Shown here in pieces: positions 1-64,000 of a DNA stretch of 64,000 bases. How positions within the stretch are numbered: position 1 is the stretch's first letter; each line of letters starts with the position of its first letter. This DNA comes from Octopus vulgaris (lineage: Eukaryota). The DNA lies in the NCBI GenBank assembly GCA_951406725.2, contig OX597825.1:44268001-44332000 (forward strand), read 5' to 3'. Under the pieces are notes generated by a model, which had not been told where the DNA came from, did not search any database, and saw only the letters and a list, made by a program, of their open reading frames with translations. Made by a program: the position numbers and the translations under genes.

Positions 1-244
1 TATATTCATTAAATCTGGTTGAAATTGATGGGTGAGTGTTTGGCGCATTCGGATGCGCAAGGAACCATATTAGCGCTGATTTGTGGATTTGATTCTTGCT
101 GGGGTTAGCTCATCATTTTCGGTCATTTGTTTGTATTTAAAAATTGCCGCTTCAAATCGGAGAATATATATTATCTTACAGTTATTTTACTAAGAACCTT
201 CCATAGCAGCTTTCCCTCCGTAATTTACTAAGCCTTTCTGGTTT

Positions 245-432
<188 letters not shown>

Positions 433-579
433 CCATTTCTATTCATTTTTATAATTTAATATATACTCATGTAACTTGTAAAGTGTTTTCCTCTGCAAAA
501 TTGGGTATTAAACTGTGGAACCAGAGAAAGATTGGATGTTTTCATCCTTATTTTCCCTGGATTATACATAAATATATAT

Positions 580-851
580 TATTTATATTGAGGGCATTAC
601 TATACATAAATGCCATACGCTAGGAGGGACTCTTAAAGTCAAAATCTACCAAAATAAATAAGCACATAGTATCGAATACGAGGGAATGCAACTCCCGAAG
701 CGAGCCCTTTAAAAACAGAATTCGGGCTCGCTTCGAGAGTTGCATTCCCTCATATTCGATACTATGTGCTTATTTATTTTGGTAGATTTTGACTTTAAGA
801 GTCCCTCCTAGCGTGTAGCATTTATGTGTAGTAATGCCCTCAATATAAATA
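580..851. repeat. Fold-back inverted repeat (128-bp arms, 16-nt loop), probably derived from a PLE terminal repeat
   Basis: 580-707 is the reverse complement of 724-851 with 5 transitions. It is followed by an AT-rich tail and (TA)n. Confidence 0.9.
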
Positions 852-1040
852 CATTATATTTAAGAGGAAAATTGATGGAGAATTCTCTTTATGAGGTTTT
901 CACGCTAACTACTTGATAAATTCTTATAAAGATTTTATCCTATTTTTAAATTGTATATATACATATGTATATATATATATATGCATATTTACACACACAC
1001 AAAATATATGTAAGTATATAAGCGTGTGTTGTAAATTTGT

Positions 1041-3530
1041 ATGTATCTCCTCGCTGGAATGACATCACTTGAACAGAGACAGACAGAGTCCTTGTTGGCT
1101 CTCACACGCAAGTCTTTCATGGAGCAAGCAGTGCTTCGGCCAACAAGAGGTGAGAATGTCTTGGACCTCTGTTTCACAAGCAACCCGATGCTCATCCACA
1201 ACATAATGGTAACACCTACAATTCTCTCAGATCACAACTTAGTAGAGGTAATGATATATGGTATGAGAGAGTTAGTTGAGACGCAGCCATTAGAAAATAC
1301 CACAGGCCTATCCAGTCTAAACTTCCATAAGGCAAACTGGAAGAAGATCAACGAAGAGATCCGAAAACATGACTGGAGTGACTTCATCACCACACAAGAC
1401 ACCAACACACATTTCCAACATTTCATGACAACAATACAGAACATATGCCATAGGTTTGTCCCGGAGAAAAAAGCCAGCGGGCATAGGAACGTTATTCCCA
1501 GAGACAGGAAAATACTTATGAGGCGAAGAGCTAAGCTCTCGAAGCAACTGAATGCACGGCAGAGAAACAATGAGGGACTCCACCTGAAGCTTTTTGAAAC
1601 GGAAACTGCACTCAAACTTTCCTATGAGAAGGAGAGGGCAGAGAGAGAAGCCAGGGCCATAGAGAATATTAAAACAAACCCTAAAGCCTTCTTTAAATTT
1701 GCGAAAGAAACCACCTCGGTACACTGCAAGATTGGCCCACTCTTTGATAAAAAGGGCTCTCTAACTGAGGACCCCCAAGGGATAAGTGAAATACTAAAGG
1801 AACAGTATAAAAGTGTGTTCACATCCCCTCTGGGGCACATGCAAATCACAAACCCAGAAGTTTTCTTTGATGCCACAACACTCCAAAACCAAACAACAAC
1901 CATCGACCACATAGACATAACAGAGAGGGATGTAATATCTGCCATAGAAGAAATGAGAATAAACTCAGCTGCTGGACCAGATGGATTCCCAGCAGTCCTC
2001 CTAAAAACATGCAGGCATGCCCTAGCGGGACCACTGAAGAAGCTCTTCAGTGGTTCCTTGGCTAACGGTAAACTGCCCAGGGCGCTAAAAGAAGGCACCA
2101 TATGCCCTATCCACAAAGGAGGGAGTAGAGCAGAGGCCAAAAACTACAGGCCAGTCTCCCTGACGTCACACATAAGTAAGGTCATGGAACGAATCATCAG
2201 AAAAAAACTGATCACGTTCCTCGAAGAAACTAACCGTCTCACTGACACACAGCATGGCTTTCGCCCAGGAAGAAGCTGCCTTACGCAGCTGTTACAACAC
2301 TACGACTGGGTACTGAAACAACTACTGGATCGCTCACAGGTGGATGTGGTATATCTCGACTTTGCGAAGGCCTTTGACAAAGTCGACCACGGAGTGATAT
2401 GTCACAAATTACTCAGACTCGGCATAACAGGAAAAGTAGGTGAGTGGATACATGACTTCCTGAAGGACAGAAGCCAGATGGTTGCAGCCAATGGAGCCCT
2501 CTCGGGAAAGACACCAATAGCAAGCGGGGTGCCACAGGGCACAGTCTTGGGACCCTTGCTGTTTTTGGTGGCGCTCTCTGACATGCCCTTGGTAGCACAA
2601 ACAACATCCCTCACTAGCTATGCTGATGACACAAAGGTAGCACAGGCAATCAAAAACCCAGCTGATGCTGACCTTTTACAACAAGATCTGGATGCCATAT
2701 ACAAATGGGCTGAAGACAACAACATGCAATTTAATGCTGGTAAATTTCAAGCCTTACAATATCAAGCTGTAAACACATATACATTACAACACAACTATAC
2801 TGGTCCAGGAGGGATCGAAATCCCAGTATCGAAATTAATACGGGACCTGGGGATAGACATGAGTGACGATGCATCTTTTTCTTCACACATCGCGAAGATG
2901 GCGACAATGTGCAGACGACTCACTGGCTGGATCCTGAGGACATTCCGGACAAGAGACTGCGAGACCATGTTGACACTATGGAGGACATTTGTCCTAAGCC
3001 GCCTGGACTACTGCTCCCAACTGTGGTCACCGCATAGTGTCAAACTAACCACAGAGCTTGAGACAATCCAAAGACATTTCACCAAGAGGATTTCCACCAT
3101 GAAAGAAAAGAACTATTGGGAGAGGCTTAGGGAACTCAATTTGTACTCCTTGGAACGAAGACGAGAGAGATATGCAGTGATATACATATGGAAAATCCTG
3201 GAGGGACTAGCACCAAATTTTGGAATTGAGAGCTGTTCCAATCCCCGTACAGGACGTCACTGTGTGGTGCCAAAGGTCCCGTCTTCCACATCCAGGGTAA
3301 GGAGCAGATACTGTAATAGCCTGGGGTTCAGGGGCCCTCAGCTGTTCAACAAACTGCCAAGAAAACTAAGAGATCTACATGATGCGGATGTGGACACTTT
3401 CAAAAAACATCTAGACAAGCTGCTTTCCGGGATCCCAGATGAACCCACTGCAAGGTACGAAGGTAACCTAAGGGCAGCAGCTACAAACTCTCTCTTAGAT
3501 CAGTGGCCAGCCACGGCAAACTGGACTTAG
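1041..3530 (+). CDS. CR1-clade LINE ORF2, 5'-truncated (APE C-terminus plus complete RT), uninterrupted 829 aa
   Basis: Motifs PTRGENVLDLCFT, SDHNLV, AAGPDGF, NYRPVSLTS, QHGFRPGRSC, YLDFAKAFDKVDH, GVPQGTVLGP, YADD, LDYCSQLWSP, LYSLERRRER. Confidence 0.95.
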   Translation: MYLLAGMTSLEQRQTESLLALTRKSFMEQAVLRPTRGENVLDLCFTSNPMLIHNIMVTPTILSDHNLVEVMIYGMRELVETQPLENTTGLSSLNFHKANWKKINEEIRKHDWSDFITTQDTNTHFQHFMTTIQNICHRFVPEKKASGHRNVIPRDRKILMRRRAKLSKQLNARQRNNEGLHLKLFETETALKLSYEKERAEREARAIENIKTNPKAFFKFAKETTSVHCKIGPLFDKKGSLTEDPQGISEILKEQYKSVFTSPLGHMQITNPEVFFDATTLQNQTTTIDHIDITERDVISAIEEMRINSAAGPDGFPAVLLKTCRHALAGPLKKLFSGSLANGKLPRALKEGTICPIHKGGSRAEAKNYRPVSLTSHISKVMERIIRKKLITFLEETNRLTDTQHGFRPGRSCLTQLLQHYDWVLKQLLDRSQVDVVYLDFAKAFDKVDHGVICHKLLRLGITGKVGEWIHDFLKDRSQMVAANGALSGKTPIASGVPQGTVLGPLLFLVALSDMPLVAQTTSLTSYADDTKVAQAIKNPADADLLQQDLDAIYKWAEDNNMQFNAGKFQALQYQAVNTYTLQHNYTGPGGIEIPVSKLIRDLGIDMSDDASFSSHIAKMATMCRRLTGWILRTFRTRDCETMLTLWRTFVLSRLDYCSQLWSPHSVKLTTELETIQRHFTKRISTMKEKNYWERLRELNLYSLERRRERYAVIYIWKILEGLAPNFGIESCSNPRTGRHCVVPKVPSSTSRVRSRYCNSLGFRGPQLFNKLPRKLRDLHDADVDTFKKHLDKLLSGIPDEPTARYEGNLRAAATNSLLDQWPATANWT

Positions 3531-3600
3531 AGAGGGTAGCAACAAGGGCGGTGCCCCAGCATGGCCTCAGCCGGATGGCTGAAACAAGTAAAAGAGTAAA
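1050..3600 (+). mobile_element. CR1-clade LINE including short 3' UTR and tail
   Basis: The ORF above, followed by the 3' end ggcggtgccccagcatggcctcagccggatggctgaaacaagtaaaagagtaaa. Confidence 0.92.
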
Positions 3601-3785
3601 TATCAGTGTGCATGCGAAGCTATAGACGATGTGTTCGGGCACATGTCCCTGTATGTGTGTGTGTAAAGGCATGTGTATATTTGTGTTTTTACACTAAGTC
3701 CTTTGCTACTCTAAAAATATTCACGTACCACTTCCCGCTGTTTATTGCATCCTCATCGACAAAATTTACATTTCTTTTCATATAT

Positions 3786-3850
<65 letters not shown>

Positions 3851-4598
3851 TGTGTGCGTGCGCGCGCTGTTCTAAAATATTGGGTAAATACCGACCACCT
3901 TAACGTACATTTCACAAACACAGATACTGAGCGTAGTTTAGACAATCACATCAGTCCATTAGTTTAGTCTGGCACTTATTTTATTGAATTATATTTGTTG
4001 AGTCGCGAAATTAGGCTTTTTGCACTGCAACGGCTAAGCATGAAATTAGATTGGTGTATAGGTAAGCACATACAAAGATAAATACACACGCTTATATGTT
4101 GCATTACAAAATACCTATCACAGTATAGTATTCAACTCATGGTTATACGAAAAAAAAAAGTTTATACGAAGTGACACTTGCTCAAGGAACTGTGCAATGG
4201 AATCGGAACCACGTGGTTTTTAAATAAACTGATGTGTATACATCGGTTTATATGTTACGTTCAGCAACGATACCAAGACCGACTTTTGATCATCAATCAT
4301 ACATGTTTAAACTGCTAGTTAAGAGAAAACAGAAACAAAACACATTAACCGAGCTAAGATATTGTTATTTCAAAAAAGATTTTGTGTATGGGTGTGTTTA
4401 AAATATTACAGCTACATTGCTCAACGGTTTCAAGATTTAAAACGGAAGAAAAAAAATACAGGTAAGTTCTCAGTGCTTGACTACATTTACCTTATCGACA
4501 TCGAAAGGATGAAAAGGTAAAGTGTATTGCGATAATAAATATTTCACAAATATAACAAAAATATTTGTGCACCATGTTTACTAAAATGTTCCTTAGAT

Positions 4599-4976
4599 GA
4601 TGGATGGAAGCACTCCGTCGGTTACGACGATGAGGGTTCCGGTTGATCCGAATCAACGGAACAGCCTGCTCGTAAAATTAACGTGTAAGTGGCTGAGCAC
4701 TCCACAGACACGTATACCCTTAACGTAGTTCTCGGGACACAGAGAGTGACAAGGCCGGCCCTTTGAAATACAGGTACAACAGAAACAGGAAGTAAGAGTG
4801 AGAGAAAGTTGTGGTGAAAGAGTACAGCAGGGATCACCACCATCCCCCGCCGGAGCCTCGTGGAGCTTTAAGTGTTTTCGCTCAATAAACACTCACAACG
4901 CCCGGTCTGGGAATCGAAACCGCGATCCTATGACCGCGAGTCCGCTGCCCTAACCACTGGGCCATTGCGCCTCCAC
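4599..4976 (-). mobile_element. tRNA-derived SINE (family B), full length with TSD
   Basis: Minus-strand A box tggcccagtgg and B box ggtttcgattccc. 11-bp TSD gttccttagat at 4588-4598 and 4977-4987. Confidence 0.9.
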
Positions 4977-5979
4977 GTTCCTTAGATATGAATGTATTGT
5001 ATTGTATTACATAAAATCTGTATTTCTTTCTATTTTGGAAATAAAATTCAAAATTCAGCGTGTAGACTATGCTATCAGTACAATAAGGATCATTTCTGGT
5101 TGCTCCGTTCTTGTAAGTTCCGAGTAAATTTACTGATGCAATTACGTCAACATATAATTCTTAAAAGCGAGATGTGAATTAGCATTATAAAATTCAAGAC
5201 AGAAAATTATAATATGGAGTAATAGGTAAAAATATCAAGGTTTTACAATACTCACAAGTCTACAAACTGTCCCGAAATACACGCCCAGTCACGTACAACT
5301 CAGAAAATAAATTCTTCACACAACTCACAAACACTACAAAATTTATTTTACTAAATTTCACGGAACTAACATGTTGAACAAACTGTAAAGTAGGAAAATA
5401 ACATATAAGACTATTTGATAAAAATTCACTAAAAAGGAATAGTTAAGTTCGTAGCGGAGTGTTGTTGTCATGCGAATCTCATCATGAGATTTATGACACG
5501 TTGATTGACCAGAGTTGATCCACTGCTTTGTTGTTTCGCTATTTAAGATTCTGGCATGCAGTGAGATATGTTATTCTTATACTAATTCTGCAGGCTATTT
5601 CTGCACACCTGGGATTTATGCACGGTTTTAGATTGCTGTCTTAACAGAAGTAGTTATAACTTTATTTTAGTTGATGCTATTTAGCTGCATCTCAGCTATC
5701 ACCAATCAGAATTATAGTGAACGGTACTCTAACCTTGACTATCCAGTATTTTATTCAGAGACAGAATATCTCAGACTATGTGCTCTTAAAAAGACTACAG
5801 AGTGGGATTTGGAGTAAATAAGCTACTGTTTCTAGCATGTCACATGATTGCATAAGGGATTGTTGTTTATGATCTTTATACGGATGATTGTACCATAGCA
5901 ACAAAACAAGAGGAACAGTAACTTATAAATGAAAATAGTTTTAAACTAATTTTTTGCTACATTTGTAGACATTATCTTT

Positions 5980-6337
5980 TCTTTTTTTACTTGTTTCCGT
6001 TATCTTGACTGCGACCATGCTGAAGCACTGCCTTTAGTAGAACAAATCGACCCCAGGACTTATTCTTTGTAAGCCTAGTACTTATTCTGTCGGTCTCTTT
6101 TGCCGAACCGATAAGTTACGGGGACGTAAACACACCAATATCGGTTGTCAAGAGATGGTGGGGGATAAACACACACACACACATATACATTTCAATTTCC
6201 GTCTACCAAATCCACTCATAAGGCTTTGGTCAGCTTGAGGCTATAGTAGATGACACTTGCCCAAGGTGCCACACATTGGGACTGAACCTGGAACCATGTG
6301 GTTGGTAAGCAAAATTATTACCACACAGCCACGCCTC
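5980..6337 (-). mobile_element. tRNA-derived SINE (family C) with CORE-like segment and CR1-type tail
   Basis: Head ggcgtggctgtgtggtaa...ggttcagtccc, then ccttgggcaagtgtc, an internal (GT)n, and a tail ggcagtgcttcagcatgg...gaaacaagtaaaa. Confidence 0.88.
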
Positions 6338-6530
6338 TGTGTGTGGGTGTGTGTATGCGTGTGTGCGTGCATGTACATACATAAATCAATTTCGTCTTTC
6401 AATTAGTAGCTTGGTATTTCTGACCTGTATTGACATACATTTTCAGTTACGCTTTGTTAGAGAAAAACAAAAAAAAGACCGTTTAGCACACAATATAACG
6501 CTTGTTTTATTAATTATTTCTTTAAATATA

Positions 6531-6593
<63 letters not shown>

Positions 6594-9500
6594 GTGTGCG
6601 TGTGTTGTTCTTTTCGGATTTGTTCACTTAGAATACTATAATTATTGTACAAGTATGTATATAAACATATACTGAAAGATAAAGATTCCTTTCCTCGTAA
6701 CTACAACACATAAAAAGAAAAATATTCACTTTATTACACACCCAGTACAAATTTATCCAGAATACATATTTCGCACATGAACACACGAACACCAATTTTC
6801 TAATTATTTCAAATCCCAAAAGATAATGTAGCGAAAGAAAAATCATTTTTAGAAGACTAATTTTCTCAAAATATACCGTATGAAACACTTTATCGCATTT
6901 CCCAGCAGAAATATGAGATATAACAACATTTATAGCAAGCGCTACAATTCAGATTACATCGCCGACACAAATTCTTATTAGAAATACCTCCTTCATTCCA
7001 AGGTCTAGAGCTCTTGCTTTCTTGAATCCTCATCTCCTGACTGAGTCGTAGGAGTATCGTCATGGCAAACTCATCTTGACAAACCAATTTAGGAGGAAAC
7101 TAACACTTAAGATGTAATGATTGACATTATATAGTGCAAATAATCAATCATTGCCCATTAATGCAGTGTTTCTCATATGGGGGCCTGTGAGGAAAGAAAA
7201 GAGTTAAACATTTTGCCACATTTACTAAAATTAAGATGGTCTCAAACGTTTTTAATATTTTCCAACACTTGATAAAGAAAAAGTAATTTTGTAGGTGCAA
7301 ACTCTACCTTATCTTCTCATTAATAAAGTATAGGTAAGGATAAAAATTGCACATATAGGACTTTTGAGATCTCCTTGACTAGAAGACCATAACTTACATT
7401 AACCATAGCAGAAGTTAGCAGTTATTATAATTCTATGTAATGATTATTGCATAATGATTGAACGAGTGCTAACGTACTTAATGCACCCAAAATTTGACTA
7501 ATTAAAATCAGAATTACGTATGCTATGAGAAGATGGAAATATAAACCCAAATACATATATTTATTTAATCTAATGGCTCGTGGCATCGCTGGACATGTAT
7601 AAAAAGAAATAATCAATAAAATGTTATATTATGTGTAAGATTTGTAGTACTTTCTAGACTGAGTGGATGTGAAGTATTCTTATGGTTATAGAAAAAATAT
7701 ACATGAGCTATTTTGAGAATTTAGTATAATCAGTAAGGAAAATTATCAACTACAGGAAATAATCATTGATAAGATAACATGAGCAAAAACAAAAGTACAT
7801 TAAATTAATTGAAATTACTGTTGCTAGGAGGGGAAGTAAACATAGCCATACTGATTATTATTAACCTCACCTAGTAAAGAGGCGATAAGATTGAAATTTT
7901 AATTCATTAACATTAAAATTACACAAACAGTGAAAACAAGAAAGTATTTGCTAGGAGTGGGTTTAATATTGGTTAAATCTAAAATTTGGCAAATACGGTG
8001 TCAAGTGCAGACATGTTGCGTCCTGAAGTCGACTCTATGAAGCGTAGATTTCAACCACTGTTTGCCAAGTCCAGATTAAGTGGCTCAGCATTCAGTCAGT
8101 AGTGCTTCGTGCAGATGATTTAAAGTAAATTCCTACAGTTATTTTATTATTATACTAGTTCATGTACATTTCTTGTACGTCTATTATACTAATCCTATAT
8201 CGCAAGTTCTAGCAAGCAATAGGTTTAACCGAAACTTACTCCAAATTGCCATCGTAACTGCGAAAGTTCATTTTAAAATGATAATAATCCAGTATCTAAT
8301 GTTTTCATTTCCTCAACTACAAGGGTGATTCCAATATTAATAAGGAATTCCAAATTTGTGGCTCGTTGAGCTTGACCGAAAGTTATCAGCATTAGAGAAG
8401 GAACCAATATTTTTTCTACCGTAAGTGAAATTCTTTTGCTTGCAACATTAAGTTAGCACTCACTCTACTGTTGTGTATGTTGACAATTTTAAAGATAATC
8501 TTTAACAATGGTTTTATTTGAATTCCCTACTGGTCGATAAAGTCGATAAATCAATGTAACTGTAATAAGCTATATCCACAGTTATAAATAGTGCATATGA
8601 TATGAGGCTACCGTTTGACAAATAATACACAGAAAAGATGAATAAACTCAAATAAACTTGATGAATTAATGTTACCGAGATACGAGATGAATGCTTTATT
8701 CTGCAAGTTTGTTGTGCGCGCGCGTGTGCGTGTGTTTATACATATGAAAGCAGATATGTATATAGAGATATATGTATATATGTGGGCGTATGCGTATGAT
8801 ATGTACGCATGTCTGTACCGTGTGGGAGGAAACTATGCGTACATGCAAATGTGCTTTACCCCGTTGATAGCAACTGACGGTTTTGAGAAGCCTGTCTGAT
8901 GAGTTCGTATGTAAGCTGGGCTGCAGTTGTACCAGTCGAAGGTATAATCGTTAAACTGTTCTCTACTTTTTATAGCGGTATGTAGGTTGCCAGCAAAAAT
9001 TGTAGATGGGTCGAGGTTTCATGGTTAGTCTGCTGGTCTCCTTTAGCAGATGTACTGTTTATCGATACTATCTAGAAATAGGTATGACAGTTGGCACTAA
9101 CTTATTCGGTGTTTGGGCAAAATCAATTTGTAGACCTCCGTTCAAGTTAATGGGTTGCCAAGAATATAACAAAATGTGATATTCAGTACATGATTGTAGC
9201 AGATGCCAATGAAATAATATTTGCTCTTATCATCACATAATGCTAAATATTGACAACGTGAATTTTAGTTAGAATAGAGATATGCAGTAGCCATTTGTGA
9301 TATATCTGAAACCTCACCAAGGTATTTATATATTTGTTTATTCGGCATATCGGTATAATAAAGCTAATCGCTAAATGCACATGTATGTATGTATATATGT
9401 ATGTATATATGTATGAATGGATGGATGGACGGATGGATGGATGTAAATGTCTGTGATTGTGTGTGCGTATGTGCTCGATACACAAACCATGAATCACGAA

Positions 9501-10162
9501 ACTATTATCTTTATATTACAGAAATTTCAATAAATGTTATATATAATAATACACTACATGTTACTCTATACAGAAAGGAAAAGAATAACCACATCCACAT
9601 TTATCCCTTTAATAATACCCTCTTACCGAAATAAGAGCATTTAAAAAAGAAATAATGAATGAACAAAAGCAAATACATAAATAAAATGTATTTACATCCT
9701 TTAAATCACTACCATTTATATTGACAGACTTTTATAATCTAGCATTTTATATGTTTTTGTGACGGAATCCTTGAACACACAGCCTTTTATTAGGTGGTCT
9801 TTTATAAAATTGGTCTCATTAGATAAGCTAGTCTATTAGTTTCAAAGACAGATACCGTATCAAAAGATGGATTTTGCGGCAAAATTGCTAGTTTTAGTGA
9901 TTTTTTCCTTCTCTTTAGAAAGCATAGGTGAAAACAGATATTTTTATGTTAACATCAAAAAGAGTATGTGTGTATGTATGTTGTCTTTGAGTTGTTTGTG
10001 TCTACTCATAAATGTCCACAAGTTAGTAATTATGTGAATATCTGTTTGTTTTCTTGTGCACTTATGTAAGTCGAGGTCTGTGTTTGTATTCGTAAGTACA
10101 CATACATACACATATATGCGTACATATACACATGTCTTCTTATATAAATGATGTATACACAC

Positions 10163-10251
<89 letters not shown>

Positions 10252-11699
10252 AGTACAGTCATGCACATATAAGTTTGCCCATTAATGTATGTAAATGTTC
10301 GTGCTAGCACGTATAAATAGGTGTATGTGTATTTGAGAATAGGTGGGCGAGAACTTGTGTGCATTTACATATTCAGGCATATGCATAACTGTATATTATT
10401 TTTTTGTGTTTACATGGATATGTATGTGTGCATACGTTATATTTGTGTTTGTATGTGTACTTCTTTATCAGAAAAATGAATTACAGTCGAATTATCGTGA
10501 AGTCTACATTCTTCATCTAATATTTCGGTGCTTTTATATTTTGCTTTATAATTTTATTGAAATAATGTATTGCAAATATTTATCAGACCATAAATCGTCA
10601 TATTTTGCAGCAAACTAGGGATTATAATCGCTTGCATTTTGTCTTTCCTCTTTTATATTGCTTCTAGGTATGATTCTAGTTGTTAGAGACCATAGCTATG
10701 TAGATAATCTAGGGATACATGATACTGTATCGGGAATAGAATTCAGCTATATCATAACTGGAGTATTCTATATACTTTCTATTGTTAGCACTGTAATTGC
10801 TTATCTTTATGAAGAGAGTAAATCCATCTTATGAATTTCATTCTCCGACTCTATGTTCGAAAAATAGCCTGGGAAAATTGTACAAATAGGCTCCAGTTTG
10901 GCTTAAAAAAAGTTAATTATATTTTGATGTTAATATGGTATTAATGTTACATATTTTGCTGCTGTGATGGAAAAAAGTATAATATTGCTGAGAAATAATG
11001 TAACTGTCAGTTATGTTATGATGTTAAGCAAGTGAGAGGCAATTTTTCCAGGAGAAGCTGCTAGTCCATGACAGGTAAATGTTTAGACGTCCTCATATTT
11101 ATTTTGACATCTAGATAAATAATTACACCCAAGACAAGACATACCTAAATGAATATTGATTTCTAAACCTACATCCTTATAGTCTTCTCACACCTACTAT
11201 AAAAATAATGACCCTATATAAATACGGCGTAGCAAACGAATATGCATACAAAGATAATGTAATATAAAATGACTTCCTATTGTTGTCGCTCGATTGTTGC
11301 TGATGACTGTTTTCTCGAACAGTGCATGAAATTGATTGTCAAATACAATCAAGGCAAGCAAAATGTATTTTAGCAACATATTGTAGCATTTTAGGAAGAA
11401 GTTATCGTACAACACCATAGAAAAAATAACTCAAGAAGTTTCAAGGGAATCTCCCTGTATATTGTAAGAGTCGTATTTCTCTGTTCGTTCGTCACATGCT
11501 GAGAACAAGATTATTTTCAATATCTGTTTTTTATCTGTTAGTCATGAGCGAAAGCACTGTGCATAACACCACCTCATGACACCCAAAATGTGAGGTAATA
11601 GTGTTAAGTCTATCACTCAAGTAGGCCCTGGTAGGATTTGAACTCAGAAAGGAAAAAAGACAGAGCAACACAGGTAAAACTTTCCGATCTAGCGAGAAT

Positions 11700-13750
11700 A
11701 AATTTTAGAATAAAATTTTGTGCATCGTCGTCAAGCATACAGCGATATTTTCAAGAACAAAGACAAAAACTAATAGTTCAGAACAGGATTAATCATCAAA
11801 GGAAACAAGAAAGGGTGCAGTATGTTAGAAGACAGCATGCCATTGACACATTTCTAGAAAGTAACTGTCAATACCTGTAGTTTAATGAACGTACGATATC
11901 GTCATTGCCACACGCTAATGTTCATGAACAAAGCATACTGGATAAATATTGGCCTATTTTGATTTTGATGCGTGCTTTAAATCTGGTCTAATCTCTATTC
12001 AATAAGTATCAGATTTACCTGATGTACTACTTCAACTCCTTTATTCACAACAAATAAAATATGTTAGAAGAAACATTCAAAATCCAGAAATACTTTGGTC
12101 ATATGTGACACGAAAGCAAACGCTCTTACAGTTTCTCGAAGCCTTTCCATGAACTGAATTCACTGAGTTGTTTACAGAATTTTTGAAGCAACTAGAAATT
12201 CTGCTACTGGTGCGACATCCAGTTTGCAAACCTTCGTATGTAAAGAATGGCTGCGGATAGTGGAAGAACAAATTTCGATGCTATTATCTTTTGTACGCTT
12301 TATTCTACTGTAGTTTCGGTTAACACTTTTTTGTACCAGCATTAATATGTTCAAAAACATTCATGCGGACACAATACCAGAAAATATTTCTATTGGATTA
12401 TATACAAAAACTTGATGACAGACTCTCCAGAATGTATATTCTGCCTACATGCAATGAGGTAATGACGAGAAAACTCATCAAACTAGTAAAGGATTGGTAA
12501 GTTCTCAGCTGAGAACAACTCGCCTAATCTTCAACTATTTATCAACTTTCATCTAGTCTGTGATACCATAATGTATCCATGCATTTTTAAAATTCATAAT
12601 GACTTTGATTGATGGCATTTAAATCAAAGAAGCATTGATATATCTTTAAATTTATTCTCTTCTGATGATAAAGAAAGTTGAACCCGATAATATATCGTCT
12701 CACAATACAGTCTTTCAATACTTTTCTGCATATCAATGTACCAAACTTCAGTTTGTCTGATTGTAGCATAATCGAAACAATCAACAAACAGCAGACTCTA
12801 CGTGCTGACCTGTGTTAAGGTCTAACAGATGCAGTTACTTCAGGCAACGATAATTGGACTGGAAGACGGTACATTCTCTCAAAACTGTTTACAGATAGTA
12901 CTAAGACATGGCAAAATACTACAAAGATGCAAAGACTATCGTTGAGGAATTTAGAAGATTAACATTAAATTCAATCCAGACCGGAAAGAAATTACTAGAG
13001 AAATCAATATAAATGAAAGCACCGTAGATCGTCCTGATATAACCGCAAGAGTTTTCAAACTGAAGCAGCAGCAACTTCTACAAGATTTCAGATCTAACAT
13101 TTAGGAAAATTTTATGGCCCATGCGAGCTTAAGTGAATTTGTCATTTTAAAGATAGAAAACAACCACAATACAAGGTAATAATCAACAAATTGTCTCTGC
13201 TCGTCACTCAATTAATATAATTCAAACACAAAGGAAGTAAATCACTTGGCGTTTCTACGTTTGTTGATAAAAACATTTATACACAGCTGGTTTTCATGAT
13301 TTGGTAGCGAAGTACATGATATCTGTACCATGTGGTGAACAGAATGTAACTTCACTTCGTTGGTTCACGGTCTCTGTCGTACCTTTAGCAGTAATTCACT
13401 TTGCATGGAAGACATCAAATAATCAAACTGTTCCCAAGTAGTGCAATAAAGTTACTTAATTCCAGTTAGGATGATACAACCGTCGCAGTCAGGCCTTGTT
13501 TTCGTCTTTTCCGTGCATGAAGATACACCAATATTCAAAGCTTCTTATCTACTTGAAAAATAGCCAACGACGGCTTTACTTCACTCAGCTGTTGCATAGC
13601 ACGCATAAAGCCCAAGGGACGTAACGCCTTTCCCCAGCAGTTCTAGTATGATCATTTTGAAAACACATATTGGTATATCATTATGTTCAGGTCTACTGGA
13701 CATGGAACAACAAACAGTTGAGACGAAGAAAGAAAGATTAAAGAGCAATA
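11700..13750 (+). pseudogene. Decayed Helitron Rep/Hel gene relic
   Basis: Hand translation gives QTLRADLC*GLTDAV, NPDRKEITREININESTVDRPDITARVFKLKQQQLLQD (12973-13090) and VAKYMISVPCGEQN, matching the Helitron Rep motifs DRPDxxARVF and MIHGPCG. Confidence 0.8.
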
Positions 13751-14179
13751 CAATGCAAGATTTGACAGTATCATTACAAGTATACTACACAACTCTGTAA
13801 ACATGAATGCTTCATTCTACCCCAATAGTTCCCAAAGTGGGCAGTGTCGCTCCTTGGGGTAAAAGAGAGATCCGGCATAGAAGAAAATTGGGCGGCAAAA
13901 GAAAGGAAGAGCTGGATGGCAATGCTCCCTTTTATATTTCAATGGTGCACTCTCAGGTTTAGTAAACAGTGCTTAAAAATTGGCCTGTAGAAAGTTTATT
14001 GAAGCTAGCTTTCTTCTCAAAACAAGAACTAAGAAAAAATAGATAAAAACAAAGCAGAAAAGTTTACTGATGAAGCTGGCTATAAAATACCCCAAATTCC
14101 CGAAAAAGACGGAAGGGATGATGCTGAAAACAACAATAATGACAAGAACAGCAGCCATGACAAACTGAATAGAATATAA

Positions 14180-14330
14180 ACGGGAAAATCTTGCCAGTGC
14201 TACATAAAATTGTAGCTCTTGTCAAACCCCAGGACTTACTCCTTGTTATCTTAGTACTTACTCTATCGGTTTCTTTTGCTGAAAGTACGGAGACAACAAT
14301 GGTTGTCAAGCGATGGCAGAGGAACAAACA
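14180..14330 (-). mobile_element. SINE family C fragment
   Basis: ccccaggacttact...ggttgtcaagcgatgg is homologous to 6040-6160. Confidence 0.7.
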
Positions 14331-14505
14331 ACAACTATCATTAAGCAAGAACAGGGAGAGATTTAGTGGATGAAATTAGTTAATTAATTAATTAATATTG
14401 CTTACAATTGTTTCAATTCACATTCAGCGGAGTATTTTGAGTAGAAATCACTAGGGCGAAATTCAATTTGAGTATCTAAACCTCTTATAGGGATGGTTAC
14501 CCCCT

Positions 14506-15013
14506 CGAAAAAGAAAGGAAAAAAGAAAGAAGGTGGACAACAATGGTTGCCCACCGATGGATCCTGAGGTGGCGGGACATGAAGGACATGAAGGAGGAAC
14601 TCCACCTTGCCGTCGTAAAGGAGAAGAAAAAGGAGAAAGAAAAAGAATGGAATATCGCCGGCGGTTGATGGTAAACTGTCGACATGCCCGGAAACATTGT
14701 TGGTGTGCCACCGACAGAGGAAACTGAGACCCCTTCCAGGAGATATGACTTTGTCATCTTCTTCCAGAAGGAAGGGGCAATACAGGGTTACATAGAGAAG
14801 TTGGATGACCAGAGGGAGGAGCCCATGCGCTGGACAGGGGACGAGGATTGGCCATCGCAGGTGACTACGAAGGTCATATCGGATGTCGATATGGCCAGGG
14901 CGACGGACACCTTCTCGAAGGACATGTTTGGGTATGCCTTCTGGGGCCTCGACCTGGAGCTGAAGCAATGCCTAAAGGAAGCGTATAGCCTGGTCGGGGA
15001 GGAAGGAACCTAA
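14506..15013 (+). pseudogene. GC-rich coding-like segment of unknown family (109-aa open part 14684-15013), probably TE-derived
   Basis: GC-rich island. The frame extends upstream through two stops into a K/E-rich stretch. The stop is followed by ~49-bp tandem repeats (15012-15131). Confidence 0.4.
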
Positions 15014-15295
15014 TTGCCTCAGCTATGTGTTTTAAATTGTAAAAACTGTTGTAAGAATTTATTGCCTCAATTATGTGTTTTAAATTGTAAAAAACTATTG
15101 TAAGAGGTATAATACCTCATTTTGTATTTTTCTGAAGAACAATGTTTTAGAGAAGCAAAAGTCGGCGAGCGTTTTTTTATCTTCTCCCATCCTTATCATC
15201 TTCGTTTCATTATCATTCACTTCATTAATATTCTTGTCCAGCCCGCAAAACTACACTCTATGTACTACTTTTAAGGCAGTTATAATGAAATAAAG

Positions 15296-15405
15296 TAGCT
15301 TGCTTACCAACCACATGGTTCCGGGTTCAGTCCCACTGCATGGCACCTTGGGCAAGTGTCGTTTACTTTAGCCTCGGGCCGACCAACGTCTTGTGAGGGG
15401 ATTTG
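15296..15405 (-). mobile_element. SINE family C head fragment
   Basis: gcttaccaaccacatggttccgggttcagtcccactgcatggcaccttgggcaagtgtc matches the family C head. Note it reads as the head on the + strand, so the strand call is doubtful. Confidence 0.6.
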
Positions 15406-16240
15406 CTCCAGGACTTTGTTTTGTTCCTGAGGACAGTTTTCTTTATATGGCCAGGCTCCAGGCACCGATGACACCTGAGGTGAGGCGACCCTCAAGAATC
15501 ACCGGGTACCTGCACCCGGCTATTTTCAAAAAATCTGGCATAACCAGATTCATGGCTCATTAGATCCACAGGGTCAAAACAGCTTTTGACCCAACCGAAT
15601 CAGCCGCAGGAAGAATTTTCACATTGAGGAGCTTGGCCCCACTTCCACCCAGACCCCGGGTTCAATTCCGGGTGGCAAACCACAGACCTCGTCAACTTTT
15701 TCCCACAATAAGTGGGAAGAAACAAAATTTCTCTACACTCAAGGGGCTGGCTCGCAAAACTGCGAGCCTCCTCTGGGTTGTCAAATAGCAACTAGACTGT
15801 TGCATATTTGACACCCCTAGAGATATACTTAATGATTGGCAGATGTTCACCAACTCCTGCTCAGTCAGCTGCTTGGAGAAGACGGCAATGCTGTCTAGAA
15901 CCTTCGAATACGTTCCCAATACCACTGTCCTCTCATCTTGCTGTCTGAGCCACTCCTTAGGTGGGACAATCTCCCACTCTACAATCTTATCCGTAATTTT
16001 TGCCATGTTTTAAATTAAAATGACCAAAACAATAATTAACAAATTTCAAAAAGAAAAGAGACAAATCAAAAGGAAACAAAAGGGAAGAAGAAAAAAGCAA
16101 ACACTTCAACAAAGAGAGTCACAATTAAAGAAGAAAAGAAGAAAACAACAGTTCAACAAAACACAGCAAAAAAACTTCTGGGTATTCAGGTACTCCAAGC
16201 TCTATGGTACTCCGATTAGAACCTAGACTGCTCCACCTGA
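15405..16240 (-). pseudogene. L1/Tx1-type LINE 5' end: T-rich 5' UTR plus frameshifted ORF1 with zinc knuckle
   Basis: MAKITDK...DERTVV, FDNPEEARSFASQPL...ILFLPTYCGKK, PVILEGR and CHRCLEPGHIK..NCP. Similar to 53965-54325 and to the ORF1 at 63000-64000. Confidence 0.7.
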
Positions 16241-16509
16241 AATACAGTTTTCCAATTATTGGTAAACGTTGTTGTAAAAATACACACTATTCACAAAAAG
16301 TGATCAACTTTTGGTGGCAGGAAACGCCTCCAAACTATACTTCTCACAATGACAACACTTTTTTCACTTAATGTGAACAATATTGCTGAACTGCAAGCAG
16401 ACTAAAGTCCTGAATCCAGTGAGGACTCCTTGTTTGTAAAAAATATTACCACAGACAACAACCCTCAATGCACCCAAGAGACAAAAGCCTTACCTTGCAG
16501 CGGCTACTT

Positions 16510-16548
<39 letters not shown>

Positions 16549-16564
16549 TATATATATATATTCA

Positions 16565-16775
16565 TTTATTCTTTTACATGTTTCAGTCATTTGACTGCAA
16601 TAATGCTAGATTGAAGGTTTTTAGTCGAACAAATGAACCCTAGGACTAATTTTCCTTTAAACCTAGCCCTTATTATACTACTCCCTTTAGCCGAACTGCT
16701 AAATTACAGGGTCGTAAACGAACCGACACTGTTGTCAAGCAGTAATGGGGGACAAAGACAGACACAAAAACACAC
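16565..16775 (-). mobile_element. SINE family C 3' half
   Basis: Homologous to 5980-6170. Another decayed copy lies at ~38630-38725. Confidence 0.7.
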
Positions 16776-17879
16776 AGACATACACGCGTACGCACACACA
16801 CACACACACGCGCGCGCACACACTCACACACACACACATATATATACATACAGAAAGAGAGAGAGAGAGAGAGAGAGAGACGGAGAGAGAAGAAAGAGAG
16901 ATTGCTTTTAACTAAAATCGGTTTTTGTGACAACTACAATTTTGACTTCGATCTATTTCAGGCAACTGTTCCCTGCAGTTTGTAGTTTTAGGTCAAACGT
17001 AAGAAATTCTTCATATCTTCCATAATTGGTATTTCGATGTTCGTTCTTATTAAACAACACTACAATTATTTTAACGCATTTCTGATGAATGTAATATTAA
17101 TGTTAGTGATCATAACTTAAGTTGCTTTTCAATAATCTTATAATATATTTTTATATATTTTGAAAATTTTCAATATCGTTTAGAATTTGTCTTCGTACAG
17201 TTGTTTTCAGCATAAGCGTGACACAATGGACTCATACACTAGTTAAAATAACAGTTGTTATAAATATAGATTACTATAATAATATTTCTTTTATCTTAGG
17301 TAGAATGTTGTAAGAAGCTCACAACGTTACCGAAGCTCACCATGTAACCAGTCCAATATTTTTGTTTTTCTATGTTTACTACAATTTTTTTTCAAATTTG
17401 TCTTAGAAACTCTATCATTACGAATTAAAAAATAAAATATATTAGCTGGATTTTCGGAATAGCTGTTTTATATAAATCGAAATTTCTTGTTTTGTCTTTT
17501 CGAGATTTTCCCACATTTTATAAGTACACCACATTTACTTTAAAATAAAACTTTTACTTCATGTGTTTGTTTTAAAAATCTACCCTTCCCCTCAACGTAC
17601 CTTTGGAACACAAGCCACCAATATTTTCTTTTCTTTCTTATAACTTTTCGTCATGTTGTAGTATTCCACATCACATTTTGAAATACTTGTAATGCGTATT
17701 TTTATAGAAAAAGTTCTGGAAAATTATCATGCATAAATCGGAATTTCTTCATTTTTTTGTGGAGGATTTTAACCGTAAAAATTAAAATGAGGTGAACAAA
17801 GTGTTTCCTCCGTAAAAACATGTATCAGAAGCGTTTTAAAATGTGGAATACTATAACATTAAAGATATATTGTGCAGTA

Positions 17880-19848
17880 TATTTAGAATAATCAAATTCA
17901 GTTCACAGTTAGATGTGACTCTTTTGCCAAGCAATAAAGTTTGATTCTTGAATATATTTGTTTCGTCAAAAATTAACGTTTGGTTCAAGAGCTATTATTT
18001 GTAGGACAACTAGAAACAGATGCAAAAGAGGACATAAAATATTTCGTATCTGAGAAATAGATCAGACACCGGTGGTAGGTTGTCATCACTGCCCCATCAA
18101 TTTATACCTAGCGTGTTTACAACGCACAGTCAACATCTGGTTGCAAATAATCTAAGTCTTAGACTTAACAAATTGTTGAGCACTGTTATCACAGCAATGA
18201 ATAGAATCAAAACACATGCTCTCAATTCCCCGCTGTTTAAACAGCTCTGTACTGAGATCGATAAAGTTTTTGAACATTTGTTGTTGCACTCAGAAATTCA
18301 ATAGCCTGTCAAAGGCAAACTATCTGAGAGTTTCTTATTTCTTTATTGCCCACAAGGGGCTAAACATAGAGGGGACAAACAAGGACATACAAAGGGATTA
18401 AGTCGACCCCAGTGCGTAACTGGTACTTAATTTATCGACTCCGAAAGGATGAAAGGCAAAGTCGACCTCGGCGGAATTTGAACTCAGAACGTAACGGCAG
18501 ACGAAATACCTATTTCTTTACTACCCACAAGGGGCTACACACAGAGGGAACAAACAAGGACAAACAAACGGATTAAGTCGATTATATCGACCCCAGTGCG
18601 TAACTGGTACTTAATTTATCGACTCCGAAAGGATGAAAGGCAAAGTCGACCTCGGTGGAATTTGAACTCAGAACGTAACGGCAGACGAAATACCTATTTC
18701 TTTACTACCCACAAGGGGCTACACACAGAGGGGACAAACAAGGACAAACAAACGGATTAAGTTGATTATATCGACCCAGTGCATAACTGGTACTTATTTT
18801 ATCGACCCCGAAAAGATGAAAGGCAAATTCGACCTCGGTGGAATTTGAACTCAGAACGTAACGGCAGACGAAATACCTATTTCTATTCCTTTACTACCCA
18901 CAAGGGGCTACATACAGAGGGGACAAACAAGGACAAACAAACGGATTAAGTTGATTATATCGACCCCAGTGCATAACTGGTACTTATTTTATCGACCCCG
19001 AAAAGATGAAAGGCAAATTCGACCTCGGCGGAATTTGAACTCAGAACGTAGCGGCAGACGAAATACAACTACGCATTTCGCCCGGCGTGCTAACGTTTCT
19101 GCCAGCTCGCCGCCTTACTATCTGAAAGTTTCTATAACCTTTCTAAAACAGTTGTTGAATTCTTGCCGGATTCTAATTATTTTTAATTATTATTTTTTTT
19201 TTTTGTGATGAACTAAAAATCATTAAGCATGAAATTGCAGATATATTCGCAAAGTTCAATGCATTTAATTTGAAACTGCCACGAAATGAGGTTGAACTTT
19301 ATCACGCTAAAATCAGCAGTCTCCATGTTTCTGTGCAAGTTATATTTATTCAAAGTTTTTTCCAGTTTCCGAGCCTCTCAGAATTGGAGATGGGAAAAGC
19401 GCATACCAGAAGATGATATTCAGGTGTATTATTCATACCTGGATGTGCTGCATAGATACATGTCTAGCAGATTTCAGTATATTTATATTTGCTTAAAATA
19501 ATGTTTTGGGTGAGCCCCAGATATCAGTAATGAGAAAGCAAATATTGTGAAGGAAGAACTGATTCCACCTTAAAATCGCATCGTGGTCAAAGCTCAAAAA
19601 ATCATATTAGGATTTTTGATTGCAAAAGGACATTTCTGACTGCTACGCAGCACTGTGGAACAATGTCAAAATCTACTTTATTATCTTTCAAATATCATAT
19701 TTAGTAGAACTGGGTTTCATTGCAGCTGCCCAGTTTCTTTCTAAGACTGGAAATTATTGAATGCGGGGATCTACGACTACTTCTTCGAGCCTTTCAGTCA
19801 GATGTCGAGAAGGCGATATCCCTGTATAATGTACAACCATCGCATTAA
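17880..19848 (+). pseudogene. hAT (Buster/Charlie-group) transposase relic interrupted by a SINE array
   Basis: QELLFVGQLETDAK, HSQHLVANNLS..LFKQLC..HLLLHSEIQ (cf. LLLHTEVRWLSKG), ADIFAKFN, SYLVELGF, GDLRLLL...VQPSH*. Confidence 0.85.
18336..19116 (-). mobile_element. tRNA-derived SINE family A tetramer (one head plus four ~180-bp bodies) with a single TSD
   Basis: Head ggcggcgagctggcagaaacgttagc. Four copies of gagttcaaattcc...gcctttcatcctttcggggtcgataaa. 17-bp TSD actatctga(g/a)agtttct at 18319-18335 and 19117-19133. Confidence 0.92.
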
Positions 19849-21596
19849 AAGTATGAAAACAACGTAGTAACAGGTGAGATGTAAATTTACTCTTTCGTAT
19901 TGTAAAAACTGCAAAATAATGGCTTAACTAGGTTAAGGTATGTTGAAATTCATTTCTAGATCTTCGAGTTGAGTAGCCAATGGTCTCTAAATTAAGTGAT
20001 AAGCTTTATACGTGTTTGCTGGAGAATGATACGTCTATTGAGAATAAAGTTTCAGAAGCTTCTGTATCTCAAATAACAACGTCTCCTAGCGTTCTTTACA
20101 CCATGCTGTTGAAAGGATGTGAACAATCTAATCTGCTTCAGCTTTATCTCAAGTATCGTAATGACCCTGCCGAAAATTTCAGGTGTCAAGCCTGAAAAGT
20201 GTATCCTGGAATGGAAAAAATGTGTTTAAATATGAGTCCTATTATGTTGCTTTCATCGAAATGTCAAAGGGATTATGTAGCTCAAACATATTTTAAAGTA
20301 CATCCTTCTCTTAACCTAATCACACTGATGTCAATAATCTAGTAAGAAAAATTTTGACGAAGTCATCATATGTTATTCACACATTAATAGCATATACCAC
20401 TGACAATTTCACTGCAGATTAGAGAGCTATCCATTCTACTATTTTGGCAAGATTCTGCAAAGTACTTTTACATTATTTAAAATATAACTAGAAAGTCTAT
20501 ACTAAATAACTAAGGGCCTGCAGAATCAATCAAGATAGTAGTGTAGATATTGCAGTCGTTTCTTCAGTTTTGTAGCACACTCTTTTCTCGGGATTGTAGA
20601 GCACATTCTGCTTTCAAATTGCTCTTTGACTTGTTTGCCAAATTACCAAGAATCCGGAAACTGGACAAGTTATTAACCAATGCCAAATAATATAAAAATA
20701 TACTATTTACTCACTAAAATTACGAAATATACTATTCGCACGTAGCACAATGCATTAGGTACCTGATTGTTTATAAACATGGTTGAAAGCAATAATATTT
20801 CATATGGAATGAAGTTTTCAAGAAAAGTTTTATAGCTTTCTATTAAACCAAATATACTTCATAAAGATATATATATATATACGTTCAGCAAAAATTTAGA
20901 TTCAAATGAGTATGGTACTTAATTTAGATGCATCAGAATTCTGTATGGTGTTATCCATAAAAATCCGTGGGGTGATTATAATCAAAATAAGCAACAAGAA
21001 TGACTCCGTTAATTTGGTAGATCGTTACGTACTACATCATTTTATTAAATGTTGTAAGTATTACAACAGTTTTAAAATGTTGTGCACTCATCAGCCAATT
21101 ATAGAGGTTTTCCATTAATGCAAAAATTTTCATATCAAGTGGCAACATTATAGGGAAGGTAGATACATAGACAAAGATGTGGATTTAAATTTTAAGAACA
21201 TTTGAGGTAGTGGAGCCCATCAACTGACTGACTAAGATTCAGTTGTTCCAGACTACTGTAAGGTCAGGAAGAACAAATGAAAAGAGACAATAGAGATTTT
21301 CTAATTATAGAAATGGGGTAAAGGGGATATCATAGCTCCATATAAGGAATTTATGTAGAAGACAGCATTGTCACAACTAAATGCCAATTACTACTATTTG
21401 ATGAACAGATTCAGCGTTAGGAGAAGCTAGGTCAAAGTCAAATGGTCACAATAACATTCACAGAGGATGCAGAGACCTTACAAACCCTATGCATATCAAC
21501 ACAACAGTTGATCTATAAGTTCCAAGTACTTTGACACGTTAGAATAAAGGAAAAATATAATCTAAAATTTATTCAAATTTGGAGAAAGAGACTAGG

Positions 21597-22073
21597 TTAA
21601 TTATATATTAAGAAATGGGAGTGAGATAATCACGATAAACCAAATAGTTTCCCTAGGGACATAGGATTAATGCTACTTAGTATTGGAGAACATTATAAAA
21701 AAGAATTTAATTCTAAGTTTGCAATGAAGTTTTTTAATTATTTATGGGTGTTAAACTAAAACCAGTATGGTATATTCGTTCCTATTTGGTTAAATATACT
21801 TTGTAAAGATATCTTAGACTAATTATATATTAAGAAATGGAAGTGAGATAATCAAGGTGAACTGAATAGTTTCTTTAGGGACATAGGATTCATACTATTT
21901 AGTATTCCTACTATTTGGGATTCATACTATTTAGGGTTCCAACTATTTAGATTCACAGAGTTTAATTTTAGAAAAAAGAAGAATTCAATTTTAAGTTTGC
22001 AGTGAAGTTATTTTAGTCATCTATAAATGTTAAATTGAAAGTTAGTATGGTATATTCCTTCTTATTTGGTTAT
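21597..22073. repeat. Two diverged direct repeats (~200 and ~250 bp) downstream of the PLE stop codon
   Basis: taattatatattaagaaatgg(g/a)agtgagataatc...agtatggtatattc..tatttggtta at ~21597-21793 and ~21821-22073. Confidence 0.8.
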
Positions 22074-22116
22074 AAAGAATTAAAATTTGAAAAATATAGG
22101 AATATTCACAAAATTA

Positions 22117-22757
22117 TTATTTAAAGTATTTAAACGTACGATGTATACAAGATGCTCCCAGCTCCAAACGGTTATTCAACAGATTTGTATTACCCTGATG
22201 TTTCAAAATTTCATAAGTTTCCATATAACAAAGTTGACAACCATCCCTACTATTTCTATAAGGTTGCGCTCTTCTAACTATATCCCATTTTTGGTTGAAT
22301 TCTATATTTTTTGTTTTTAGTTCCCAAATTTTACTAGATAATGTAGTGCAACCTACCTTATGTTTGAGCCTAAAATAGGAAATATGATTGTTTAGACGTT
22401 TTTTAAAATCTACCGAACAACCGAAATAAAGAAAGCTATTGTTTGAAGTTATCGTGCATTTATAAATTACCTTTTGGACCGAACAACAGCCAGATACCGG
22501 ACATTTTGATCTAATCCTACAATTACAACTGGGGGGGATAGTGTCCGGTACTGGAATTATTTAAGGACAGTTCACTTCCATTACTGTTATTTAAATTATT
22601 GTTAGTATTAGTATTATTTTCACTATTAGTAATTACGTTGTTATGCAAACTAGAGTTACTCATTATTAATCCACCCTCATTATTATCACCTACCATACTT
22701 TTATCTATACCATCTATATTATTGATATTGCTATTATCACTATTTACGTCAATGTTA

Positions 22758-22821
<64 letters not shown>

Positions 22822-23460
22822 CATCATCATTATTAATATTATTATTATTATTACCATTATAATAATAATAATTATTATTATTATTATTGCTATTTTTACA
22901 ATTATTATTACTATCATTGTTGTTACAATTCATTCTACTCCTAGCTAACTTAATGTTTTTACTATTAAGTCTAGCTATTATGGTAGCTATATCTAGGAGA
23001 GTGGAATATGAAATTCTCACTGATTTCCTAGAAATTATTTTATGATATTTATGGGAGGCTGGAAAATTTTTTTCCAGTATAGACATACATTTACTGTACA
23101 CATTCGTCGAGATCGTACAATTAAAGGGGATATTTAACCAGATGACATTTTCTCTTTTATGTTTTTTTGTTTAAGTAAGAGTGGGGAGGATTAGTTTTAT
23201 CAGTATTCATACGGGAATTATTATTCCTTTTAGAATTATTTTTATGCCTATTGGGTTTATCTAGGTTCGCATTTTCATATTTATTTATGATCTGTTTACT
23301 ATTTCTATTCTTATAATTAGGTTTATACGCTAGGTTCTTTTCCTCGATTGATTTATGTTTATGTAGGGTATGAGAGTTTATATTACTTAAGTTATTTACA
23401 TTCACTATATTATTTAGGAGATTTAAGCTATCAATATCTTGGAAGGTGATTCCCTGGTCA
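22117..23460 (-). mobile_element. 5'-truncated Penelope-like element: RT thumb/linker plus GIY-YIG endonuclease
   Basis: Hand translation: VIWLNIPFN..KNFPASHKYHKIISRKSVRISYS, an Asn-rich linker, then CNCRIRSKCPVSGCC..VIYKC..LYFGCSVDFKKRLNNH..TTLSSKIWELK..CQLCYME..LLNNRLELGASCIHR..stop at 22117-22119. Confidence 0.9.
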
Positions 23461-23604
23461 TATATATATAAGGGATAATGGTATCATTGAGACCCAAAGG
23501 TGCCAGGTAATGCTGAATAAATGCTATAGACAGACCATAGTTAATTTCCAGATTCGGTAATATTGAAAATAAAGGGTTCAACGTTGGTTCTATGTCAGCG
23601 TGAG

Positions 23605-23892
23605 TATATAAGAATTTTTTGCGTAATAAGATAAAAGACCAAGGCTGTGTAGATATTAGAGCATTTATAGATAGGTCTTGCAGCTGTTTCTAGGATATTT
23701 ATTAATTATATCCCTTCATTGGAGACGGTGTGAGAGGATGAAATGGCTTAACCATCCTCTCATACCGTCTCCGATGAAGGGATATAATTAATAAATATCC
23801 TAGAAATAGCTGTAAGACCTTCTATCTATAAATGCTCTAATATCTACATAGCCTTGGTGTTTTTATCTTATTACGCAAAAAATTCTTATATA
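23605..23892. repeat. Fold-back element (~136-bp arms, 12-nt loop) carrying a hammerhead motif
   Basis: 23605-23740 is the reverse complement of 23753-23892; (TA)n follows the right arm. Confidence 0.92.
23767..23818 (+). ncRNA. Type I hammerhead-like ribozyme motif (variant core CCGAUGA)
   Basis: gtct-CCGATGA-a-gggatat/atatcct-a-GAAA-tagctg-TA-agac. The antisense copy at 23675-23726 has GAAAcagctg but a mutated core. Confidence 0.6.
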
Positions 23893-24099
23893 TATATATA
23901 TGTGTGTGTGTGTAAAAAGAGATAGAGAGAGGGAGAGAGAGAGGGAAAGAGAGAGAAAGAGAGAGATATGAAGTTTATTGTAATTTTAGGAAATCATTAC
24001 ATGACATCTAATAAGATGACCTGCCAACTTTTGATTTTCTATATTGAAAGAAACGTCTGTACAAGTAATTTGAATACACCTTACTAGACACTGCTTCTC

Positions 24100-24772
24100 A
24101 AAAGTAACTGTCGGGACAGTTGGAAGCTTGTGCAACAAAGTTTTGTGATAAATTGTGCAAAAACGTTATCGAAATGTATTAGATACTCCCTACTGCTTAT
24201 GGATTAACTTTTTTCGCTGGCACAAGAGATTGAAAGAGCAGGTGAGAAACAACAAGAAGTGTGGGAGTGAGAGGGACGTCAAGCCATCAGAGCAGTTTTA
24301 AAAAATCACAGTTTCCTGAATGAAGACCGTTGTGTATCTATAAAGACAATACGCATATAGTTTGGAGTTGGTGAGGCAACTGTACATGGAACCATTCATG
24401 AAGATATGGACATACCGCATGCGCAAAATTTGGGCAAAGTTTGTTTCCAAGGTGTTCAGTGACGAGAAACCTGGTAACCAACTACTTAACAAAGAAGGGC
24501 ATCAAAACTGACCTTCACCTTCCCTACAATCCAGATCTGATTGAGAGCCTCTGGGGCGGTCAATTTGAAGATGGAAGAGACTCTGAGGAGAGCCCTGGAT
24601 ATATCTTCATTTTGAAAGACTTCCACGGAGGCTGTACAAAGTAGCTGGAGCGCTACAAGTGCAACGAAGTCAGAGGATCTTGCCGTGAAGGAAATTAGAG
24701 TTTTGTACTTCTTTACGATTAATAAATGTCTCCCCCGAAAAAAGGCTGAAAGCGTCTGGAAAGCACCTTGTA
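24100..24772 (+). mobile_element. Internally deleted mariner relic
   Basis: GVGEATVHGTIHEDM..MRKIWAKFVS. Its 3' region resembles the relic at 45190-46330 and ends ...gcaccttgTA. Confidence 0.65.
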
Positions 24773-25328
24773 GATACATACATACAGACATAAATGCACA
24801 CACACACACACAAATTCAAATTTTGTGCTTAAACCGACTCAATAATGTAAACATTATCAATATCACATACTTAATTTGTGTGTTCTTAAACACTACAAAG
24901 CTGTGTATTGCGTTTAATGAGGATCCGTTTAAGGACGTATAGATTAAAAAATTCAGCATACTTACTCCATCTCTGAAATGACTCACTATAGCCAGCCTGT
25001 ATACAAGTATGTATACAAGTAACGTAAAACCTATGTGTAAAAGTGTCGAATAAGCATGGCAAAAGTCAAATTGGACATTTTTACCGTGGAAAATCACACA
25101 TAAAAGGTAAGACTGGAATTTGAACACGGGCCCACAAAAGTTGTATTACTGCTTACATTAATTAAAACCAAGTAATATGTAATGTTTTGTTGCTGAAAGG
25201 TTTCGACAATCACAATTAGCAGCAGTTGTACGTTAATCAAGTCTCTCACTAAAACTCTTGCCAGGATGTGTCATTTCTATGCTTTTATATTACTTTAAAA
25301 ACATTTTTAAAGTGTGGGGAGAGAGAGA

Positions 25329-25390
<62 letters not shown>

Positions 25391-26525
25391 CTGGAATTAA
25401 CACAGTTTTCAGCGGGAAGCAGTACGGAAGAAAATAGTAAAATATAAGCATTCTGCAGTCTAGCAGCAGCTGTGAAGTGACTTATATAGCAATAAATATG
25501 AATATATAGAGATTGATTGTTTGGGATTATTTTGCTAAGTGACTAAACAGAAGCCTTGATGTTGACTTTTACTGTTTAGTTGGGGAAATAACAAAATTAC
25601 AAACTGAAAGCTCAAGTTAGATATTATACTGAAAATAATAAGAATAAAATGTTGAAACAAATCTGTAATAAATGTCAATATGAGTTTATGCATGCATTTA
25701 TGATAATGTTTGCCTTTTGATATTTGTGTGAGGGTGGTTGATTTGTTTTTATAGCCTAATTAGATTCACACCCCACCGTTCTTTCATAAAGCCTTTTATA
25801 CTGGTCAGAATTACATTACTAATAGCAGCATACATTTCCCTGCTATTGAAATGCTACAATGTACCAGCCTGTAACCACAATATTGATCCAGACCATCGCA
25901 TTCCTTTGAAACATTTTGTCTCATAAAACTTTCGATCATACCTTTGATCCATTCATTACTAGAATGAAATACCGTGAAAAACCTGAAAATGGCGTGCATA
26001 AGAATCTTCAAATTGAATTCAAAATGACATTTATTGTGCCACATAATCTGCTCATTCAAGCGGCGAAAACGTTGCAAGTTTTCAGTGAGGAAACTGTTTC
26101 TTTTGTCTCTTTTTAAATTTTACCAGAGGAAACGTTTACAATCATGTGATATTGAATTCTCGTAAATTGAGTTGTAAATTTCATTTTATTTATTTAAATT
26201 TGATTTTTACTACGACATTTACTTGATGTTGGAAGATGAAAACTTAAGTGATGCAAGTCAGACCAGTGTCCCAATCTATCAACTACAGAGGAATGGAATT
26301 CAAACTACAACCGCGACAATACAGGAATTTGAGACATTGAGTTACCACTTGTATGTTACTGGAAAACATCGTATTCTCTTACTTTAATTATGTTGGCCAA
26401 TTATGCACTTATACATTGTTGATATTTAAAAAACATTTAGATTCTGGTTGTTTCATTTGATTTCACCAAAAACCATTTTAGTGGTGTACATAAGTAGTTT
26501 TTGGCAGAGCAGAGTATAAAGCAGG

Positions 26526-26925
26526 GAGGCGGCGAGCTGGCAGAAACGTTAGCACACCAGGTGAAATGCGTAGCCATATTTCGTCTGCCGTTACGTTCTG
26601 AGTTCAAATTCCGCCGAGGTCGACTTTGCCTTTCATCCTTTCGGGGTCGATAAATTAAGTACCAGTTAGGCACTGGGGTCGATATAATCCGTTTGTCTGT
26701 CCTTGTTTGTCCTCTCTGTGTGTAGCCCCTTGTGGGTAGTAAAGGAATAGAAATAGGTATTTCGTCTGCCGCTACGTTCTGAGTTCAAATTCCGCCGAGG
26801 TCGACTTTGCCTTTCATCCTTTGGGGGGGGGGGGCGATAAATTAAGTACCAGTGGCGTACTGGGGTCGATCTAATTGACTGGACACCCTCCCTAAAAATT
26901 TTGGGCCTTGTGCCTAGAGTAGAAA
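26526..26925 (+). mobile_element. SINE family A dimer with two different tails and a single TSD
   Basis: Head at 26528; second body starts at 26757. 15-bp TSD agagtata(a/g)agcagg at 26511-26525 and 26926-26940. Confidence 0.92.
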
Positions 26926-27984
26926 AGAGTATAGAGCAGGATTGGATGCATGGATAAGAAAAATGGGTTTTGCAAAACCACTAGATCTAATAACAACAGC
27001 AAGAAAGTTATCAACTTTTACTAATTTCTCACCTTTCAGTGATATTGCAACTTTAATTTATCGCATTAGTGTCTAGTCATCGTCTTTGTAAGCTTTCTAT
27101 ACGCTCCGCACATCTGAATTTCTGGTAAACTGATAGTTCTATAGTTTTGAGTAGTACTCTGCACACTATTCCGTTGCTTCCTTTTCTTTTGTAAGCTATT
27201 TCCATTTTTTTTTTTTGCTTTTGATGGTATTTACTGTTCGTTTATTTTCTTGAGTGGACATTTACAAGTTGGAATGCTTTTGTTGCTTTAGTACTAGAAA
27301 ATTGCGTTCGTTTTCTTTACATTCTTCAGCTAACAGCCCCACAGTAATACTGAAAGGCTTTGCCTGCAGGGAGATGTTCATAAAACTACATGAAACCGGT
27401 GGGCGTCCTAGTATCGTTTCTTAATAGATCAGGAATCTATTTGCATTGCTGTTCTTTCTATTGAAGTAAAGTACACATCGTTACTCTCCATTTCATATAT
27501 GACAACTTTAGTTTCTGTTTTTCATGCAGTGTTCCTATATTCATGTAACAACCGTGATGTTATCTCAGCCATGAATCTTTTGTGTTTATAAACCAGTGGT
27601 ACATTTACTGCAACCGTCCAGGTGAGAGGCAATTAGTGCAGTCATCGTTAACCTATACTGTCAACGGTCCGATATAGAGTTCATCATTTTACAACACGCA
27701 TTGGATAAGAAATACTGGTAAAGCCTATGTCTCACCAGATTTGACTTGGCAGCCTACTTCCAACTCGGTAGCTCATCTTGACTGTAAACACATGACTGTA
27801 AACAAGAGAACGTAACAGTTCAATCGCGAACTTGTTTCGTTCTAGCTGGTGATTTCATCCAAAAAGTCATTCGGCTCTGGTATCATGTTAAAACCTCCCA
27901 TGAGATGTGTGTAAGTATATATGATTGTAAATCACTCGCTATTTTCTCCCTTTCTCTTTCTCTCTTTTGTATATACATACATAC

Positions 27985-28039
<55 letters not shown>

Positions 28040-28042
<3 letters not shown>

Positions 28043-28325
28043 CGACTCTCCCGTCGAAGACCACGTATGAGCGTTTAACTTTTGCAGAACGACCGGCACA
28101 GATGACTTGTTTATAGTGATCAAATGTTCATGCTGCACATTAGCTCATTCTCTCCATCAAATCTGCGTTGTCTGAACAGGTGCACTGTTTCACGTGTCAG
28201 GTGAAGAAGTATTCGCAGTTCAAAGTGAGATGAAGTGTTTTGCTCAAGAACACAACACACCACCCAGTCTAGGAACTGAAAGTACGGTCGCCACATCGAG
28301 AGTGCAAAACCCTAACTACTTGGTT
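28040..28325 (-). mobile_element. Old SINE related to family B
   Basis: Minus strand reads tagttagggttttgcactc...ttcctagactggg..ttcttgagcaaaacactt, similar to 4870-4960. Confidence 0.6.
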
Positions 28326-28599
28326 ATATGCATATAATGTAGTCGAGTAGTACATAAAAGTATAGCAGCTCAAAATTTCTTTTAAAGTGTGCCTTTTTTC
28401 TCTGACTAAAGTCATAAGTTGTGAGGTTTCATAATCTTCTTCATGCAGCATTATTAATTTCGGTATGCAAAACGACACGTACATGTTTGCATCAATATGT
28501 AGGCACGACGTTATACAATACAATCGTATATTCACAAAATAATACAAATAAAGAATGCTAACTCACAAGATCACTGGAACATCAGGGTTACATTTACGA

Positions 28600-29400
28600 A
28601 TCGATTTTAAATATAAATATAGAATTCGCCCTATTATTTACAATGAATGGAATGCTAGAATTGAACAAGATTACAATAATTTGGTCAGTAAAAGGAAAAT
28701 AATAGAGCAAGGACAAATATTATGGTGTTATTCTTTATAGAAAAATTTCACCTATGAACACACTCAAAAGAATTTTTAGATTTTCCCAACAAAATATATA
28801 AATAGAAGCATTTGGAGCAATATTTAGACCGAGTTGGGGTAATGTTGAACCGCAAAATGTTACGATTTCGTATTCTACTGATTTTTCTAAACTTTTTTCT
28901 ATTAGATGTAGTAGGAGACAATGCAATTTGGCTTTATTTATAGACCCTAGTTTATTCTTAGTCATATATATTCTTCTGTTTTCCCTCAATATTTCTAACT
29001 ACATGTACTGAGTTATTATATTTATTTTTAGTAATATTTTTACCCTCATTAAATTACACGTTTTTAATTGTTGATGAGCTGTTATTTTTGTTTTTAATAT
29101 CTATCGTCAGTATTGGTATTAGGATTAACATTTGAAACCTTATTCCCACCTAAAATTCTATTATGCATATTCCGGAGGTTACTTTTATTAGCTTTACTAA
29201 AATCATTATAATCATCATAATGTTTGTAACTGTATTTGGGTATTTAACACCATTTAAATTATCTTCAACAATATTACTATCCTTGATTGTTCTGTCATTT
29301 ACATAAGAGTTTTGTTTGTTTCTAGCACTTTTTCATACAATATCTTTCTCATAAGATCTAAAATCAGCATTAATCCGAGTAGAACGTACAGCATGTGGTC
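28600..29400 (-). pseudogene. Possible very decayed PLE relic
   Basis: An Asn/Lys-rich stretch followed by RNILRFNI (cf. VIWLNIP in the 22-23 kb element). Confidence 0.3.
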
Positions 29401-29726
29401 CTAATATAATTATTAGTACTAGGAATATCACAGGACTTCGTGAGAAGGTGTACAACACTTAGCTACGATTGCTATTGAATCCGAATGAAAAGGGAAGATG
29501 TTATCAAGGGAGCAACAGTTCCCTTTCCAAAAAGAAATAAAACCCAGTCACTGGAATTTATAAATTAACATATGTCTATAGAATTCCATCCCGAATTTGA
29601 GAATGTCCTGCATGTTTTTAACTGTTCTGAAGATTAAATTAAGCAAGAAGACAATATATGCACTTGAAACAGAATTAGATTTAAATAATTATATGTATAA
29701 TATTTATAATGTCTATAAAGACTATA

Positions 29727-31838
29727 CTAGCAGAAAAACCCGGCGTCACCCGGGTTCAAGATAATAATGAAATTTTAAAACGCCATCTAGATTACGCAGA
29801 TCTCAACTGATTGTAGCTGAATATATTAACTCTCCAACCCATACCATCGTGGAACATAGACGTTAAGGGAAATGTTAAAAGAAAGTTTTCAACTCATATA
29901 TGTACATAATGAAAATATACGTAATTCAAGAACATGTTTCGTCTAGGCTTATTTCGCAACCAAAACACAGGTATAGATTATAAACAACGAAAGCCGATTT
30001 TGGTGAGTTATTTGACAGAGGTAGAAGAGAGCCAGTATGATAAATCTGACCTTTGATCTTGAAAGTTTGCATGAATCCTGGCTCAGTTAAATCTCTTGTG
30101 TCTCCAAATGATGACATCTGTAGTGCAGCGTTGTATTGTCTAATTTTGTTTTGGAAGTGCTTGGAATCTTGGTCAGTTGATGAGAACAGTTTTTCAATGG
30201 TTCTGGAGGTTGGGAGATTGCCGGGATTTTGACCTTTCCACCACTGCAGCACAGTGCAGGTATCTCTCTAGACCACTTCCTTGCTTTACAATGTATGCAC
30301 CAAGTTGTCATTGCATCAATGGAAGCTCTAGTATCACTTCTATAATGAAATGCTGGATCATAATTGAAAGCTGCTTCATAGAAGTTGCTTCTCTGAGTTG
30401 TTGCAACTGCTCTTCGTTCTGCAGTGGAGATCCTATTCCTTGTCAGCCATGCATACCTGTGTTCATCACTTTAAGATGTTCTGACTTTTGTAGTGCACAG
30501 TCTATTCGTTTCTTGATATGCTTCTCTTTCAGCAGCTGTCTCTCTTTCCCTGGACAGAGACATTATTTTGGGTGATCTTGACATTGTAGACAAATTTGAC
30601 ACTTTCCTTCTAGGCATGATTATTTACGTATTTAGAAATACACGGGTGCAGAAGATAGTAAACAATGAAAATAACTGGGTAACGGAAGTTATATTTCTTA
30701 ATACGACGGGCAGAAAGTAAATAAGAGTTTTTTACGGAAAATAAAGAACTGTACAAGTTGAAGCGAAATTTGTCAGCGAACCAAAGAGCCAGTATCGAAG
30801 GAACCAGAAAAAAAGCCGTAAACAACAGAGGAGCACAAAACTATTGCCAAATAAAATTTAGAGAAATTAACTAAGTGTATGTATTTAAGTGAAATTGTTG
30901 AAATTACTTCTGTCAGTAAATTATGAACTTGCTTTTATCAGTAATTCCGTCAACAACAAAATACACAAAACGTTGCAAAAGTAAATATAAGATTTGTAGG
31001 CAAATTTAACAAAACGTACGGATTGTAGTGAAATTTATGAAGCAACTTCTGTTAGTAAATTATGTATGAAATTACTTTCATCAGTAATTATTAACTTCTT
31101 TCAGTAATTTGTCAGTAATTTGTCTTTGTTGTTTATAAAAAGCAATTGAAAACTTACAGTAGCGATTGAACATAAAGTGAAAATAATAGCGTCCGAAAAA
31201 TAAAAGTGAAAACAATAGCGTCTGAAAAATGTAAGTGAAAACAATAGAGAGTGAGTGAGATATAGAGAGTGGGGAGAGAGAACTAGCTAGTTAGAGAAAT
31301 AAGATAGATATTGATAGATAGATAGATTGATAGATAGGTAGATAGGTAAATAGATAGATAGATAGATAGATAGACACAGAGTGAGAGAGAGATAGCTATA
31401 GAGACAGAGATGGATAGAAAAATAAAGATAGATATATATAGAGCGATAGAGATAAATAGAGAGAGAAATGGACAGAGATATATAGAGAGAGATATAGACG
31501 TCACTGACGCTAGAAAGCCGGAAGTAAATATTTTAAAAAACTTTCAAAGACGGGAATCTAATAAAAAAAGCAATATTTTATTCATTTTTAAAAATTACCA
31601 ATGGATGTAAGGAAGGCAATCAATTTCTGAAAGTTACTTCGCAAAGAGTTGCCTTCCTGCTCTACGTAACCCAGAAACGGGTGTTTTCTGCCCCCCTCAC
31701 ATGGGGCCCGTTAAGTCTAAACCCACTCCTGGAACATAAGTAATGTATGTTCCTGGTTTGGAGAAAATCAGCTGAAAAATACAGCCGTTATAATCTTTTA
31801 CACACACACACACACACACTCACACACACACAAACACT

Positions 31839-31878
<40 letters not shown>

Positions 31879-31901
31879 GAGAACGGTATTTATATTATAG
31901 A
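29727..31901 (-). mobile_element. Complete non-autonomous Helitron with internal Rep/Hel N-terminal fragment
   Basis: 5' A|TCTATAATATAAA at 31901. 3' hairpin cccgg-gtgacg-ccggg plus CTAG|T at 29727. CIHCKARKW..E..LCCSGGKV..PPEPL and FQNKIRQYNAALQMSSFG..TFKIKGQIYH.GSLLP at ~29990-30311. Confidence 0.92.
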
Positions 31902-33009
31902 TTAGAAAATATTACAGCCATTTTTGTTCTACATTTCTATGTAGATTGTAAATGTTATTCGTATCATAGTTATAATCTAATGCAGTTTCAAACATGAATA
32001 TTGATATAACTTTACCCTTGTCAACTTTCACAAAACTTATTGAATGTCTTATTTGTTGATGTCTATAGTAGAACGCGATTTCGACCTAGCTTCGTTTGCC
32101 CAGGTTTTCTGTCACTGAGGAAACCAAATGACGCCAGACACCGGTGCCTAACGTTCCATCGACAGTATTCTGAGCGAGCTCTGTATCTATTATACGCAAT
32201 GTCTCTTAAAAGAAGTTTGTCTGTGTCAAAATATTTCAGCTAAGGCCGTTCTGCGTTTTTATATACGTTATATACATTTTAAGTGTCATACACAACGAAG
32301 TTCACAAATATATGTTAGATGGTAATTTTCTTTGCATGAAAACCACAGATTTTACAGCATATAGCTTAAAGACTTAAAGTCATACAACTAAGTTCGCCAA
32401 TAATTATGAGTACAAATCTGAGTACATAATTGTGTTACAGAAATGTTGGTTATAAAATCCCTCTTTAGCTCTGATTTTCATTCAAATATTCATATATACA
32501 GCTAATCTCTATAACTGCCTTATTATTCTTTTGTGAGCTAAATCGATAAGATGTATTCCTCGTGTTGTATAAATATGCTCAGCATCAGCAATATTATTCG
32601 CATATTTTTCTCTGGGGTTTCTCATGATTGTGCAAATGCATACATGTGCATCATTATACAGGCACGTACAGACGCACACACATTCATTTATACATGAATG
32701 CCGAAAGCTCCATGTGAATTGTATTTCAGCACTTGCATATACCAATATATGTTCAGACATATATAACAGGTTGTGTGGGTGTGTGTATGTGTTGCGGCCA
32801 AGCCTTTTTAAAATCTTGTAGATTGATATATATAGTCCACTGCATATGACTGTATCTATATCTGCCAATGTATCAGTCTAATGCTCTTTCTCTCTTTTCT
32901 CTCTCTCTTTCTCTCTCCCTCTCTGTATGCACGCACACATACATGCACACATAAACACACACATATATATATATAGATAGGTAGATACACATACATATAT
33001 ACACAAACT

Positions 33010-33040
<31 letters not shown>

Positions 33041-33139
33041 GAACGCACATACACACATACATACATTCATACATACATAACCGGATTATTACCTCCCACT
33101 TTGAAGGGTATGCTTTTGCAATCCAGGAATAGGAAATGT

Positions 33140-33818
33140 CAACCAAGTACCTAGAAGACCAACATCATGGGTCAGGCTACATCGGACATCCCAAACATAC
33201 ATATTGGAGACCACAGATTACAGGAGGTGGAGAAGTTTACCTATCTTGGCTCTACCGTCACCTACAACCTATCCCTTGACGCTGAGCTCAATATACGCAT
33301 TGGCAAGGCAGCTGCTGCGATGGCCCAACTCTCCAAACGGGCATAGGACAACAATAAGCTGACCAATACCACGAAAATGAAGATCTATCAGGCATGTGTA
33401 CTTAGCACTCTACTGTATGGAAGTGAGACTTGGATGCCATACACACGCCAAGAGCATCGCCTAAACATATTTCACCTGCGCTGCCTCCGAAAATCCTTCG
33501 CATCAAATGGCAGAATCATATCCCCAACAAAGATGTCCTCAAGCAAGCAGGAATACCAAGCATGTTTGCACTCCTCACACAAAGACGTATGAGATGGCTT
33601 GGGCATGTTAGCCGTATGAAAGATGGCAGAATCCCCAAGGGCATACTCTACGGAAAGCTTGCTAGGGGTACTAGGTCTGTGGGAAGACCGTTCTTACGTT
33701 ACAGGATGTTTGCAAAAGGGACATGAAGGCCTGCAACATCAATATTAGCAATTGGGAAGCAGTTGCCAGCAACCGTGGAGATTGGCGACGTACCGTAAAA
33801 GAGGGAATACAAAAGAGT

Positions 33819-33877
<59 letters not shown>

Positions 33878-34095
33878 AATGGAAAGACAAGAAAAGACGT
33901 CAACAAGAAACTATGACATTACAACCAGCCAGGAACAGTCTTCGCAACATTTGCGGCACCTGCCAGAGGGAGTGTTTGTCCAGGATAGGACTATACACCT
34001 ACAGCAGGAAATGTATCAGGACATGAAATGTAAAAGCCGGACAAGACTATTTTATGCGCAACTCCATTGTCTCCCGAGACAAAAAGGATGCCAAC
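33140..34095 (+). mobile_element. RTE-clade LINE 3' fragment, frameshifted, with internal (GA)n
   Basis: EVEKFTYLGS, RIGKAA, VLSTLLYGSETW, RRMRWLGHV, CGTCQRECLSRIGL. Tail gcgcaactccattgtctcccgagacaaaaaggatgc. Confidence 0.92.
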
Positions 34096-34751
34096 CTGAT
34101 GCACGGAAAGAATAGAGGTGTGGGAAAAGACGTAAAATGTGACAACCGCTGAAGACTTTGTGGTATTCATACTGAAGATATAACCCACATCATAAGCAGT
34201 TGTCCGAAAATGTCATCACGGTATCATCTATCAATGAAACGAAGTTCTAGCTAGAACACTCTAGAATGAAATCCGTCGGAAGGATAATCCCGAGGACAAA
34301 GAAATAGAAACCCACAATACAGTAGAAGCCATTTATAATGAAGCCATTATAATGAAAAGGAATACTGGTGGAATGTACTAGACCTGATTTGGGATAGAGA
34401 AGAGAAACCGTACACAGTTGTAGAAATTATCTGCCCAGCGGATGTTAACATAAAGCTGAAGATCAGTAAAAATCCATTGAGAAATCTACAATTACTCTAT
34501 CCAGATTACAGGTTCAGGCTTATACCTGTAATTATTGGGGCCCTGTGATATGTAACACACTGTCTAAATACCAAACTTGAGAAATTAGGCTTCTCAAAAC
34601 CAAAAAGGAGAAAGCTAATTCAAAGGGGATAGATCCAATCCATCACTGGAACTGTAAAATTCTGTAAAAACTTCCAGAAGTTTATCATTTAAATATATAT
34701 GAGCATGTCGCATAAGAATACATACGTAAAACATACAAATCTGCACATACA

Positions 34752-34787
<36 letters not shown>

Positions 34788-34800
34788 TACATACATACAT

Positions 34801-35350
34801 GGTGGCTGCCCCCTCATTATCGAGTATGGCCATTGCACGAAGCTTAATCAATGTTGTTATCGTGCAATGCCTGTGCAAGAAGATTTTTTTTAAGTGAGGA
34901 AAGGCTGTGCACTGAGTCAATCCCACTCACTAAGCAACAGCAGCCATAATCCGAAAAGAAGATCAAGTCAACATCATCGGTAACCACTGAGCCGCAGGTT
35001 TTATATCGGAGTTATCCCAGTTACCTGAGTTACCTTCTCCTAGGAGGATGCTTAACAAAGGCTAGGAGACCTTCACTCCTAATGGTTTAACCGCGCGATC
35101 GGGTATTCAGTCCGATTATTTCTATGTCTCCGCGCATGATACAGCCTTAAGACATTTATTGGATGGCCGTTGACTCTCAAGAGTTCCTCCGTCCTTTGAC
35201 GGGTTTTGTTTTTCATCCCGCAGGGTGTCCAATAAACACCCTCCTCACCAAGCAAGCTTGGTGGGGTTGCCGGTTTAGTCGCCGACGACCTGGCAATGCA
35301 ATAGGTTGTACTGGGTTACATGTTACCAGTAGCACTCGAAAGTGACCTGA
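34801..35350 (-). mobile_element. 550-bp non-coding element sharing its first ~190 nt with the RTE 5' end at 52645-52835
   Basis: 35160-35350 aligns with 52645-52835. Flanked on both sides by (TACA)n. Confidence 0.85.
35270..35347 (-). ncRNA. HDV-like ribozyme fold (putative)
   Basis: Order on minus strand: P1 (ggtcac or ggtaac), P2 ccagt, P3 aca, L3 acctat, P3' tgc, P1' attgcc, agg, P4 tcg-tcgg-cga, CTAA, P2' accgg. Confidence 0.55.
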
Positions 35351-35659
35351 CATACATACATACATACGTACATACATACATACATACATACATGCATACA
35401 TACATACATACATGCATGCATGCATGCATGCATGCATGCATACATACATACATACATACATACATACATACATACATACATACATACATACATACATACA
35501 TACATGCGTACATACATACATACAAACAAAAGTACCCTATTGTTGATGTTGAAATTCCAGTGAAAAAACCTTGGATCTAGGTTAGAAACCGGTTCTTTCT
35601 CTATTGGCAAGAAATCTTGAAATAAACTGAATAATGACATACATACATACATACATACA

Positions 35660-35691
<32 letters not shown>

Positions 35692-36072
35692 GGCACAGAC
35701 AGACAAATGCATACACATATATTTCAAAAATCTTCCTTTCTGATAACATCTTTACAAATCAGGTTATTTTTCGGTTGAAAAACACCTGGGTAGTTGTGTT
35801 CCGACGAAAAAAAATATATATGTAGTTGCCTTTATGATATATTCTAAATTTAAAAAATCTCTTCCGTGCTTTTCATACGGCTAGATATGTTATGGCTAAA
35901 AGTAAATATGTCTGTTTCTGCTTTGTATGATGCATTCTTTAGTTCATAAATTCTAGTCAATGTTACCTTATATAGACTGTGTGACAACTTTGAGTTTAAA
36001 ATACCGTATTAATTGAGAACTTGCGCAGAAAGTTGCCCAGGTTCGGACGAATAAAAAAGTGAGATAAAAGTA

Positions 36073-37316
36073 TCAGGTCATCCCATAAGTTCCGTCCGAT
36101 TTGACCTTTTTTAAAAATGAATGTAATTTAATAGTATTTTAGAATGTCAAATGGAATTAAAACTTATTTTTATGCATTTGTGTACATTTGAACTAATTAA
36201 ATATTATTTTACAGAATAATAGAATTAAAATTTCTTTGATTAAAACCCTTTCTAACATGGAAGTATCCAAAGAGCATTTAAAGCACAAAATGTTTATGAG
36301 TATAAAAAAGGAAACTCTGCAGCCGAAGCGACTCGAAAAATACACTCAGTTTATGGGTAAGAATGCTTGAATAAAAGAACTTGCGGAAAATGGTTTGCAA
36401 AATTCAGAAGTGGCGATTTCAGCCTCGAAGATGAAGATCGAATGGGACGTCCAGTTGAGTTGGATGATAAGCTCCTTGGGGCATTACTTGAGGAAAATCT
36501 TGCTTTATCAGTTGAAGAATTAGCAATAAAGCTTATTTCAAACCATACAACTGTTCATCGTCAACTTCAACAACTTGGAAAGGTTCCTAAACTTGGAAAA
36601 TGGGTGCCTCCTGAATTTTCCGAAAGCAACCGCAAATCCCGAGTTGACATCTGCTCTTCTCTCCATTCTCGTGAACTCATTTCACCCCTTTTGGGTAGAC
36701 TTGTGACTGGTGACGAAAAATGGATCTTCTGTGGAAATGTTAAACGTCGTAAACAGTGGCTTGGTAAAAGGGAAAAAGCTCAACCACAACCGAGAAGGGA
36801 ACTTCATGGAAAAAATGTTCTTCGTTCTATCTGGTGGGATTGCAAAGGAGTAATTCACTTTGAATTGTTACCACCTAATGCAACAATCAATGCTTAAGTA
36901 TACAGCCAGCAATTAGAGCGTTTGAACCAAGCTTTGAAGAAAAAAATGACCCGCTTTAGTGAATCGAAAAGGCGTGATGCAAAGATCACATCACAGAAGA
37001 TCGAGAAAAAATTCCTCATCCACCTTATTCTCCCAACCTTGCTCCTTCAGTCTACCATTTGTTTCGTAGTTTATAGAATCATTTAGGGTATGTAACTTTC
37101 GCAAGCCAACATGAGGTCGAAACTGACAATTCGGAGTTCTTCGCTTTGAAACCAAAAGAGTTTTACATTGATGGGATTAAAAAGCTTGTAAATAGATGGA
37201 AGGAAGCCATAGATAATCAGGGAAAATACATTGAAGACTAAATTTCAATTAAATATAACATTTGATCACTTGTTTTCTTAATTAAAAATTCGGACAGAAC
37301 TTATGGGATGACCTAA
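36073..37316 (+). mobile_element. Near full-length mariner transposon, defective transposase (~36257-37241)
   Basis: 27-bp TIRs t(c/t)aggtcatcccataagtt(cc/ct)gtccga with TA TSDs. WVPPEF, VTGDEKW, HPPYSPNLAPS. Contains stops and frameshifts. Confidence 0.95.
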
Positions 37317-39383
37317 TATGTCTGCTACTATTACTACTACTACTACTACTACTACTACACACACACACAAATATATATTTATATGCATTAGAGATACCGG
37401 TTATTTTTTTATTAAAGCCATCCACAGGCCTGTTTCTCAAGTGATGCCAAGTTGTTTTTCGTTTACATTATTAAAAGATAAAAGGAAAGTTTCAAGTTAA
37501 TACAGAATTTTAATCTCCCCCAACATTATGCAATGCCTTATATAGCTAGAATAGCAGTCATAGGCCTATAATGTAAGAACTGATCTTGACTTCTTTTTAA
37601 AACATGTTAACTTCACCTACGCAGCTAATGTATTTTTAAAATGTATGAATAATGTAGCTAACTACTTCTCGCACAATTTATTGTTTGAATAATCATGGTT
37701 ATAATGAGTGTCGAGAAAGAATTCTGATATTAATTTGATCTAATATTCTCAAAGAAAAAGTGTGTTAATTGTTCATTAAATAAATTATCACTTGCAAAGG
37801 AAAAGTCTAACAGTGTATAAAATTTGTTTATAAAATATAAACAGCCATAATTCATAACAAATAGTTTGAGAAATTGTTTACTTGCCCTAAAGATATTTAC
37901 TTCAATTCGGGGAAGAATCCTATAAACAAATTCTCAAAAGAGATCAAATAATAATGTAGAGTTTGTTAATAAAATTAACTGAGGTTATTTAATATTTTAT
38001 TGTTCTTTAATTGAAATCAATTTATTGCCAAGAAATTAACTTTGTATTCTTCTGTCTCTTCTTATTCAATAAAAACAGAGGGGAACAAAGAAAGAGGGAT
38101 AAAATACGAGAGCTACATTTATAACATAAAATGGCTCGAAGATATTTTATTGAAACTTATTCAAACTATTCTTTCATAACATCTGTGTGTATAAATCGAA
38201 TAGCTGAGCAATGGTCAGAGTTGTACACAGGGTAAGCAGAAGCCCTTTCTGCTGCAACTGCAGTGAATAGATGACAGACATAAGAATCAGAAATGTCTAT
38301 GGGCATGCAACAATATTGAAGGTTCAACGTAACAATGTTGAAGGTTTAACCTTCAACTCTAACAATTCTTCTAACAAAGAACTCATTGTGTGATCGATCA
38401 ATTTGTTAGAAATAGCAGTCATATTCTGGGACATCTGCCTTAAGGCAGACACATTTGATAATGTAGTCCAAGATTAAATGAATTTTAAAAATGCGATCGT
38501 TAGTAACTCAACACCCTCCACTTTGCTGGGGATAATAAGGCAAAATTTTAAATTTAAATGCTTCCAAATGCTACCTTTCATGTAAATTATATTCAATAGA
38601 CTCTAGGACTTTTTTTTTACTTGATACTTATTTTATTAGTTCCTTTTGCTGAACCAGTAAGTTACGGGATGTAAACACATCAATACTGGTTGTCAAACGG
38701 TGGTGGGAACAAACACAGACACAAAAACACATACACACACGCACATACATACATACATACATACATACATACATACATACATACATACATACATACATAC
38801 ATACATACATACGTACATACATACATATACATATACATACATACATATACCTTTTCTCTACTCATCCCTTAATGCAGCTCTATTATATCACACCTATTCA
38901 CATATTTCATTCTTATTCACTCTTTCTCTTCTCTTCTCTTCTCTTCTCATCACTTCCTATCCCTCTCCACTCTGCTCCCATCCTCCCCTCACATTATCTT
39001 GACCACCAACTAACACTCCTGTTCTCCTTTCACTCTTCACTTTTCTTTCACTTTTTTCACATTTTTTCTCATTTTCTCTTCCTGTTTTCATTTTGACCTT
39101 TCTCCTCATTCTAATCATACACATCTTCCCCGTATACTACCAATACATTCCCAAATTTTCACTCACACCACAAGACCGTTTCCAATGTGCCAACACAATC
39201 CACAACTCCATACTTTGCACGACTGAACATGAACTACTATTGGAATTTACATACCATGCACAGGAAACTTTTTTACCACTTCTACACACCAATTTCCTCG
39301 AATAATGGAACTGCAACTACAATATCTTTGTATTTTATATTTTATTTCTAGTTTCATTCTCTCATTTCCCTCTATATTCCCTG

Positions 39384-39510
39384 TCTCCTTTTCCATAATA
39401 ATTCCTTATCCCAGAAACAGCCGTAAGACTATATCTATATCTTTTCCCTTATAATTGTACTGAAAACTATTCACACCCTTGGTTTTGTTATCTCATTTTG
39501 TTTAATATAT
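39384..39510 (+). mobile_element. Decayed PLE-type terminal repeat related to the 23.7-kb hammerhead family
   Basis: gtctcc...tatcccaGAAAcagccGTAagac...ccttggttttgttatctcatt resembles 23767-23875. The 5' core is lost. Confidence 0.55.
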
Positions 39511-39513
39511 ATA

Positions 39514-39571
39514 TTGTTGTTGTTGTTGTTTGCATCCTTTTTGTCTCGGGAGACAATGGAGTTGCGCAATA
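39514..39571 (-). mobile_element. Isolated RTE 3' tail with (CAA)n
   Basis: Reverse complement gcgcaactccattgtctcccgagacaaaaaggatgc is identical to 34056-34091. Confidence 0.9.
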
Positions 39572-39576
39572 TATAT

Positions 39577-39623
<47 letters not shown>

Positions 39624-39630
<7 letters not shown>

Positions 39631-39705
39631 TGAGAGAGTAACCACTATGTGGTCGACTCTAGTGCTAAAAATAGATCCGCTAGTGGTATACTCTCTCATA
39701 TTTAT
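39624..39705. repeat. Short fold-back (~24-bp arms) plus AT-rich tail between (TA)n tracts
   Basis: ataaatatgagagagtaaccacta pairs with tagtggtatactctctcatatttat. Confidence 0.8.
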
Positions 39706-39804
39706 GTATAAATTTGTATTTTATCCCTGGTTTTATGTGCTAAGCCACTTGGTGTTAAATTGATGCTATTATTAAATTAATATCAAATTTTTCACCCTCA
39801 TTTG

Positions 39805-39845
<41 letters not shown>

Positions 39846-40079
39846 AGGGTGCGATGTGTAAATTGTCGCCATTTTATACTTTAAATTTCGTGCATGCGCA
39901 TTGTTTGTTTTTGATTTCGTCGACTTTTCTAGTGGACTGTTTTGACGGTCCTACAATTCCATGATTTATTTAGCCTTTTACTGTATGAATTTCTATTCCA
40001 TACGAGACGTTGCTTGAGAAATAGACACTCTTTTTGTTTTGACTAGATAAACTCGATTCCGTTTATAAAAAGGACAAGA

Positions 40080-40880
40080 TAATTGTTTTGCTTCAACGGT
40101 GTTCAGTTTTCAATCATTATTATCAGTTGTGTTATTTGTGGTCGAATATGCAAATATTACAATATGCTTTTTTAATATACTGTTATGCCCACATCAAAGA
40201 CCAAAATATTTACTGGGATATGAGTGGCTAACTGGACACCAAAATAAAGCATTGCACAAGTTAAAATGTCTATTACGTGCTCCTCATCTAGTATTAATTT
40301 GAAATGTCAGCATTCTTATATCTATTACTTTGTTTATCTTCACTTATGATGTTGCGAAGAGAGATGCACCTAACTTCAGGATTGGAATCCTCCTCTTATC
40401 GTTCATATATTTATTACAAGAATTCATAAGCTACCCATTGACTCGTAATTTCCGATTAATTTCGGTTCTGTTCTCTAAGGTTACACAACTGTATGCTCTC
40501 TTCCTTTATTTAGAATAGCATTAATGTTACTATGCAATCCAACTACATTTCTCTTTCTCCATTAATATTCATCTTATTATCTTACCTATTATCGTATTTC
40601 TTAGCACATTTATTTCTGTTATTACTATAGTGATTATTTTCAGTAATCTGTGTACGTAATCCACGTTTCATAGCTACTTTCTTAATATCCACTTCTGAAA
40701 GATATTGAATGTTTTCGGTATAATTAACCCTAGCGAAAGCTGACTTATAATATCTTTCATTCTGTCAGAATATCTCTTCATTTGCCGAAGGTCTAGAGAC
40801 TCTAATTTAGCCATAGTCAGTGTTGGTTACACGAAAAAAATTCTAAATATTCCTGAAGTGGATATTAAGACGGAATCCAT
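40080..40880 (-). pseudogene. Decayed PLE RT-thumb relic
   Basis: SANEEIF*QNERYYKSAFARVNY and SILKKHIVIFAYSTTNN (cf. KIISRKSVRISYST in the 22-23 kb PLE). Confidence 0.5.
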
Positions 40881-40899
40881 CATCCATACATGAATAAGA

Positions 40900-41890
40900 A
40901 GTTAGTTAGTTAGTTAGTTAATTTGGCTCAAAAGCAAATAGCAAGGCCATGTAGGGGGACATGGAGTTAAGTACAGGGTGGTGTTCATGTAAAGAGTTCA
41001 GGCCACTTGAGGTCCAGGGAGGCTTTGAACAAAGCGGTCGTCGGCATCTTCACCATCTCGTCTGGCAGCTTGTTCCACGGATCCGCAACCCGGACGGAGA
41101 AAGCTCCTCTCCTTCGATTGAGATGAAATCGTCGCAGGTAGAGCTTTTCGGAATGACCCCGCAGCCGACGCTCTGGAGCAGGAGTGAAGAACAGCTCTTT
41201 CGAGAGGTTACACTTTCCGCTTATGATGTTGTGGGCGAGAATGAGATCACTACGGCGGCGGCGTTTTTCAAGAGAATAAAGGTCGAGCGTCCTCAGCCTT
41301 ATCTTCGTAGGACAAATTTTTGAGACCATGAACCATGCGGGTAGCCAGCTTCTGGACTCTTTCGAGATGCTGTATGTCTTTGAGGAGATAAGGAGAAGAG
41401 GCTTGAATCCCATACTCCAATATGGGTCTCACCAGCGTGACATAGAGTGGTAGGAATATGGCTGCTGTGAGCATTCCGAATGACCGTCGAATCAAGAACA
41501 GAATTTCGCGTGCTTTGTTGGCAGCATGGACGCACTGGGCCGAAGGCGAAAAGGAGGAATCCACCAAGATACCTAGGTCCTTTACCTGATCGGTCCTCTC
41601 CAGCAGCAGACGACCCGGCTCGAAATCAAGTTGAGTTGCAGGAGTAGAGCCGACAGGCAGATGACAGCACTTTGACACGTTCAGACACAGGTCCCAATCG
41701 TTAGACCACTTCCAAATTTGGTGGAGGCATCGACGAAGATCCTCTATATTACCACGAGGAGCGACCAGTTTGATACCGTCGGCAAATAGAAGGGTGTGTT
41801 GCGTGAGGTCGTCGGGCAAGTCATTTATGAAGACTAAGAACAAGGGCCCAAGCACTGAACCTTGAGGCACGCCACTGCTCGCACTGGAGA
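40900..41890 (-). mobile_element. CR1-clade LINE 3' fragment (second family) with (TAAC)n tail
   Basis: SSGVPQGSVLGPL, FINDLP, LVRPILEYG, LERVQKLATRMV, LYSLEKRRRRSDLI, RLRGH. Confidence 0.93.
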
Positions 41891-42788
41891 CGTATCTTTG
41901 TCGTTCATGTAATCTCTCTCTGAAAAGGAAAAACAGCTTGGACTGGGGTTCGAACCGACTAGTATCATTTGTCATTAAAGACTCATCAAGATCTGACTGT
42001 CTCTGTTTCTTAAGTTACCGAAAGTAACGACGTATGGTGCTACTTAAAGAAAATGTAGAGAAGATTGCGATTAGAACAATCCAATATACATAATAATATG
42101 TTTGACGGCTGGAAATTCATAGAATAGCAAAACAGTGTGGTTTATACACGTGTACAAAATTATATTTACATGTTTAGTAAACACACACGCACACCATCGT
42201 GAAGATAAAGCACATAGTTAAACCACAGTACTTTTGTCAGCAAGGAACATTGATCAAAGCGTTTAGTTTAGTATCATCAAAAAAGCCTTATCAGCAGTGT
42301 TCCAAACTGATGAAGATAGAGCTACTCACCAGAAATATAATACCTAATAAAAGGACAGACATTGAATTAATCTCGAGTAGATTTACCTGCATTAGTAATT
42401 GTACATCACATTACTAATCCACGAAATCCAGTGTTGTTACTGTTCACTGCGTAGAAATAGGGCATACGTAGACCAACGTTTCAGTTAGGAAACTAGTAGT
42501 CGATCTATTCGAGTCAGTTCGCATACATACATGCTCACTTTCATCTGTGCAAGCATATATCCATGTATACATACATACTTGCATAGACACACATACATGC
42601 ATTGATTTGTATATATTTATACACACACACATATTCATGTCGCATATATATATATCTAAGTCATTAGCTAGCACAAATTTCACACATATCTACTTATATG
42701 TATTTCTAAGTAATAACTGGATTCATGTATACAATTACAAAATTATGATATACGATAAGTCCAAGGAAATATTACGCAGGTTGGTAGG

Positions 42789-43013
<225 letters not shown>

Positions 43014-43618
43014 CCCATTTCTCTTCAGATAACCTCTTCTCAGTAATATAATTTCCCACTGGATTAACTTGCTATCGTCTTATTTAAGCTAACTTGTTCC
43101 TTTCTAATCAATCTTGTTCTATGGCAAACGATAATGTGTCGTTCTACAGTATTTTATCAACCTGTTCAGCCACGTAGCGATAAAATCTGGTGTAGTTATT
43201 TTTAATAATGACATTGTTTGCAGAAATAGTGGTGGTGGGGACAGCAGAGGGTGCAGTAGTGGTAGATATGTTGGTAATAATGACAATAATAGTAGTGGCA
43301 GATATGTTGGTAATAATGACAATGTAGTGGAATTTATGATGGTAGTGATCCAAGTCATGTATAGTTATACGTGTATTTTCAGTCAGTTATTTTTCATGGA
43401 ATCTGAGTTCCAGTCCTCCAGTACAAGGGAAGAAATGGCGATTAGAGGAATTCTTATTTGATACAACACCAGTCACAATACTAATAGGTTCCTCTGACTC
43501 TTTCTCTCTATATATATGTGTGTATATGTGCATGTGTTGTGAGAAGGGGTGTATGTGTGTGTGTGAGTGTGAACTCGAACCTAATCATGTATATATATAT
43601 ATATATATAGTATATATC

Positions 43619-44040
43619 ATAAATCTCTGGGCGAGGTATAAACAGTAGGTGCACGACAATGTGAAGTATATTTGCCACTTAAATGTCGCTAACCACTAAG
43701 GGTGGATGCTACTGTAGCTTGTAGCCCCAGGAGAACATCTTCTCCAGCTGGCTATAGACACACTTTCTGTGCCCTATCAGTATTTGCAAAGGGAAGCTAT
43801 CCTTCCCATCGTCGACCCGACGTGATGCGCACGGACCCGGGTTTCTGAGTATTTACCCGTCGTCAGCGCACGACAATCACCGGTCTTCGATGCGAAGGGG
43901 TCCCAATGCAAACACATATATCCTTTTTCCAGTGACGAAAAGTCACCGATCTCGAAAAACTGTCTGCAAGCAATAATAAATCTCTGAACGAGGTATAAAC
44001 AGTAGCTGCACGATAATGTGAAGTATATTTGCAACTTAAA
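43619..44040. mobile_element. 357-bp unit bounded by 65-bp direct repeats (non-coding, structured)
   Basis: 43619-43683 and 43976-44040 differ at 5 of 65 positions. Confidence 0.8.
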
Positions 44041-44332
44041 GCCTTGTAAGTGGATTTGGTAGACGGAAACTGAAAGAAGCCCGTCGTATATATGTATATA
44101 TATGTGTGTGCGTGTGTGTGTTTGTGTCTGTGTTTGTTCCCTCAACATCGCTTGACAACCGATGCTGGTGTGTTTACGTCCCTGTAACTTAGCGGTTCTG
44201 CCAAATAGACCGATAGAATAATTACTAGGCTTAGAAAGAATAAGTCATGGGGGGCGATTTGCTCGACTAAAGGCGGTGCTCCAGCATAGCCACAGTCAAA
44301 TGACTGACACAAGTAAAAGAGTAAAGAGTAAA
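44041..44332 (+). mobile_element. SINE family C, 5'-truncated
   Basis: gtggatttggtagacggaaactgaaag...ggcggtgctccagcat...caagtaaaagagtaaagagtaaa. Confidence 0.9.
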
Positions 44333-44335
44333 AAA

Positions 44336-44418
<83 letters not shown>

Positions 44419-45189
44419 CATATATAGATATATAGATATGCATGCACACATATATAAACATAGATATTTAGGTAGATAAAAAGACAGATAGATAGATAGA
44501 GAGAGAGGGGGAGAGAGAGAAAGATACATACATACATACATACATACATACATACATACATACATACATACATACATACATACATACATACATACATACA
44601 TACGTACATACATAGCGCATCTTTAAGATACCATATTTATGAATTGCATTCGATTCTCTGCTATAGGTAATTTATCTGGAAAATAATAATTTCACATATA
44701 CTTTTTTCTCTCCGCTATATTACACGAACTTAATGCTAGTTAGGCAATCAGCATAGGTAAAATTTCCAGACATGCATTCTTCCACTACTTTTTCTTCACA
44801 CAAGAAAAATGAATAAATTAGGTTGACATAATATTATGGTATGAAAATCGATTATTATTGAAACAGAAGTTTAATCAATTAGAAATTTTAAATACACACA
44901 CACACACACACAAACACACACTTACGTGTATATAGGTGTGAGTGTGTGTGTGTGAATGAAATGAAGCTGAATTAGAAAATAGGTGAGAAAAAGAACACAC
45001 ATAATCACATATATTATCGATTACACTGTTGTATGCACTGAAATACATACGTATCTACACACACGCACGCGCACACATATATATACATTTATACATACTT
45101 GCACGAATATACAGCATTAAGGGAATAAAAGAACTAAATGGTATTAAGTTTTTACCTTTGGAAGTTTCACCATATCTGGTTTTACGAAT

Positions 45190-46330
45190 TGTTAAAAGAG
45201 CCAAAAGTTTTGAGACTTTTTCAGGTGAGAATTTTATTAATTTCAAAGAGGCTCAAGACTTTAATCTCCTTCAGCGTAGGAATCTCTGATTTCAATGCAC
45301 TTACTGTAGCACTCCCTCCACTTCGTGAAGTCTTCATGAAAATCCTTTCAAGTGAAGATGTCCAGGATCCTTATTTAGCTTCCTTCATCTTCTCAGTATC
45401 TTCAAAACGTCTGTCCCTGATGTTATCCTTTAGCTTCGGGAACAACCAAATGACATAAGGAGTAAGGACTGGACTGTAGGTTATGTGAAGGGTAGTTTTA
45501 TTGCCCATTGGTTACCCGTATGGAATTGTGTACCAGTGCATTGTCATAGCACAGGTATCACGACCCGAGTGGAAGAGCCCTGACCTTTTGCGACGAAATC
45601 TTTTCCTGAACTCCCTTAAAACCTCCAGAAAGTACTTTGATCGCTTGGACAGAGGAAAACTAGCGGATGTAGATGATGCCCTTGCTGTCGAAAAAGATCA
45701 TCATGAGCTTCCCGGTGGACTTGCTTTGTCTGGCCTTCTTGGATCTGGGGGAACCAGGATGCTTCCATTGGGCGCTGTCCTTTGGTCTATGGATCATAAC
45801 AGTAGATCTAGCTTTCGGTACAGGTCACCAGAGACACAAATTCTCTTGGACTGGAATAAATGAGCTCAACCATCTCCCTGCTATTACCGATGCATCTTTC
45901 CTCATCACCCAGCACCCTTTGCTCAAATTTTGCGCATGTCAAGGTCCTTGTAAAGTTGCCACACCAATTCCAAACTGTACACTTATTGTCTTAATACACA
46001 CAACGACGGTCTTCATCCAGAAAATCCTAAATCTTCTCAATCAGATCTGATGGTCTGACGCCCACCCCTCTCCCTCCCTCCCACACATCTCATCTACTTT
46101 CACCTTCTCTCCACAGTCCTTCCACCTCTTGCACCAGCAAAAAATAGATGCTCGGCTTATACAAGTTAACCCATTAGCAGTCTGAAGTATTTCATAAGAT
46201 TTTGTAACGTTTTTGCCCAGTTTAACACGAAACTTTATTACTTAGCGAGCTTCCAAGTTGTCTTCACATCTTGACTGCATTGTGCAAACTAGTTAGCTGT
46301 CACAAATAACGTTCCAGGGGTCTCTTTCAA
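45190..46330 (-). mobile_element. Decayed mariner transposon
   Basis: MRKI, LVTCTES*IYCYDP, QWKHPGSPRSKKARQSKSTGKLMMIF, HNLQSS region corresponding to the PYSP motif. Confidence 0.8.
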
Positions 46331-46446
46331 CCTAGAATGAAAAAGATTGGCAGGTTAGCTTGCTCCATGTATAGCTATGATATACTGAAATTACAATAAT
46401 CTAGGACAGTTATAACTGCCTCTAGTGAAAAGTTACACCTCGTATT

Positions 46447-46492
<46 letters not shown>

Positions 46493-46532
46493 ACACGTAC
46501 ATACGTGCATGCATGTATGTGTAACAAACATT

Positions 46533-46600
<68 letters not shown>

Positions 46601-46614
46601 TAATAATAATAATG

Positions 46615-47118
46615 ATAATTGAAATTGAGAAAATGTGGCATCTCAAGGCGGTTACAATACCAGTGATCGTAGGAGCACTAGGAATGATCAAGAAGGGAAC
46701 CGAAAATTATATGAGAATGATCTCTGGCTTACTCATAGGCGCAGGAGTGGCTGTGTGGTAAGTAGCTTGCTAACCAACCACATGGTACCGGGTTCAGTCC
46801 CACTGCGTGGCATCTTGGGCAAGTGTCTTCAAACGACTGAAACAAGTAAAAGAGTAAAAGAGTAAGAGTTACCATCCCTGCAAGAAGTGCAAAAGATTGT
46901 CTTAACTGGTACATCACACGTATTGAGAAGAGCATTGTCGATGTGAGAACTGTTGCTGCTCATGTATTTTAATATATGAACGAACTATTGAGTTTGGTTT
47001 AATGGCCTACCAATGTATACTATGAGTTTCTTTGCCCTAGGAGTCGGGAAGACACTCGGCAAGAAATGGAAGCAAATTTGAAAGAAGAAAAACAAGTAAT
47101 AATAATAATAATAATAAT
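46615..47118 (+). mobile_element. R4/Dong-type LINE 3' end within (TAA)n, interrupted by a SINE
   Basis: IEIEKMWHLKAVTIPVIVGALGMIKK...PSLQEVQKIVLTGTSHVLRRALSM*. (TAA)n on both sides. Confidence 0.85.
46737..46869 (+). mobile_element. Internally deleted SINE family C (head fused to tail)
   Basis: ggcgcaggagtggctgtgtgg...ttgggcaagtgtcttc|aaacgactgaaacaagtaaaagagtaaaagagt. Confidence 0.85.
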
Positions 47119-47129
47119 CATGCTATTTC

Positions 47130-47496
47130 CCAATCCAAACAGATCAGGTGCTAGAACATAACAGATCGGACCTACTGGTGGTCGACAAGATGCACCACAT
47201 GTACTATATTAGCTGATGTACGATGAATACTCAAGAGAGAAGGCGAAAAAATAGATAAATATAACCCTCTTAAGTACGAAATAGCCCGGGTATGGAAAAT
47301 GAAGTAGGTGAATATAATTCCAATTATTGTTGGGTCTTTGAGTACAGCATCAGAATGTATCAAAAGGAATATCAAGGAAATTGTAAGAGTGCCCACTAGA
47401 ACTGCTACAAAGAACAGATAGCATGGTACCATAGGCTACGCATGCAAGACTCCAAGAGTTCAACAAAAGCTGAAATAAAAAGAAATAATAATAATT
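47130..47496 (+). mobile_element. Second R4/Dong-type RLE fragment ending in (TAA)n
   Basis: QTDQVLEHNRSDLLVVDK, EKIDKYNPLKYEIARVWKMK, IIPIIVGSL. Confidence 0.8.
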
Positions 47497-47750
47497 TGTG
47501 TGCATATGTCAAGAAGAATATGAAATATTTGTAATAGCTAAAGTTTTAATGCTGAAAAAGGATATTGTAAGAGTCGAGAGGATTCAGTTTTACAGTGAGT
47601 TAAAATAAAAGAAATACCGATATCCACCGCTCTTGTTCACCGCTCGTTTTGCCTCGTTTGAGTTATTCAGTGTTTTTCAACACTTGATATCTTAAAGGAA
47701 TTTTTCCAGGACGAAATTCCACACCTAATAAGTGGTTATATAAATATATA

Positions 47751-48029
47751 TAAAAGAAGAGTGTTTATAATAATAAATAAATCACAGTTGTAACGGAGAG
47801 GGTTGCAAAAACACTTACATCTTTAGATATAGCAGACAAAATCGCTATAAAGCCACTATTTTCATTCATATTATATCTCCTCAGAATAAAGCTGTCTGCA
47901 AGAGGCATGACATATAAAATCCACAATATAAAAATAAAGGGGTAATTCTCTATTGCAATTTCGAGGTTATAGTGCAAGGCTCTCCGTTATAATTGTGATT
48001 TATTCATAATTATAAACATTCTTCTTTTA
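47751..48029. repeat. Inverted repeat (~50-bp arms, ~180-bp spacer) plus AT-rich tail
   Basis: 47751-47800 pairs with 47980-48029. The tail contains ggccattgata, as does the tail after the 52873-53379 fold-back. Confidence 0.8.
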
Positions 48030-48118
48030 CGTAATTTATGATTGTATGTTCGGCCATTGATATTCATAAATAATTATTGTTTTATGATATATCCTTCGTA
48101 AAGTATTATTACATTCCT

Positions 48119-48156
<38 letters not shown>

Positions 48157-48318
48157 TGTACATTAAAACACATTAAGAGGCTTCCAAATAGGACAGCCTT
48201 GTGCTAGAAAGAGCAGTAGAAAGCTCAAACCACTAATTAGGCCACTGGTAATAATAATTTCTATAATTCTTATTACCCTAAAATTATTTATTATATATAT
48301 ATATATATATATATATAG

Positions 48319-48644
48319 AAGAGTTACAGAATGGAGTACGGGAAATCCGGGCTACATATGCTTGATAGCGCGAGTGGAAGCTCAGAAGTGGTAAAATCCA
48401 AGAAAGATGTATATCGCCGGCTATTCTCCAGGCCAAGGATATCTTGATTAGATTAAAGGCTATATTGTCGCAGTGGCAGTACATGTTGACGCAAAGATTC
48501 AATCTATTATTTTAGCTCACTGTCTATACTTGACCTGAAGAGTAGCCAGCGGTATACAACTCCTTGGATTTTACCACTTCTGAGGTTGCATTCGCTATGA
48601 AACATATGTAGTCAGGATTTCCCATACTCCATTCCGTAACTCTT
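48319..48644. repeat. Fold-back element (~120-bp diverged arms, ~85-nt spacer) carrying a hammerhead
   Basis: 48319-48440 pairs with 48526-48644. Preceded by (TA)n. Confidence 0.88.
48529..48616 (+). ncRNA. Type I hammerhead ribozyme motif with long stem II
   Basis: Stem I cttgac/gtcagg, core CTGAAGA, stem II gtagc/gctat, GAAA, palindromic stem III acatatgt, GUA cleavage triplet ending at 48610. Confidence 0.75.
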
Positions 48645-48835
48645 TAAATTCTTTTTCGCACACTCAGCAAAGCCTACCGAAAAATATAAAAAAAACTTTT
48701 TTTCAAATCATCGTTTATTGATAAGAGAGAAAAAATAATCCGCAACTTTCCGTCTCAATAAACCACTATTGTTCCTGGAAGTTATTTTTTTTTTATATTC
48801 ACTACGGATTGCTCGAAGCTAACTTTCTTCCTACA

Positions 48836-48879
<44 letters not shown>

Positions 48880-48892
48880 ACACGCATATATT

Positions 48893-51800
48893 TTATTTTA
48901 TGTTCGTCCTTTGGGTTCGAAGATGACCATGGACATCATTTGGTGGAATTGCTGCTATGAGACCGGAGGTGGCTGGTGAGGCCAAACCGGGCAAGAAAGC
49001 CCCTCCCACAGGTGGGGCAGAAGTAGGTAGGGGCTGTGCTATTGGTGCAGGTGGCTCTGGCTTTCCGCATCTGGCGTTTCTGTTCTGCTGACTGAATCCG
49101 TCTCTCCTCGGCTGTCTTTGCTCCTGTGGTGATTGCGCTGCGCCAGGATGAGCGGTCGGCAGCAAGTGTCTCCCAAGACTCTGTGCCGATGGAGACGTCT
49201 TTGAGAGAGACTTTGAGACTGTCCTTGAAGCGCTTCTTCTGCCCTCCGACTTTGCGTTTGCCCTGGGTGAGTTCACCGTAGAAGAGCTGTTTTGGGATGC
49301 GAGTGTCGGACATGCGGGAGACGTGGCCTGCCCATCTCAGCTGGGCCTTGCGCATGATCGTGATGGTGCTAAGGAGATCTGCCTGCTTCAAAACTTCCGT
49401 GTCTGGGACTTTGTCCTGCCAGCGGATGTGAAGGAGGTTCCGAAGACACCTGAGGTGGAAGTGGTTTATCTGGCGCTCGTGCCTTCGGTAAGCAGTCCAC
49501 GTCTCGCAGCCGTATAGTAGGGTAGTAAGCACGACTGCCCGGTAGACTTTCAGCTTGGTGTTGAGGCTGATTCCTCTCCACTCCCAGACTTTCTTTCGCA
49601 GAACCCCAAACGCGCTGCTTGCCTTGGAGATTCTGTTGATGATTTCAGCATCTATGTTAGCATTGCAGGAGAGAGTTCTGCCCAGGTAGGTGAAGTTTTC
49701 CACCGCTCGTAGGATCCGTCCGTTCACCTTTATCTGAGGCTCATGGTATTGTTTGCCGGGGGCTGGCTGAAACATCACTTCGGTTTTCTTGGCACTGATG
49801 GTGAGACCGAAGTTGTCACAGGCTGATGTGAACCTGTTCATCCCGAGCTGCATCTCCTGCTCATCGATTGCGTTAAGGGCGCAGTCGTCAGCAAAGAGAA
49901 AGTCTCTGACGACTGTCTCCCTCACCTTTGTGACGGCCTGCAATCTTCTGGAGTTGAAAAATTTCCCGTCCGTCCTGTACTTGATGTCGATACCGGACTT
50001 GCAGTCCCTGAAGGCGTCGGACAGCATTGCCGAGAACATGATGCTGAACAGTATTGGGGCCAGGACACAGCCCTGCCTGACTCCGCTGGTCACCTGGAAG
50101 ACTTCAGATGAGTTGCCGTCTTCAAGGACTCTGGCTGTCATTCCGTCGTAGAATTGGCGGACAATTGCAATAAATTTGCTGGGGCAACCAAATTTTCCCA
50201 TGACCAGAGTCCCTCCCGACTTACTGTATCGAAAGCCCTGGTGAAGTCAACAAAGGTCATGCAGAGGTCAAGGTGCTGCTGCATGCATTTCTCCTGGAGC
50301 TGGCGGGTGGCGAATATCATGTCAGTGGTCCCTCGACCCGCGCGGAAGCCACACTGGCTCTCAGGGAGAAGGCTTTGCTCCAAGTGTTACAGAAGGCGGG
50401 CAAGCAGGACTCGGTCCATGATCTTGCCTGCTATGGACAAGAGGAAGATTCCTCGGTGGTTGTCGCAGGACTGCCAATCTCCTTTCCGCTTATAAATGTG
50501 GACGATTGTTGCGTCCCGGAAATCTTGAGGGAGTTGTTCCCTGTCCCACATCGACTGGAACAGGCTGGTGAGCTGACTGATCATGGTGGGGCCGCCCGAC
50601 TTGAACACCTCTGCAGGGATGGCGTCAGAGCCTGGAGCTTTGCCGGTGGACATTTTTTTATGGCTCTGCTCACTTCCTCGACTGCAGGGGGAACAGCCAG
50701 CTCGTGGTTTGTCGGCACCTGGGGGAGTCGTGCGATGGCTTCCTCGTTGATCTGGGCTGGTCGGTTGAGCACGATGTTGAAATGCTCCGCCCATCTCTTC
50801 AGGATCAGCCTCTTGTTAGTCAGGAGTGAGGTTCCATCCGAGCTGAGCAGGGGGGGTTGATCCAAAGGAGGACTGCGGTCCATAGGCAGCTTTCAGCGCC
50901 TCGTAGAATTTCTTGGTGTCGTGTTTGTCTGCGTATCCCTGAATCTCATCCGCATTGGCGCTTAACTATGCGTCTTGCATGAGGCGGAGTTTTGCCTGGA
51001 CTGTGCTGCGAATGTTGTTGAAAGCAGCCTTCTTTGCCGTGCAGGTGGTGTCATTTTGATGGGCCCGCAGCAGACGGCGTTTCTCTTCCAGGAGTTTTTG
51101 GATTTCCTGGCCGTTTTCATCGAACCAGTCCTGGTGATTCCTCGTAACTTGGCCTAGAGTTTCAAGGGCGATGGAATGAACCGTGTCCCTGGATGATTCC
51201 CACTGCTCATCGATGCTGGACTGGTCATTCCGAATGTCCAACAGCTTGCTGTCCACACGTGACTGGAGACCTTGTGCAGTCAGCTGGTTCTTTAATTTCG
51301 TGATGTTAAGCTTCCTCGTCACTTTCTGACCTTGTGGTCTTCTCTTAGGTTGGATGTAGAAATCCATCCTGGAGAGCTCCACACATGGCTTTGACCAGTC
51401 TCACGTCCCGCCTGTCTTTCGCCCTGACGATGACGTAATCTATCAGATGCCAGTGTTTGGAGCGTGGATGCATCCATGATGTCTTGTTGCGTGTTGGCAG
51501 ACGGAACAAGGTGTTGGCGATGGTAAGATCATGAGAGGCGCACGCCCGCAGGAGGAGCTGCCTGTTGTTGTTGCACTTTCCGATTCCTTGCTTTCCCAGT
51601 ACGCGATGCCAGGCTTGGTAGTCAGTCCCGACACGGGCGTTAAAGTCCCCAAGGAGGATGAGCTTCCCAGGCTGGGCTGACGTGATGAGGGAGTCGAGTT
51701 CCTCATAGAACCTGTCCTTAACTTCTTCGGGGTTGGTCATGGTGGGGGCGTAAGCGCTGATGATGGTTGCACTCGTCTTGTTTCCAAGTGGGAGCTGCAT

Positions 51801-52835
51801 CTTCATCAGCCGATCGTTGATACCCTCGGGGGAGCTTTCCAGTTTCCGCACGTGTACTGACTTGATGACAAAACCAACACCAGCCTCACGACGCTCTTCG
51901 CTGCTGCGACCACCCCAAAAGAAAGTGTAGCCGCCGCCTGTCTCTGTCAGCTGGCCTTTGTCCGCAAGGCGGGTCTCGCTCAGTGCTGCGATATCGACAT
52001 TGTATCGGCTCAGTTCTCTGGCCACCAGGGCAGTTCGTCTCTCTGGTCTGTCCGCTTTGGTGTTGTCAAGCAGAGTTCTCACGTTCCAAGTTGCGAAAGT
52101 GAGCACCTTTGTTCGTTTTCTTTCTTTGTTTCGACTGCTTGGAAAGGATCCCCGCCAGCCGCGGTTTGCTGACCAAGGTGAGGTGAGGCAGGCTATGTTT
52201 AGGGCAACCTTTTCTAGCCCCGTCCTCATGCTGCGGAGGCGAGCAGAGCGATCCTGAAGAGGGCTGCTCGGTCACTCAGGAGGCTGCCGGACTCCACTGC
52301 TACCTCAGTTCAGTGAGGGGCGACCACATGTCCTGAGCCGCCTGTGTGTGGGTTCACGACTGCAGCTCCCAGTGTATCCTCACATGCTACTTCGCCGTTT
52401 CCCCATCGTCACAGGACTTTGTGATGTTGGTGTCATGATGTCATGACGTGCGCGTGACTTGGATTATAGTGAGGGTGACTTGCGCAGGATCAGCCTCACT
52501 GTCTCGTCCTGGTGCGCCGGATCCAGTGGCAAGACAAAGTCAAGACGGCTGGGGGTAGACCAGGATGCAGGAGCTGCCGGAAGGTGGCACGCATGGCGCA
52601 ATCCAACCGCCTTAGGGGCTCCACTCCGGATTTATGTAGGTTTTTGGATGGCCATTGACTCATGAGAGAGTTCCTCTGCCCTTTAACAGGTTTTGTTTTT
52701 AGTCCTGCTGGGTGTCCAAATCACCCTCCTCACCAAGAAATCTTGGTGGGGTTGCCAGTTTAGTCGCCAACGACCCGACCACGTAACAGGTTGTACTGGG
52801 TTACATATTACCAGTAGCCCCAAACGGAGACCTGA
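48893..52835 (-). mobile_element. Near full-length RTE (BovB-like) LINE: APE, RT and C2H2 finger, broken by a few frameshifts/stops
   Basis: TWNVRTL, LSETRL, SAYAPT, LGDFNARVG, HWHLIDY, QCGFRAGRGTTD, AFDTV, GVRQGCVLAP, LFADD, CPTCGRGF..LTSHLRSH. ~600-bp 5' UTR. Confidence 0.96.
52755..52832 (-). ncRNA. HDV-like ribozyme fold at the RTE 5' terminus (putative)
   Basis: P2 ccagt/actgg, L3 acctgt, P1' gtggtc, gg, P4 gtcg-ttgg-cga(c), CTAA. P1 and P3 are imperfect in this copy. Confidence 0.5.
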
Positions 52836-52840
52836 CACGC

Positions 52841-52871
<31 letters not shown>

Positions 52872-53008
52872 AATAAACAAGGGCAAAAGAAAAACATTCT
52901 AATGCCAAATATGCCTAAAATACACAATATCGTCAATAACCATATAATTCATCACTATAAGCACACGTCTCGAAGTAAGCCGACAGAAATTTCTAAAAAA
53001 TTCCGTTA

Positions 53009-53069
53009 TTATCATATCGGCCCTGATTTCAGAGTCAATTCATAAGAATTTTCTCCTCGTCAGTGATAA
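53009..53069 (-). ncRNA. Type I hammerhead ribozyme motif (antisense arm)
   Basis: ttatca-CTGACGA-ggag..aattc-ttat-gaatt..ctct-GAAA-tc-agggcc-ga-TA-tgataa. Confidence 0.8.
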
Positions 53070-53182
53070 ATACGGTAAGAAATAAATGAAATACTTATAC
53101 CCATAGAAGAAACAAATTGTGCTCATGACTTAGTATTTGATTCTACCATGGGTATAAGTATTTCATATATTTCTTACCGTAT

Positions 53183-53243
53183 TTATCACTGACGAAGAGA
53201 AAATTCTTATGAATTAACTCTGAAATCAGGGCCGATATGATAA
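53183..53243 (+). ncRNA. Type I hammerhead ribozyme motif
   Basis: ttatca-CTGACGA-agag..aattc-ttat-gaatt..ctct-GAAA-tc-agggcc-ga-TA-tgataa. Predicted cleavage after 53237. Confidence 0.82.
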
Positions 53244-53472
53244 TAACGGAATTTTTTTAGAAATTTTTGTCGGCTTACTTCGAGAGACGTGCTTATAGTG
53301 ATGAATTATATGGTTATTGACGATTGTGTCTATTTTCGGCATATTTGGCATTAGAATGTTTTCTTTTACCCTTGTTTATAAGTTGTTTATAAATTTAACC
53401 TTTAAAGATATTTTTTATATGCTGGCCATTGATAGAATTTTTTTCGAAAATTTTTATTCTATATTAGATATA

Positions 53473-54495
53473 TCTCTATATATATAAAACTGAGAATGTG
53501 TGTCTGTCTGTCTGTCAGTCTGTCTGTTTCCCTAAAACTTGAGAACTACACAACCAATTTCATTCAAATTTTACACATGCCTTACTTAGGGTTCATGTAG
53601 TTTCATGGGCAAAAAAATGTTCAACTTCTTGCCTAGGGCGAGCCCATAGCAATATCATATCTTCTCCACCATTTCAGTATTACGTGTTAAAAGTGAAACA
53701 AAAACATTTCTCTATTTTATGTCAGATACTTTCACTTTAACAATAAAAATTAGAGATAATAATAACAATTGAATTATATGTAGTAAGTAATAATTAAAAT
53801 CAAACTAAAGTATAATATAATCGTAACATAACAAAAGTAAAAATAGCAATTGGTATAAAATTGCATCAATGACTTGAACTTGAATAAGTGGTTTCACATG
53901 AATGGGAATAAGTTAAAAATAAAATTAATGCGTAGAAATGGAATAGTCCATTAAATTAAAGAAAAGACTATTGTCTATAAAGTATACAATTTAGAGAAAA
54001 AAAAAAGATTTGAACACCTGAAGGAAAGCACCATCGAAAAGTGTCTTGGTCCGACTATGAAAAAGATATCAAGTATCTAACCAGAGGCGGTAAATTCGCC
54101 ACAATAGAAGCAAGGTTCGAGTCAACGGAGCGTGCAAGGGAGTACTCGACTCGAACCTTGCAAAGTGGAAATATTTTATTTTTACCTTTATATCTGGGAC
54201 GTAGGACGTCCCGAATAAAAATTTAAAATGTCCCCCCAGAAGTAGAGGTAGGCTGGATTGTAGCCACACTTCTATACAAGAGGGAGGACAAGATACAATT
54301 GATCGAAATTGCAAGAGACGGGCCTACAATTCCAGTCTGTTATCTATTTTGAGTATTGTTATCACTAGCGATATCAAGATATAACTTTGTATTTTGTATT
54401 TTATGTGTAGATGTATATATATATATGTACACATATATATACACATATATACATGTACTAGCACTATGACCCGGCGACGCCGGGTCATAATGCTA

Positions 54496-54496
<1 letters not shown>
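53473..54496 (+). mobile_element. Non-autonomous Helitron-like element
   Basis: 5' A|TCTCTATATATATAAA followed by (CTGT)n. 3' GC hairpin cccggcg-a-cgccggg plus CTAG|T. It is uncertain whether both ends belong to one copy. Confidence 0.7.
53965..54325 (+). pseudogene. L1/Tx1-type ORF1 fragment
   Basis: KTIVYKVY..IKYLTRGGKFATIEARFESTERAREYSTRTLQSGNILFLPLYLGRRTSRIKI*NVPPEV, similar to the ORF1 at 15600-15800. Confidence 0.65.
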
Positions 54497-54551
<55 letters not shown>

Positions 54552-54559
54552 CCACAAAA

Positions 54560-55110
54560 GAAGCGCAAGACGTGTGTGACTGTGAAATATGTTTTAATTT
54601 CATTATGTCAGAGATAAATTTTGATAAAATGATAAAATCAATTTCTTGGATGCACTTTCATCACAGTCTATGAGTCGTTATTATGTGTTCTGATAGCAGG
54701 CAGATTGTAAGGCGTTGCATGTTCAATACCATATATGCCCTCCCTGGGTATTCAAAACGGCCATACACCGTCGGTACATAGAGTGCATGTGGCGGTTCAC
54801 AAAAGCCATTGGCACCTATGCCCATACCCTCAGAAGAGCTGTCTCCTGTTCCACACGAGTTGTTAGCCTTGAGAATACCTGGTTCAACCGTCTCTGGATT
54901 TCATTCCATAGGTGTTCCAGTCCGAGTTGAGAGTCGGCCACGGTATGGTTCTGATGTTGTGCTGACGAAAGAAGTCCATTGTGACCCTGGCAGTGTTGGG
55001 GGGAGCATTGTTCTACTGGAGCACGTGGCTATGGTGACGCGAGAAGAAGAGCACGATGTGAGATCTTAGGATTTAGTCAACGCAGCGCTGCGCTGTGATG
55101 CCATTCTCTC
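54560..55110 (-). mobile_element. Tc1-like transposase 3' relic
   Basis: LQ*NNAPPNTARVTMDFFRQHNIRTIPWP and SMYRRCMAVLNTQGGHIWY. Confidence 0.8.
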
Positions 55111-55431
55111 TACCTACACCAACATTTTGGAACACATGGGGCCCAATTTTCTGATTCAGGCTTATAGCACCTTAAACCATGATGTTTGGCCACCACACGC
55201 GTCTCTCTCCATGACACATGCGTTTCTGTAGCGTTTACCCTTCCTACGCCACACCTCACTCCGCCATCCGTCTCTCTTTCGGGGATTTTAATTGTTATAA
55301 TTTTCATTTTTATTCTTTATTTACACGTTTCAATCCCACTCTAGTTGTATCATGTACCGTCCCCAGTCTTTTTATATGAACCATCAGTGGTTAATAAAGA
55401 AACTATCATCAGCAGCAGCAGCAACATCGAT

Positions 55432-55600
55432 AAGGCGGCGAGCAACCAGAATCGTTAGCTCTCTTGGGGAAAAGGCTCAGCGGCATTTCCTTCGTTTTTA
55501 TGTTCTGAGTTCAAATTCAATTAAGGCCGACATAACGTTTCATTCTTTTGAGGTCGATAAAATAAGTGCCAATCACATACAGAGGTCAATGTAATCGACT
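55432..55600 (+). mobile_element. Old SINE family A copy
   Basis: aaggcggcgagc...gttctgagttcaaatt...gaggtcgataaaataagt. Another decayed copy lies on the minus strand at ~58105-58275. Confidence 0.7.
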
Positions 55601-55649
55601 TTTCTTTCTCTTTGTCTACCTGCTCAGATATGACCTGCGCCAAACGTTC

Positions 55650-57950
55650 TTTTCCAATGAGTCCACAACTTCGTCAGATCGTCCAAGTCCTTTTAGCACT
55701 TCAGACTTATTGACAATGCCGTTATGAATCTCACTGCCAATATAGGAGTAGTGTCAGCAACCCGTAACATAGGCAGACGTATTGGAATCCTCCATGAAGC
55801 CAACGATATTTGTCTTGACTCAAGATACACTAAAGCCAAGTGGTTCTGTTTCCAAATTCAGTGAAAGGAGAACGCTCCTTAAGACATCCCGGGACTCAAC
55901 AAGAATAACTGCGCCATCAGCAAAATCTAGGTCTGCAATCCTAGTTTCACCAATGAATGCACCCCAGCTCAATCGAATCACTGTTTGGCAAAGTATCCAA
56001 TCCATACAGGCATTGTACGGAGAGGGAGCCAAGACACAACCCTGAAGGAGCCCAGATTTAACTGGGAAAAAGCTGTTGAACCTCAAATCTGAACTGCATT
56101 GACTGTTGCTGTGTACACAGCCATCGTCTGCACAATTATTAGAGGTGGTATACCTCGCAGCTTCAGGATTCCTAAAGCACATACCTGCCCACCGAGTCAA
56201 CTGCTTTGCGGAGGTCGACAGAGATTGCAAGCAGCCCCTGCTGAAAGCTCCGCTTGTGTTCAATGAGCACACGGAGAGCCAAGATTCTGTCAGTAGTTGA
56301 CCTCTTTTGCGTGAACCCCGACTACCCCTGCTGCTTAGATGCGAGAAGGTGATTTGGTACTCTGTTCAGGATGAGCCTGGAAAAGAGCTTACTGGACACC
56401 GAGAAAGTGTAACAGCTCCATAATTGTTACAATCGTAGCGGTCACTTTTACCTTCCGAGAGTGTTATAATTATACCCCTCTCCCAGCCAGGCGGTATGAT
56501 GCTGCTGCTCGAGATTGAGCAGACGATCTGCCGCAAGAACAAGATTGCTTCAGGCCCAATTTTCTTAATTATCTCCCCATGAGGGTTACAAATACCGGCT
56601 GCATTCCCGCCTTTCGGCTGATTTACCGCCGGCTTGATACTCACAGCAGTCAGAGAATACACTGCAACCGAGGAAATGACACCCAGAGAGTGTCAAATCC
56701 TCACCCACATAATACGCTCGTTGTCAGGTATTACATCTAATCACAGATGATTGGTTAGTTGGTCACGAGGGCTGAAGAAAACATAGTATGCAGCACGCAG
56801 TGGATCCACCTTATACAGCTCCTCAAAGTATGATACTCAACGACCCACCACCTTGGGCTCCTCCATCAAAAGTGTGCCATCAATGTCTAAAACCGTAGAA
56901 CACCGAGCGGGAGGCTTCATCCCATCTCCGAGTAATCGATCAATCTATAAGTAGTACATGTATCGGACGCATGAGGCCGACTCTTGACCTCATTACAGAT
57001 TTCTCAGACTTGCTTCTCTTTGTCAGACCTCAGTGATCTGACAACCACACATCTCAGCCCTGAAGTAGATCACCAAGGGCTCCACCCAGTTTCACTCAGT
57101 GTCTAACGTTCCATCAATGTGAAGGTCTCCCGCAGTCATCTACAAATACGTGTTCGATTTCTTTTATCACACTGCCAGTATTGGAATACGAAGTCCAGTG
57201 ATGCAACTCAGGACGCTTGTACCAGGAATCTGCAAAGCGAGGTCCATGGATTTTAGCAAGGCATTACACCACTTTTGTACCGGATACAAAAGGGCCAGTA
57301 ACGGTCTCGTATCTCGTTCTGTCAACTCCATTTGATGCATGGAAGTCTCTTATGACCAAGGACGTGTCTCTATTGGGGATACTTTCCAGGACAGGGTACA
57401 ATTAGATGTGGAATGTCTTCCTAACGACCTGTCCTTCACAGCGGTCAGAAAGTACACTGCAATCGAGGAAATGACACCCAGAAAATGTCAAATCCTCAGC
57501 CACATAATACGCTCGTTGTCAGGTGTTACATCTAATACCATTTGAACCAGCCAGTCGGCCACAGCAACTGCTATCTCATCGGCATGCCCTCAGAGTGCCT
57601 AAACCAATAGTTGGTATAACCACTGGTTGAGATGTCACCACCTCCTGGCTGACACACCTCTGATAGTGTCGCTACAGCAACTTGCAAACGGCTGAATTCC
57701 ATAGACATCAAGAGCAAACAAGAATCATCCCTCAGAGAGAGAACATTCTAGATCCCCATCCGAATAGACCTCCCCAGGTTGAACGGAGATTTCCCACTTT
57801 TGGCGGATGACGCCTTTGCATCACTCAAACGTCAACGTTCCAGCTCATCCTGTCTTTCAGGGTTTTCTCCGTACGGCGAATAAGGGTCCTGGCACATTTG
57901 TCCCTGTCGCTTCATACAGCGTGCCTTATAGGCAGTTGAGGTACTTTCTG
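55650..57950 (-). pseudogene. Heavily decayed RTE-like LINE
   Basis: SGLLQGCVLAPSPYNACMDWI, IADLDFADG, PGWERGIII, DCNNYG. APE-like remnants towards 57830. Confidence 0.8.
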
Positions 57951-59719
57951 AAAGAAAGAACTATGGGGCTTTGTTGATAGTGAGGGTTTTGCGAGGCTGG
58001 AATGCAGATACTACCTCAACCACTTTTAGTTGAAGAGACATTGTGTTTATTCTTTGGAATGCCAGCACACAGCACATTTAGGCAGAAGGCCAGTAATCTT
58101 AAGGGGAGTAGCCCAGTATTTTATTGGTACTTTACCTCAACGACTTCGCGAAGATGAAACGCACAGTTGAGCCTAGCGAGAATTGAACTCAGAGCACAAA
58201 GAGACGGAACGAATGTCGCAAAGCGATTACCACAAAACATTCTTTCTGACTCTCGTGATTTTGCTGATTTGCCACTTTTGCATTGATAAAATGTGACGGA
58301 ATTTGAACTCAGAGTATAGAGATATACAAGTAAATACTAAAAGACATTATATTTTGATATTATTTCATGCTTTTGATACCACCACCTTTAAAATATTAAT
58401 TTTAATATTTGTTTTATATTCCTGAAATGACAAGTTGAAGATTATGATATTGATAATGATAAACGAGAATTTTAAGTTTGTTACTACTGTCGAAATAGTT
58501 TGTGCGAACAATTAAGCTTTTTGTTTGATGTCAGTTTAGGAGCAATTTAATTTTGATATAATGTATAAAATCAAGAAAATATAACAAATCAAGTAGAAAA
58601 TAAACTTGCTAAATAAGCATACAAGGCATAAGAAAGTAAATAACATTTATACAAGAATGATTGAAAGAATATTTTATTGCCAACTTATTAGGTGGGTGCT
58701 AATCCATTTTAAGAACTCGTTTGTGTATTTTATATTTGACAGAAATCAGGCTGAACATTTTAAAAATCATTATATTCATTTGCTTGTTTAATTATATTGC
58801 AACTGTTATTGCTGTCATTCCCCCATATTATTGAGATTTATTATACTAAGATAAAATATTTAACATAGAAATACCTGGCTGGTTGAGATGGCTCACACAA
58901 CCCACTTACAATATTTATATAATTATATTTCTTTTAGGAAATCTTTTTGTTCTAGGATGAAGGCACAGAAATATTAATTGCTAATACTGCTAGAAATGTA
59001 ACACATAATGTTAAAAAACTTAAGTAAATATACAGTAGAAGTAAATATACAATTCATGAGGAACATAATAATGTGACAGCTTTTGAACATAAATATATTG
59101 CGCAGTTGTACAATAAAAAAAAGGTATACTAGTAAAGAAAGTTATACTAGTAAAAGAAAAAGGCAACTAGGACTTACAAATCAACTTCTGATCCAGAAAT
59201 ACAGATACAAAATTAAATTCTTGGTTTGGGCAGTATAAAATGCAAAGACAATAAATTATATAAATTATAAAAAACGTCGTTGAGACTGAGAATGAATTAT
59301 AACCTTATAGACGTCGCCTCTTATGTAAAAAGATGAACTCTTTATGAACGAACAATGCAAAACATTAGAAAATTCACATATTACAGAAAACGATCGCATA
59401 AATTCATAAAATGTTCAAGATAATGCACAGAAAAATGATGTGGATCAATAAACAACCTCGATTACATTGAGACGGAAAACTAAAATAAAATTCAAGTTAT
59501 GTATAACACAATTGATCAACATGTCTGACTTAGCGTTCAAAGATCACAACAGTTAGATGACACTAAATACTTTTCGATTCCCACAATGAAATCGAATTCA
59601 AAATCATAGTATTTGTGAGTTTATAATCTAACCCCCATAAATTCTTGCGAATCACAGAAAAACTGCCGAAATAGAACAAACAGAGTTTTAAAATAGATTT
59701 AGTCATTAGGAGGACAAGA

Positions 59720-60170
59720 AAAGGTAACTTTTATTGTATGTCTTGTATGTTCTAATGTTAAGTCGTATATCAATAAGCAACGGCTTAAGCCTGCCCCAGA
59801 TGCACATGTAGAGACAAATCTAAATGTCCTCTAGGACAGAGGTGCGATATATCTTCCATTGTTTATGAAACAAAGGTTTCAGGAAACTACGCACAATTAT
59901 CAAAATCGGAGCCATCTTTCGAATTTTAGGCACCGTGATAAGTGGCATTCAACAACGCTTTCGGCTTTAATCTGGAAGTTTAAAGACGAAGGGTCCAATT
60001 TCTATATCATATGGAAAATACCCTCTAAATCCGGACCCTAATGTGAACGGGTCTAGAAAATGCTCAGTCTGTTAGCTTGAAAAAACTGTATCTATTAAAA
60101 CACTTGAGAACATCCAACGAATACATAAATTCGAGGAACAAAGTTTCAAAAATACTTCTTGTCGAATTTA
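59720..60170 (+). pseudogene. PLE GIY-YIG endonuclease relic
   Basis: CTCRDKSKCPLGQRCDISSIVY, HLSNFRH..HSTTLSALIWKFK, RKCSVC*LEK; homologous to 22117-22530. Confidence 0.8.
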
Positions 60171-60495
60171 AAAAGAGATCACCTGACACACAGTAAACCA
60201 GTAACACGTGGTTTATGTTTTCCTGACATCGAATTATTGTAACATTAGTTATCTCCCTTGTGTTTTTCCTTTTGTATTCTTTACAAGCGTCTCTTGTTTA
60301 AACATTACCTGCTCAAAAAAAAAAAAAAAAACGCAACTGACAAACGATCTTGCTTTCAGCTTGATAAATGGCGGAATAAATTATTATCTCGACCAGGAAA
60401 CCCTGGGTAGTTATTTGCAAGATTTGTGGTTTCTAATTTAAGATTATCTTTACTGTCTTAACTGATCGAGTGCTTTTCTACTTGTTGAATAATTA

Positions 60496-60592
<97 letters not shown>

Positions 60593-60699
60593 CACACAAC
60601 CGAAAGAGCTATTAGTAGTTTCATGCTATTACGATACTTGAACAGGCATATTTATAAAATGCGCCATGTCTCTTAAAATTATATATATATATAAGGAAC

Positions 60700-62300
60700 T
60701 GGTCAGCATAGAAATAATGGCAACACATGGTGCTTCCATACTAGAAGTAACTTGGTAAGGCTTTACCTACATACGAAGGAAGGTGGAACGGGATTGGTTG
60801 AAGTAGAGGGTAGTATTAATAGTATTACAAAGGTGACCAAGTTCTTGCATGCCTATCTTAGAGACAGTGATGAAAGAAAGTTGCTGCTGTACTGAATGAG
60901 AAGGTGATGAGTGATACAAGGGTTAGCTGAAACGTTCATATGCTGACTATGAAGGAGTGATACTAGAGCTGTAATATCTTGCATTAATCTCTACACTTAT
61001 TAATTGATACCTGACTGATCAAAGAAGACTTTAAAAGTAACTTGTAGCGACTTCTCCTGTAAATGGACAAAATTCAAGTACCTGCAGAAAATAGAGTTTA
61101 GCTCCAACGACATTCATACTCATTTATACTGACATGATGGCTACATTAGATGAAGACGACCCAGCTTTATCAACAGTGCAAAAGTGGGCTACTGAATTTA
61201 AGAGGGGAAGGGAGAACCTTGAAGATGACCCAATGTCTGGACGTCCTGAAACTGCCATCACCGAGGAAAACATTGATCATATTCACAACATGCAGATGGG
61301 TGATGATTAACTATAAATCAAATAGCCAAAGTTATTAGTATATCCTGTGAGACAGTTGAAGATATTCTGCACGGCATGATGGAAGTTTCTTCTCGGTGGG
61401 TGCCACGTCTTCTGACACCCGATCAAAAGCATACAGGGCTGATCGCATCATGGGAAAATCTAACATTGTTTGAGGCAGGTCTAGCTGGTTACCTTGAACG
61501 TTTCCTGACCCAGGATGAGTGTTGGATTCATCGCTTAGAGACAAATACAAAGAGACAGTCCACATAATGGAAACACCCCTCCTACCCTGCTCCAAAAAAT
61601 GTCAAGGTTGTTTCATCTGAAGGAAGATGATGGCCTCAATTTTTGGAGGGTAAAAGACATTGTGTTTATTGACTAACTTCAAAAGAGTCACACCAACAAT
61701 GGAGAATACTGATCAACTTGCAGAGGCGGTCAAGAAAGGCTATCAAAGCCAAATGCCCGGGGAAACATGTTTCATAAGGACAATGCTCCAGCACAGAAGA
61801 ACTTGCTTTCAATTGCTGCTGTGCGTGCTTATGGTTTTAAACTGGTTCACTACCCTCCATATTGTCCTGATTTGGCACCGTCTGACTTACCATTTGTTTC
61901 CCAACATGAAACATATTTGGCCAGGTGATAGTATCACTTTGACGATGACGTCATATCCGTTGTTGATGACATTTTTGATCAAGGGGACGAAAGCACTGCA
62001 ACACTAATGGAAAAAGTATGTGGGCCGTAAAGGGGACTATGTAAGAAAATAGGCCTCATTTGATCACATTCCATGAGAGTATCTTGTTCAGTCTGTGAAC
62101 TTTACAGCCGATCTTCTTAATGATGAGAACCTCCAGGAGTACAAAATGAGGACTAATAAGGAAAAGAACATTAATTGGAAAGAGAAAGTTCAACAAACAT
62201 CAGATGAAGCTGGTAAAGAATCTTGAAGATGGTCGAAACATGTATTTTCCAGGAGATAGGATTGATCTTTGCTGCGCAAGAACAAACTTTATAAACCAGG
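60700..62300 (+). pseudogene. R4/Dong-type RT C-terminal fragment interrupted by a mariner
   Basis: RSNLVRLYLHTKEGGTGLVEV (60744-60806) and GLIFAAQEQTL*TR (62259-62300). Confidence 0.7.
60917..62117 (+). mobile_element. Decayed mariner transposon
   Basis: WVPRLLTPDQK, RFLTQDECWIH, PPYCPDLAPSD. Degenerate TIR-like ends near TA at 60915 and 62118. Confidence 0.85.
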
Positions 62301-62349
62301 TAGCCATTTACTTTGACCGTTAAAAAGATGTCATTCTACATTGTATCAA

Positions 62350-64000
62350 TCCAGCATCTAAAAACGGAATCGAAAGCCGCTGCCATGTCAACAGCCACCA
62401 AGTATTGATTCTCAACACTATCGTACCAACTTACAATCCGGGTCAAGGAAGATCGACCGTGCTTGAAGATCCAGGTTTTCCCTAACCAACACTGGCTCCC
62501 CGCCTACACTCCAAGTCGAGACAGAGATGCGTTGATCTCAAAGTTGTCAAGAATGTGGGCTAATGCGCGCTTGTCAGAAACCCTAGTTTCGCTGACAGCT
62601 ATGACGTCCAAACCTGGCGACCCGAGATTGTTGACCAAGCGACCTTGCTTCCATGTTGAATTTAGGCAACGTAAATTTATAGAACCTACTCTAAGAGAAA
62701 GGAAAGTGTGAGGTTACTTAACCTTCCGTTGATGTTGCAGAGCGGGTGACCCGACGTCCGAATCTCGGAACCCCCTTGCTGGCGGAAATGCTCCCAGATT
62801 TTGTACAATTGTAGTTTCTGTCGCACTACAAGTACTGGTATAATAACCTGCATACCCCACTCTCAATATCTTTGTTTCGTGTTATGAGGACCCTCAATTT
62901 TTCGTTTGCTCTCCTCAGTAGCACGAAATTTGGTTGACTGTTGCTGTTGCGCTAGGTTTCTTTTTGGGGTGAGGTGAGGTTAGTGGTGGTGGTGGTGGTG
63001 GTGATGCTGATGGTAGTAGCGGCGGTTGTGTTGGTGGTTTTTGGTCGGGTGGTGTTGGTGTTGTTTATAATGTGTCAATGTTTGTTGTGAGAATATTTCC
63101 TGTGTTTGCTGGTGTGTGTTGGAGTGAGGCCAGGTGATTTTTTGTTTCGCTTTTTGTTTATTTGGTTTTGGAGCTTGCCCCACGTCTTCACTTCGAGATG
63201 TGGAGAAGCCAGTGCCTGTGGAATCTTTTTCGGAGTGCGAGAATGTGTTTGTGTGCGAGTCTATATGTGAGTGTGTGTTTGAGAGAGAAAAGAGGGAGAA
63301 CTGGGTTGAAGGGCAGCCTGGGTGGGTCTTTCTTTTTTTCCTTCTTGTTGATGTTAGTGGTGACAATGGTGATGGTGTTTCGGGGCTGTTTTTGCTACTC
63401 TTACTGCTACTACCACTTTTGCTACAGCTTGTTTCTGGTCCTGCCATCGCAGATGAAGCTAAAGTTGCAAATGCCGGTACCTCCTCTGTAATTATTGATG
63501 TTATGGATTGTGCTGGAGTGACTTCCTCTTATGTTGCCCTGTCCACATTTTCTGTTGTTGCCGCACAATGTTTGCGTTGCTGTACGTATTGTTATTGCTG
63601 TTGTAGCGGCGGCTGTAGCAGCAGAGTTGGGACCCTTCTTTCTGCCATTTTGTTTTTCTTGGGTGGGCAGAACACCCATAGATGACCCATCACTCCACAG
63701 ACTTGACATTTCGGTTGTCTGACCCCCACAATGACTAGTAACTATGTTCCATTCGGCAGAGAGATCAGGCCTGAAATCTTCTCCAGCTAGACAGACTTTA
63801 CATGGAAAGACAGATCTATTGTGACCCCAGTCCAGTTCTTTCTCCTGGTTTTGGCGGCATCCCTTGTATAGTTGCATTCACACACTTCTTCCCAAACACG
63901 TAGGTAAGAGAACGAAGTTTCCATTGCGCCGAGCGGCCAACGAGAGCTGGACTACTAGGGTCTCAGTCTTGAATAAGGCTCTGATCCCACCGAACTACAT
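62350..64000 (-). mobile_element. L1/Tx1-type LINE: ORF1 with CCHC knuckle plus start of the ORF2 APE domain (continues off window)
   Basis: FVLLPTCLGR, PKCQVCGVMGHLWVFCP, a low-complexity ORF1 tail, then SLRVGSINLRCLNSTWKQGRLVNNL..LDVIAVSETR. Confidence 0.85.

Follow-up and report, generated by a model that had tools for sequence, protein, structure and literature searches.

A short octopus RTE derivative headed by a predicted subclass-1a xrRNA

The 64,000-nucleotide stretch of Octopus vulgaris DNA analysed here (the window) carries, at 34801..35352 on the minus strand, a whole non-autonomous element that by its sequence is a non-coding, internally deleted, bipartite derivative of an RTE retrotransposon, which we call RTE-B. 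As a transposon it is ordinary. Its first ~58 bases, as far as sequence can tell, have every feature of a flavivirus subclass-1a xrRNA. We consider it probable, with moderate confidence, that this head folds as such an xrRNA, likely stopping host 5'-3' exonucleases and so likely setting and protecting the start of the element's RNA. To a wider model we give about even chances: a branch of animal RTEs and their short parasites would form their 5' ends by a true subclass-1a xrRNA, with Xrn1 or Xrn2 trimming read-through RNA, so that thousands of chromosomal copies would share ancestry with viral xrRNAs and provide a nuclease-roadblock alternative to release by a ribozyme.

The copy in the window has no ORF, differs from its family majority by 13 substitutions and one gap, and sits, as described previously, inside a (TACA)n microsatellite, of which 34745..34800 lies on the 3' side of the element and is likely the target, while 35353..35528 lies on the 5' side. 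The 5' piece (34846..35352, minus strand) is the start of the RTE-B 5' UTR (~507 bases); over the first 510 bases the majorities of the two families are equal at 509 positions. The 3' piece (34804..34847, minus strand) is the last ~45 bases of RTE-B, including a terminal hairpin at 34824-34813, and is identical at 45 of 45 positions to the RTE-B copy at locus L117. The two pieces meet in a TT microhomology (34847-34846, minus strand), and the element ends in a short ACC tail unit (34801..34803, minus strand); RTE-B copies have ATA or ATC units at this end. The ~360 nucleotides behind the first ~190, for which the preliminary description had found no other match in the window, are the rest of the RTE-B 5' UTR plus its 3' end. 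The absence of a tRNA head was borne out, no tRNA gene being present anywhere in the 64-kb window.

The genome (2.8 Gb in 227 contigs) was searched for further copies. A DNA search returned 1,967 first-look candidates for the element, 40 of which were scored; 40 of the resulting 41 matches cover the whole 550 bases at 95-96% identity, as expected of a discrete element of ~550 bp with fixed ends. Both ends are common to 30 aligned copies, and 25 copies diverge from the majority by ~3%. The loci are spread over many chromosomes, with the same deletion junction and RTE tail throughout. Exact matches to the head motif numbered 1,425 and those to the tail motif 2,481, with none for either control pattern. 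Because only 18 of 30 copies found by BLAST retain the exact head motif, we estimate roughly 1,500-2,000 dispersed full copies. The first 30 loci with the head pattern comprised 21 short elements, three copies of a ~640-base form, one full parent, one copy cut short and four members of other families. The ~640-base form (L061, L078, L085, L094, L122) likewise derives from RTE-B by deletion, but at another junction. Of 19 copies found by the pattern, 18 are flanked by alternating purines and pyrimidines, a sequence type that makes up 12% of 20-mers in the background. When tested for target-site duplications, own flanks scored a mean of 8.6 and foreign flanks 7.0, a signal swamped by the microsatellites. 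A degraded U6 snRNA copy (L002:489-588, minus strand; 41.8 bits) was noticed near one element copy.

RTE-B itself lies elsewhere in the genome. It was found through head and tail matches 3.7 kb apart at L117 and L118, where both pieces of the element flank one endonuclease-RT-zinc-finger ORF. This single ORF encodes an endonuclease, an RT and C2H2 fingers, and there is no ORF1; on this layout and on sequence motifs, we provisionally assign the parent to the RTE clade. The RTE-B tail recurs in L118, L296-298 and L300, four of five further RTE-B regions possess the same head and tail, and the start base of the element is also that of 18 of 25 RTE-B copies.

The preliminary description had regarded the element as a parasite of RTEs and had linked its 5' end to the RTE present in the window itself, a family A copy (RTE-A; 48900..52837, minus strand) broken into several ORF pieces for endonuclease and RT. 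The reported homology between their 5' ends is real: element positions 35156-35333 align with RTE positions 52641-52818 over 178 bases at 85% identity (E 1e-51), and the family majorities agree at 87% over 201 columns from a common start. The last ~35 bases of the element also resemble the tail of the window RTE-A. The homology at the 5' end stops after ~190 bases, however, and RTE-A was rejected as the parent, of which it is a cousin. Its ORF span (48936-52271, ~3,336 bases) and leader are close in size to those of the brain-expressed octopus RTE-2_OV, which has a 3,327-base ORF and a ~600-base UTR (PMC9115989); RTE-A motifs were absent from the 8 of 12 supplement files of that article that were searched for RTE-2_OV.

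Bipartite RTE derivatives are an already known kind. In the portions of Kojima 2018 (PMC5786205) available to us, Bov-A, RTESINE1/2, WALLSI3 and RTE-N2_Lch resemble the element in joining the 5' and 3' ends of an autonomous RTE, in being dispersed and in lacking an ORF or a small-RNA head, whereas in the element, unlike the bipartite derivatives described there, the 5' piece is long (~507 bases) and the 3' piece short (~45 bases). Those portions mention predicted ribozymes at RTE 5' ends and contain no xrRNA. The characterization of the element as a SINE-like parasite of RTEs thus stands with regard to its being discrete, tRNA-less and non-coding, with fixed ends and a pseudoknotted 5' head; the HDV-like ribozyme that formed part of it does not.

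The defining features of subclass-1a xrRNAs are a three-way junction, a single C that separates P2 from P3, a U-A-U triple and the pseudoknots PK1 and PK2 (PMC8374639, PMC4829329). Following the sequence features given in PMC8374639, the predicted xrRNA of the element occupies 35295..35352 on the minus strand. It opens with TGT (S1, 35352-35350), followed by a P1 of 5 bp (35349-35345 with 35306-35302), a P2 of 4 bp (35344-35333), the single C (35332), a P3 of 6 bp (35331-35326 with 35314-35309) enclosing an 11-base L3 (35325-35315), the CA that partners PK1 (35308-35307), the P1 partner strand and S4 (35301-35295), which pairs with L3 over 5-7 bp. The strand CCAGU, previously assigned to P2 of a ribozyme, pairs instead with an upstream strand as P3, with covariation. 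An intact predicted xrRNA begins RTE-A (52780..52837, minus strand) and is the sole match to our topology descriptor on either strand of the 64 kb. The element copy in the window fails this descriptor through a private G-to-A change at 35302 that breaks the outer P1 pair; judged by its sequence, this copy is likely dead. The descriptor is passed by 19 of 30 element copies and 21 of 30 RTE-A copies.

Among 19 heads from different families, the PK1 pairs are G-C in 19 and U-A in 17, with no covariation; these bases were fixed by the search pattern in most rows and free in copies found by BLAST. The U of the triple is invariant and the second P3 pair is A-U in all 18 representatives, at the level of sequence and as part of the pattern. 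The single C is likewise present in 18 of 18 representatives; it was fixed in the pattern-found rows and free for families A and B. Mutation load in the copies is not lower in the knot (1.5% versus 1.6%), and plain folding of the first ~95 bases, which is uninformative for pseudoknots, gave z-scores of -0.23 and +0.47.

Compensatory change argues for the fold. In P2, both sides differ between RTE-A and RTE-B in three of four pairs. Looser patterns also recovered families C and D and B-like families from the genome. When 19 heads were aligned with MAFFT, 89.7% of cells were paired and 59 two-sided changes were counted, a result reached by none of 500 shuffles; slid controls of the same alignment were 26-44% paired. 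Pairing amounted to 100% in P1, 89.5% in P2 and 93.8% in P3, with two-sided changes in two, three and three pairs, respectively. The search pattern had fixed P1 (at least partly), PK1 and three P3 pairs, leaving P2, P3 pairs 4-6 and PK2 free; the rows were chosen by hand and are mutually related, so that these statistics lean towards the xrRNA model. PK2 reaches at least 4 bp in 15 of 18 representatives, being poor in L189, L232 and L235, and four of its five pairs show two-sided changes. Cognate L3-S4 pairing averages 5.2 bp against 3.5 bp for non-cognate combinations (p<1e-5 for 18 representatives, p=2e-5 for 12).

Several members of this alignment come from metagenomes, where a pattern scan found at least 120 stretches, 80 of them with DNA that grouped into 36 clusters. 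Among the matches listed, six of the 36 clusters pass P1, P2, P3 and PK2, or seven with a 30-member cluster included, the null expectation being 0.0014 per match; the remaining clusters look like chance matches. At L169 and L232 an RTE-like ORF follows ~460-490 bases downstream of the head. The 30-member cluster is a dispersed repeat of ~240 bases (30 loci on contigs JAAUXV/JAAUXW; L165, L172, L181, L204 and others) that starts exactly at TGT and is, from its sequence, likely an independent xrRNA-headed short element in another animal. This repeat was also seen to end in an RTE-like hairpin tail. Most other folding matches in the metagenomes (L183, L200, L201, L205, L206, L211, L226) showed no tie to a retrotransposon. 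At L200:565-2550 (minus strand) the knot stands at the start of an RTE-like leader module that is itself repeated, and behind it lies a 589-aa frame containing ankyrin repeats. Family C showed no RT end in the seven regions examined for full-length copies. Family D has two tandem internal knots (L101:1372-1575, L105:1499-1690) within a repeat containing direct repeats, reminiscent of flaviviral tandem xrRNAs.

As a control, the head pattern was run against a viral collection, where it matched only eight stretches, all eight located 11-31 bases past a long ORF. Four of these lie in contigs of ~10.8 kb and three have Rfam flavivirus 3' UTR families; one, L288, exceeds the gathering cut-off for Flavi_xrRNA at the pattern match and is the only one of the eight to pass RF01415 or RF03547 at gathering. 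Since the viral matches all follow long ORFs, with three in Rfam flavivirus families and one Flavi_xrRNA, we conclude that the pattern marks real xrRNAs. In two virus-like contigs (L235:18-83 and L282:37-82) the class-1a motif directly follows a long ORF; L235 is possibly a non-flavivirus carrier, because its two long ORFs have no Pfam match. Rfam scored the octopus head weakly. The best match, at 19 bits (E 0.89), placed Flavivirus_SLIV on the first 70 bases, and over the element this family (RF01415) gave 19-30 bits, under its cut-off of 54.5; Flavi_xrRNA (RF03547) had no match to the element at E<=10. A flavivirus-exact pattern gave no matches, and a genome search with RF01415 gave none among 64 scored of 84,788 candidates, which is uninformative.

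With the flavivirus subclass-1a xrRNAs (MVEV, ZIKV, DENV; RF01415, RF03547) the head shares the junction, PK1, the triple, the single C, PK2 and near-identical conserved bases, and its core of 51 bases lies within the 44-54 bases of the viral matches. It differs in heading a retrotransposon in a chromosome, where the viral examples occupy a 3' UTR, and in scoring under the Rfam cut-offs. It is also followed by an H-type pseudoknot, not by a plain P4 hairpin.

The position of the start is consistent with a nuclease roadblock. Conservation of the element families ends at the first PK1 base, which is the first paired base of the knot, and Xrn1 is described as halting ~1 base before the first stem (PMC8078501). 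The preliminary description had placed a common start for the element and RTE-A at tca|ggtc; both families do share one start, but it lies two bases earlier, at TGT-CAGG (35352). At the RTE-A start the T is present in 27 of 30 copies, while the base two positions beyond it varies, and in the ~240-base family random bases precede TGT in 28 copies. Among copies of the element, the pair of bases preceding TGT is mostly fixed as well (42 and 47 of 51), the microsatellite blurring the start by ~2 bases.

We propose the following as a model. A copy of the element would be transcribed within a longer host RNA, from an intron or by read-through. Xrn1 or Xrn2 would degrade the upstream RNA down to the knot, and the trimmed RNA would stay protected without a cap. 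The RTE-B protein would then bind the common 3' hairpin and, through target-primed reverse transcription, copy the trimmed transcript into (TA/TG/TATG)n. In this scheme the knot would do the job performed by HDV-like ribozymes in other RTE, R2 and L1Tc elements.

Fixed starts are also expected from an internal promoter, and our main rival is that the xrRNA works but an internal RNA polymerase II promoter sets the start, the knot shielding the RNA after decapping or aiding cap-poor translation. We regard this as possible, if unlikely. Kojima 2018 (PMC5786205) considers it very likely that polymerase II transcribes bipartite LINEs under the control of their 5' ends, and ~450 bases of 5' UTR have been retained behind the knot. 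Against this, families A, B and C and those from metagenomes have only the covarying fold in common, and conservation goes no further than the fold's first paired base.

Less probable still is that the fold is real but serves something else: it might give the RTE protein a hold in second-strand synthesis, act as an RT stop or be a self-cleaving ribozyme with an xrRNA-like frame. Either a ribozyme or an RT stop would likewise fix the 5' junction where the fold begins, R2 proteins are reported to bind a 5' pseudoknot (PMC6765202), and PK2 is weak in two RTE-linked families. Yet the invariant bases (the triple U, the single C and PK1) are those required for flaviviral Xrn1 resistance, the same pattern marks xrRNAs in viral 3' UTRs, and xrRNAs are reported to be passable for polymerases from the 3' side (PMC4829329).

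It now seems very improbable that, as first proposed, an HDV-like ribozyme frees the element by cutting at tca|ggtc. HDV-like ribozymes are reported to head some RTE, R2 and L1Tc elements, and the element does possess a CUAA and a short hairpin downstream of a GG. A descriptor written for this analysis was run at four settings, two of which kept the standard L3/P1.1 rule. At these two strict settings the nested-pseudoknot order claimed for the head was not recovered: neither the element and RTE-A majorities nor the two window copies gave a match, whether or not one mismatch was allowed in P1 and P2, although shuffles passed in 2 of 60 cases and, with the mismatch allowed, in 25 of 60. Loose settings gave inconsistent matches at chance level (55 of 60 shuffles), and an Rfam search placed no HDV-type family on the element. 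Nearly all copies retain the TGTCA that precedes the proposed G1 (T 51/51, G 49/51, T 51/51). The CUAA, proposed as the catalytic stretch, falls inside a second predicted H-type pseudoknot of 5 bp + 5 bp downstream of the head (35269..35295, minus strand), and its CU is paired in a covarying stem rather than forming a single-stranded J4/2. In the window copy 7 of the 10 pairs of this pseudoknot remain, the first stem being damaged; 13 of 14 sequences have 9 or 10 of 10 pairs, and two-sided changes occur in L189/L194 and L232. Family C keeps the head without the CUAA stretch.

That the element is single-copy or merely the 5' UTR of a 3'-truncated RTE, an outcome the preliminary description had named as fatal to its reading, is refuted to the point of being negligible, for although 92% of the element is RTE-B 5' UTR, 40 of 41 matches, spread over many chromosomes, cover the whole element and have one junction and an RTE tail, and 21 of 30 pattern-found heads belong to the short form.

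Other retrotransposons likewise carry a compact fold at their exact 5' end that would release them from a longer transcript and is kept by their short parasites, namely those headed by HDV-like ribozymes (R2/SIDE, L1Tc/NARTc and some RTE) or by twister variants (Perere-3) (PMC6765202, PMC8501958). Their folds self-cleave, whereas the element head does not conform to HDV rules and is predicted to block a host nuclease. A further comparison is offered by LP-SINE, Nimb-17_LMi and RTE-9_CPB of molluscs (Matetovici 2016, PMC4758252), in which a ~70-base 5' domain is common to the 5' UTRs of unrelated LINEs and to tRNA-less short elements; its authors read this domain as a promoter. Its sequence is different and lacks the motifs of the octopus head, as judged by eye from a single supplement passage and through a motif search. 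Neither approach showed homology to the first ~70 bases of Nimb-17_LMi, and an identity of the element head with the LP-SINE head domain was rejected.

A literature search, with subscription journals, Repbase and patents outside its reach, returned no report of a natural xrRNA in a retrotransposon, and a PDB search yielded L1 and R2 proteins only. According to a 2021 review, xrRNAs had been characterised in viruses only, and whether eukaryotic genomes contain them was an open question (PMC8374639). The heads described here are concrete, assayable eukaryotic xrRNA candidates with natural compensatory variants. They would represent a third route to a precise non-LTR 5' end, besides promoters and ribozymes, and an xrRNA head may explain why RTE derivatives retain their extreme 5' end. 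They also prompt one to ask whether such RNAs have passed between retrotransposons and RNA viruses. Gene-insertion tools use RTE UTRs as RNA templates (PMC13708176), for which cap-free 5' protection would matter.

The ends of the RTEs may also interact. A 10-bp stem spans the deletion junction of the element (34831..34869, minus strand; 34869-34860 with 34840-34831), and we treat it as a lead. Its arms are ~3.6 kb apart in RTE-B, and both deletion forms keep both arms. In a search interval picked post hoc, 5'-3' pairing of 10 bp was found in two of five RTE-B copies (L296, L297), against 1-2 of 300 shuffles; 9 bp were found in two of five RTE-A copies and none in three other elements. A long-range pairing of the end of the 5' UTR with the 3' end is possible.

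The window contains other repeats. Plus-strand LINE 3' remnants (33675-34745) run into the (TACA)n that holds the element. An open LINE frame of 831 aa occupies 1035-3530, and a 184-base tandem array of 3.6 copies with a SINE-like unit lies at 18336-19066. Judged by their motifs, 22117-23170 and 36361-36897 are Penelope-like and mariner-like fragments, respectively.
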